Below, piece by piece: positions 1 to 64,000 of a stretch of DNA of 64,000 nt (position 1 is the stretch's first letter; each line of letters opens with the position of its first letter). This stretch comes from Candidatus Berkelbacteria bacterium. GTDB taxonomy: Bacteria; Patescibacteriota; UBA1384; 2-12-FULL-50-11. The stretch lies in assembly GCA_016432625.1 (NCBI GenBank), contig CP066697.1, positions 671,951 to 735,950 of the forward strand. Direction: 5' to 3'. A program made the position numbers and the translations under genes. The notes under the pieces were generated by a model that did no database searches, was not told the DNA's origin, and saw nothing but the letters and a program-made list of their open reading frames with translations.

Positions 1-272
1 ACCGACTAGTAGCTAGCTGCTAATAGCGTGACACTCATTCAGGAAGACCATGGGAAGCTGAACGTACATGAAACATTGGCCAGATCATCAACTGCCGTAG
101 TCGGCGGAATGCCCGCGACACGGTTGCAGAAGGTCCACTTCATTTGGCACAAGCCAGCATCAGCCTAAAATGGTGTAGCTGGCACATTGCTTGCGGCGAA
201 GCCGCACGCCGTCTCGAAAGACGGCCACGACCATTCCCCAAGGGGCTCGTCTACTCAGACGGGCCCCTTCGC

Positions 273-1052
273 TTATACTTTCTGATTACTCTGGCGTTTT
301 TGCGCCGCTTCCCAAGCAAGCTCAAAGACGAGCTTCATGTTGTTGGCTATTTCCGGGCTTTGAACTAGGACACCGAGGTAACTACCTTTTTTAAAACTAT
401 AAAACTTCACTCCCCAGTCTGGATGAATCTGCATTGAGACAGTTATAGGGAACTGATGCCGCGGCAGGAAGACAGCTTCGCGAAGCTCCTTTTCGTTGAC
501 TGAATCAGGCATCGGACCGTTCTTGTGAGTGTAGATAACTCGCGTCTTGACACCCATCTTAACGCGATACTCTACGGCGGTTTTTCGCCGGCTAGGAAAC
601 TCTTCTTCGATGATATCGATCGGAATGATCGCAAGCTGCTCTGTTCGATCCTTCAAACTTTCTTGCCCCAGCTTATCCAGAGTTTCCAGACCTTCAGGCC
701 CCTCAAAGTAGCGCACGATCGGTTTACCTTTCTTGGTGTTATAGACGGCCATGAGTTGACTCATCAGGTCATCAAGCTGTGCTCGGCGACCGTCAATCTC
801 CCGTTTCTGCTCCTCGAGGATATTGCCTAGTTCAGTGGGGCTCTCGGCGATAAATTTAGTCTTTTTGTCATGCTCAATTGAGCTGACCAGCCCCAAACCC
901 ATAAGATGCTCTAAGATGACGTAGGTGGTTGCCCGGTTCACGCCCGATTTCTTGGCGATGTTTTGGACGGTATCCTCACCGAGCTCGAGCGTTGCGAGGT
1001 AGACCTTGGCCTCTTTCTCGCTAAGGCCGAGTTTGATTAACGCCTGTTCCAT
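273..1052 (-). CDS. TrmB-family transcriptional regulator (N-terminal winged-HTH)
   Basis: 259-aa ORF with N-terminus 'LSEKEAKVYLATLELGEDTVQNIAKKSGVNRATTYVILEHL', typical of the TrmB HTH domain. Stop TAA at 273-275. It lies directly downstream of the pilus operon. Confidence 0.65.
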   Translation of the reverse strand: MEQALIKLGLSEKEAKVYLATLELGEDTVQNIAKKSGVNRATTYVILEHLMGLGLVSSIEHDKKTKFIAESPTELGNILEEQKREIDGRRAQLDDLMSQLMAVYNTKKGKPIVRYFEGPEGLETLDKLGQESLKDRTEQLAIIPIDIIEEEFPSRRKTAVEYRVKMGVKTRVIYTHKNGPMPDSVNEKELREAVFLPRHQFPITVSMQIHPDWGVKFYSFKKGSYLGVLVQSPEIANNMKLVFELAWEAAQKRQSNQKV

Positions 1053-1107
1053 TACGAGCAGTTTACTGCGAAACGCCCGACTAAAAAAGAGTGCTCATCG
1101 AGCTTCG

Positions 1108-4100
1108 TTACGGCACAATCTCGTAGACCACCGGGTCGCGGCCGAATTGCTTAACGACTTGATAGCCACGCTTAGCGCCGCCGTGATAACCAACTACCTT
1201 GTATGTGTCGGTGGAGGAAAGTGTCAAAGTCGAGTTGAACATGAAAACCAAATCTTCAGGGTCAGGAAGCCAGCTAAGATAGCGAGTAGCGTTTGACTTG
1301 CACTCGAAATCGTCATTACCTTCGCCTGTGTCGTTATAGTAATACTCGGAGCAATAGCTGTACCAGCGTCCACTAGCATCGTTTGAACCTCCTCGTCCTG
1401 CAGCAATAGCTGTGCCGATACCTGCTCCCGTCACAAGGATCGCCCCACCCTGGTTCGCGCCGGAGAAGGTGGTGAAGCCGGCAATCATCATAGTTTTATC
1501 TGAAGTGTAGTTCGTGGTTGTTTTCCCGTAAGGCGCGCCGGCACAACCGTTGCCGGTGTCGCATAAGTACGGATAGTAACCGTCCTGGTCCGAGCGGCCG
1601 TTAGTGGTTGAAGCGGAGTAAGACGAAGCGCCCATAATCATTCGAGCGTCAGCATTCTGATTACGAAATGCGCTACCCGGGTTAAGGACAGCTTTCGTAG
1701 AGCCCCAAGAATAACCACCATAAGTACCGTTAGTGTCGGAGATTCTTCCTAGCAGTCCGATGTGGCGCAGCAGCGGCGAGCTGTCATTGTCACCGGGCTG
1801 ACAGTCCTGACCGACATAGGAACACACCTTAGTGTTGCCGCTAGTGATACCCCCGGGAATCAGTTTGAAGGAGTTCTTAGTGTCGCCGACATCGCCAGTT
1901 TGGGTGAAATTATTGAATACTGTGTTAACCATCCCCGCGGCATCTACCGTTGAGTTGTCGGGCAGATAATACGCGTTATCCGGCTTGGAGAACGTCTCCC
2001 ACTGGGGCTCGCCGAGTAATCTGGGGCCGATATACTTACCGTAATCGCTAGTGGAGCCATCGAACTTCAGTTTGCCACCGAAATGCACTGCTTTGACAAG
2101 GTTATCCTTTTCGTACAGAACTAAACTGCCGCCAAACATATTCGGCAGATCCTTGCTACCGTCGGGTGAGGCCTTGCCGATAATCCAGCGTATGTCTTCG
2201 CTGCCGTTCATCTTGCCAGCGTGATCCATCTTCCAAAGGTCGGCGTAGCGGCCGTAGGTGCCTCCGACGGCGAAGATCTGACTCTTGGTACTGCCCTTGT
2301 TGTAGGTGCTACCGAAACCTCCTGCTTGGCGCGGGCTTGGCCGGTCGTTAACTTCCTGAGCGCCGTTATCGGTGTCAGAAATGCGGATCTGCCATAGAGG
2401 GTTATTATCTTTGGCGTTGGCATACCATTCAGGAGCCCCTTGGCCATAACTTGAGAGCTGATACTCAGCCAGGAAAAGGGCGAACGCGTCGTTACCGTTA
2501 TGTGATACAACAGCGTTACTACCGTAAGCAATTGGTGCCGGACTGGCGTACGGCTGATCGTCGGGATAGAGGCGAAATTCGTTGACACCCGCTTCGTAAG
2601 TTTTATTCTTAACCGTCATTGTATACGCCTCGATGCGATCGTTGTTACCAATAGTGCGCCAAAACATTACCGCCATTCCTGACGAGGGCAACTTGTTCAC
2701 CTCATCGCTCGACAGGTTGCGGAGCTTTAGGTAACCACCAGATGACCAGCGTATCTTGTCAGTACCCCCGTAGATCGCGTAGTCAGTCCGGTAGTAGCTG
2801 AATATCGACAGTTTGGCGTTTTTGCTATGCGTCTTGAGCCCGGAATCATTTGGATTACCTGGGTTATGCCTCAGGCGGATAATGGTGTTGTCGTAGCTGC
2901 CGGTAAAGGTGCTGACGATAATGCCATGAAATGTTTCGCGGACGTTTGGGTTAGGTCCGTCCGGACCGTTTTCACGCTCAATCGTCACATAGGCGCCAGT
3001 AACCAGGCGGCTCGGCGCGATGCTCTCACCACCGCTAGTCGCGATCGTTAGGTCCCAACACGATTGGTTCATGATACATGGCTGTGTATTGTTCCAACTC
3101 AAAGTTTGCGCTCCGGTCTTGGGATCGGTTGAGGCAACTTTGGCTATTTCGGGAGCGCTGGCGCCGTTCTGGGGCGTAAAGATTTGGGCTTCGAAACTGG
3201 GCTTAATAACCTTGAAGTTGTAGTCGTCGTTAGTTGAAGGCGCCGGGTTAGACATCGCTTTAGGCTTGGTTCCCCAAGCAACGCTAGCTTCGCCGCTCGC
3301 AACGCCGTTATTAAACTCCGCCTCCCACATCTCGTTGAAACGAATATTGGTGGCAATATTTTTGGAGTATCCCTGGAAGAGATAGTTAACTTGTTTGTTA
3401 GCCTGAGGGTCGCCAGGCTTAATGTTGATCGCAGCGCCGTAACGACCGACCGGAAAAGCCATCGCCGAATCGCCGGCAAACTTTGACGCCGCATCCGTAT
3501 TGTCGCGAAAGTCTTTCAGTTCGGCTCGGCGTTCATCAAAAGCAAAGTATAGCGTGCCATCTGTCTTTATATGGCTAATGTAGCCGCTTAACACCTGGTC
3601 AATCTTACCTGCCTGGTACTTCTCTAGAACCACTTGATCCCCAACCGCGTAACCGGTGCCATCTCCACTAAGATCACAGGTGTAATAACCACCTGCCGTG
3701 CTGCCAGTACAAGTATCAGCGGCGGCTTGTCGAGTTACAACTTGCATAAACAATTCTTGAAGAACGATCGATGCTGCCCCACGGATATTACCGTGCGCCA
3801 CAATAGTCACGGTGTCGTTGGGGTAATTGACGGCCGTCACCCTGGCCCAAGCGTTAAAGTAGGGTGCGCGGCTGAAAATGTATAGCTCGTCGCCAACCGC
3901 AAGCCCAGCAGCGCTGGGTGACATTTTGATAGTTGTAGCATCGGTGCCATTAACGTTTAGGTTGATTGGCACGGTCGCGTCCGCCCGCGGCTGCCATCTC
4001 CAGCGCTCCAGGCCGGAACGGTCCGCTAAAGTTGAAACAACGCGCACTTTATAACTATCGTTATTTTGGATTTTCTTTGTTGCGTCGAAGTTGTAGTTAA

Positions 4101-6201
4101 TCTTCTCCCAGGAATTGCCAGTTAGAGAATAGGCGTAGATGTCGTTTGTGACCCGTTTAGCAACACGCAAGCCAGCTTGGTTAGTGCCCAAACAATACGC
4201 CTGCGAGACCTCGCAATTAATCTGCCCGGGCGGATCGGTAACGGCAACACCTTCGTGATAATAACCGCCAAATAGGACCAGTCGCTTGTTCTGTTCGTCA
4301 TAAACTAACGACGAGCCAGCTTTCCGACCCGGTGGGGTTACCGTGCTTTGACTCGGGTAAATCCATTGGTCAGCCTCCGGATTATAGAGCCAGAGCTCGT
4401 CTGACTCAGAGTTGTAGCCGCCGTCGTAATCATTCATCGAAATTTCGCCGCCGTAATAAGCGATCATCGGCGTGACGCCGCCGTCAGTAGAGTAAGCTAC
4501 CGCTGCTTGGTGGCGAACAGGTTTCGGATAGATTCGAGCCCGGTCAATTGTGAAGCCGTTGATGCTGGTGCCGGCGAAGTTAACACTTTTAACTTGACCC
4601 CAGAAAGGCGTGGCCCCAGTTTTATTTAAGCTGACAACGTCGCCGACCGCCGGGCAAGCCGACAGCGTCGCGCTAATCGTGCAACTAGAGCTACCGTTCA
4701 GGGATAGGTCAATGCCGTCGTTACCGTTATCGTTTATAGTCAAGCCACTCATAGAAATTTTCGTCGAAAACTGGGCGTTATTTCCGGTTAGTACGATCGA
4801 GTCTAGATCCCCCCACGTGATGGCGGAACCGCCGATCTTATTGGGCGTATGATACGAATTCGGGCCGAGCTTGATCTTAACTGTTGTTGTATTGCCGGCA
4901 ACGCTAACTTCTGTCACCGATGCTTCGTAAAGTTTGCCTTGGTCGCTGGAGCGCTGTTCCAGCAGTAACGGCGTCTTCTGGCCACGTTGCAAGACGGTAA
5001 GTGATAGTTTTTTATTGAGACGAATGCCTTCCATCGAGCCGTAGAGAAGGCCTGTTATTGTCGCGCCTGGAGTGAGCTGAACGCCGTTCTGGCTATTGGC
5101 CAGCTTAACGAACGAGAACGGCCGGCTGCCTCGGACAATATCCACGTCCCAGTTATTACTGCCGCTTGAGCCAGTTAGGACCGGTCGATTCTTTTTTACC
5201 CAAGGCTTATTTGGCGTGTCGTTGATGTCGTCCGTCTTGTAGGCGCCCCCTAGGTCCTCTTCCGGCAAATCGTTCCATAACGACGGCTGAAGCCAGCTTA
5301 CTCGGTACTCATTGCTATCGGTGAATAGATCGCCCAAACCGTATTCTTGTAAAACGTTGTCCTTGACTGAGGCGTCTAGCCAAACCTTGAAGTTATTATT
5401 TCTGATCGTTGACTCAAACTGGGTTTTAATATCGTTGGCGCTGATCCGATCTACTCCAGTTGTGGAGCCGCCGCTTGTCACTAACGCCGTATCAACCCAG
5501 CGCGGCAGGTAGGGAATGTACAGGAAATCTAGCCCCTCGTAGTAAGAGCCAGAGCTGTCAGTATTTTTACGCGTCAGAAACTCATCTTCTGGGCCACCCA
5601 TTTTAATTGTCCAGTACCCCCTGTAGCTCTGCTGCTCTGTGGCCGGCGCGTACGGGTTATAGAAATGCCCCATCTTGGTTAGCTCGCTTATCGGCAAAAG
5701 CTTGTCACTTTCGGCACTGATTGAGCCGTTTTCAGGAATGGAGCCGAGCGGCGTATCGTTAATGATATTAGCGTAATAGAAAATCATCGCCGGGTTAGAC
5801 GGGTCGTCATCTTGGAACAAATACTTACCGCCGTTAGTCCACGGCGAGAGTACGGCTACCGATAAGCAGCGTGGTAGGGCGGTTGAGGCCTTCTCGTAGC
5901 TACTAACGATACTGCGCGGACTTGGTTTGTATTTCGTTAGATCAACCCCGGTACTTTCTTGGTTTTTGTCGAGATCGTAAATCGTCGGGTCAACCGCCGT
6001 CCCTAACTCAAGCTTCTCTTTGAGTTTGGCTAGTCCCGAGTCGGCGGCAAGTTTGGCAACGGCGGAGTTATTAATCTTGTCTGTCGAGCTTAATTGGTCG
6101 AAACGAATTGCCACAGCGCCAAGGGTGGTGGTTGTCAGGACAGCGATAACCATCACGGTTAAAAGCAAAATTGAGCCAGGTTTTAAGGTCGAGTTATTCA
6201 T
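1108..6201 (-). CDS. Giant (1697 aa) pilus-associated surface protein: PilX_N-like N-terminal hydrophobic segment plus Kelch-type beta-propeller repeats (candidate PilX/PilY1-like tip adhesin)
   Basis: Single uninterrupted ORF. N-terminus 'KPGSILLLTVMVIAVLTTTTLGAVAI' resembles the PilX_N domain but lacks the G|FxxxE prepilin cleavage motif. Kelch-like motifs include 'LVYDEQNKRLVLFGGYY' and 'GGTYGRYADLWKMD...SLVLYEKDNLVKAVHFGG'. The start overlaps the upstream pseudopilin stop (TAAgccATG). Confidence 0.6.
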   Translation of the reverse strand: MNNSTLKPGSILLLTVMVIAVLTTTTLGAVAIRFDQLSSTDKINNSAVAKLAADSGLAKLKEKLELGTAVDPTIYDLDKNQESTGVDLTKYKPSPRSIVSSYEKASTALPRCLSVAVLSPWTNGGKYLFQDDDPSNPAMIFYYANIINDTPLGSIPENGSISAESDKLLPISELTKMGHFYNPYAPATEQQSYRGYWTIKMGGPEDEFLTRKNTDSSGSYYEGLDFLYIPYLPRWVDTALVTSGGSTTGVDRISANDIKTQFESTIRNNNFKVWLDASVKDNVLQEYGLGDLFTDSNEYRVSWLQPSLWNDLPEEDLGGAYKTDDINDTPNKPWVKKNRPVLTGSSGSNNWDVDIVRGSRPFSFVKLANSQNGVQLTPGATITGLLYGSMEGIRLNKKLSLTVLQRGQKTPLLLEQRSSDQGKLYEASVTEVSVAGNTTTVKIKLGPNSYHTPNKIGGSAITWGDLDSIVLTGNNAQFSTKISMSGLTINDNGNDGIDLSLNGSSSCTISATLSACPAVGDVVSLNKTGATPFWGQVKSVNFAGTSINGFTIDRARIYPKPVRHQAAVAYSTDGGVTPMIAYYGGEISMNDYDGGYNSESDELWLYNPEADQWIYPSQSTVTPPGRKAGSSLVYDEQNKRLVLFGGYYHEGVAVTDPPGQINCEVSQAYCLGTNQAGLRVAKRVTNDIYAYSLTGNSWEKINYNFDATKKIQNNDSYKVRVVSTLADRSGLERWRWQPRADATVPINLNVNGTDATTIKMSPSAAGLAVGDELYIFSRAPYFNAWARVTAVNYPNDTVTIVAHGNIRGAASIVLQELFMQVVTRQAAADTCTGSTAGGYYTCDLSGDGTGYAVGDQVVLEKYQAGKIDQVLSGYISHIKTDGTLYFAFDERRAELKDFRDNTDAASKFAGDSAMAFPVGRYGAAINIKPGDPQANKQVNYLFQGYSKNIATNIRFNEMWEAEFNNGVASGEASVAWGTKPKAMSNPAPSTNDDYNFKVIKPSFEAQIFTPQNGASAPEIAKVASTDPKTGAQTLSWNNTQPCIMNQSCWDLTIATSGGESIAPSRLVTGAYVTIERENGPDGPNPNVRETFHGIIVSTFTGSYDNTIIRLRHNPGNPNDSGLKTHSKNAKLSIFSYYRTDYAIYGGTDKIRWSSGGYLKLRNLSSDEVNKLPSSGMAVMFWRTIGNNDRIEAYTMTVKNKTYEAGVNEFRLYPDDQPYASPAPIAYGSNAVVSHNGNDAFALFLAEYQLSSYGQGAPEWYANAKDNNPLWQIRISDTDNGAQEVNDRPSPRQAGGFGSTYNKGSTKSQIFAVGGTYGRYADLWKMDHAGKMNGSEDIRWIIGKASPDGSKDLPNMFGGSLVLYEKDNLVKAVHFGGKLKFDGSTSDYGKYIGPRLLGEPQWETFSKPDNAYYLPDNSTVDAAGMVNTVFNNFTQTGDVGDTKNSFKLIPGGITSGNTKVCSYVGQDCQPGDNDSSPLLRHIGLLGRISDTNGTYGGYSWGSTKAVLNPGSAFRNQNADARMIMGASSYSASTTNGRSDQDGYYPYLCDTGNGCAGAPYGKTTTNYTSDKTMMIAGFTTFSGANQGGAILVTGAGIGTAIAAGRGGSNDASGRWYSYCSEYYYNDTGEGNDDFECKSNATRYLSWLPDPEDLVFMFNSTLTLSSTDTYKVVGYHGGAKRGYQVVKQFGRDPVVYEIVP

Positions 6202-6204
6202 GGC

Positions 6205-7245
6205 TTAAGTTGGCCCAGGTGGCCCTGGCGGTGGCGCTTCCTCTCCGCCCTCTTCGCCGCCACCCTCTTCGCCTCCACCACCGCCGCCACCTCCACCGCC
6301 GCCAGCGGCGATCTCAAACGTTAAGTCTTGAACGTCAACCAACTGGGGATTGGTGCTATCGCGCAGAGTGACGGTGATACTTACGGTTCCTGCGACAGTA
6401 GGCGTACCCTGCAATACGTACTTATTGCCCTGCTGTGTAAGAGTGAGGTTGGGGAAAGATCCCAGGTTGCCAGTGTGACTCCAAGAGTAAGGCAGCTTAC
6501 CACCCTCGCCGATAATTTCTTTACTATACGGCTCATCGACAGTGCCGTTTGGCATCGCTGTGGTGGCGATATTAACCGGAATAATCCCCGTACCGATAAG
6601 GCCGATAGGCAGAGCGCTCGTGACTGTCGTCGACGAAGTTTTTGTCTCCTGAGCTCGTCCGCTTTGCTGCAAGGTTAATTCTAAGGTGAAGGAGTAGCGC
6701 AGCTGTTGCTTTGTGGCGCAGTTAGCTGACGGATCGCAATCATATGAGTTAAGTTGAGCTTGAAAATTAGTCACCTTCACCTGCTTACTCGAAAGGCGAT
6801 TTTGGTAAATCGGCATTGTTGCTAGGTCTGGGCATTGCAAGGCTGAATCGACCTTATAAACCCAGTAAGCGATAGTGTCGCCAGTAGTGTCAATGGTGTA
6901 TAGCTCTTGGTTACTAGCGTCAACCGCTGCTTTAGCGCGGCCAACGACTTCACAGGTATTGCGGTTCTGGGCCGTTGAAAAGGCCTCAATACGAACACCA
7001 GCAAAAGCATCGGGATTTGTGTAATAGCCTTGCAAATCGACGGCGCCTACAGGTGCATTTGAGGCAATCCGCCGCATGGTGTCCGTGACTGAACGAGCTG
7101 ATTCAGTAATTGAAGAGCGGGCATCGGTCCGAGAGACGAGGCTGTTTGTGCCGACTGTGGCAACTAGCGCCACAGTGACGGCGACCATAAAAAGCCCGAT
7201 GCTGACAACGATCTCGATTAACGTAAAACTTGGCTTAATTTTCAT
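6205..7245 (-). CDS. Prepilin-type (class III signal) pseudopilin with C-terminal Ig-like (He_PIG-type) domain and Gly/Glu/Pro-rich tail
   Basis: N-terminus 'MKIKPS|FTLIEIVVSIGLFMVAV' has E at +5. Internal 'LPNGTVDEPYSKEIIGEGGKLPYSWSHTGNLG...LQGTPTVAGTVSITVTLRDS' matches the putative-Ig-domain pattern. C-terminus is 'GGGGGGGGGGGEEGGGEEGGEEAPPPGPPGPT'. A GGAG RBS sits 7 nt upstream. Confidence 0.7.
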   Translation of the reverse strand: MKIKPSFTLIEIVVSIGLFMVAVTVALVATVGTNSLVSRTDARSSITESARSVTDTMRRIASNAPVGAVDLQGYYTNPDAFAGVRIEAFSTAQNRNTCEVVGRAKAAVDASNQELYTIDTTGDTIAYWVYKVDSALQCPDLATMPIYQNRLSSKQVKVTNFQAQLNSYDCDPSANCATKQQLRYSFTLELTLQQSGRAQETKTSSTTVTSALPIGLIGTGIIPVNIATTAMPNGTVDEPYSKEIIGEGGKLPYSWSHTGNLGSFPNLTLTQQGNKYVLQGTPTVAGTVSITVTLRDSTNPQLVDVQDLTFEIAAGGGGGGGGGGGEEGGGEEGGEEAPPPGPPGPT

Positions 7246-7248
7246 GGC

Positions 7249-7713
7249 TTACTCCAATAATTGGCTAGAGACAACGCTCCTGTTAGCGCCTTTACCCCAA
7301 GTCGTTTTAGCAACCACAAGATAGTTATTACCGGTATTAATCACATTAATTTCCGGCACAAATTGTAACCGACTACGACCTAGCTGCACGGGTTTAGGAT
7401 CGGCGTTCAAGGTGCAGTTTTGGGCTAAGTTATCTTGTGAACAGGCCACGTAGCAAGTCTCCCCAAGCACGCAGGAGCTTTCATACGTTTGCTTGAAGGT
7501 GTCGCCCAGGCTCTCGCGGAGAATTGTTACATACGATAGGCTCTGCTCGTTCAAGGCATACGCCGCGCCTTTAGTTTCGGCGGTAGTTACTAGACGGGAA
7601 GCGGCTGAGTTTAGCGACGACATCGCCACTCCAACCATAATCAAAAAGCTGACCGCGAAGACAACTTCAATCAGGCTGAAAGCCTTTTTACGCCTAGCTA
7701 GATCGTGGTGCAT
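7249..7713 (-). CDS. Prepilin-type N-terminal cleavage/methylation domain protein (pilin/pseudopilin, 154 aa)
   Basis: Leader 'MHHDLARRKKA|FSLIEVVFAVSFLIMVGVAM' has E at +5. A GAGGGG RBS sits 6 nt upstream. Its size is consistent with a major-pilin-like subunit. Confidence 0.75.
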   Translation of the reverse strand: MHHDLARRKKAFSLIEVVFAVSFLIMVGVAMSSLNSAASRLVTTAETKGAAYALNEQSLSYVTILRESLGDTFKQTYESSCVLGETCYVACSQDNLAQNCTLNADPKPVQLGRSRLQFVPEINVINTGNNYLVVAKTTWGKGANRSVVSSQLLE

Positions 7714-9083
7714 TCTTGCCCCTCAGTAGGTATCGCTAAGCGCCACCGTTGATAAATATTTCTAATTCCCCTCAGGTCAGCAACTCGACCAAAACGATTT
7801 CGGTTATAAGCCTGCTGTTGCGCACAGTTGTAGAGGATCACCCCTGGATCGGTCGGATCATCAAGATCAACGACATCGTCTTCGTCCTTGACGCTTCCTT
7901 GGCCACAGTCAATTGTGAAAGTCTTCTGTCGCTGACGTTCGACATCAAACGCTGCTTGATACGGGTCCTGAAGATTGCCGGCTTCATCCGAGGCGGCCAC
8001 ATTGACTACCACCTGGAACTGCTGATGCGACACCGATATCAAAGTCGTCTCGAAGGTGTACTGAACCCTTTCAAAGCCAGGACGGATATCGTAAAAGTAG
8101 CGGATCGCCAGCGGCCTAAACAGCGGCTGGCCGTTAGCCATCTCGCCGTTAACTTGCCAGCTTATGTCGTAGTAGACTGCTAGGTTCGGATCCGGGTCAT
8201 TTGGGTCAGTGACCCGATCCTCAGCCCGGGGGTAGCTTAGCGTGACGACGCTGGGGCCGCCGTTACCGCAACGCAAGTTCAATATGAAGTCAGCTTGATC
8301 GATGCCTACGTCACTCCACTTCGGCTTCAGACTGTCGGAAAACGCGGTAAAGAAGTCCTGAGGATTAACTTTGGCGACAGTTATCTCGCTGGTTTGCCGA
8401 TCGATAACGACGTAGCGTTTTTCGGTTAACTTTTGGGCACTAACAGTTATTACTAGGTAACGTGCTCGTGCCTCGCCAGCAGATTTGGACAATTTGCCTA
8501 TCCAGGAGGCGTTATTGAAGTCGGTCGAGTCGATATTGGGGTTTGAGGCGTTACCGCAGTTGAAGCCGATCTTGCCAACCGTGAAACGCACCACCGCCTT
8601 GACGTCACCTGCTGCGTAGTTGGCAGGGAAAAACGAGGAGATGTAAATATTACGCGGCAGTTTGAGTTCGCGAAGACGGGCGAAGCCGCTTTGAGTATCG
8701 CTAGGATCGCAGCGCGCCGCCCCACGCTCTAGGTAAAGCTGATTGGTGCTTGCTGACCCAGTGAAGGTGTAGTTAGCGGCTTGACCGGATTTAAAGTCCC
8801 CGATTGAAACTTGGTAAACTTGCCCGAGAGCCCCTGTATCCTTGCCCGTAGGCGCTAAGGATCTTGTCTTGGCATCGATTAAGAGCTGCCGGACTCGATT
8901 GGCGCTAGTGTCCAGACTCAGCCTGTCGTTACGGCCGAAGATATTCGGCAAGCTTGCCAGGCTAATCAGGGTGATTACGGCCAGTACAACTAAAAGCTCG
9001 ATAAGGCTGTAGCCTTTTTGCGGGGCTGGGGAGCGGCTGATGGGTTTACCAACTCTGGATATCATCGAGCTTGGCATCGACAT
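7698..9083 (-). CDS. Large prepilin-type pseudopilin (minor pilin, about 460 aa)
   Basis: Contains 'QKG|YSLIELLVVLAVITLISLASL' with E at +5. The ORF is open to 9146, but internal Met codons at 9083, 9077 and 9065 are the plausible starts. It overlaps the upstream pilin gene end, so the start is uncertain. Confidence 0.6.
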   Translation of the reverse strand: MSMPSSMISRVGKPISRSPAPQKGYSLIELLVVLAVITLISLASLPNIFGRNDRLSLDTSANRVRQLLIDAKTRSLAPTGKDTGALGQVYQVSIGDFKSGQAANYTFTGSASTNQLYLERGAARCDPSDTQSGFARLRELKLPRNIYISSFFPANYAAGDVKAVVRFTVGKIGFNCGNASNPNIDSTDFNNASWIGKLSKSAGEARARYLVITVSAQKLTEKRYVVIDRQTSEITVAKVNPQDFFTAFSDSLKPKWSDVGIDQADFILNLRCGNGGPSVVTLSYPRAEDRVTDPNDPDPNLAVYYDISWQVNGEMANGQPLFRPLAIRYFYDIRPGFERVQYTFETTLISVSHQQFQVVVNVAASDEAGNLQDPYQAAFDVERQRQKTFTIDCGQGSVKDEDDVVDLDDPTDPGVILYNCAQQQAYNRNRFGRVADLRGIRNIYQRWRLAIPTEGQECTTI

Positions 9084-10032
9084 TATCGCAAGTCGTAGTA
9101 TTCGCCCGCCAGGCATTACTGCTGTAAGTAATCGGCTCGTTGGCACTTAGTGATCGGTCGTCTCGCTTAATATCGCCGGCGACAGTCTTGCCGTTGCATT
9201 GATAGAGGTACTTGCCGTTCAGGATCTGCCGCAAGCCGCCAAAAGTTGTGAAGAAGAACTCATTTGCGGTTCCCCCAAAAACTGAGTCGGAGTCGGAGTC
9301 GTCATCAAGGTGGCGCACCGTACCGCCGCTACCTAAGTAATAGCGTTTCTCCGCTTGAGCAGAAGAGTTGAATAAGTACTTCGGCTCGGTGTCGTTGGTA
9401 TTCTCAAGCTTTGCGCCAACCAGTACGTCAACATAGTCGTAAGATACTCGGTATTGGTAACCGTTGAGGCTAGTTGAGCCATATGTTGGGTCGCTAACTA
9501 GCCGATCGACGTACTTTAAGCAGGTCAGGAAGTGGTTCACGGCCGTAAAGCCTGGCTTCAAGATGGCGTTGTCGTAATCGCTTGAAGCGGTGGTAAAATC
9601 CGTCGCGACAGAGAAGTTCGTTGGATTGCCGGCGCCGCTCAAGCCTTCACAGCCGGCGATATCTGTACCTAGATCTAGGCTGGAGGTTGCGGCACCGGTG
9701 TCAGTAGTATTCTTGCCCAAGTAAAAAGTATGGTTCGGATAAAGCTTAAAGTCGGTTTTAAATAGATCGAGTCCGGCTAAGTACAGATTGAGATCGCTCT
9801 TACGTCTAGCGTCACGAGACTTTAGCTGAATCGGGCGTATGGTTACGGTAACCAGGGTAATTAAGATGCCGATAATCGAGATGACAAGTAAAAGCTCGAT
9901 AAGGGTGAACCCGTTACGCGGTAAACTCGAAATCCGAAATCCGAAATTTGAGACAATACCTAATTTCGAAATTTGAAATTTAAAACGTTTAGAGTTTGTT
10001 TCGGCTTTCGTGCTTCGTGCTTCGTGCTTCAT
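9046..10032 (-). CDS. Prepilin-type pilin/pseudopilin (328 aa) with unusually long 40-aa leader built from heptanucleotide repeats
   Basis: Classic 'RNG|FTLIELLLVISIIGILITLV' motif. The only canonical in-frame start is ATG 10030-10032, only 7 nt after the pilC stop. The leader is encoded by tandem repeats (ttcgtgc x3, cgaaatc x3). Confidence 0.7.
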   Translation of the reverse strand: MKHEARSTKAETNSKRFKFQISKLGIVSNFGFRISSLPRNGFTLIELLLVISIIGILITLVTVTIRPIQLKSRDARRKSDLNLYLAGLDLFKTDFKLYPNHTFYLGKNTTDTGAATSSLDLGTDIAGCEGLSGAGNPTNFSVATDFTTASSDYDNAILKPGFTAVNHFLTCLKYVDRLVSDPTYGSTSLNGYQYRVSYDYVDVLVGAKLENTNDTEPKYLFNSSAQAEKRYYLGSGGTVRHLDDDSDSDSVFGGTANEFFFTTFGGLRQILNGKYLYQCNGKTVAGDIKRDDRSLSANEPITYSSNAWRANTTTCDNVDAKLDDIQSW

Positions 10033-10039
10033 AATTTAA

Positions 10040-11173
10040 TTAAAACTGCCCCGTTAGATTGTAGATTGGTTGCAGTACAGAGATCACAATGAAGCCCACA
10101 GCCCCTCCTAATAAGACAATAATAAACGGTTCGACGAGCGAAGAAAACGTCCTAAGCTTGGCGTCTACCTCGGTTTCAAAATACTCCGCCAAAGTGCTGG
10201 CTGAGCCGCCGAGGTCGCCGGACTGCTGCCCAACCAGTAAAAGCTGCGTCATGAGCTTTGGGAAGTAACGGCTTTTTTGCAAAGTCGACGAGATCGCCGC
10301 GCCTTGTTCAAGCGAGGTGCGTAGCTGTTTAAGCGAGCGTGTGAAGATCGTGTTCGTTGTTGAGTCGGCAATAATATCCACCGATTCAATAATCGGCACG
10401 CCGGCGCCGATCAGTAAAGCCAGCGTTCTGTTAAAGCGCGCTAAGTAAACTTCTCGGGTTAACCCGCCGAAAATCGGGAAGTTTAGCGCCAAATAGCTCA
10501 CTGTATCCTTGCCAGCACGTGTCAGCGTAAAAAGTTTAACTGCTACGACCAACCCGACGATAATGGCAATAAGGTAGTACCACTGGTTAATAAGAAAATC
10601 TGTAAACGCCAGCAACATTTGGGTCGAGATCGGCAAATCGGACCCGGTGGATTCGAAGATGTCTTTGATCGGCGGAATGACTCTGGTTAGGATGACGAAC
10701 CCTACGATAACCATAACCACCAAGATGAACGCTGGGTAAATCATGGCGCCGCGGACCCGGCTAATAAACTCGGCGGTTCGGGCCGTGGTCACCGAAAGTT
10801 CGTCGAGCACTTTGCTCAAATTACCGGTCGCCTCACCAGCACGGATAACGCCGATCTCCACCTCGGGGAAAGTTTTGGGGTGCCCGGACATTGCCACGGA
10901 TAGCGGGAAACCATTCTCCAAGCTTTTATAGACTTCGCGCATCACGGCTTTCAGCTTGCGGTTTGGTGTTTCGGCAGCGATATCAACCGCTTGGGTAATG
11001 CCGACGCCGGCTTTAAGCATCGTCGAAACTTCTCGGTACATAATCGACCGATCTTTAGCGTTTACCTTACCTATACTGAGGTGGGCCAAACCCTTTTTTT
11101 GTTCGACAACAGAAATGATCGTGTAACCGCGTTCTTCTAAAAGTTTGCGTACGGAAACAGCTTCGTACGCCAA
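10040..11173 (-). CDS. pilC: Type IV pilus assembly platform protein PilC / GspF family
   Basis: 377-aa ORF with a GspF-domain architecture of multiple TM helices and two cytoplasmic repeats. The listed start is TTG. The conserved N-terminal motif 'FRYKVKDGHGKIKSG' is encoded in-frame upstream of it without a canonical start. Confidence 0.75.
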   Translation of the reverse strand: MAYEAVSVRKLLEERGYTIISVVEQKKGLAHLSIGKVNAKDRSIMYREVSTMLKAGVGITQAVDIAAETPNRKLKAVMREVYKSLENGFPLSVAMSGHPKTFPEVEIGVIRAGEATGNLSKVLDELSVTTARTAEFISRVRGAMIYPAFILVVMVIVGFVILTRVIPPIKDIFESTGSDLPISTQMLLAFTDFLINQWYYLIAIIVGLVVAVKLFTLTRAGKDTVSYLALNFPIFGGLTREVYLARFNRTLALLIGAGVPIIESVDIIADSTTNTIFTRSLKQLRTSLEQGAAISSTLQKSRYFPKLMTQLLLVGQQSGDLGGSASTLAEYFETEVDAKLRTFSSLVEPFIIVLLGGAVGFIVISVLQPIYNLTGQF

Positions 11174-11307
11174 AGCTTGGCCAGATTTAATCTTACCGTG
11201 GCCATCTTTGACCTTATAGCGAAAATGTAGTTTATGCGGTTTCTTTGCCGTGTCGCCCTCCCTTCACAATAGTAGTGGAACACAACGCCGTTGGCTAGAA
11301 GAACATT

Positions 11308-11862
11308 TTGCCTAAAAAGCCTTACCGCGTTTTCTGTTACACTTTATGCAAGATGGTAATCGAGGCGAGTAGTATTATGGGCGCGCCGGTCGTGGACGTA
11401 ACCGGCCGTAAAGTTGGATCGGTTGATACGTGCGTTTACCGTTCCGACGAGGCGCGGCTTTTTGCCCTGCAAGTGGCGCGCGGCGCCGTAGTTTCTAAAT
11501 TTGGTGGGCTACTAATTGACAGTGTCTTATCTGTAGGAGCGAAGGGCGTCGTGATTGATTCGGCTGAAGAGATAACCAATGACCTTAAAAACCTCGACAA
11601 GATAGCTAAAGAATCTGGCCCTGTCGTCGGCGTCAACGCTGTGACCGAGTCTGGCAAACAGCTCGGCAAAGTTTTCGATCTCCTACTCGACGCCGACACC
11701 GGTTTTATTGTCCGTTTCTACTTACGGCGCCATATCTTAAACGAGCGAATCATCCCTCGCCAATTCCTAGTAAGCATCACGCCAAGACAGGTAGTTTTTC
11801 GCGATGTCGTCGATACTCCGGTCTTTGACCAGCTCGCCCAAACAGAGGCCACCCCGGCTTAA
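11308..11862 (+). CDS. PRC-barrel domain protein (two PRC-like repeats); likely true start at ATG 11374
   Basis: Two repeats resemble PRC barrels: 'GAPVVDVTGRKVGSVDTCVY' and 'VVGVNAVTESGKQLGKVFDLLLDADTGFIVRFYL'. A GAGG motif lies 12 nt before ATG 11374. Confidence 0.4.
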   Translation: MPKKPYRVFCYTLCKMVIEASSIMGAPVVDVTGRKVGSVDTCVYRSDEARLFALQVARGAVVSKFGGLLIDSVLSVGAKGVVIDSAEEITNDLKNLDKIAKESGPVVGVNAVTESGKQLGKVFDLLLDADTGFIVRFYLRRHILNERIIPRQFLVSITPRQVVFRDVVDTPVFDQLAQTEATPA

Positions 11863-12188
11863 TGGTTACGATCGAGGACTGGCAGAAACTAGACGTTCGT
11901 ATCGGCACGATTATTAGCGCCGAACTTGTGCCAGAGACCGATAAGCTGGTGAAATTCGAGATCGACCTGGGATCGGAGAAGCGGCAAATAGTTGGTGGTT
12001 TTGCCCCGAGTTACCCAGATCCAAAGGCGTTAATTGGCAAACAAGTGCCAGTGCTCTGCAACCTCGAGCCGAGGACTCTTCGCGGTCTTGAATCTAACGG
12101 CATGGTTCTCGCCGCTTCCACAACCGAAGGCGGCCCGGCGGCGCTTCACCCAGACCAGTTCGTAGCCAACGGTACCGTGGTTCGATAG
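11862..12188 (+). CDS. tRNA-binding protein (CsaA / Trbp111 / MetRS C-terminal-like OB-fold domain)
   Basis: 'WQKLDVRIGTIISAELVPETDKLVKFEIDLGSEKRQIVGGFA...LIGKQVPVLCNLEPRTLRGLESNGMVLAAS' matches the tRNA-binding EMAP/CsaA domain pattern. Confidence 0.75.
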   Translation: MVTIEDWQKLDVRIGTIISAELVPETDKLVKFEIDLGSEKRQIVGGFAPSYPDPKALIGKQVPVLCNLEPRTLRGLESNGMVLAASTTEGGPAALHPDQFVANGTVVR

Positions 12189-12268
12189 CGGCGATTTGTT
12201 GGGGTAATCTACTTGACCTGTCGGGGGTATTTCTCTAAACTATAGCTCTAGTCTCTCGGAGCAACCCT

Positions 12269-12520
12269 ATGAAAACAACGTACCTCAAAGGGGGTCAACC
12301 GAAAGCTAACGGAGCTGCAGTGACAACTCATCTCAGCAACGATCGGGAACTCAGACCGAATCGCGGTGGCTGGTACCGCACTATCTGTGGCCTAGCGGCC
12401 CGCGACGTCAGAGAAATCCCGCTCGAGGAAGCAAAAAGGAAGCTTTGCCAAGAGTGCCAAGAAGGATACCTGAGGTCTTCGGATCTCAAGGCACATATCC
12501 ATCCGTTTGTGATCGCCTGA
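12269..12520 (+). CDS. Hypothetical small protein (83 aa, Cys-containing)
   Basis: A GGAG motif lies 9 nt upstream. A Rho-independent terminator follows at 12582-12612. No recognisable domain. Confidence 0.35.
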   Translation: MKTTYLKGGQPKANGAAVTTHLSNDRELRPNRGGWYRTICGLAARDVREIPLEEAKRKLCQECQEGYLRSSDLKAHIHPFVIA

Positions 12521-12581
12521 TCCCGACCATTCTCGCTTCTCGCAAGGGAAGCCACGACCAACTTTCCGACACCTCCTGAAG

Positions 12582-12612
12582 CCCCGCCCTCACCGGCGGG
12601 GTCTTCTCTATA
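12582..12612 (+). terminator. Rho-independent terminator
   Basis: Stem ccccgcc / ggcgggg (7 bp), loop ctcacc, followed by TCTTCTCTAT. Confidence 0.5.
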
Positions 12613-12845
12613 AAGAGGCCCCCGCAGCCAGGTGCCGCGGGGGTTGAGGAGGAGGAAATGAGGGTCGGTTCGAGATGACCCGTCTGGTTACTTTCGCTTG
12701 GTGCTCGCCCGTCAACGTCTGGATCGACGTCGCAGGATCGACTTGTTACAGTCTACGCCTACTGTCAAGTTAGGTAAAATACGGCATTGATATGACTAGC
12801 CCGCCGGTGCATTGCAGCGGCGGGTAGCGGTTCGGCCAGGGCTTT

Positions 12846-13073
12846 TCAGCGCGTCTGGCATTTGATGATTCGGGTGTTGGCGAGCTCTTTAAGCAGCTTC
12901 TGCTTGTTAGCGCAGCCGCTCAAGCGTACTGCTTTGGCCTGGTTCTCCCTGGACCAGCCAGGGTTTCGGCGCAAAGTGTCGTAGAGCGCGGGGCACATCT
13001 GTTCCAGCGTCATACTGGAGCCGTTGGTGAATCGAAGTAGAACGTTCGTTGGTGCAGGGCTTTTAGAACCCAT
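12846..13073 (-). CDS. Hypothetical small protein (75 aa)
   Basis: A strong RBS (GGAGGGAGAGG) precedes the ATG. It has its own promoter (TTGACC-17-TAAACT) upstream and a hairpin downstream. GC-rich third codon positions. Confidence 0.4.
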   Translation of the reverse strand: MGSKSPAPTNVLLRFTNGSSMTLEQMCPALYDTLRRNPGWSRENQAKAVRLSGCANKQKLLKELANTRIIKCQTR

Positions 13074-13131
13074 ATCCTCTCCCTCCGTGTCGGACTATCC
13101 CTTGCCCTGATGGGCCAAGAAACGTGTTAAT

Positions 13132-13160
13132 AGTTTATTAGTAGACCTGTTAATGGTCAA
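13132..13160 (-). promoter_or_regulatory. Sigma70-like promoter for the 75-aa gene (-35 TTGACC, 17-nt spacer, -10 TAAACT) in an AT-rich patch
   Basis: Plus-strand 'agttta' at 13132-13137 and 'ggtcaa' at 13155-13160, with a 17-nt spacer. Local AT-rich sequence (gttaatagtttattagtagacctgttaatgg) stands out in an otherwise GC-rich genome. Confidence 0.35.
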
Positions 13161-13204
13161 GCGAATAATCGAAGTGAAGTGAGTAGGGTGCTAGTGGGTT
13201 GTCT

Positions 13205-13246
13205 AACACAGCAAAGCCCGCCCACGATCCGAAGATCGGGGGCGGG
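13205..13246 (-). terminator. Putative terminator hairpin downstream of the 117-aa gene
   Basis: Stem cccgccc (13217-13223) / gggcggg (13240-13246) with inner cgatc/gatcg pairing. The U-tract on the minus strand is weak. Confidence 0.35.
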
Positions 13247-13265
13247 TGATAGTCGTGTCCGCTCA

Positions 13266-13619
13266 CTACAGCGCGGCTAGCGCGCACTGGGTCGCGACGC
13301 ACTCGGCCCGACTTGTCCGCCGGCCGGCGGGGTGAGCCTTGCGGTACTCAGCGCAGAAGCGCCTAGCGTTCTTTGCGTGGACCTTGTTGCCACTTTCGAT
13401 CACGCCCATCAGGCCGTAATCGCCATGCGCTCGAGCGGTGAAATCCTCGCCGATCTGCCGTATCAACTCATACGGCGGCAACTGCTTGCCGGCCGGTTTG
13501 TCGGCGTCGAACCACCAGCCATCCAGGTCTCGCCGGATATGCACCCCAGGTGGTTTCTTACTGGTCAGCTCGGGTCCCTTGGGCCCGAGAACGATGAAGC
13601 TTAAGGAGCTAATTAGCAT
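13266..13619 (-). CDS. Hypothetical protein (117 aa), no recognisable domain
   Basis: High GC3 codon bias consistent with coding. An AGAGGTG RBS-like motif is present. The plus-strand ORFs overlapping it look spurious. Confidence 0.4.
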   Translation of the reverse strand: MLISSLSFIVLGPKGPELTSKKPPGVHIRRDLDGWWFDADKPAGKQLPPYELIRQIGEDFTARAHGDYGLMGVIESGNKVHAKNARRFCAEYRKAHPAGRRTSRAECVATQCALAAL

Positions 13620-13710
13620 CTCGCACCTCTACTGCCACGACTATACCCCGAAAGCAGCGGCAAACAAACGCCCGCCTTGGATTTCTCCTTGGCGGGCATT
13701 CGGTAACCGG

Positions 13711-14532
13711 TCAGACCGGGTCGATGCTGAAGAGCAGTGGCTCAATCGGGAAGAGCGCCTGATCGCCCTCCGTCAGATCGCGGTAAATCGCGGGGTTGAC
13801 GGCCAGTAGATCGAGATCCATGACGTCATACTGCCGATCTTTGCCGATATTGCTGACGATGCCACCGGCTTCGTGCACGAGCAGCGAGCCGGACGCGAAG
13901 TCCAGGTGCGTCCCCCAAGGCTGGTAGCAGATTCGCCCGTCGAGCTTGCCGGACGCCACCAGACCAAACTCGTAACCACAGTTCAGGGTGTGGTAGATCA
14001 TCGTTCGGTCGTGGATTCGGTAGTAGAACTCGCGGTTAGCGGCGTAATCGCGATCGCGACGTATCTCAACCGAGACGCACGAGCCATGAAGCGGCTGATC
14101 GCTAACATGGATACGCTCACCATTTCGGTAAGCGCCCCCGCCCCGCAGAGCCGTAAAGAGCTCGTGCGTGACGAAGTTGTAGATAACGCCGAGCGTTACC
14201 ACTCCGTTTTCGAGCAGCGCCAACATCGTGGTGGCGTGCGGAATGCCCTTCACGAAGTGGAAGGTGCCGTCGATTGGATCGGCCAGCCAGCGGCTGTCGC
14301 CGCTTCCGGCACGAGCTAAGCCAAACTCCTCACCCTCGAAACCAATCTCGGGATAAAGGCGCTCCAGCTCGGTATTGAGGAACTCTTCCGTTGAACGGTC
14401 GAGGTCGGTGACTAGGTCGTGGGGATTGCTCTTGCAACGGCTGTCACAACAGCCGAAGTTTTCTTTAAGCTTAATCCCAGCATGCGTTATGAGGCGGCAA
14501 GCCTCGTTCATCATTTCTCTATTTGCTTGCAT
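13711..14532 (-). CDS. Inositol monophosphatase family protein (IMPase/SuhB/CysQ-like)
   Basis: Signature 'WLADPIDGTFHFVKGIPHATTMLALLENG' matches the metal-binding WxxDPxDGT motif of the IMPase family. Confidence 0.8.
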   Translation of the reverse strand: MQANREMMNEACRLITHAGIKLKENFGCCDSRCKSNPHDLVTDLDRSTEEFLNTELERLYPEIGFEGEEFGLARAGSGDSRWLADPIDGTFHFVKGIPHATTMLALLENGVVTLGVIYNFVTHELFTALRGGGAYRNGERIHVSDQPLHGSCVSVEIRRDRDYAANREFYYRIHDRTMIYHTLNCGYEFGLVASGKLDGRICYQPWGTHLDFASGSLLVHEAGGIVSNIGKDRQYDVMDLDLLAVNPAIYRDLTEGDQALFPIEPLLFSIDPV

Positions 14533-14632
14533 ATCGATCTCCCATGATGTTTGTCCTTTCAGACAGGTGCGTTGGTGTATTTTACCTGAGTCACCAGGAG
14601 AATCAACAGATCAAGCCGTTTTCTTTTGGCAA

Positions 14633-15022
14633 CTATTCCGCTAGCTCGAACTCGAGAACCATAAACCTGGAGTCGTCTTCAATCGGCTTGCCGGTGTAGG
14701 CGTAGTAACCCTCGAAAATCCGGCGCTGATGTTCCTTGTCTTGGTAAGCCTCATGGCCAGGGGTATTTAACGGTAAGTCCTGAAAAGTAGTAAATGACTT
14801 GCCGGTCACGGTCGCTTTGCCGACAACTTCCTTAGTAACTGCGTTAGTAATAGTAACGACGTCTTCGAGTTGAAGATAGTCGTATTTGTAACCGAGGCGA
14901 TATGTCGTCGCCTTATGGCCGTCTTTAATAAACTGCACCAGTTCTGGTGCAAACGGCAGCGTGTATTTGTCTGCAATCGGTTCGTTGGCAATAATTGTTC
15001 CTTCGCTTGGCGCTTGAATCAT
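14633..15022 (-). CDS. Putative ASCH (PUA-like) domain protein; start placed at the internal ATG 15020-15022
   Basis: A perfect TATAAT lies on the minus strand (plus 15030-15035) 7 nt upstream of this ATG. The longer ORF to 15100 would run through the promoters. 'FIKDGHKATTYRLGY' resembles the ASCH GxKTxExR motif. Confidence 0.4.
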   Translation of the reverse strand: MIQAPSEGTIIANEPIADKYTLPFAPELVQFIKDGHKATTYRLGYKYDYLQLEDVVTITNAVTKEVVGKATVTGKSFTTFQDLPLNTPGHEAYQDKEHQRRIFEGYYAYTGKPIEDDSRFMVLEFELAE

Positions 15023-15029
15023 TTCTGAA

Positions 15030-15075
15030 ATTATACCCCTAATTGATTGATTTTTCAGGTTCGGTAGGATATAAT
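15030..15075. promoter_or_regulatory. Back-to-back divergent promoters, each with a perfect TATAAT -10 box
   Basis: The minus-strand TATAAT (plus 'attata' 15030-15035) lies 7 nt from ATG 15022, a leaderless-type arrangement. The plus-strand TATAAT at 15070-15075 is followed by a GGAGG RBS at 15091-15095 and ATG 15108. Confidence 0.45.
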
Positions 15076-15107
15076 CCACCGCAGAGTTTAGGAGGCTCAT
15101 TACAGTT

Positions 15108-15605
15108 ATGTTTTTCGTCCCGCTTCTGACGATTCTCGGTGGACGAGAGTTGATCTGCTATGTCGACTGCGACGTGAAGAAGCTCCGCGATAATCTTTCG
15201 GCAGATGTTGCCGTTGAGATGGTCGCCGAGTTCGCCGAGGGTTGGAGCTTCCACTCCACCGCAGGAGAGCAAGAGTTCGTCCCGGATGACACCGACTTTA
15301 TGATTGGGTTCCTATGGACGGACGAAGTCGACTTCTACGTCGACCTCTGGATACAACGACAGCTCGCAACCTATGGAGAATGCGGTCCAATGACGACTCT
15401 TCAGACTTTCCGCTTCAACGGCGAGATGGTCGACCCCTGGGAAAAGGGCAACGCTTGCGCCTGGACACGTATAGTATCTGGTCTCGAAGCACTGCACTTT
15501 CACCAGGTCGTTCGAGTTCACGGAGGGGACGTTAAGCACTACATCAACGGACCCCGGCCCGAGCTGCCAGAGAGCTTCATCGTCCCCTGGCCCGACCCGA
15601 GCTAA
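15108..15605 (+). CDS. Hypothetical protein (165 aa)
   Basis: A GGAGG RBS lies 12 nt upstream. A TATAAT promoter precedes it and a terminator follows at 15625-15657. The longer antisense ORF 15312-15833 is Ala/Arg-rich and judged spurious. Confidence 0.45.
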   Translation: MFFVPLLTILGGRELICYVDCDVKKLRDNLSADVAVEMVAEFAEGWSFHSTAGEQEFVPDDTDFMIGFLWTDEVDFYVDLWIQRQLATYGECGPMTTLQTFRFNGEMVDPWEKGNACAWTRIVSGLEALHFHQVVRVHGGDVKHYINGPRPELPESFIVPWPDPS

Positions 15606-15624
15606 AGACTGCTCAAAACCGAAT

Positions 15625-15657
15625 TGCTCCGCCCTAACCAGGCGGAGCTCTTCTTTA
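15625..15657 (+). terminator. Rho-independent terminator
   Basis: Stem gctccgcc / ggcggagc, loop ctaaccag, followed by TCTTCTTT. Confidence 0.55.
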
Positions 15658-15749
15658 CTCCGAAAACTGGCGAGCCATGCATCTGTTGCAACAGAACCAG
15701 CGAGCCAGTTTTCTCCACCCGCCTGGGGCAAGCGTGCTTGGGTGGGGAG

Positions 15750-15799
15750 TGCAGAGGGGTAGGGCAGCGCTTCGCAAGTAGCACCCCTACCCCTCTGCA
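15750..15799. repeat. 15-bp perfect inverted repeat with a 20-nt loop in the convergent intergenic region
   Basis: tgcagaggggtaggg (15750-15764), loop cagcgcttcgcaagtagcac, then ccctacccctctgca (15785-15799). A second stem-loop, ccaccc...gggtgg, lies just upstream at about 15714-15746. Confidence 0.5.
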
Positions 15800-15826
15800 A
15801 AACAAAAAAGCGCCTTGCGGCGCTTC
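15799..15826 (-). terminator. Rho-independent terminator of groEL
   Basis: On the minus strand: gcgccgcaaggcgc hairpin followed by TTTTTTGTTTT (plus-strand A-run 15801-15809 before the hairpin 15810-15823). Confidence 0.6.
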
Positions 15827-15847
15827 TCTGCATCTCTTGAAGAGATA

Positions 15848-17775
<1,928 letters not shown>

Positions 17776-17781
17776 TCAATC

Positions 17782-17840
17782 AAACCTCCTACTTAGTTTG
17801 TTTCTTGAAGCATTGTAAAGTTTACTTTACATAGCGTCAA
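17782..17840 (-). promoter_or_regulatory. groESL promoter (-35 TTGACG, 17-nt spacer, -10 TACAAT) plus GGAGG RBS; no CIRCE element seen
   Basis: On the minus strand: TTGACGctatgtaaagtaaacttTACAAT, then a leader with GGAGG 8 nt before ATG. The CIRCE consensus TTAGCACTC-N9-GAGTGCTAA was not found. Confidence 0.55.
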
Positions 17841-17903
17841 GAGGCCGTAACGTAGAAGCCCCGCCGTTTGACGGGCGGGGCACTGAGCGAGCAGTCAATC
17901 CGC

Positions 17904-18128
17904 TCACTTAGGTTGTTTCGGACGTGAGGGTATCCAGGTGAGGACATAGCGACCAAGGCGTGTTGAGCGAAAAAGTAATACGCCAACCGTAAGGACAACG
18001 ACGCACATGCCCGCGTCCAGCCATCGATGATCAGCCAGCATCAGCGGCAAACCGTCGATAATGAATACCCCGTAGGAGATGAGAATCAGCCAAGCCAGGC
18101 CAACGGCGAGAAAATGCGGACGTTTCAT
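17904..18128 (-). CDS. Small hypothetical membrane protein (about 75 aa from the internal Met)
   Basis: Two predicted TM segments ('FLAVGLAWLILISYGVFII', 'GMCVVVLTVGVLLF'). A hairpin gccccgcc...ggcggggc lies downstream at 17860-17885. Confidence 0.35.
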   Translation of the reverse strand: MKRPHFLAVGLAWLILISYGVFIIDGLPLMLADHRWLDAGMCVVVLTVGVLLFRSTRLGRYVLTWIPSRPKQPK

Positions 18129-18211
18129 GATATTTGCTCCGCCTAAGCGGTCCAACGAAGTATAGGTATCAAAACCTGACAAATCAATGCGCGAAGATCG
18201 TTTGGCTCCGT

Positions 18212-18856
18212 TTAAGCGGGGAGTTCAACTGGGTTGGCACACGGACAGTCACGGTCCCAATTTGGCTTCACGGAGAATTGCCAAGGAATTGCATCCTTGC
18301 AGATCAAAATCCACTGGTCGGCCTTGTTTTTTACGCCAGACTCATATTGGCCGCTTAGACGCCACGGGAAGGTCTCGCTCTCTACTTCACAGTCTTCGTT
18401 GACTCGGTAGATTGTCATATCACCTTCATACTTCCAGGTAACCCTCGTGTTTCCACTAACGGTTCCCTTCTCAACGGTGATGTCGAACATGCCCGTGAAG
18501 ATAACTTGAAAGATACTGCAGTTACCGTTATTGAATATGTCGTCAAAGCGCTCCTGGATTTTTTTCCTGATCTCTTCGAGCACCCCCGAAGAACAGCCCT
18601 GAGACAACGTCACTTTAGTCGGACCAGTCTTCTTGAACGCTTCCACTCCGTTTTCCTGTATGGAGACTTGAATTATCGAGTTGACAGCGGTCCCTAGCTC
18701 AGTTGAGGGAGCAAATTCTTCAGGCGGCGCAACTAGGGGGAGGGTGGCGCTGTCAGCAGCCTCGTAATTGAACCAGTTTTTTACAGGGAAATACGAGCCA
18801 ACTAGTAAGCCTACTATTAACCCAATGACTAGGAAAATAACCTGGGCCCTTTTCAT
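18212..18856 (-). CDS. Hypothetical secreted/membrane-anchored protein (214 aa, several Cys)
   Basis: N-terminal signal/anchor 'MKRAQVIFLVIGLIVGLLVGS'. No recognisable domain. Confidence 0.5.
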   Translation of the reverse strand: MKRAQVIFLVIGLIVGLLVGSYFPVKNWFNYEAADSATLPLVAPPEEFAPSTELGTAVNSIIQVSIQENGVEAFKKTGPTKVTLSQGCSSGVLEEIRKKIQERFDDIFNNGNCSIFQVIFTGMFDITVEKGTVSGNTRVTWKYEGDMTIYRVNEDCEVESETFPWRLSGQYESGVKNKADQWILICKDAIPWQFSVKPNWDRDCPCANPVELPA

Positions 18857-18939
18857 GAGTCAATGGTAGCGCTTTGCACTTTTACTGGCAACGATTAAGA
18901 CTGTGTCCCGCCATTAATGACGGGACACTTATCTATGGG

Positions 18940-19578
18940 TCAGTTGCTGGCCAGCTGAAGCCTGGCCGAGTTGACCGGCAAATCCTGGGACTTGGGCTTG
19001 TGGTAGACCGTAGCATACGACGGGCTGAACTTGGCCACTAGCGAAGATCCGCCGTCGAAGTGGATTATCGTGCCGAAACCCCACTGCTTAGCCACCCTCA
19101 GACACCGTGAGGCTGTTCCGACCATCTCGAAATGGAAGTAGAAACCATTCTTTACGGCCCAGAACTGGCGAGCTAATCGTTCGCTTGGCTTTGGCGGGTT
19201 TTTCATACCCGCTTCGGCAGACATGACGTTAGTCAGGTCTTTGATTGCCTTGATGTTCGCGACGATTTCGACCTTCCCATCCCAGTGCGAAACCAGGATC
19301 GGACGGTTAAAGCGCGAAGGGATACGAACTTTGCCATCAAGAATCCAGAGATCAACACCGTGGAAAAGCTTGCGGCCGTTAACAGTCTTGCGGCCGAAGA
19401 AGCCGGCAACGGATACTCGCTTGGCCTTGGTATTGTTTCTAACCCAGGCCTCACTTTTACCGCCGACAAAGTGACGAAAGATGAGGATATCTACCCCCAT
19501 CCGGTACTTCTGGACCCGAAGCGCGTGCGCGCAGACCGGGAGAAGAAATAGGCACAGGAACAGCGACGCGTAGCGCAT
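18940..19578 (-). CDS. Secreted protein, possibly phosphodiester glycosidase (NAGPA-like) family
   Basis: Signal peptide 'MRYASLFLCLFLLPVCAHA'. Motifs 'VAGFFGRK' and C-terminal 'IIHFDGGSS' resemble that family. This is a weak assignment. Confidence 0.4.
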   Translation of the reverse strand: MRYASLFLCLFLLPVCAHALRVQKYRMGVDILIFRHFVGGKSEAWVRNNTKAKRVSVAGFFGRKTVNGRKLFHGVDLWILDGKVRIPSRFNRPILVSHWDGKVEIVANIKAIKDLTNVMSAEAGMKNPPKPSERLARQFWAVKNGFYFHFEMVGTASRCLRVAKQWGFGTIIHFDGGSSLVAKFSPSYATVYHKPKSQDLPVNSARLQLASN

Positions 19579-19682
19579 AACAACCTCCGTGTTCGCCCAA
19601 ATTGTGAAGAGCGTGTAAGGAAAACCGTACGCCGGTGCGTAGGTGACTGCAAGCGGGTTATTTCAGGTACAATCTTCCTGTA

Positions 19683-20663
19683 ATGGCAAAGCGTTTAGTC
19701 AGCGGCATCCAACCGACTGGCGTTCTACACATCGGCAACTATCTGGGCGCTATCAAGCAGTGGGTCGAGTTGCAGGACGACTATGACGCCTATTTTTTCA
19801 TCGTCGATTATCACGCCTTAACCCAGCGCCCGAAAGCCGCCGAGCTACGTCAAAATGTCCTCTCGACGGCGGCGATGCTGGTGGCACTCGGGATCGACCC
19901 GAAATCGGCTAGCTTATTCGTCCAATCCCAAGTGCCGGAGCACGCCGAGCTTTGCTGGCTCCTGATGAGCCTGACTTCTGTCGGGGCGCTCTCAAGAATG
20001 ACGCAGTACAAAGAAAAGTCCGATCGTCACGGCCAGAACGCGGGGCTGTTTGCTTATCCGGTGTTAATGGCCGCCGATATATTGATCTATCGACCAGAGA
20101 TCGTGCCAGTCGGCGAGGATCAAGCTCAGCACGTCGAATTAACGAGAGACATCGTCGAAACCCTTAATAACCTTTACGGCCAAACGTTAGCGCAACCAAA
20201 AGTTCAATTAAATAAAGCTGGCCGAGTCATGGCCTTAAACAACCCGACAAAGAAAATGTCCAAATCCGTCCCGGGTAGCGCCATAACGCTGCTCGACGAG
20301 CCGAGTGTCGTTGAGCAGACGCTCAAGCGAGCCGTAACCGACTCTGACCCCAACTACAGCCAAATGAGTCCTGGGGTAGCCAATCTTTTCCTACTGCTTG
20401 AAAACTTCAGCGAGCCTGAAACGTATCTGCACTTCGAAGAGCAGCAGAAGAAAGGCACCTTGCGTTACACCGAGCTGAAGGAACAATTAACCGAGGACAT
20501 CAACGCCTTTTTGGCGCCGGTGCAGAAAACCTATCACGCCCTCATGGACGATCCCGCAAAAATCCGACGGCTGCTGGAAGAGGGCGCCGGCAAAGCCCGT
20601 CCCGTAGCCCAAGAGACGCTCCTGGTCGTCAAAAAAGCGCTTGGCCTCAACCTCAACGATTGA
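19683..20663 (+). CDS. trpS: Tryptophan--tRNA ligase
   Basis: Class I motifs 'HIGN' (GIQPTGVLHIGNYLG) and 'KMSKS' (KMSKSVPGS). 326 aa. A TACAAT -10 box sits 9 nt upstream of the ATG. Confidence 0.95.
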   Translation: MAKRLVSGIQPTGVLHIGNYLGAIKQWVELQDDYDAYFFIVDYHALTQRPKAAELRQNVLSTAAMLVALGIDPKSASLFVQSQVPEHAELCWLLMSLTSVGALSRMTQYKEKSDRHGQNAGLFAYPVLMAADILIYRPEIVPVGEDQAQHVELTRDIVETLNNLYGQTLAQPKVQLNKAGRVMALNNPTKKMSKSVPGSAITLLDEPSVVEQTLKRAVTDSDPNYSQMSPGVANLFLLLENFSEPETYLHFEEQQKKGTLRYTELKEQLTEDINAFLAPVQKTYHALMDDPAKIRRLLEEGAGKARPVAQETLLVVKKALGLNLND

Positions 20664-20689
20664 CCTAATAGGTTAAAGAAACTACAATA

Positions 20690-21067
20690 GTGGCGTCTTT
20701 ATCCGAAAGACAATTCACGGAGGAAGCCTTGTCGTACAACTCACATGACGAGAACAAAGCTGCTCGCTACCGGCGAGACACAACCAGCCTGGCGGCGCTC
20801 AACGAGCGACCCAGAAAACCCAGCCAGCTGCCCTTTGACGATCTGGATATGAAGCACCGATGCTTCTTCTGCCCTGAGGGGGAGGAGACGGTCGTCAATG
20901 GGGCCTTTCTGGAAGAAGAACGGTTCGTTTACGTCGCCGAAGGAGCGGTCGGCAACAGCGAACCTTTCCTGAACGCGGTCTGCCGGCCTTGCGCCGATAC
21001 ATCGCCGTTCTGTGAGGTCTTCAGGCTGCCGCTCGGCAGAACCAAACGACCAAAGTCGGGAAAATAA
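20690..21067 (+). CDS. Hypothetical Cys-rich small protein (125 aa, GTG start)
   Basis: Cys pairs 'CFFCPEG' and 'CRPCADTSPFC' suggest metal binding. No clear RBS. A terminator follows. Confidence 0.3.
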   Translation: MASLSERQFTEEALSYNSHDENKAARYRRDTTSLAALNERPRKPSQLPFDDLDMKHRCFFCPEGEETVVNGAFLEEERFVYVAEGAVGNSEPFLNAVCRPCADTSPFCEVFRLPLGRTKRPKSGK

Positions 21068-21093
21068 CGGCTAGTTCTCACATTCGTCACTCT

Positions 21094-21128
21094 GACCCCT
21101 CGCCACACCGCGAGGGGTCCCGTCTTTT
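21094..21128 (+). terminator. Rho-independent terminator (trpS operon)
   Basis: Stem gacccctcgc / gcgaggggtc (10 bp), loop cacacc, followed by CCGTCTTTT. Confidence 0.55.
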
Positions 21129-22497
21129 AACTGGCAAATGTCTCGATCAGTTGTCGTAATTCAGCAGACTTTTCCGAACAGAGCTGCTCATTATCTTTGG
21201 CTTCAACATTCAGGCGCAGGAGCGGTTCGGTGTTACTGGAGCGTAAGTTGAAGCGCCAAGTGCCAAAACTTACAGAGAGGCCGTCGGTTCGATCGATTAC
21301 GCCGTCTTGGTACTTCTTCTCAATTTCCGCTAACGCAGTTGGTACGTCTGTGACTTTAAAGTTAATTTCGCCTGAGACAAAGTACTTGTCTCTTAACGTA
21401 CGCGCAATCTCGGAAACTTTTTTTCCGGGGTTAGCGGCAATGATATTCAGCATCAGCAGGAACGGGATAATGCCGTTGTCGGCAAAAAAGAAGTCGCGGA
21501 AGTAAAAGTGGCCGCTCATCTCGCCGGCAAACAGGGCGTCTTCGCTTTTCATGCGGTTTTTGATAAATCCGTGACCCGTTTTATTTAAAACAGGTACGCC
21601 ACCGTTCGCCTTGATCGTTTCCTCGGCGGCCCAAATATTGCGCGGCTCGTAAATTATTTTTTCGCCCGGATGCTTCTGGAGTAAGTGCCCAGCAAGAAGT
21701 GCGGTGAGGTGGCAACCCTCGATAAAAAGGCCGTTCTCATCAGCAATGTAGCAGCGGTCACCATCAGCATCCCAGGCCACCGCCATATCAGCACCAGAAT
21801 TGATAACTAGCTGGCTGGTCTCGGCGCGGTTTTCTGGGATCAGAGGATCGGGCCGGCCTTTAGGGAAACTACCGTCTGGCTCAAAATTAAGTTTAATAAG
21901 TTCGATCGCTTCCGACATCCCAAGTCGATCAATTAACTTTTCAACAAACGCGCCAGTAGCGCCAAAGTTGTTATTCGCCACCAACTTGAGCGTAGTGAGC
22001 GTCTCAAAATCGGTAAACGTAGCCAGGAAATCTAAATAATCCTCACTTATATCCCGCGAGTGTACTTCGCCCTCATTCTCGCCAGAAAGATCTTGATTGC
22101 CCGTGGCGAGTGCTTGAATTTCCTTCAGACCGGTATCGCCAGAAATAGCGGCCGCGCCAGCAGCGATAATCTTCAGGCCGTTATATTCGGCCGGGTTGTG
22201 TGAAGCGGAAACCTGAATACCGCCGTCGTAATGGTAGTAGCCAACGGCGAAATACAAGCTGTCGGTGGAGCCCACGCCGATATCGACAACGTTAACGCCA
22301 GCTTCGATTAGGCCGTCGATGACGGCTTTTTGTAGGACCGGGCCACTTGTGCGGACGTCCCGGCCAACCGCCACCACTTTCGGCTTCAAAAAGGCCGCGT
22401 ACGCCTGGGCGATGCGCTTAACGGCGGCTTCGTTGATTTGCCCTGGGTAGATACCGCGAACGTCGTAGGCTTTAAAGATTGTCCGGTCGAATTCCAT
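21127..22497 (-). CDS. Phosphomannomutase/phosphoglucomutase (alpha-D-phosphohexomutase family)
   Basis: Active-site loop 'VSASHNPAEYNGLKI'. 456 aa. A TAAAAT -10 lies 7 nt upstream of the ATG, a leaderless-type arrangement. Confidence 0.9.
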   Translation of the reverse strand: MEFDRTIFKAYDVRGIYPGQINEAAVKRIAQAYAAFLKPKVVAVGRDVRTSGPVLQKAVIDGLIEAGVNVVDIGVGSTDSLYFAVGYYHYDGGIQVSASHNPAEYNGLKIIAAGAAAISGDTGLKEIQALATGNQDLSGENEGEVHSRDISEDYLDFLATFTDFETLTTLKLVANNNFGATGAFVEKLIDRLGMSEAIELIKLNFEPDGSFPKGRPDPLIPENRAETSQLVINSGADMAVAWDADGDRCYIADENGLFIEGCHLTALLAGHLLQKHPGEKIIYEPRNIWAAEETIKANGGVPVLNKTGHGFIKNRMKSEDALFAGEMSGHFYFRDFFFADNGIIPFLLMLNIIAANPGKKVSEIARTLRDKYFVSGEINFKVTDVPTALAEIEKKYQDGVIDRTDGLSVSFGTWRFNLRSSNTEPLLRLNVEAKDNEQLCSEKSAELRQLIETFAS

Positions 22498-22521
22498 TGA
22501 GGAAATTTTAACCCGTTTTCA

Positions 22522-22560
22522 GGGGTAAAAGAAGAGCCCCCGCACGATTGTACGGGGGAC
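22522..22560 (-). terminator. Rho-independent terminator downstream of the HhH-protein gene
   Basis: On the minus strand: cccccgtacaatcgtgcggggg hairpin followed by CTCTTCTTTT. Confidence 0.45.
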
Positions 22561-22587
22561 TCAAGGACGGACAAAGAGGGCGCGACT

Positions 22588-23283
22588 CTAGGTGAACAGT
22601 ACCAGCTGTTGGGGCTTACGAGCTCGAAGCTTCTTGTCTCCTACAGCCGTGACGATTTTGGTCGCCGTTTTCTTCGCTATGCCGGGAATTTGTTCCAACC
22701 CCCTGCTACCAGCGATCTGGATCTGGCGATCGGACCGGATTCCGGCCTTACGCATCTTCTTTACCTCGCTGAGCTTGCGCGCCAGCAAGGCGTTGGAATT
22801 GCGGACGCCGTCCCGTTTGTCCTCCTCGACCCAACCCATACGGGTTCGGACCTCGGTCGGTCCGGCCTGGTAGTAGCTAAGCAAGGTGGCGTAGATCTGC
22901 TTGTCGAGCTTCTCCAACACCTGCCTCTCGGTCGCCGACGGCCCTAAGGCTTCGGCGATCTTTTCTCGCTGCTTTAACCAGTACTCGCGCTCCCGCTGGG
23001 CGGGGACCATATTGCGAAGAAGCAGACCCCAGTCGTTGGTCGGGGCGTCACGGCGGTCGCCGTTACCGAATAGATAGTAGGCGGTGACAACCGCTTGTTT
23101 GACGTGGGGCCAACCCTTAAAGAGCTGGCGTCGGTTGACGAGAAAGAAGCTCTGCTCCTGGCGGAACTTCTCGATTGCGGATAGCTCAGTTGCAGCCACA
23201 TAGCACCTCTTTGTCCTGATTGTCGTGCTCTCGGTTGAGAGCGGGTACAAAACGTTAAAAAACCATAGCACAAACAGGTTCAA
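22588..23283 (-). CDS. Hypothetical protein with C-terminal helix-hairpin-helix motif; N-terminal extent uncertain
   Basis: C-terminal 'GLEQIPGIAKKTATKIVTAVG' is HhH-like. The first about 25 residues of the ORF look non-coding. Confidence 0.35.
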   Translation of the reverse strand: MNLFVLWFFNVLYPLSTESTTIRTKRCYVAATELSAIEKFRQEQSFFLVNRRQLFKGWPHVKQAVVTAYYLFGNGDRRDAPTNDWGLLLRNMVPAQREREYWLKQREKIAEALGPSATERQVLEKLDKQIYATLLSYYQAGPTEVRTRMGWVEEDKRDGVRNSNALLARKLSEVKKMRKAGIRSDRQIQIAGSRGLEQIPGIAKKTATKIVTAVGDKKLRARKPQQLVLFT

Positions 23284-23342
23284 AAGTCAAGATTCAGGCC
23301 CTCTGTTTGACGAAAATGGCTCGGTAACGTAGGGTAGCTTAG

Positions 23343-25034
23343 ATGTCGGCGAAGTTCGTCTTCGTTACCGGCGGAGTCCTCTCTGGGGTGGGTAAAGGAA
23401 TTGTCGCCGCCTCTCTTGCTAACACTCTGAAAAATCGCGGCTACGAAGTTTTCCTGCAAAAATTTGACCCGTATTTAAACGTTGACGCCGGCACTCTGAA
23501 CCCCGCTGAGCACGGCGAGTGTTTCGTGACCGCTGATGGCGCCGAAACAGATCTAGATTTGGGCCACTACGAGCGTTTTCTTGATGTGGAGCTAACGCGC
23601 GACTCCTCTGTGATGAGCGGCGCAATTTACCGCAGTGTTATCGAGAAGGAACGCCAGGGCAAGTACCTGGGCAAAACTATCCAGGTCATCCCGCACGTCA
23701 CTAACGAGATCAAAGAGCGGCTTTACAGAGCGGCCGAGCAATCCGAGGCCGATATCCTGGTCATAGAAATCGGTGGCACTGTCGGTGACATTGAAGGCAG
23801 CCACTTCATTGAAGTAGCGCGTCAAGTCGCGTGGGAGAGAGGACGCAATAATGTCTTGTTCGTCCATGTCGGCTACTTACCATATCTAGACTCTTCGCAG
23901 GAGACAAAAACCAAGCCGATTCAAAACTCGATTATAGATTTAAGAGCGCGCGGTATTCAGCCAGATATCGTTTTCTGTCGTGCTGATCACCCAATCGACA
24001 GGCAACAGTTAAAAAAGATCGCACTTTTTGGCGGACTGCCCGAGGAGGCGGTTGTCGGCCTCGAGACGATTGATACTGTTTACGCCGTGCCGCTAGTGAT
24101 CGCTGCGCAAAAAGTTGACCGTTTAGTCCTGAATTATTTGAAGCTAAAGATCCCTCGACAGCGCAGCAACGACTGGGAGGCGCTTGTACGTCGCATTCGT
24201 CGGCGGCGCAAAACAACGCTTAAAATCGGCCTGGTCGGCAAGTATATGTCGATGAGCGATACCTACTTCTCGGTAATTGAGGCACTGAAGGCGGCCGGCT
24301 GGCAGTCGACCCACGGACTTTCTGTTGTGTTGATAGATAGCGAGCGAGTCGAGCAAGTCGGAACAACGCTTTTGGCGGACCTAGACGGAATCTGCGTCCC
24401 TGGTGGCTTTGGCAAGCGAGGGATCAAGGGGATGCTACTCGCGATCCAATACGCTCGGGAAAACCAGATTCCTTTCTTGGGTCTGTGTTTGGGAATGCAA
24501 CTCGCAACAATTGAATACGCTCGCAACGTCCTAGGGCTCGAGGAAGCTAATTCGACCGAATTTGATGGCAACGCTCGCGAGCCAGTAATCACGACGATGT
24601 CAGATCAAGTTAAAAAACTGGCTCACCTTGAGTATGGCGGCTCGATGAGGCTCGGCAATTACCCCTGTCGCTTGGCTCAGGGGACCAAGGCTCGGGAGCT
24701 GTACGGTAAGGCCTCAATTCAGGAACGACACCGTCACCGCTACGAGTTTAACAACGCCTACCGACCAGTTCTTGAGGAGGGGGGAGAGTTTATTGTAGCA
24801 GGTGTGAATAATGCGCTGGATCTTGTCGAGCTCATAGAGCTGAAAGACCATCCTTATTTCCTGGCCTGTCAGTTTCACCCAGAATTCCGGAGCCGCCCGT
24901 TGCGCCCACACCCGCTTTTTGTCGGTTTTGTTGAGGCTGCGGGAAGGTTCCACAAAGATAACGAACCCACCCAAAGATTGCCGTTACACTATCGGCAAGT
25001 ACCCGGTCGCACGCGAAAACGAAGTCAGGGCTGA
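23343..25034 (+). CDS. pyrG: CTP synthase
   Basis: N-terminus 'KFVFVTGGVLSGVGKGIVAASL'. C-terminal glutamine amidotransferase 'GLCLGMQLATIEYARNVLG'. 563 aa. Confidence 0.95.
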   Translation: MSAKFVFVTGGVLSGVGKGIVAASLANTLKNRGYEVFLQKFDPYLNVDAGTLNPAEHGECFVTADGAETDLDLGHYERFLDVELTRDSSVMSGAIYRSVIEKERQGKYLGKTIQVIPHVTNEIKERLYRAAEQSEADILVIEIGGTVGDIEGSHFIEVARQVAWERGRNNVLFVHVGYLPYLDSSQETKTKPIQNSIIDLRARGIQPDIVFCRADHPIDRQQLKKIALFGGLPEEAVVGLETIDTVYAVPLVIAAQKVDRLVLNYLKLKIPRQRSNDWEALVRRIRRRRKTTLKIGLVGKYMSMSDTYFSVIEALKAAGWQSTHGLSVVLIDSERVEQVGTTLLADLDGICVPGGFGKRGIKGMLLAIQYARENQIPFLGLCLGMQLATIEYARNVLGLEEANSTEFDGNAREPVITTMSDQVKKLAHLEYGGSMRLGNYPCRLAQGTKARELYGKASIQERHRHRYEFNNAYRPVLEEGGEFIVAGVNNALDLVELIELKDHPYFLACQFHPEFRSRPLRPHPLFVGFVEAAGRFHKDNEPTQRLPLHYRQVPGRTRKRSQG

Positions 25035-26884
25035 GGGGGTGGCGGTTCAACAGGTGGCGGACTCTCAGGTTGTTTTGTACCAACCAGGAATTTCGCCGCC
25101 CAGGGTTTGTAAACCGACTTGAATGTTTGTTTATTAATCACCTGGCCGTTACGGGTCACAGTGTAAGCCACCACGGCTGTTGCCCCCTCATGAGCCTTTT
25201 CGGTCTGCTTCACTTCGCCGACCATCAGAGTATCCGTCTCGGTGCGGACTTCCGGTGGTGGTGGCAAGACGTTAGTAACGATCGGCGTCGTAAGGCTTGA
25301 AACACGTCCATCCTTGGTTCCCCAGAGTTCAAAGATAACTTTGCTGCCAATAACTTGGCCTTGAACTAAAAGATAGTTGCCGGTGTCGTTAAGGAATTTG
25401 AAATCGGGCTTTGGCAGGTAAATTGTCGCATCCAGTCCAACCGGCGGCTCGTAATAAGACACTCGATATGAGTGGTTTTGGCGCTCCGTAACTTTTAGGC
25501 CAGCGTTCAGAACGGCTCGAAACAGAGTTGTTGAGACTTGGCAGAGGCCTCCACCGAATTCTGGGGTAGTCTTGTTCTCTTTGATCACCAGTTCCGGCAA
25601 GAAGCCGGTCGTACCGTCAACCGCCCCGAGCGTCTTGACCGTCGAGAACTCGTCGCCTGGTTTGACTAGCGTACTCTGCAATAGCCGCACGCCGTTGGCG
25701 ATATTGGCTCGGCGGTTAGCTGGTGAGCCGGCAAAGCTAGTCTCGCCAAGTCCGACGATCTCCTTAATCCCTAGCGAATCGAGGTTATTCTCAGTAATTA
25801 GTGGCTTTTGAGCTTTGAAGGTCAAACTAGCCTCGGTCGCGGTCGGATCGTTTAGCACTGCCAGAACAGTTTTGGCACTTACGTCGATATCCACTACTCG
25901 TCCCTCCGAGGCGCCCTCAAGAATTACCAATTTACCTTCTTTTATGCCGAGTTTTGGATCCTTGGCTGGTTGGTCGATCGATTCAGCCGACAGCTCCTGA
26001 AGATAGGACCGCGTTTTATTGTCGGTGAAACTGGCGCGCAAGACCTTCTTGCCAGAAAGTGAGCCTGGCTGTTGAACGCCGGTAAAGTCAACGAGTCGGT
26101 TAACGTCTCCTTTGTTTAAATCCTTGCGGCCGCCTTCCCAAACTAAGGTTATTTTCTTTGTTGCCAAACTCTCAGCAGCGGTTTTGAGCGCAACTTCGTC
26201 GTCAATAACGATACTAGGCTCAGCCTTTTGGCGAACCAGCTCGATTGGCTCAGTGCTGCCACTCGACCAACGATCGAGAATTTGGCCAAGGAGAGTTTCT
26301 TGGTTAATCGTCTCGCCTGATTTGGCGTGAGTGATGACTAACTTATCCCCCTCGAACTCAGCGCTGGCGTTCACGGCTGGTTCGTCGATCGACTCAGCGA
26401 TGCCGGAAAGGGTGGTCTTTAGGTAAGTCTCGTCGTACTCGGCCTGAACATAATGGTGGCGGCTGTAGAACGGCGCCGTAACCTGCTCGAGTAGACTTTG
26501 AGTCCAATCGGCCTGTCGTCCGACCTTGAAAATTGTCTCGGCGGTGCCTTTAGTGTCGGCCGACCAGTTCGCCTCTTTAGCTGAAACCGAATAGGTTTTG
26601 CCGGCGTAATTAAGATTTAGGGGTTGCGAGAGGGAAGATGAGACGACGGTATTTAAACGCTCCTCAACTGCTGACAGTTTCAGGCCGCTGTACTGTTGCG
26701 TCCCGACGAATACGTTAGGGTAAACCCGTCCCAAGAATATTAGACTGTAAGCCAGATACAGCAACGCCAACAGCGCTACGACTACTAGGCTTGCTACCGC
26801 GCTTCGCTTGGCTTTAGACCCTGAACGAAGCAGCTTGTCGAGCCACCTCAAGGAGAAGGGAACGGTAGTTGTTGTCGTGCTCAT
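25025..26884 (-). CDS. VanW-family protein (YoaR-like) with N-terminal TM, G5-like segment and Pro-rich C-terminus
   Basis: VanW core 'EFGGGLCQVSTTLFRAVLNAGLKVTERQNHSYRVSYYEPPVGLDATIY'. Its 3' end overlaps convergent pyrG by 10 nt. Confidence 0.8.
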   Translation of the reverse strand: MSTTTTTVPFSLRWLDKLLRSGSKAKRSAVASLVVVALLALLYLAYSLIFLGRVYPNVFVGTQQYSGLKLSAVEERLNTVVSSSLSQPLNLNYAGKTYSVSAKEANWSADTKGTAETIFKVGRQADWTQSLLEQVTAPFYSRHHYVQAEYDETYLKTTLSGIAESIDEPAVNASAEFEGDKLVITHAKSGETINQETLLGQILDRWSSGSTEPIELVRQKAEPSIVIDDEVALKTAAESLATKKITLVWEGGRKDLNKGDVNRLVDFTGVQQPGSLSGKKVLRASFTDNKTRSYLQELSAESIDQPAKDPKLGIKEGKLVILEGASEGRVVDIDVSAKTVLAVLNDPTATEASLTFKAQKPLITENNLDSLGIKEIVGLGETSFAGSPANRRANIANGVRLLQSTLVKPGDEFSTVKTLGAVDGTTGFLPELVIKENKTTPEFGGGLCQVSTTLFRAVLNAGLKVTERQNHSYRVSYYEPPVGLDATIYLPKPDFKFLNDTGNYLLVQGQVIGSKVIFELWGTKDGRVSSLTTPIVTNVLPPPPEVRTETDTLMVGEVKQTEKAHEGATAVVAYTVTRNGQVINKQTFKSVYKPWAAKFLVGTKQPESPPPVEPPPPQP

Positions 26885-26899
26885 GATACGTTATTGACT

Positions 26900-27124
26900 C
26901 TACTCGGCGCCCAAGATCTCTTCAAGCAGCGCCCGAGCAACATTCTCGCGACGCTTGCGCTCATTTTTTAGTAAGAAAAACTCGGCCGTTAGGACGTCAC
27001 CCTCTTTGCAGCTGGCGGGCATCATCGTCCGCGGGACGATCGCCTCGCCTTTTGGGCTTGTTAGTACCGCGTGGCCGTTCTCGAAGCGGTCGACAACCCA
27101 GTGGAACGGTTGTCGTTCAACCAT
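26900..27124 (-). CDS. DUF3006-family small protein
   Basis: 'VVDRFENGHAVLTSPKGEAIVPRTMMPASCKEGDVL' follows the DUF3006 pattern (xxDRFEGxxAVLE...P...KEGDVL). Confidence 0.55.
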   Translation of the reverse strand: MVERQPFHWVVDRFENGHAVLTSPKGEAIVPRTMMPASCKEGDVLTAEFFLLKNERKRRENVARALLEEILGAE

Positions 27125-27127
27125 AGC

Positions 27128-27229
27128 CTCAACGTATTACCAAGGCGATAATTAAAATCGCCACGATATTCGCAATCTTGATCAGCGGCTGCGCCTCAGA
27201 AAGCTCTCGATTTGATAAATCGCTCGCTA
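27128..27229 (-). other. In-frame duplicated remnant of the hppA 3' end (33 codons + TGA) immediately after the hppA stop
   Basis: Minus-strand translation is '[33 protein letters not shown]'. The real HppA C-terminus is '[21 protein letters not shown]'. The nucleotide sequences have diverged (about 60% identity). Confidence 0.5.
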
Positions 27230-29230
27230 TCATCGGATTACTAGTGTGATGATCAAAATTGCCACAATGTTGGCAATTTTTATCATGGGATTTATAGCTG
27301 GGCCAGCAGTGTCTTTGTACGGATCGCCGACGGTGTCTCCAGTGACCGAGGCTTTATGGGCTTCAGAACCCTTGCCACCGTGATTACCTTCTTCGATGTA
27401 CTTCTTGGCGTTATCCCAAGCCGCGCCTCCGGTAGTCATCGACAGAGCCACAAACAGCCCTGTGACGATCGAGCCAATCAACAGACCACCTAGCGCCGCT
27501 GGACCTAAGAGCCAGCCGACAAGAATCGGCACGACTACTGGCAGGAGCGCCGGGACAATCATCTCTCGTAAGGCAGCACCAGTAACTATTGAGACGGCGC
27601 GGGCGTAGTCGGGCTTAATCTTGCCTTCGAGAATACCGCGACGCTCCTTGAACTGACGGCGTACTTCGCTCACGACGGCGCTAGCAGCGCGGCCGACGGC
27701 TTCCATCGACATCGCGGCAAAGAGATACGGCATCAGACCGCCGATAAAGAGTCCAGCGATGACGTACGGGTCGGATAGGCTGTAAGCGATATCGACACCC
27801 TTAGCGGCAATTTCTTGCGTGTAAGAGGCGAAGAGTACCAGGGCCGCCAAGCCGGCCGAAGCGATCGCGTAACCTTTCGTAACGGCTTTAGTAGTGTTGC
27901 CAACAGCGTCAAGCGCATCAGTGACAGTGCGGACTTCGCTCGGTAGTTCTGCCATTTCGGCAATCCCGCCAGCGTTATCAGTAATCGGGCCGAAGGCGTC
28001 AATGGCGACAATCAAACCCGTCAGGGAAAGCATCGAGAAAGCCGCTACGGCAACGCCGTAGAGACCAGCCAGCTCAAAAGCACCCAGCGCGCCTGCCGCA
28101 ATAACCAGCACTGGCCACATTGTCGAGCGCATTGAGAGCGCTAACCCGGAAATAATGTTGGTGGCGTGACCGGTTTCCGAGGCTTTGGCAATTGACCGAA
28201 CGGGTCGGTACTTAGTTGAGGTATAGTACTCGGTTATAAGCATCATCGCGGCCGTAACGCCGATACCGATAGCGGCGGCGCCGAAGAGCTTGGCAACGTT
28301 AAATTCATCGCTCATCAGCCAGCTCGTCAGTGGCCAGATGCCAGCGAGCGCTAAAACGATGGCGGCGATCAAGCCTTTGTACATCGCGCCCATGATGTTG
28401 CCACTCCTTGATAAGCGAACAAACCAGCTACCAATAATCGAAGCGACTATCGATAGGGCGCCTAAGGCTAGGGGGTAGAGGATAACGTTGTCATTACCTT
28501 CGAAGAGGATGCTGCCCAGCAACATCGCGCTCACCGCTGTAACGACGTAAGTTTCAAATAAATCAGCAGCCATGCCGGCGCAGTCTCCGACGTTATCACC
28601 GACGTTATCGGCAATTACCGCTGGGTTACGGGGGTCATCCTCCGGAATGCCGGCTTCAACTTTACCGACTAAATCCGCTCCGACATCGGCGGCTTTGGTA
28701 TAAATGCCGCCACCGAGCCTGGCGAAGATCGAGATTAATGAGCCACCGAAAGCCAAGCCAACGAGCGCCGAGACGTCTCGAGTCAGCCAATAGAAAACCG
28801 TTGTGCCAAGTAGCCCTAAGCCAACTACCATCAGCCCGGTAACTGCGCCACCGCGGAAAGCTAGATTCAGGGCAGGGACAAGGCCGGTTTTAGCTGCTTC
28901 AGCGGTCCGGATGTTGGCACGAACAGAGACGTTCATGCCGATATACCCCGACATCGCAGACAGCACGGCGCCGAGAACAAAGCCTCCGGCAATCGTCCAG
29001 TTGAGTAAGAAGCCAAGCAGTAAGAAGGCGAGCAAAGCCACGACGGCAACCGTTCGGTACTGGCGGTTCAGATATGCTTTGGCGCCCTGCTGGATGGCCG
29101 AGGCGATCTCTTGCATTCGCGCATCGCCGTTAGCCCGGCTATTGATCCAACGCCCTAATAGTAACGCGTAGATTACAGCCAACGCCCCCGCTCCAGTCGC
29201 CCCGTAAAGAATGTATTGCTCAGTAGTCAT
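27230..29230 (-). CDS. hppA: Membrane-bound proton/sodium-translocating pyrophosphatase (V-PPase)
   Basis: 666 aa. Motifs '[19 protein letters not shown]', '[21 protein letters not shown]' and '[19 protein letters not shown]'. An AAGGAGAGG RBS is present. Confidence 0.95.
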
Positions 29231-29414
29231 GAACCTCTCCTTAATTAAAATATAGTAAGACTATTTTAACTGGTTCGAGCGACCAAGACAAGGGAGGATC
29301 AGCGCTGACGAGGCCTCTTGGGCACGCGTCAAAACTTCCTAGTTTTGCGCTCCCGCTCGCCTGCACGGCTGCGCGAAGCCCAAGAAGCCTCGCCAGCCGG
29401 AAAAGGGAAAGGGG

Positions 29415-29687
29415 TTAGTGGGCGGCTGCGGCAGTCTTTTTGATTTTACCGACCACGCCCTTCAGTGCCTTCAGGGTCTCGACGTCTTGTTCGATCGCTT
29501 TCAGGGTCTGCTTAAGATGGTTCAGCTCGTGGGCTTCTTCATCATTGACTTCCTTCAATTCCTTGCAGATTGTCTCAACGACTTCGGGAGTGACGCCCTT
29601 GTGATGGACCAGCGTAACCAGTCGCACTTCACGAAATGGCCCTACATCAGCAGCCTTAATCGCCTCGATCAAGTCTTCGTTGCTCAT
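29415..29687 (-). CDS. Hypothetical helical protein (90 aa)
   Basis: Overlaps the upstream gene by 4 nt (ATGA). Acidic/Lys-rich, predicted coiled-coil. Confidence 0.45.
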   Translation of the reverse strand: MSNEDLIEAIKAADVGPFREVRLVTLVHHKGVTPEVVETICKELKEVNDEEAHELNHLKQTLKAIEQDVETLKALKGVVGKIKKTAAAAH

Positions 29688-30178
29688 GAATTAGACCCGT
29701 CACTTTTTGCCATCAGATGGTCAAGCCGGCGCTCGTATAACTGATCAATTATGCCCTGACGCCTCTCGATACGTGCCGAATAGGTAGTAATATCCCCTCG
29801 AAAAGTCTCGGGAGCGGCCAAGCCGCGCTCGATCTCCTCTTCCATGGTCTGCAGCCAAATCGTTTCGTCCTCAAGCTTAAGTTGCTGACCGGAGAGGCGC
29901 TGGTCGATTAGCTTTAAGCGATGATCCTGCTCTCGGCCCATAAGACCATTAAGGTGCGCCAGGGCCTTAGGCGCCAACTCGTAAACCTTTTGCGACAGGG
30001 CGTTTAAACCGTCATAGAAATCGGGGGTGGGCTTGTACTCGCCTTGGTCGGTAGCTAGCTCATCAGATTCAGTAGCTACACTAGCGCTTGGCTCGCGAGT
30101 CACCGGCACAATGACCGGTTCTTTGTAATCTTGCGCCCCCTCAAGAGCCGCCCCACCATATAGTTCCCCTACTGCCAT
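29684..30178 (-). CDS. Hypothetical protein (about 164 aa), first gene of a two-gene operon
   Basis: Start ATG 30176-30178 (the ORF also opens with GTG 30181). A TATATT -10 and GAAGGTG RBS lie upstream. Confidence 0.45.
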   Translation of the reverse strand: MAVGELYGGAALEGAQDYKEPVIVPVTREPSASVATESDELATDQGEYKPTPDFYDGLNALSQKVYELAPKALAHLNGLMGREQDHRLKLIDQRLSGQQLKLEDETIWLQTMEEEIERGLAAPETFRGDITTYSARIERRQGIIDQLYERRLDHLMAKSDGSNS

Positions 30179-30311
30179 CACCTTCTAAATATACTGTTTT
30201 AGGCCCGTTTAGCTAGTAATAAAAGAACCGAACTAAACCCTGGACTTTTAGGAGGAAATAGGCTAAAATGGCCGCCAGTTAGTACGACCGCGTACAACAA
30301 AGGAGTCCGAT

Positions 30312-30866
30312 GTGCCCAACCCGATATCCCTCGTCATTGTGCCCACTGCGGGCCTCGAGAAAATCCTCGGCCAGGTAATTCCCGACGACAACGGCCACCG
30401 ACGTATCAAAGTCGGCGCCGAGTTGCTGCGGAACAAAAAGGCCGGCGGGATCATTTTCTTCGGTGGCAAGACCGCCGGTAAAGGTTGGGCTGAAGTTTAC
30501 GCGGAGCGTTTCCGCTTGCTTTACCCCGACCTCGTTAACGAGATCGTCATGACCAATGCCAGTGGCACCAACAGCGCCGCTGACGTCAAGTTCCTCGCCA
30601 ACTACCTGGACAAGTCAGGCATCGGCAAGGACGCGACATTGTTCACGCCGACCTACTCCTGGCATTTCTGGCGAATACGGTCATCAATGTGGTGGAAGGG
30701 GTACCGCCAAGTCGTCCACTGCCCTAGTAACGAAGAGCGATGCTACCCAGTAGCGCTCGAATTGCTACTTGCGGCAGTTACTCTCGTCGACCCATATTGG
30801 CAGTGGCTGGGCCTGCCCCTGGCCTGGCTCTCGGCCAAGCGCCTCGCCGCACACACGCCTTCATGA
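30312..30866 (+). CDS. DUF218 / YdcF (SanA/ElyC)-like family protein
   Basis: GTG start with an AAGGAG RBS 7 nt upstream. 'LVIVPTAGLEK...RIKVGAELLRNKKAGGIIFFGGKT...NASGTNSAADVKFLANYL' follows the DUF218 pattern. Confidence 0.5.
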   Translation: MPNPISLVIVPTAGLEKILGQVIPDDNGHRRIKVGAELLRNKKAGGIIFFGGKTAGKGWAEVYAERFRLLYPDLVNEIVMTNASGTNSAADVKFLANYLDKSGIGKDATLFTPTYSWHFWRIRSSMWWKGYRQVVHCPSNEERCYPVALELLLAAVTLVDPYWQWLGLPLAWLSAKRLAAHTPS

Positions 30867-30888
30867 GACCTCCGTTCTCCGAGACCGA

Positions 30889-30920
30889 CGCCCCGGCCAA
30901 CAAAGCCGGGGCGTTTCTCT
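30889..30920 (+). terminator. Rho-independent terminator between convergent genes
   Basis: Stem cgccccggc / gccggggcg (9 bp), loop caacaaa, followed by TTTCTCT. Confidence 0.55.
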
Positions 30921-32040
30921 ACCCTAAAACTTTTTTATAAATCTCTAAGGTCTCGGCGGCCATTTTGGCCCAGGAGAATTCCTTGGCGCGCGCTAAACCT
31001 TTCTGCCGCAGATCGGCAGCAAATTTTGGATCACTAAGAATCCTCCGAACCGCCGCCGCGATTTCGGCCGGTTTTTTCGGATCGACCAATAGACCAGCGT
31101 CGCCGACTACTTCGGGCAAACTCGAAGTATTGCTGGTTACTACCGGCGCGCCAGCGCTAAAGGCCTCTAGAATCATCAAGCCAAAACCCTCGTACCAACT
31201 GGGGTGAACGTACGCCACAGCGCCCGAGTACAAAGCCGGCAGGTCGTCATCGGGCACAAAACCGGGCGCGACTATTCTCTGACCCATCGACTGCTTCGTT
31301 TTGACCAGGGCAGCAATCTCTGGATTCTGCTTGTCTGGTTTGCCCGTTATCACTAGGCCTACATCACTGGATTCCTGAGTAATTGTTTCGAAAGCTTCTA
31401 GAAGGGCTGGCAAGCCTTTGTAGCGCTCCCAGCGACTAACGAAAAGAATGTAGCGTTCTGGTAAATTTAGCTTAGCCTTGACCGCCGCGATCGCTGAGGG
31501 AGTTGCCACCTTGAACTTCTCCTCGCTGCCTTCAGGTGTAACAACGATTTTTGCGGCTGGGAAATTCAACATATTAACGAGGTCTTTTTTTGTTGAAAGG
31601 CTTGGAACAATTATCGTCTCGGCTCGCTTGCAGTCGTTCATTACTTTTCTGTAGGCGGCTCGGCGCAGCCAAGAGTCTTTTTGGGCGCCGGTAGGAAACA
31701 CGTGCATAATCAGGTCGTGAATCGTTACTACAAACTTGCCGCCGTAAAAAATTGGGTGGTTAAAGTTTGCAAAATGGACTAAGTCGAAATGCTGCTCGTT
31801 GAGGATTTTTGGCAAACGGCGCTGCTCGCTTAACGAGTAGTGGGCAATAGGCACAACTAGCTTCGTTAGGTTGGGTGCCGTAAGGCTAAACTCAGCTTCA
31901 TCCGCCGGGGTGATGATGGCGGTGTAGTTATTTTTCGTGTCAAGTTTCAAGAGCTCGCCGAGCAGATTACGGCTGTAGCGGCCCAAGCCGCCGGTCTCGC
32001 CGCGCCAGAAGCGCAAGTCTAGTCCAATTTTACTCATCAA
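30919..32040 (-). CDS. Glycosyltransferase family 4 (GT-B)
   Basis: 'EGFGLMILEAFSAGAPVVTSNTSSLPEVVGDAG' is the GT4 E-x7-E region. 373 aa. Confidence 0.85.
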   Translation of the reverse strand: MMSKIGLDLRFWRGETGGLGRYSRNLLGELLKLDTKNNYTAIITPADEAEFSLTAPNLTKLVVPIAHYSLSEQRRLPKILNEQHFDLVHFANFNHPIFYGGKFVVTIHDLIMHVFPTGAQKDSWLRRAAYRKVMNDCKRAETIIVPSLSTKKDLVNMLNFPAAKIVVTPEGSEEKFKVATPSAIAAVKAKLNLPERYILFVSRWERYKGLPALLEAFETITQESSDVGLVITGKPDKQNPEIAALVKTKQSMGQRIVAPGFVPDDDLPALYSGAVAYVHPSWYEGFGLMILEAFSAGAPVVTSNTSSLPEVVGDAGLLVDPKKPAEIAAAVRRILSDPKFAADLRQKGLARAKEFSWAKMAAETLEIYKKVLG

Positions 32041-33231
32041 TTAATTACTACCTTCTTCATCGCTGCTCGCAAGCCCGGCTAACATTAGCGTCATCCAGAT
32101 CGCGGCTTGGCCGGTGTAATGGTTCAGGAAGATCCCGGCGACAACCAAGCCGATACTGGCAACGAATGCGCCATCGGCGAGCGCGGTGCGGCGATTTGCC
32201 AGATGAACAAGCAACAAGACCCAGAACAACGGGTAAAGCAGGCCGCCAAATACTCCCAAACCTTCGTACATATCTAAGTAAGTGTTTTCGGTAAACCGGT
32301 TCTCTCCGCCGTCTAGGCGATCCTGGGAAACGGGGCCAGTTGAGCCAGGGCCGCGTCCAAGCCAGCCGATTTCGTCAGTATGGTCGAAAAGCCGTTCGTA
32401 CTGCTGCGAGCGGATAATTGTCGAGTCCTCCCGGATTAAGGACGCTGGTACCAGCCAAAAAGCAGCGGCGGCGGCAAACACGCTAATCGCTAGGCCAATC
32501 AGAGCCCCTCGAGCAAGCCTCGGCGCACGCGAACGATATAGCGCTGTTGCCGCGATTAGCCCTGCGACAAGCCCCAGCGCGGCGCTTCGGGCCACCGTCA
32601 AGACAAAGGCTACCGCCAGGATGATAAGTAGCGGCATGCCGTAGCGTTTAGCGATACTTCGCCAGGCGCCCCAACTTAAGATACCGACCATCAGATAGAG
32701 GCCGAGCGCGTTCGGACCAGCCAAGAGCGACTGCATTCGCGGCAAGCCGGCTGCCTTGTGATAGTCGCCCAGATACCCTCGGCCAAGTTCGTTTAACGTA
32801 ATACGGAAGGCTGCGGGAAAGATATACTCGAGGAACCCGAGAATCGCCACTCCGCCCAAAGTAAAAGCAAACGTTTTTAGCGCCATGGCCTTAAACTCGG
32901 GGCTCCACTGCGCCCGCGCAATTACGAGATAGAGTAGTAGCGGCTCGCCGAGATAGCGCACGGCGCGCAACCATTGGTTCAGCTCTTCGCCACGCCAGAA
33001 GTAGCTCAAGACAAGGTTTATTAGAAGTAGCAAGGCAACCCATGCGGCAGGTCTAAAGCGCAAAGTTAGCGGTAGGGTAATTATTAAGCCGAGTAACAAT
33101 ATGTCCCGGCCGAACGACAGGCCAGATGTGCCGAAAAAACTAACCAACCAAGCACTGAGGGGGAGGAAAACAATCAGGGCAATCAGGAGTTGCCCTGCGA
33201 GGGGCCGGCGAGTGCTGGCTTCTTGAATCAT
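32041..33231 (-). CDS. O-antigen ligase/polymerase (Wzy_C)-like multi-pass membrane protein
   Basis: 396 aa with about 10 predicted TM helices and a large periplasmic loop. It is adjacent to glycosyltransferases. Confidence 0.55.
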   Translation of the reverse strand: MIQEASTRRPLAGQLLIALIVFLPLSAWLVSFFGTSGLSFGRDILLLGLIITLPLTLRFRPAAWVALLLLINLVLSYFWRGEELNQWLRAVRYLGEPLLLYLVIARAQWSPEFKAMALKTFAFTLGGVAILGFLEYIFPAAFRITLNELGRGYLGDYHKAAGLPRMQSLLAGPNALGLYLMVGILSWGAWRSIAKRYGMPLLIILAVAFVLTVARSAALGLVAGLIAATALYRSRAPRLARGALIGLAISVFAAAAAFWLVPASLIREDSTIIRSQQYERLFDHTDEIGWLGRGPGSTGPVSQDRLDGGENRFTENTYLDMYEGLGVFGGLLYPLFWVLLLVHLANRRTALADGAFVASIGLVVAGIFLNHYTGQAAIWMTLMLAGLASSDEEGSN

Positions 33232-33240
33232 GGCTCCAGT

Positions 33241-33798
33241 TTATTCTTTTTGAGTAAGCAGTCCCAAATGTTTCGCTGCCAACATTAACGCCGCCATACT
33301 CTGGCCACAAGAAAGCTCACCAAGATCAATCATCCGAAGGATTTCTGGCAACGAGAATGCCTGCATTTCCTGGATTCCCTCTTCCTCCTGCTGATGCTTG
33401 CCTGTTTGAGATAGCCCAGTAGCGATGAAAACATGCGACCAATCTTGAGAGATGCCGTTAACTACTTGAAGGCGGCCAATCTTTCGCCAGTTTTTTGCTT
33501 CAAGGCCAGTCTCCTCCTTTAGCTCGCGTTTCGCTTCGGCGAGCAGATCGTCGCCGTCGGCGGCTCCAGCCGGTAGCTCCCAGGAGAAAGTTGATGTCGG
33601 GTAGCGAAATTGGCCAACCAAATATATTTTATCGTCGTCGGTGATGGCGACGATATAAACCCCTGTACCGACTTGAACATAGCTATACTGCCCCGGTGAG
33701 CCATCTGGTCGCGTCACCTTGTCCTCATAAACCTCCATCCACGGCGTCTTATATACCAGCCGGTGACTGAGCCGCTTCCAGGGATTACGACGTTCCAT
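33241..33798 (-). CDS. NUDIX hydrolase
   Basis: Nudix box 'GAADGDDLLAEAKRELKEETGL' (GX5EX7REUXEEXGU). Confidence 0.85.
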   Translation of the reverse strand: MERRNPWKRLSHRLVYKTPWMEVYEDKVTRPDGSPGQYSYVQVGTGVYIVAITDDDKIYLVGQFRYPTSTFSWELPAGAADGDDLLAEAKRELKEETGLEAKNWRKIGRLQVVNGISQDWSHVFIATGLSQTGKHQQEEEGIQEMQAFSLPEILRMIDLGELSCGQSMAALMLAAKHLGLLTQKE

Positions 33799-34976
33799 TA
33801 TTTAGCAACTTTCTTCTGTAAGTCTCGGTAGAACTTCACTAAGCGCTCCTCGTTTGTCGCCCAGTTGTATTCGCGTTCGCCAAGTTGTTGCGCCCCATTG
33901 GCAAGCTTGTGATAAAGCTCATGATCTGTGCTGAGCTCATCGAGCGCTTTTTCGAAAGCTGCCTGGTCGTTGAAAGGTATGACTAAGCCAGCTCGGTGCT
34001 TCTTAACTAGGTCAGCAATGAACAACCCCTCCGTTGTAATCATCGGCCTGCCAGCCGCAACCGCTTCAAAGAACTTATTTGGCATCGAGATAACAAAATT
34101 TGGGTCGCTGGGGTTATGGATGACATCGACTGCTGAAGCGACGGCCAAGTACGGCCAGAACTGGGTCACTGGGACGCCGGGAAGAATCTTGATGTTTGGC
34201 GAGGCGCCGGCCTTTGCTTTAAGTTCTTTAATCGTTAAGTCGCGTTCGAAGCCAACTGTGACCAGGTTTAACGAGCGAAATTTTGGCTTCTTGAAGGCAG
34301 CAATCTGTAGATCTAGCGCTCTTCGCTGATCGTAGAGACCGGCGTACAGATAAACAAAGTCGCCCGCCTTGAGACCGAGCTTGGTACGCAGGGCCTTAAC
34401 TTCGGGGGCGTCCTGGGAAGGCTGCTTTAAGTCTTTAGCGTTATAGATCGTTATCGTTCGCCGCGCTCCAAGGCTCTCGTAGCGCTCAAGCAGCCACGGC
34501 ACGACAGTGATAACCGCATCAACGTGACGGACTAAGAAAGCTTCAACCCCGTCGACCAACCGGCTCAACCTCGTGATGAACCCGCTCTGACTGATGCCGC
34601 GTACCATGCCGCCGTAATATTCATGGGCGTCATAGACGACTTTCCGACCGCTAAGACGGCCGGCGAAGTAGCCGGGCAGTAGGGTATCGAAATCGTGGCA
34701 ATGGATGATCTCGCTGGGGTGGCGAAAGATCCGCCAAAAGAGTTTGAGGTTAAAGACCACAAGTTTGCCCATTGCGGCGGTGCCGTAGGGGGAGCGGTAG
34801 CGCAAGCGCTCTACTCTAAAATGGGGGAAGACCTCATCTTGAGGAAAACGACCTTCACGATCCCAGGCTAAGATTGTCACCTCGCAGCCAGCCTTCCCCA
34901 GGGCCGTTGCCTCGCGCATCACCCGCTCGTCGGGGTTGAACGGATTACTCAGGAGCATCAAAACCCGCGCATTCAT
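33798..34976 (-). CDS. Glycosyltransferase family 4
   Basis: 392 aa with a GT-B two-domain architecture. N-terminus 'RVLMLLSNPFNPDERVMREATALGKAGCEV'. Confidence 0.75.
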   Translation of the reverse strand: MNARVLMLLSNPFNPDERVMREATALGKAGCEVTILAWDREGRFPQDEVFPHFRVERLRYRSPYGTAAMGKLVVFNLKLFWRIFRHPSEIIHCHDFDTLLPGYFAGRLSGRKVVYDAHEYYGGMVRGISQSGFITRLSRLVDGVEAFLVRHVDAVITVVPWLLERYESLGARRTITIYNAKDLKQPSQDAPEVKALRTKLGLKAGDFVYLYAGLYDQRRALDLQIAAFKKPKFRSLNLVTVGFERDLTIKELKAKAGASPNIKILPGVPVTQFWPYLAVASAVDVIHNPSDPNFVISMPNKFFEAVAAGRPMITTEGLFIADLVKKHRAGLVIPFNDQAAFEKALDELSTDHELYHKLANGAQQLGEREYNWATNEERLVKFYRDLQKKVAK

Positions 34977-36061
34977 GATAAAAGTCCAAGCACCAGAGCT
35001 CTGTATAGTCTCCCTAAAACATTAATCGCTTTGAGCGGAATGGATTCGGCCTGGCCAGGGAAGACGAGGCGATAGGTCATTAGCTGGATTATATCTTTGT
35101 CGCTCACGCGACGTTGACGCTGGATGACTCGGCGCTCCTTCCAGGTGGTATCAAATAGTTTCAGGGCACCCCAGTAGCTTGCGAGCTTGGCGCCAAGCCA
35201 GCCCCTGGGGATTGAGGCTAGTATTAGGCAGAGCTCAAAGACAAGCCCGAATGGTAGCAGGAGTAGTAGCGTTAGAAGCCGGTAGTTTTTTAGTAACGTC
35301 AGGAGGCGGTTGCGCTCGGCGTAATAGAACTTAATCGGGTTACGACTGAAGGAGTATTTGTGCCAGACCACTGAGCGGCCAGCCCGCCATATCTCATAGC
35401 CAAGCAAGCGCGCTCTCCAGGAGAGATCGAGATCTTCGTGATACATAAAGTATTCCAGGGAGAAGCCACCGAGTTTTTTTGCTAGGTCGGCTTTAATAAA
35501 AAGCGCCGCGCCACTCGCGTAAGTAATTTGCTGATCCTTCGAGAACTCCGGCGAGTCAGGTTTTAGGTAGTCGCCGACGTAACCAAAGCCCAGGAAGTGA
35601 AGCTTATTACCCGCTGAGTTGATGAGCTTGGTGCGTTTGTTACTAGCTACGTCATAGAGCAGTAATTTCGATTGCACCAACCCCACCTCGGCTCGATTCA
35701 GTACTTTCAGGCCTTCCTCAAGAAAAGAAGCGTCAACCTCGGTGTCGTGATTCAGTAAGACGATATTTTTCGCTCCGTGCTTGATCGCCCAGCTCATACC
35801 GATATTATTGGCTTTGGCAAAACCCCAGTTACTTCGTTCTCTCACGATGACAGCTCGAGGGAAGCGGCGAGCCGCCTCATCTAAGAAACCTGTTTCCCGA
35901 GAATTGTTGTCGATCACTAGCGCCGTGAAGTTGGTGGTGTTTTGGCGGTAGAGAGAATCAAGGCAGTCAAGGAGATATTGTGGCTGGTTGTAGCTGACAA
36001 TAATAACGACGGTCGGGTCTTTTTTGGTGGTAGTTCTCAGTTCAGGGGTGGAGCGGCTCAT
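34973..36061 (-). CDS. Glycosyltransferase family 2
   Basis: 'VVIIVSYNQPQYLLDCLDSLYRQ...ALVIDNNS' GT2 N-terminal region with a DxD-like motif. 362 aa. Confidence 0.85.
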   Translation of the reverse strand: MSRSTPELRTTTKKDPTVVIIVSYNQPQYLLDCLDSLYRQNTTNFTALVIDNNSRETGFLDEAARRFPRAVIVRERSNWGFAKANNIGMSWAIKHGAKNIVLLNHDTEVDASFLEEGLKVLNRAEVGLVQSKLLLYDVASNKRTKLINSAGNKLHFLGFGYVGDYLKPDSPEFSKDQQITYASGAALFIKADLAKKLGGFSLEYFMYHEDLDLSWRARLLGYEIWRAGRSVVWHKYSFSRNPIKFYYAERNRLLTLLKNYRLLTLLLLLPFGLVFELCLILASIPRGWLGAKLASYWGALKLFDTTWKERRVIQRQRRVSDKDIIQLMTYRLVFPGQAESIPLKAINVLGRLYRALVLGLLS

Positions 36062-36196
36062 TGTACCCGTAAATTGTAGAGACCTACTCCTTATCTGTCT
36101 AGGTTAAGGGTGGTGTCTTGGCGCCCCCGAGCACCGGAAGCAGCACCTAATCAACTGGTGCTACAATGAATTTCAGACAAACATGAAACGACACCG

Positions 36197-36769
36197 ATGA
36201 ATTTCTGGCAGTCATTTTTCTCCTTCCATACTGTGAAGCTGTTACTATTCATCACAATTCTGTACCTAGTTATCTACGACTCTTTCAGCCTGACACCGAT
36301 CATGCCTGATATCTCAGCGCGCGCGGATTTTAAACATTACCGGGTCGTTAAGGAGCGTACCGAGCGAGACGCTAAACGACTCGCCGATTTGCAACGTATC
36401 CAACTTGCCCTGGAGCGCTACATCAAAGATCACGGCGAGCCACCGACGCCAAAATCTTACCAAGAGCAAGATTGGCTCAACTATGACACCTCCACTGACG
36501 GCGAATTCTTAAGGTTTTTGAAGCCGGATTATTTACTCGAGGTACCGCGCGACCCAATAAACGAAGATACCGGCAAGAAAACCAAGGAAGAGGGGGCGGA
36601 AGTTAAGTACGGCTACTTTTACGCATATTTCCAGGGGGATAGTAAATGGGGCGAGAAAGAACGAGATAAGCATTTTTACGTCCTCGGCACCTTTCTGGAG
36701 AGCGGGCAGAGCCAAGCTTTCCTTAATCATGAGGTCGGCTATTTTGTTGGCCGAGTCTTAGAGCCATGA
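36197..36769 (+). CDS. Hypothetical membrane-anchored protein (190 aa)
   Basis: N-terminal TM 'VKLLLFITILYLVIY'. A TACAAT -10 lies at about 36162-36167. It overlaps the next gene by 4 nt. Confidence 0.45.
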   Translation: MNFWQSFFSFHTVKLLLFITILYLVIYDSFSLTPIMPDISARADFKHYRVVKERTERDAKRLADLQRIQLALERYIKDHGEPPTPKSYQEQDWLNYDTSTDGEFLRFLKPDYLLEVPRDPINEDTGKKTKEEGAEVKYGYFYAYFQGDSKWGEKERDKHFYVLGTFLESGQSQAFLNHEVGYFVGRVLEP

Positions 36770-38817
36770 ATCGCTTCTTGAACGCACTAGCCGTGTTTGG
36801 CGCCGTCGGGCTGATCGCCCTTAACACTTGGTATCTGAACAACCCAGTTCTCGGGATTTTTGGCCTCTTCGCTTATTGTTTTATTCTCAGCCGGCATTTT
36901 GGCGCCCGACTGGGCTTGGGGAGCAACCTCGGGCAGAACTTAGTCGGTCTACTTTTCTTGCTTGCCTCTCTCGCCCTGTTCGGTGCGGTACTGATCGCGG
37001 GTGCGGCGCTAACTAAGTCACTAACGATCGCCGCACTAGCGGCGCTCGGTCTTTTCAGCCTGGCCCCACCAATAAAGACAGTCGCCGTGGCTACTGAAGC
37101 GACGCCTACCGAGGACGACGACCAGCTCCTGCCACCACTGTTCAGTCGGATTTCTTTTGCAGTTTTTGTTGGTTCGGTCTTAGGAATGGTAATTATCCTG
37201 CTCTTTTTGCGTAACGGCGATTACTACTATCGCTATTGGGATATCCTGCCGATTAAGTATTGGGTAACGGCCGCCGTGGCGTTGGTGAGTTTTGCCTGTG
37301 TTTTAGTCGGTAAGTTGCCCCCGAAATTGAAACTACTTAGCATCGTCGCGTTTGGCTTAGTAATCCACGGGACGATCCTGATGCTTGCCCGAACTGAGTA
37401 CGACGGCGACGGTTACCGACACCTATCGATCGAACGATACCTAACAACAGAGCTGCCACTGTACCAGCTGACCGCTCTAACTCTAACCGACATCATTTAC
37501 CTAGGTTCCTGGGCACTAAACGTTATGGTTTCTTGGCTTACCCAAGTCCCAATAGACATTGTTCACAACTACCTGCCCTGGCTCTCTGTGTCGGTCTTCC
37601 CTCCGGTGTTGCTGTACCTTGCCGGCCAGGAAGTCTGGAAACGTCGACTGCCGGCGCTATTGATGGCAGTCGCGCCGCTGTTCTTCTACGAAGTAACTGT
37701 CCATGGGATGATCTCGAACCCAAAGTCGCTCGGCTACATACTCCTAATCTTCAACATCCTCCTGGCCCTAAGAACGATTAACTCACCTAGGCTTATTTGG
37801 CTGCCCGGCGCGATCGTCGCTTTTAGTAGCCTGATGACTTACCCCCTAACCGGGCTATTCAGCCTGATGGTATTCCTACTGAGTCTGTTTTCCCGATGGC
37901 GTTTCAGTCTCGGGCGAAATCTGTTTTTTATCATTATCTGCCTGGCAGGAGCCGCGGCCTTTCCTTATTTAGACTGGCAAACTGGTTCTAATTTTCCGTT
38001 CACAGATTGGGTAGATATGAGCGTCCAGCTTCTAGCCAAGTGGGCCTCGGTGATTCTACTGACAGGCCGGCAGATCTCGTTCCCGCTGTTGCTCTACTTC
38101 TTAGTCGGGCTTGGCCTGTTTCGGCTTTACGCCCAACCAAGTACGCGGCGTTATGTGCCTTTACTTCTCCTGCCGCTTATCGCGACACATTTGGCTTACG
38201 CCTGGCGTCTAAGCTTGCCGATTCAGCCAGCTTTTACAGCCCGAATTTACATCTCGCTCGCGGTATTCTTGATGCCGTTTATCGCCGGCGGCATTGCTTC
38301 CTTAAGCGATAGCGCCGGCGTGCTTCTCGGTAAAGCGCGAGGCAGCCTGATAGTTCTTGCGCTAGTGCCTTTATTCGTCGCCGCTACTCATGCCATCAGC
38401 CCAACCACCTGGAGTATTTCGACCCGAGAGATTGAGGCGATTAAAGCCATTGACGAAGAAAATCCTGATCGAAGCTACGTGGTTCTAACCGAAGAGATTA
38501 CTTCCGCCGCGGCCAACGCCGTGCTTGGCTACACCGTAGCGCCGTACTACCGCTACCCGACCGGCGACCTCTTCCAGTTCTCAAGCGAAATCAGTTTACG
38601 ACCGAGCATAGATACCTTGGAGCGAGCACGACGTCATTTCAACGTGAGAAAAGTTTACGTCATCACCAATCCGCTGCCGCCGTTTAACGATCAAGTAGCG
38701 CGTAAACGCTTCGAACAAATTCTGCCGGTTCACCTAAACTACGACAACCGGGTCTTTGTTTTCCGTTACCCAGGGCCAGTAGTAGAGCCGCGTGAGTCAG
38801 ACAAAGAAACGCCGTAG
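36766..38817 (+). CDS. Large multi-pass membrane protein (683 aa), possibly a GT-C-type glycosyltransferase or polymerase
   Basis: More than 12 predicted TM helices. Located in a glycan cluster. No soluble catalytic domain is recognisable. Confidence 0.4.
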   Translation: MNRFLNALAVFGAVGLIALNTWYLNNPVLGIFGLFAYCFILSRHFGARLGLGSNLGQNLVGLLFLLASLALFGAVLIAGAALTKSLTIAALAALGLFSLAPPIKTVAVATEATPTEDDDQLLPPLFSRISFAVFVGSVLGMVIILLFLRNGDYYYRYWDILPIKYWVTAAVALVSFACVLVGKLPPKLKLLSIVAFGLVIHGTILMLARTEYDGDGYRHLSIERYLTTELPLYQLTALTLTDIIYLGSWALNVMVSWLTQVPIDIVHNYLPWLSVSVFPPVLLYLAGQEVWKRRLPALLMAVAPLFFYEVTVHGMISNPKSLGYILLIFNILLALRTINSPRLIWLPGAIVAFSSLMTYPLTGLFSLMVFLLSLFSRWRFSLGRNLFFIIICLAGAAAFPYLDWQTGSNFPFTDWVDMSVQLLAKWASVILLTGRQISFPLLLYFLVGLGLFRLYAQPSTRRYVPLLLLPLIATHLAYAWRLSLPIQPAFTARIYISLAVFLMPFIAGGIASLSDSAGVLLGKARGSLIVLALVPLFVAATHAISPTTWSISTREIEAIKAIDEENPDRSYVVLTEEITSAAANAVLGYTVAPYYRYPTGDLFQFSSEISLRPSIDTLERARRHFNVRKVYVITNPLPPFNDQVARKRFEQILPVHLNYDNRVFVFRYPGPVVEPRESDKETP

Positions 38818-40662
38818 CCAAATTTCCGCGTTATACCAGCGCCATATCGTCCGACTATGGTCTTTCTTGCCTGCTTGGTGCTCATCGAGCAGCGCTCGTA
38901 AGGCGGTTGGCTCGGCGTACTCCCAGATCATGAGCTGTTTTTGCTTGAAGAACTGTCTCATAGATCTAGCGAGTTCCTCGCGGAACCAGACCGATTCAGG
39001 TGTGACAAAACCCATTTTGTCTTGACGGGTACGTATCGCCTCCGGCACAGCCCCTTTAATCGCTTTTCTAAGGATTGCCTTAGTCGTACCGCGCTCAATC
39101 TTGTAATGGTCGGGCAAGCTGAAGGCGTACTCCACCAGGCGGTAATCCAGAAACGGTACCCGCGACTCGATAGAAAAAGCCATTGAGTTACGATCCTCGT
39201 AGTGCAGCAAGGCCGGTAAGCTTAGTTCACGAAAGAGATGGGCTAGATAATTGGTGAAAGCGTTCTCGTAACGACGCGGCACCTCTAGGCCGTGGAACTG
39301 ATCCTTGAAAAATTCCCGCCGGAAGACTGGGGAGTTGTTGACTGAGGGGAGTGACGCGACTGAGCGTACGACCGGACGTGGCAACAAGAGAACGGCAAAT
39401 GAGCGCAGGGCGTCAACAAGCGAGGACGGATGAAGGTGCTTGAAAGCGGCCAATTCACGGCCTAGCTCTAGCCAGTGCAGCTCCCTGAATAACTGGAAGA
39501 AGTACGAGCCAAAATAGCCGTGGTAGCCAGCTAGGAGCTCGTCGGCGCCCTGTCCGTCGAGCATCACTTTCATCTTGGCTTTTTTAGCCAGCTCAAACAC
39601 TTTCCACTGGGCGAAAATGCTAGTTGAGCCAAACGGCTCGTCTTGATGCCAGGTCACCTTTTCTGCAAGGTCCAGCACCTCTTGTGGCTGTAAAAAAGTC
39701 TGATGAGCTTCAACGCCAGTTGCGGCAACTACCTGATCGATAAATTGACGCTCATCAAACCTCTTAACGTCGAAGCAAGAGGAGAAGACCTGTTGGGCCT
39801 GCCCGATGCTTTTGCCATCTTCTTGACGTAAAAACTTATTAGCCAGCCCGACAATAGCCGACGAGTCGAGTCCGCCTGACAAGCATGAGCCAACGGGGAC
39901 ATCGCTACGCAGCCTAAGACGTACAGAGTCGGTCAGTAATGCTTCAAACTGCTCCACAGGATCAGTGCTGGGTACGGCCGCGGGGCGCGGCAACTCCCAA
40001 TACGACTTGATTTTATATTTACCGCCTTCGGCGACGAGATACTCGCCGCCTTTGAGCTGGTTAATCCCTTCGAACATCGTCTCAGTGGTGTGGTCCAAAA
40101 AACCGTAGAACAGGTAGTCGAATAAACGCGCCTTGTTCGGCCGAGACCCTTTGCCAAGAACCGGCAGGATCGCCTTGATCTCCGAGGCAAAGAGCAGCCG
40201 GCCGTTATCACTCGCCCAATACAATGGCTTGACTCCCATGCGGTCGCGGGAGAGAACTAGCCGCCTCTTCTTCTTGTCCCAAATCGAGAGCGCCCACATT
40301 CCGTTAAAGTGTTTGAAGCACTCCAAGCCATATTCTTGATAGGCCTTCAAGATCACTTCCGTGTCGGACTCTGAGGCAAACGTATGCCCCTTACTCTTTA
40401 GCTCGCTCATTAGCTCGCGGTAGTTATAGATCTCGCCGTTGAAACTGACGACCACTGATCCGTCGGTAGTTTTCATTGGTTGGTGACCGGCGCTCGTCAG
40501 GTCGATAATCGACAACCGGCGGTGGGCGAAGGCAACCTCTTCGTCGAGGTAAGTGCCGTGATCATCCGGACCACGGTGAACGATCGTCTCGATCATCTCG
40601 CCGATCTCGGCGGCAAGAACCTTTTTCCCTCTTAGATCCAGTACACCAGCAATGCCACACAT
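38797..40662 (-). CDS. asnB: Asparagine synthase (glutamine-hydrolysing)-like amidotransferase
   Basis: N-terminal 'MCGIAGVLD' Ntn-hydrolase Cys2. 'SCLSGGLDSSAIV' PP-loop (SGGxDS). 621 aa. Confidence 0.9.
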   Translation of the reverse strand: MCGIAGVLDLRGKKVLAAEIGEMIETIVHRGPDDHGTYLDEEVAFAHRRLSIIDLTSAGHQPMKTTDGSVVVSFNGEIYNYRELMSELKSKGHTFASESDTEVILKAYQEYGLECFKHFNGMWALSIWDKKKRRLVLSRDRMGVKPLYWASDNGRLLFASEIKAILPVLGKGSRPNKARLFDYLFYGFLDHTTETMFEGINQLKGGEYLVAEGGKYKIKSYWELPRPAAVPSTDPVEQFEALLTDSVRLRLRSDVPVGSCLSGGLDSSAIVGLANKFLRQEDGKSIGQAQQVFSSCFDVKRFDERQFIDQVVAATGVEAHQTFLQPQEVLDLAEKVTWHQDEPFGSTSIFAQWKVFELAKKAKMKVMLDGQGADELLAGYHGYFGSYFFQLFRELHWLELGRELAAFKHLHPSSLVDALRSFAVLLLPRPVVRSVASLPSVNNSPVFRREFFKDQFHGLEVPRRYENAFTNYLAHLFRELSLPALLHYEDRNSMAFSIESRVPFLDYRLVEYAFSLPDHYKIERGTTKAILRKAIKGAVPEAIRTRQDKMGFVTPESVWFREELARSMRQFFKQKQLMIWEYAEPTALRALLDEHQAGKKDHSRTIWRWYNAEIWLRRFFV

Positions 40663-41688
40663 TTAGAGCTCCCTTAGCAAAAGCCTAGCAACTGCTTGAT
40701 GATCGTGGTAGCGCCGGGCGAAGGCGGCCGATCTGACGCCGAGCTTGGCTAGTTGGCTAGGGTCACTCGCCACCTGCTCGATCTGCTCTGCTAGTGTTTC
40801 GGCTGTGACGTTGATGATCGGGCAGTCTTTGAGGCCGCTCTTCTTGATTAAAATCGGCTCTAAAAAGCACATCACTGGCTTGCCAAGTGAAAGAGCTTCA
40901 ACGGCCAGACTGCCGTACCAACCGATTTTTACTTGGTCGATAATAAGGTCTGCGCGGGAGATCTCGTGCAGGACTGTTTCGTGTGGCTTGCCTTCGATAA
41001 GTTTGAGTTTGATTAGATGGCCCTGACGTTGTAGCTGGCTAACCGCCGCGATGATGAAACTCGTGCCCTTAACTGAACGCTCCGTTGGGGCGTGAAGGAG
41101 GGTCAGCACTTTGCCGGGCTTCTTAGTTACGGTTGCTTTGGGCAAGATATGAGCGTACGGCAAAAACTTCGCGGCCTTAGCGACAAAGAGTAGATCTGGG
41201 TTAACACAGTACGTCTGATGGGCGAAAAGCTCCAAGTACCTCAAGCGCCACAGCTTTTTCCAGTCCGGGATCTTGGCACAGACCGGACAAGTTGCGGCGT
41301 GATCAACGACGATCGTTTTCTTTCCTTTGGTTGGATAGCTCATTTTTTGCAGTCGTATATCACAACCCTGGAAGATAAAAATTACTTTCTTACCGAACAG
41401 GCGCAGTAGCGGTAGATCGAGACTGTACGGCAGAAGACTCTGAGCAAAGTAAAAGTAAAAAACATCACAGCGCCTGAGGGCTCTTAGGAAAAAATGCCAG
41501 CGCCTTACAATTCGCTGAAAATTACCCAGGTCCTTCAGCTCAAGATCGATATCGGCGCCGTAATTGAAATAATTACGCTCCAAAACCATCGTCCTCGAGT
41601 TCTGCCCGAGCTCTTTCATACCTTTAGAAATTGCCCAAGCTTGCCCGCCAACATCGGTCGGAGCGTGCAAAATTGCCCGCTGTCCCAT
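40663..41688 (-). CDS. Glycosyltransferase (GT-B, family 1/4-like); paralogous to the C-terminal half of 44088-45305
   Basis: 'LTLLHAPTERSVKGTSFIIAAV...IGWYGSLAVEALSLGKPVMCFL' aligns with 'VTIVHAPNNRIVKGSDYLIDIV...IGWHGFTAIEAMALGKPVLCYI'. Confidence 0.5.
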   Translation of the reverse strand: MGQRAILHAPTDVGGQAWAISKGMKELGQNSRTMVLERNYFNYGADIDLELKDLGNFQRIVRRWHFFLRALRRCDVFYFYFAQSLLPYSLDLPLLRLFGKKVIFIFQGCDIRLQKMSYPTKGKKTIVVDHAATCPVCAKIPDWKKLWRLRYLELFAHQTYCVNPDLLFVAKAAKFLPYAHILPKATVTKKPGKVLTLLHAPTERSVKGTSFIIAAVSQLQRQGHLIKLKLIEGKPHETVLHEISRADLIIDQVKIGWYGSLAVEALSLGKPVMCFLEPILIKKSGLKDCPIINVTAETLAEQIEQVASDPSQLAKLGVRSAAFARRYHDHQAVARLLLREL

Positions 41689-43175
41689 TAGTCGACAGCT
41701 CCCCTCGGGACACTACGCGTGCGCTTCCAAAATTTAAGGTCCACGGCGATAATCTGGCGCAGAATTTTCAGTTCTTCTCGGTCAACTGCGCCGCTCAACA
41801 GAACTAGGCCGGCAAAGGCTCCGAAGTAGGCGATTTTCCAGGCAGCCGTGACCAACCCCACGCCGTCAGGCAGCACGAACGTTAAACCAAAACCCAGAGC
41901 AACTACTGGCGCTAATCGTCCGATCCTACCCCAAGGCCAAGGGCAACGTAGGTAGCGCGACGAGACGGCGCCGTAGGTTATCGTTAAAACTAGATATGCC
42001 GCTAGCGTCGCCCAAGCGGCCCCCAACATGCCGAAATTTGGCACTAGCAAAAGATTGCCGCCGATATTCACTAGGGCGGCTAGTAGCGCTCCGATAGCGA
42101 TGACCGAAGTGCGCCGAGCGATACTCATTCCTAGGGTTGTCAGCTGCGTGGTGGCAAAGACGACGTAGCCAAGCGCTAGAATCGGCACGACTTTAACCGC
42201 ATCAAAGAAGGCCGCGGTGGTTAGAAGCTGTAGGATCTCTTGTGAGAACAGGGTGATTAATAAGGCAAGTGCCGAGAAGAATACCAGGACGTAGAGCAAG
42301 AACCGAGCAAAAAGGAACGGTGATTCTTTCGGCATTTCGGCGTGTTTCGAGAGGGCAAACGGCGCCCATGCCTGGGCAAAAGCGCCGATAAATAAGGTCA
42401 TCATGCTAGCCACGCTGACGCCGACGGAATAGATGCCGACCTCTGATAAATCGCGTAAACGAGCCAGCAAAAAGCGATCCGAAAGGTCAACGACAAACAA
42501 GGCCGCCGCCGCTGGCACTAACGGCAACCCATAGCGCAGCATTTTTGTTAAACGCTCTCGATCGTAAGTAAAAGCGAGGAATCGCCGACCGAGAATGAGG
42601 GTGATGAAAAAGCCAAAGGCTGTACCAATCAAAAGACCGCCAAAATAGCCCATTACGCCCTGGCCTTGGAAAACTAGCCAGGCGGCGACGCCAAGCGATA
42701 AGATTCCGGTCAGAACCGTTGAGACCATAAATGGCCACGGTGTGAAAGTTAGCCGGAAGAAACTTCGTACTAGCTGAACAATGACGCCCAGGCCACTCGA
42801 TAAGAAGGCGAGAATAATTAGCTCGTCGAGCTCACTATTGCCGAGTAGCCAGCCCGCTAATGGTTTGGCGAGTAAGATCCCGAGGGCCGTTAGAATAATC
42901 CCTAGGCTTAAAGAAAACCAGACGGCGGTAGCCGTGGCTTGTCGCTTGCCACTATCGCCCTTCTCGTCAAAATATTGCCGCTGTGCCGCCGAAACCATGC
43001 CGGCGTCGTTGATCAGGCCGACAACGGCCGTTAAAGCTACGAGAACGCTAAGAACCCCGTAATCGGTTGGGCTCAGAATCCTCGTAAAAATCGGCACCGT
43101 CACCACACCAAGGGCTCGGATAATCGCGTCGCCGAGGCCGTAAATGACGACGTTCTTAACGAGTGCGGAGCTCAT
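41688..43175 (-). CDS. Polysaccharide flippase, Wzx / MOP superfamily
   Basis: 495 aa with about 14 TM helices. N-terminus 'VKNVVIYGLGDAIIRALGVVTVPIFTRILSPTDYGVLSV' is typical of Wzx. Confidence 0.75.
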   Translation of the reverse strand: MSSALVKNVVIYGLGDAIIRALGVVTVPIFTRILSPTDYGVLSVLVALTAVVGLINDAGMVSAAQRQYFDEKGDSGKRQATATAVWFSLSLGIILTALGILLAKPLAGWLLGNSELDELIILAFLSSGLGVIVQLVRSFFRLTFTPWPFMVSTVLTGILSLGVAAWLVFQGQGVMGYFGGLLIGTAFGFFITLILGRRFLAFTYDRERLTKMLRYGLPLVPAAAALFVVDLSDRFLLARLRDLSEVGIYSVGVSVASMMTLFIGAFAQAWAPFALSKHAEMPKESPFLFARFLLYVLVFFSALALLITLFSQEILQLLTTAAFFDAVKVVPILALGYVVFATTQLTTLGMSIARRTSVIAIGALLAALVNIGGNLLLVPNFGMLGAAWATLAAYLVLTITYGAVSSRYLRCPWPWGRIGRLAPVVALGFGLTFVLPDGVGLVTAAWKIAYFGAFAGLVLLSGAVDREELKILRQIIAVDLKFWKRTRSVPRGAVD

Positions 43176-44085
43176 GAGAGGCTTTTGATCGTTTTGTTTT
43201 TTTCGAATTCGACTTATTGGCCGGGCCTAGCTCGAGGAAGAAGTGCTTACTCCCCTGGTTCAAGTGGTCCTCTAAAAGAAAATAGTTTGTGGGGCGAAAA
43301 TCGGCTGGCCTGAAGGAATCAAGTAGACTTTGCCGGGTAAATCTATGGAAGTGGAATTGGTCAGTTGGCCGATAATCGACACCGGCAGCAAGATACGGAT
43401 TGAGAAATCGCCGCCCGGCATCGCCTAAGCGCCCCCGTGAAATCAAATAAACCACGTCCTTCAGGTAACTGGCGAGCGTAATGTTACGGCCAGGGCTGTA
43501 TTCGAAAACAGTAATCCAAATAGAAACCCGGCTGTGAGGCTTAAGAACTCGTCGAATTTCTTTCATGACTGGACCTAGCTCGATGATGTGATCGAGACTG
43601 GTGGCTAAGACAACCTGATCAAAGACGTCGTCCTTGAAAGGCAGTTTCTCGGCAATTGCCTGGACAAAGTGGTACGGCCGCTCAATTTTACCCCGGAGCG
43701 GATCTAAGCCAATGAATGTTAGCTTGCGGTACCACTCTGGCTTGACGTAAAAAAGTGTCGGTTCAATACCGCAGCCAATATCAAGAACGACAGTATCGTC
43801 CTTGAAGTTACAGAACTCACCAAACTGCCCCGCAACCCGGTTGGAGAGAGCGATATACGTCGGATCCGGGTTCTCATAGTCTTCGAGTCCATGCTCCTGT
43901 TTCTCCTCCCATTCCTGCCACTTCGATCCTGACATTGCGCTGTGCGGCAGTAACACCGGCGAGTCGTGGTCGACTTGGAAACGATGCTGGCGCTTACAGA
44001 CTAGCTCATCTCCAACCAGCGATAGTGGCCTGGAGCAGTCTGGGCAGATTAATAATTTAGCAACGGTGTCGTTCATTGCCGTCAA
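43156..44085 (-). CDS. Class I SAM-dependent methyltransferase with N-terminal zinc-ribbon
   Basis: 'CPDCSRPLSLVGDELVCKRQHRF' zinc-ribbon. 'VVLDIGCGIEP' SAM-binding motif I. Confidence 0.7.
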   Translation of the reverse strand: MTAMNDTVAKLLICPDCSRPLSLVGDELVCKRQHRFQVDHDSPVLLPHSAMSGSKWQEWEEKQEHGLEDYENPDPTYIALSNRVAGQFGEFCNFKDDTVVLDIGCGIEPTLFYVKPEWYRKLTFIGLDPLRGKIERPYHFVQAIAEKLPFKDDVFDQVVLATSLDHIIELGPVMKEIRRVLKPHSRVSIWITVFEYSPGRNITLASYLKDVVYLISRGRLGDAGRRFLNPYLAAGVDYRPTDQFHFHRFTRQSLLDSFRPADFRPTNYFLLEDHLNQGSKHFFLELGPANKSNSKKTKRSKASHELRTR

Positions 44086-44087
44086 GC

Positions 44088-45305
44088 CTAATCCTTTCCC
44101 CTCACCGAGGCAACGTCGCCACCCCAGACCTCACGATATATTTTAGCCAAACGCTTGCCACCAGCTTTAAGTGAGTAAAACTTTTCCGCGAACTCCCGAC
44201 CCTGCCGGCCAAGTTTTTCCCTCAAGGCGCCGTCGGTGATAAGGTTCTTCAGGGTTTCGTAGAGCGTGTCTGGATTGGTGTTGACGATCGGGCAATTGAT
44301 GCCCTTTGGTAAGTAGGATTTCTTGCGGATATAGCAAAGTACTGGTTTGCCGAGCGCCATCGCTTCAATAGCGGTGAAGCCGTGCCAACCGATCAGAAAT
44401 TGCTCGGCAAAGATATCTGCCTTGGCGTAGTGCTGCTTGGCAACTTCATTCGGCATTTTTTCGACGAGATCAAGCTCGACTGGATAACCTTCTTTTTTCA
44501 GACGCTTAACGATATCGATTAGGTAGTCTGAACCTTTGACGATTCGGTTATTAGGCGCGTGAACTATCGTTACAGCCTTCTTCTTGGGGTCGGGGTATTG
44601 CGGCGTCCAAGCGTCAGTATCAATTGGCCAGTAAAAAACGTCGTTACGCGACCCTGGCGTGTACTCAATCATGTCGCCCATCGAGACCATAAGATTAGCC
44701 CAAAGCGCGGCTGCCTTGATATCGGCGCGGACGATCCAGGCTGGGCGTTCGCTGTAGCCTTTCGGGTGAAAACTGTAACAGTGGTACTTGCCCAAAGCTC
44801 GGGTGATATCTTCCAAACGCACGTCGGCCCCATACGGGTAGACGATAATTTTCTTGCCTGCTAGCCGTAGAAGCGGGTACTCAAAGAATTTGATCAGCGG
44901 GTTAGGGTAGAGGAAGCCGCCGATGTAAAAGAAGTTAAACAAGTCATACCGCCAGCTTGCCCAGAGGAACGTGCCAAGCGGCACAAGGAAGCTCGTCAGA
45001 TGGTTTTGGTACCACTTCGTCAGGTTATAGGTGAAGAGGTCCTTGTGGACAATATGGTAGGTCTGGTAAACGACGCTGTCGCTCTCGTATCCCGAGACGC
45101 GATCAGCTCGAACGTTGTAGTGGATATTGATAATTGGCACCGGCGCCCAGACAACCCGCGGTTTCTTGGGGCGAAAAAGTAGGTATTTCAGCCAACTTAG
45201 TGGCGCGATCACCACCAGGAAGATCGGTAAAACAACGGCTACAAAAAGCAACGCCTGAAACAAGGCGTAAATCCACATCACGATAGAAAAGATAATTCGC
45301 TTCAT
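44088..45305 (-). CDS. Membrane-anchored glycosyltransferase (GT-B, family 1/4-like)
   Basis: N-terminal TM 'IYALFQALLFVAVVLPIFLVVIAPL'. The C-terminal domain is paralogous to 40663-41688. Confidence 0.5.
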   Translation of the reverse strand: MKRIIFSIVMWIYALFQALLFVAVVLPIFLVVIAPLSWLKYLLFRPKKPRVVWAPVPIINIHYNVRADRVSGYESDSVVYQTYHIVHKDLFTYNLTKWYQNHLTSFLVPLGTFLWASWRYDLFNFFYIGGFLYPNPLIKFFEYPLLRLAGKKIIVYPYGADVRLEDITRALGKYHCYSFHPKGYSERPAWIVRADIKAAALWANLMVSMGDMIEYTPGSRNDVFYWPIDTDAWTPQYPDPKKKAVTIVHAPNNRIVKGSDYLIDIVKRLKKEGYPVELDLVEKMPNEVAKQHYAKADIFAEQFLIGWHGFTAIEAMALGKPVLCYIRKKSYLPKGINCPIVNTNPDTLYETLKNLITDGALREKLGRQGREFAEKFYSLKAGGKRLAKIYREVWGGDVASVRGKD

Positions 45306-45446
45306 TCTTGAAGATTGATGGCGTAACCGACTTCAAAATTTTACTCTTATTCTCCCGATTATTAAAGGAGTGGCCAAGGTAGACCGGGGAGGGCGGCTAT
45401 GTTATATTGCCTTGCGAATATAGCAACAAAATTAGAAAGGCTCTTC

Positions 45447-46478
45447 ATGGCAAGCAATTCCAAGATCCTGAAAGAACACCCTGAAGTTGGCAAGCTCAAA
45501 GGCAAGAAGGTGGTCGTGACCGGCGGGGCCGGTTTTATTGGTTCGCACCTCTGCGAAGAGCTAGTTAATTTAGGCGCCGACGTCACTAGTATTGACGATT
45601 ACTCAGCCGGCAAAGAGCGCAATCTTGAGTTTCTCAAGGAAGCCAAGAATTTTAGAGCGCTCAAAAAAGACGTCACCGACCAAAAAGACTGGGAAGACAT
45701 CTTCGGCGACGCTGACGTCGTCTTTCACAACGCCGCTTCCAAGAAAAACATCTGCCTGATCAACCCTCATCGCGATCTGGAGGTTAACGCCGGCGGTGCT
45801 TTGAACCTGATGCAGCAAGCGATGAAGTATAAGGTCAAGAAGTTCGTCCACGCTTCAACGGGTTCAGTTTACGGCGAGCCAAAAGTTTTCCCCTCCAACG
45901 AAGAGCACCCGCTCGTGCCGGTATCGTATTACGGCGTCAGTAAATTGGCTGGCGAAAAGTACGTTTACGCCTTCCACCACCTATATGGCCTGAATACTAC
46001 GGTGCTCCGCTACTACCACGTTTATGGCACTCGCCAGGAATCGAACGAATTCGGCGGCGTCGTCTCGATCTTCCTACGCAATATTATCGAGGGTAAGCCG
46101 CTAACAATCTTTGGCGACGGCACCCAGCAGCGAAGCTTCACTTGGGTCAAAGACATCGTCAAAGCCAACCTACTTGCCGCCGTCACCGAGCGCTCAAACG
46201 GTGAGGCCTATAACTGCGCGTCCGGCATTAAGGTCAGTATCAAAGAGTTGGCTGAAAACTTAGTCAAGATGATGAAGGCGCCAGGTGTCAAGATCGAGTA
46301 CGGCGACTGGCTGGTTGGCGATGTAAAGTACTTTGACGTCGATAACTCCAAAATTCGCGATCATCTAGGGCTAAGTTTCGAAAAAGACTTTTGGGGCAAC
46401 ATGCAGAAAACCATCGACGAGTTCCTAGTCTATCTTGAGCGCGAAAAAAAGCTCGCCGCTAAGACCTCAAAAAAGTAA
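45447..46478 (+). CDS. NAD-dependent epimerase/dehydratase (extended SDR; UDP-sugar epimerase/decarboxylase type)
   Basis: 'KKVVVTGGAGFIGSHLCEEL' Rossmann motif and the 'YGVSKLAGE' YxxxK catalytic motif. Start taken at ATG 45447 (MASNSKIL), which has a GAAAGG RBS. The ORF is open from 45399. Confidence 0.85.
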   Translation: MASNSKILKEHPEVGKLKGKKVVVTGGAGFIGSHLCEELVNLGADVTSIDDYSAGKERNLEFLKEAKNFRALKKDVTDQKDWEDIFGDADVVFHNAASKKNICLINPHRDLEVNAGGALNLMQQAMKYKVKKFVHASTGSVYGEPKVFPSNEEHPLVPVSYYGVSKLAGEKYVYAFHHLYGLNTTVLRYYHVYGTRQESNEFGGVVSIFLRNIIEGKPLTIFGDGTQQRSFTWVKDIVKANLLAAVTERSNGEAYNCASGIKVSIKELAENLVKMMKAPGVKIEYGDWLVGDVKYFDVDNSKIRDHLGLSFEKDFWGNMQKTIDEFLVYLEREKKLAAKTSKK

Positions 46479-46487
46479 ACTCATTTT

Positions 46488-64000: not shown

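What the first reader, a model, noticed from the sequence alone, without database searches (positions are those of the whole stretch)
27128..27232. In-frame diverged duplicate of the last about 20 codons of hppA directly after its stop codon
After the hppA TGA (27230-27232) the same frame continues for 33 codons. These end in '[19 protein letters not shown]', compared with the genuine C-terminus '[19 protein letters not shown]'. The nucleotide sequence has diverged to about 60% identity, so this is not a recent assembly duplication. It could be a relic of a tandem duplication or recombination with a paralog. Stop-codon read-through would append a second copy of the terminal TM helix. The DUF3006 gene begins 3 nt after the remnant's stop.
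Basis: seen in the sequence. Interest (0 to 1): 0.5.

Follow-up and report, generated by a model that had tools for sequence, protein, structure and literature searches.

The report
Small gene copied from pump's tail
Directly after the membrane pyrophosphatase gene of an uncultivated Berkelbacteria bacterium lies a 34-codon gene made from a duplicated copy of the pump's last membrane helix; it is conserved in several related lineages and looks like a translated mini-protein, not the decaying, read-through remnant first suspected.

Summary
The duplicate is real, on the minus strand. The last 19 residues of HppA (27233..27289) recur at 27132..27188, 17/19 identical. An independent assembly has the same sequence.

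Several details in the finding are wrong:
- The copy is not in the hppA frame. It lies in the -1 frame, inside a 34-codon ORF (27129..27233) whose ATG overlaps the hppA stop (ATGA).
- The next in-frame codon after the stop is TAG, so read-through cannot reach the copy.
- Nucleotide identity is 73%, not 60%.

The same ORF occurs in at least three other lineages, and a fifth carries a truncated version. It has the same MIA(S/N) start. At the two other loci with positional data it also overlaps the upstream gene's stop. Synonymous sites are near saturation across these lineages. Most relatives lack it, including the closest one (97% HppA identity).

In two genomes, parent and copy differ at 26 nucleotides, 22 of them third codon positions, and at only 2 amino acids. 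Neutral decay and gene conversion both fail to explain this.

My best reading is an unannotated, translationally coupled single-helix membrane microprotein. It arose by partial duplication of helix 16 and probably partners with the pump. Translation and function remain untested.

The parts
27230..29230 (-). hppA, membrane-bound pyrophosphatase, 666 aa. The parent gene.
   Evidence: ORF list. Pfam PF03030, E 2e-269, covering residues 17-660. 100% match to a protein named 'sodium-translocating pyrophosphatase [Candidatus Berkelbacteria bacterium]'.
27230..27289 (-). Parent repeat: the last 19 codons of hppA ([19 protein letters not shown]) plus TGA. This is the C-terminal half of transmembrane helix 16 and includes the gate lysine K16.50.
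   Evidence: The alignment to T. maritima mPPase 4av3 puts the K of 'IKI' on the K of 'LIKIM', which is K707 = 16.50 in the table of PMC6882861.
27227..27232 (-). Tandem in-frame stops TGA-TAG at the end of hppA.
   Evidence: Frame translations. L085 has the same TGA-TAG, and L083 has TAA-TGA.
27129..27233 (-). Unannotated small ORF: 34 codons plus stop, [34 protein letters not shown]. Its ATG overlaps the hppA stop (ATGA), and it lies in the -1 frame relative to hppA.
   Evidence: Not called by the gene finders on record. Homologs: L085, P0121, P0123. A truncated form is in L083.
27189..27230 (-). Linker and N-terminal tail of the small ORF (codons 2-15). This is new sequence, not derived from helix 16.
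   Evidence: Window versus L085: 75% nucleotide identity. Changes are spread 6/4/2 over codon positions and 8 of 16 residues differ, so there is no amino-acid-level constraint. MIA(S/N) is invariant in four lineages.
27202..27228 (-). Small bipartite hairpin in the linker RNA: AGC-GAG-CGAUUU-AUC-AAAUCG-AGA-GCU.
   Evidence: Predicted in the window and, with one G:C to A:U compensatory pair, in L085. The z-score is significant only for L085. Weak evidence; role unknown.
27129..27188 (-). Copied repeat: [19 protein letters not shown] plus TGA. This is the predicted membrane helix of the small protein.
   Evidence: 44/60 nt and 17/19 aa identical to the parent repeat. The 16 differences are distributed 3/0/13 over codon positions. 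Mean Kyte-Doolittle hydropathy of the best 15 residues is 2.7.
27125..27128 (-). 4-nt spacer (GGCT) between the small ORF's stop and the DUF3006 ATG. This is the same spacing that relatives without the copy have between the hppA stop and DUF3006.
26900..27124 (-). DUF3006 gene (74 aa), the next gene in the same tightly packed transcription unit.
   Evidence: Pfam PF11213, E 1.4e-12. Syntenic downstream of hppA at all 11 clade loci read as DNA, and uncalled at one (L089). No terminator-like site lies between it and hppA.

Best explanation
The 'remnant' is a small gene. An old partial tandem duplication copied the 3' end of hppA, that is, the C-terminal half of transmembrane helix 16 from about residue 16.47 to the stop. 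This created a 34-codon ORF in the -1 frame.

How it is probably expressed (inferred): the ORF's AUG overlaps the hppA stop (AUGA). Ribosomes terminating on hppA would therefore restart on it (translational coupling). They would restart again 4 nt after its stop on DUF3006.

What it encodes: a 33-34 residue protein with a short, variable, hydrophilic N-terminal tail and one membrane helix. The helix is nearly identical to the C-terminal half of HppA helix 16 and includes the equivalent of the ion-gate lysine K16.50.

Shown: the anatomy, the conservation across lineages, and a codon-position pattern indicating purifying selection on the helix.

Inferred: that it is translated by coupling; that it inserts in the membrane; and that, like KdpF, CydX or MgtR, it binds the pump encoded just upstream. 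My favoured mechanism is a helix-16 mimic that uses the packing surface of helix 16 to modulate assembly, stability or gating of HppA. It is accessory, because many relatives have lost it, probably by deletion between the two direct repeats.
For: 1. Anatomy. ATGA overlap, -1 frame, 34 codons, and a 4-nt gap to DUF3006. No terminator-like site between hppA and DUF3006.

2. A homologous ORF in other lineages.
- L085 (HppA 86% identical) has the same CGATGATAGCGA junction and encodes [34 protein letters not shown].
- P0121 is a 34-aa protein called on a JGI contig. It has a 4-nt overlap with the upstream gene and a 4-nt gap to a 74-aa DUF3006.
- P0123 is 33 aa, [33 protein letters not shown], and is found on 5 contigs.
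- L083 carries a truncated 25-codon version that still starts on the hppA stop (TAATG) and still ends 4 nt before DUF3006.

3. Time scale. Third-position identity between hppA genes of these lineages is 0.44-0.53, so neutral sites are near saturation.

4. Selection.
- Window, parent versus copy: 16 nt differences distributed 3/0/13 over codon positions, 2 amino-acid changes.
- L085, parent versus copy: 10 differences distributed 1/0/9, no amino-acid change.
- In simulations of random substitution, none of 20,000 runs gave so few amino-acid changes. If only half the differences are random, P is 0.007 and 4.5e-4.
- Copy versus copy (window against L085): identity 82/94/59% at codon positions 1/2/3. 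The whole hppA gene shows 85/92/51%.
- Third positions differ at 13 of 19 codons (window) and 9 of 17 (L085) between parent and copy in the same genome. That rules out recent homogenisation by gene conversion.

5. In L085 the small ORF is intact although 108 nt now separate it from DUF3006. So it is not kept only as a bridge to DUF3006.

6. The helix part is strongly hydrophobic. It aligns with helix 16 of solved mPPases.
Against: - Patchy distribution. Of 11 clade lineages read at DNA level, only 2 have the intact ORF and 1 the truncated form. The closest relative (L082, 97% HppA identity) lacks it.
- The N-terminal linker shows no amino-acid-level constraint between the window and L085. It is quite different in P0123.
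- No Shine-Dalgarno-like sequence precedes the ATG.
- Gene callers missed the ORF in the window and in L085.
- No expression, proteomic or interaction data exist.
- DNA was available for only two intact copies, so the selection test rests on about 110 nt in total.
- The claimed interaction with HppA rests on analogy and on the origin of the sequence. It has not been tested.
Confidence: 0.6

Rival explanations
1. Non-functional relic. A tandem duplication, or a replacement of the hppA 3' end by recombination with another hppA allele, left the old tail behind. It looks protein-like only because it is young, or because gene conversion from the parent keeps refreshing it.
For: - The ORF is absent from most relatives, including the closest one.
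- A truncated version exists in L083.
- The linker is not constrained at the amino-acid level.
- In L085, parent and copy share a 20-nt identical run (AAGATTGTGAATATTGTCGC), and in each genome the copy carries that genome's own helix-16 variants (A/V, S, I/V). Both hint at some gene conversion.
Against: - The junction and linker are shared by the window, L085 and P0121, and the MIAS start by P0123. That implies one origin older than lineages whose synonymous sites are near saturation. A neutral remnant of that age should be unrecognisable.
- Gene conversion acts on all codon positions alike. It cannot give 22 of 26 parent-versus-copy differences at third positions and none at second positions.
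- Third positions are fully diverged between parent and copy within each genome, so no recent conversion covers the tract.
- Replacement by a foreign allele in each lineage separately would not recreate the same linker.
Confidence: 0.2
2. The ORF is kept open only as a translational relay. After the duplication separated hppA from DUF3006, ribosomes had to translate through the insert so that DUF3006 stayed coupled to hppA. The peptide itself has no function.
For: - Relatives without the copy have the hppA stop 4-7 nt from the DUF3006 ATG, with no obvious ribosome-binding site.
- The window, P0121 and even the truncated L083 ORF run exactly from the hppA stop to 4 nt before DUF3006.
Against: - A relay needs only an open frame, not a conserved amino-acid sequence. 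The helix part shows strong amino-acid-level constraint.
- In L085 the ORF is intact although it no longer abuts DUF3006.
Confidence: 0.1
3. Alternative C-terminus of HppA. A programmed -1 ribosomal frameshift near the end of hppA fuses the linker and the second helix to the pump, giving a 17-helix isoform.
For: - The copy is in the -1 frame.
- The -1 frame is open for about 19 codons upstream of the ATG in the window and in L085.
- A small hairpin lies just after the stop.
- mPPases with 15-17 helices are described (PMC6882861).
Against: - No canonical X XXY YYZ heptamer occurs in frame in the last codons of hppA, in either the window or L085.
- The A5 run in the window is not conserved in L085.
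- The hairpin is weak (window z-score +0.98).
- An ATG that overlaps the stop (TAATG in L083) is found at every locus where the junction could be examined, and all five products start with Met. That points to independent initiation.
- A shift upstream of the stop would scramble helix 16 itself.
Confidence: 0.05
4. Assembly artefact: a chimeric join or collapsed repeat.
For: The closest relative lacks the copy.
Against: - An independent Logan assembly is identical through both repeats.
- The two repeats are only 73% identical, so they cannot be confused by an assembler.
- Homologous cassettes occur in unrelated samples from ENA, JGI and NCBI.
Confidence: 0.01

Closest known systems
Small membrane proteins encoded next to the pump or oxidase they bind: KdpF (29 aa, KdpABC), CydX (37 aa, downstream of cydAB), MgtR (30 aa, MgtC/MgtA), AcrZ (49 aa, AcrB). 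Reviewed in PMC12648545.
   Same: Size (33-34 aa), a single hydrophobic helix, location at the 3' side of the pump gene in the same transcription unit, routinely missed by gene callers, and patchy phylogenetic distribution.
   Different: - None of those is described as a paralog of a helix of its own partner. This one is a near-copy of helix 16 of the pump.
- No small partner of a membrane pyrophosphatase appears in the literature searched.
- Binding has not been shown here.
MicroProteins in the plant and animal sense: small single-domain proteins derived from a larger protein, which interfere with or modulate it (from my own knowledge).
   Same: A small protein that originated by partial duplication of the larger protein. 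Its sequence matches an interaction surface of the parent.
   Different: The known cases are soluble dimerisation domains of transcription factors in eukaryotes. This one is a membrane helix in a bacterium with a reduced genome.
Duplicated 3' gene ends at integration sites of prophages and genomic islands (attL/attR) (from my own knowledge).
   Same: A direct repeat of a gene's 3' end, with the upstream copy completing the gene.
   Different: Only about 41 nt separate the repeats. There is no integrase or mobile DNA. The repeats share no identical core longer than about 5 nt. The downstream copy is under coding selection.
Translationally coupled overlapping genes (ATGA / TAATG stop-start overlaps) (from my own knowledge).
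   Same: The overlap is ATGA in the window and L085 and TAATG in L083.
   Different: This describes the likely mode of expression, not a gene family. Coupling has not been measured here.

Membership tests
Membrane-bound pyrophosphatase (Pfam PF03030), for the parent gene | Full-length match to the H_PPase profile | tested here: met
   E 2e-269, residues 17-660 against profile positions 2-645 of 645.
Membrane-bound pyrophosphatase (Pfam PF03030), for the small ORF | Significant match to the family profile | tested here: not met
   No Pfam hit at E 0.01. The ORF is homologous only to the last 19 residues (tblastn E 2.5e-4 within the window). It is a fragment-derived paralog, not a pyrophosphatase.
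   TGA is followed in frame by TAG. The copy is in the -1 frame.
Programmed -1 ribosomal frameshift | Conserved slippery heptamer X XXY YYZ in the 0 frame upstream of the overlap | tested here: not met
   None in the last codons of hppA in the window or in L085.
Programmed -1 ribosomal frameshift | Stable downstream stimulatory structure | tested here: inconclusive
   A small hairpin at 27202..27228 is conserved in L085 with one compensatory pair. It is weak (window z +0.98, L085 z -2.26).
Bacterial small membrane protein partnering with an adjacent pump (KdpF/CydX/MgtR type) | Fewer than 50 residues with one predicted transmembrane helix | tested here: met
   33-34 aa. Best 15-residue hydropathy is 2.7-3.1 in all four intact members. 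The helix is homologous to helix 16 of solved mPPases.
Bacterial small membrane protein partnering with an adjacent pump (KdpF/CydX/MgtR type) | Encoded in the same transcription unit as the partner | tested here: met
   4-nt overlap with hppA and a 4-nt gap to the next gene. No terminator-like site between them. P0121 has the same layout.
Bacterial small membrane protein partnering with an adjacent pump (KdpF/CydX/MgtR type) | ORF conserved across lineages with a coding-type substitution pattern | tested here: met
   Four intact members. Differences are overwhelmingly synonymous in the helix. Caveats: only two members with DNA, and the linker is unconstrained.
Bacterial small membrane protein partnering with an adjacent pump (KdpF/CydX/MgtR type) | Demonstrated translation | not testable with these tools
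   No ribosome profiling or proteomics is available.
Bacterial small membrane protein partnering with an adjacent pump (KdpF/CydX/MgtR type) | Physical interaction with the pump and an effect on it | not testable with these tools
No biochemistry.
Integration-site (att) duplication of a gene's 3' end | Mobile element or integrase between the repeats, and an identical core in both repeats | tested here: not met
   About 41 nt between the repeats. The longest identical run in the window is about 5 nt.

The most novel reading that the evidence does not exclude
The peptide is a helix-16 mimic that physically associates with the membrane pyrophosphatase, as a regulatory or assembly subunit. That would be the first accessory subunit known for this pump family. 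It was created by duplicating one of the pump's own inner-ring helices, and it co-evolves with that helix: in the two genomes where both sequences are known, the copy carries that genome's own helix-16 variants.
Probability: 0.3. Interest if true: 0.7.

Novelty: new variant of a known kind. Interest (0 to 1): 0.5.

Why it matters
Membrane pyrophosphatases are regarded as single-polypeptide homodimeric pumps, with no accessory subunits reported in the literature I could search. A conserved microprotein that copies the gate-bearing helix 16 and sits on the pump's own stop codon would give a natural probe of how helix 16 packs and gates. It would also be a clear bacterial case of a small membrane protein born by partial duplication of its likely partner, and another example of a real gene that standard annotation misses. 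On the practical side, the finding corrects a tempting misreading: this is neither read-through nor a pseudogene remnant. Its weight is limited because it occurs in only a few lineages of uncultivated Berkelbacteria and is dispensable in close relatives.

Tried and rejected
- **Read-through.** Rejected on frame and the TAG codon.
- **Assembly artefact.** Rejected by an identical independent assembly and by homologous cassettes in other samples.
- **Second hppA in the window.** None found. The rest of the genome was not available.
- **GTDB genome scan with HppA.** The best weak hits (L022, L007) are signal peptides of unrelated genes.
- **Metagenome scan with a DUF3006 alignment.** It gave two loci, one a duplicate (L092 = L083) and one (L093) with no copy.
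- **Search with the last 212 residues of HppA** to find the partner of P0121. The partial protein was not among the 120 listed.
- **DNA for P0121.** Not retrievable because the sample file is too large. There were no look-ups left for P0123.
- **Viral-contig scan for the junction.** No hits. A pattern scan over the fetched loci failed because my pattern was off by one base.
- **Rfam.** No RNA family in 26800..27600.
- **Slippery heptamer.** None.
- **Integration-site duplication.** Rejected, because there is no element and no identical core.
- **Tests on L082.** I asked whether L082's single 3' end is a parent/copy chimera, as deletion between the repeats would predict. By hand count on the sequences, the best breakpoint gives 11 mismatches, against 15 for all-parent and 14 for all-copy. 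This is suggestive but not significant, because synonymous sites are near saturation. I also asked whether the 41-nt linker derives from the 5' end of DUF3006, as a simple tandem duplication would predict. I saw no recognisable similarity.
Full report
**What is in the sequence**

Everything lies on the minus strand.
- hppA occupies 27230..29230 (666 aa, Pfam H_PPase E 2e-269). It ends in ...[19 protein letters not shown], with TGA at 27232..27230.
- A second [19 protein letters not shown] followed by TGA lies at 27188..27129. Seventeen of 19 residues and 44 of 60 nucleotides are identical. That is 73%, not the roughly 60% stated.
- tblastn of HppA against the whole window finds this copy at E 2.5e-4 and no other hppA-like sequence.
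- The copy is not in the hppA frame. The codon following TGA in frame is TAG. The copy lies in the -1 frame, inside an ORF at 27129..27233 (34 codons, [34 protein letters not shown]). Its ATG (27233..27231) overlaps the hppA stop as ATGA. Read-through therefore cannot append the helix.
- The DUF3006 gene (26900..27124, PF11213) starts 4 nt after the small ORF's stop.
- A Logan assembly of run SRR12113397 is identical over 211 bases spanning the repeats. With repeats only 73% identical, an assembly artefact is excluded.

**Whose genome, and which helix**

- The HppA protein is 100% identical to one labelled Candidatus Berkelbacteria bacterium, on a 768,791-base contig.
- Aligned to the solved T. 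maritima enzyme, the repeated segment is the C-terminal half of transmembrane helix 16.
- The K of 'IKI' corresponds to K707, that is K16.50, a conserved residue listed in the helix table of PMC6882861. From my own knowledge, this lysine belongs to the ion gate and helix 16 belongs to the inner ring of six helices.

**Relatives**

- Eighty hppA loci from GTDB genomes (68% identity or less) show nothing comparable. The best downstream score is 42 against 77 for the window, and the top cases are signal peptides of unrelated genes.
- Within the Berkelbacteria-like clade (HppA 75-97% identical) I read 11 distinct lineages at DNA level.
  - The closest, L082 (97%), has no copy. Its hppA stop is followed after 4 nt by the DUF3006 ATG.
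  - L086, L087, L088, L089, L093, L094/95 and L096 also lack it.
  - L085 (86%, an ENA assembly) has the same junction, CGATGATAGCGA. Its 34-codon ORF encodes [34 protein letters not shown].
  - L083/L084 (86%; the identical locus recovered from a JGI assembly and a Logan assembly) has a 25-codon version, MSIGSIVASARTFHESESIIALVIR. It still starts on the hppA stop (TAATG) and still ends 4 nt before DUF3006.
- An exhaustive HMMER search with the 34-residue product against 1.84 billion representative proteins found one real homolog, P0121 ([34 protein letters not shown], 34 aa, E 2e-5).
  - Its contig's gene table shows a 4-nt overlap with the upstream gene, a 4-nt gap to a 74-aa DUF3006, and a 15-nt gap to the next gene. 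This is the window's layout.
  - No DNA could be fetched. The identity of the upstream partial gene as hppA is inferred from this synteny.
- A profile search added P0123 ([33 protein letters not shown], 33 aa, on five contigs from NCBI, JGI and ENA). Its linker resembles that of the truncated L083 form.
- So at least four lineages carry an intact ORF and one a truncated ORF. They sit in different parts of a rough HppA tree.

**Is it decaying?**

Third-codon-position identity between hppA genes of these lineages is 0.44-0.53. Even the window against L082 gives 0.52. Neutral sites are therefore near saturation. Against that background:
- Parent versus copy in the window: 16 differences distributed 3/0/13 over codon positions, and two amino-acid changes.
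- Parent versus copy in L085: 10 differences distributed 1/0/9, and no amino-acid change.
- Copy versus copy (window against L085): 11 differences distributed 3/1/7, and three changes in 17 residues. This is the same profile as the real hppA tails.
- Simulated random substitution never gave so few amino-acid changes in 20,000 trials for either parent-copy pair. If only half the differences are allowed to be random, P is 0.007 and 4.5e-4.

Gene conversion cannot produce this pattern. It acts on all codon positions alike. In addition, third positions differ between parent and copy at 13 of 19 codons (window) and 9 of 17 (L085), so no recent conversion covers the tract. I conclude that the helix-coding part has been evolving as translated sequence under purifying selection.

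The linker behaves differently. Between the window and L085 it is 75% identical, and the changes fall 6/4/2 over codon positions. Eight of 16 residues differ. In P0123 the linker is different again. Only MIA(S/N) is invariant.

The linker can form a small bipartite hairpin (27202..27228). L085 retains it with one compensatory pair. This is weak evidence, and no Rfam family matches.

**Origin**

In the window, L083 and P0121, the 4-nt junction between the copy's stop and DUF3006 matches the hppA-DUF3006 junction of single-copy relatives. Positionally, then, the copy is the original tail. The parent tail plus about 41 nt of linker is the added unit, with a period of 101 nt, which explains the frame offset.

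One ancient partial duplication, followed by repeated loss through deletion between the direct repeats, is the simplest history. By hand count, L082's single tail fits a parent/copy chimera slightly better than either repeat alone (11 mismatches against 15 and 14). This is not significant.

There is no mobile DNA between the repeats and no identical core, so this is not an integration scar.

**How it most likely works**

- hppA, the small ORF, DUF3006 and a VanW-domain gene are packed with overlaps or gaps of 4-15 nt. No terminator-like site lies between hppA and DUF3006. No Shine-Dalgarno-like motif precedes the small ORF.
- The stop-start overlap (ATGA in the window and L085; TAATG in L083) points to termination-reinitiation coupling. 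This is inferred.
- The product would be a hydrophilic tail of about 16 residues followed by a strongly hydrophobic helix of 17-18 residues.
- Other small membrane proteins encoded beside pumps bind the neighbouring pump (KdpF, CydX, MgtR, AcrZ; PMC12648545). By that analogy, and because this one copies an inner-ring, gate-bearing helix of HppA, I favour a helix-16 mimic that binds HppA and modulates its assembly, stability or gating.
- That last step is untested.
- The literature I could search links no small protein to membrane pyrophosphatases.

**Rivals**

- A neutral relic kept similar by conversion is contradicted by the codon-position pattern and by the age of the cassette. The patchy distribution and the unconstrained linker keep it alive at about 0.2.
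- A mere relay ORF for coupling DUF3006 would not need a conserved amino-acid sequence. It also does not fit L085, where 108 nt now separate the ORF from DUF3006.
- A -1 frameshift that creates a 17-helix HppA lacks a slippery site. The start overlaps the stop at every locus where the junction could be examined, and all five products begin with Met.
- An artefact is excluded.

**Unexplained**

- In each genome with DNA, the copy carries that genome's own helix-16 variants. The window has A at position 4 in both repeats. L085 has V, S and I in both. Short gene-conversion tracts, co-evolution or chance could each account for three conservative positions.
- The reason for the nucleotide-level conservation of the linker is also open.

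**Verdict**

The best-supported reading is an unannotated, conserved small membrane-protein gene born from helix 16 of the adjacent pump. It belongs to a known kind (small membrane proteins beside pumps), with an unusual origin and a partner family not previously associated with one. Interest is moderate. The evidence for selection is good but rests on few sequences. The gene is confined to a few lineages of uncultivated bacteria and is dispensable in close relatives.

Noticed in passing
window 25025..29230 (-); L082, L083, L086, L087, L088, L094, L096: hppA, DUF3006 and a VanW/PG_binding_4/G5 gene form a conserved, tightly packed block in this clade. In single-copy relatives the DUF3006 ATG lies only 4-7 nt after the hppA stop, with no obvious ribosome-binding site. 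This suggests that translation of DUF3006 is coupled to the pump gene. A functional link between DUF3006 and membrane pyrophosphatase is not something I know to be described.
   Followed up: partly
window 27202..27228 (-); L085 5007..5035: A small bipartite hairpin lies in the linker right after the hppA stop. L085 keeps it with one compensatory G:C to A:U pair and one wobble pair. The linker is 75% identical between lineages whose synonymous sites are near saturation, yet it shows no codon-type pattern. This hints at a constraint at the RNA level.
   Followed up: partly
window 27230..29230 versus L082 3001..5001: The HppA proteins are 97% identical, but third codon positions are only 52% identical. 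Amino-acid conservation of this pump in Berkelbacteria is therefore extreme relative to neutral divergence.
   Followed up: partly
L085 5109..5215: In L085 about 108 nt separate the small ORF from DUF3006. This stretch contains a repeated AAACTCTAA motif and a further short ORF (MDQSSSMKFDLEGGYLEFRICNGI) that overlaps the DUF3006 start.
   Followed up: no
L093 about 500..560: Another relative has an unrelated 22-codon ORF (MNRPAVRNHNDCQANTAINDAA) filling the 60-nt gap between hppA and DUF3006. It starts 5 nt after the hppA stop and overlaps the DUF3006 start. The hppA-DUF3006 gap therefore seems to be bridged repeatedly by short ORFs.
   Followed up: no
window 27227..27232 (-); L085; L083: All three cassette-bearing loci end hppA with two in-frame stops (TGA-TAG, TGA-TAG, TAA-TGA). 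The single-copy relatives examined do not.
   Followed up: no
window 27249..27276 (-): A weak sigma-70-like promoter match (TTGCCA-16-GATCAT, 9 of 12) lies inside the helix-16 coding region, just upstream of the small ORF. It is probably a chance match.
   Followed up: no
window 27129..27289 (-); L085 4950..5108: In both genomes with DNA, the copy carries that genome's own helix-16 amino-acid variants, although parent and copy are fully diverged at synonymous sites. L085 also has a 20-nt identical run between parent and copy. Short-tract gene conversion, co-evolution or chance could not be told apart.
   Followed up: partly
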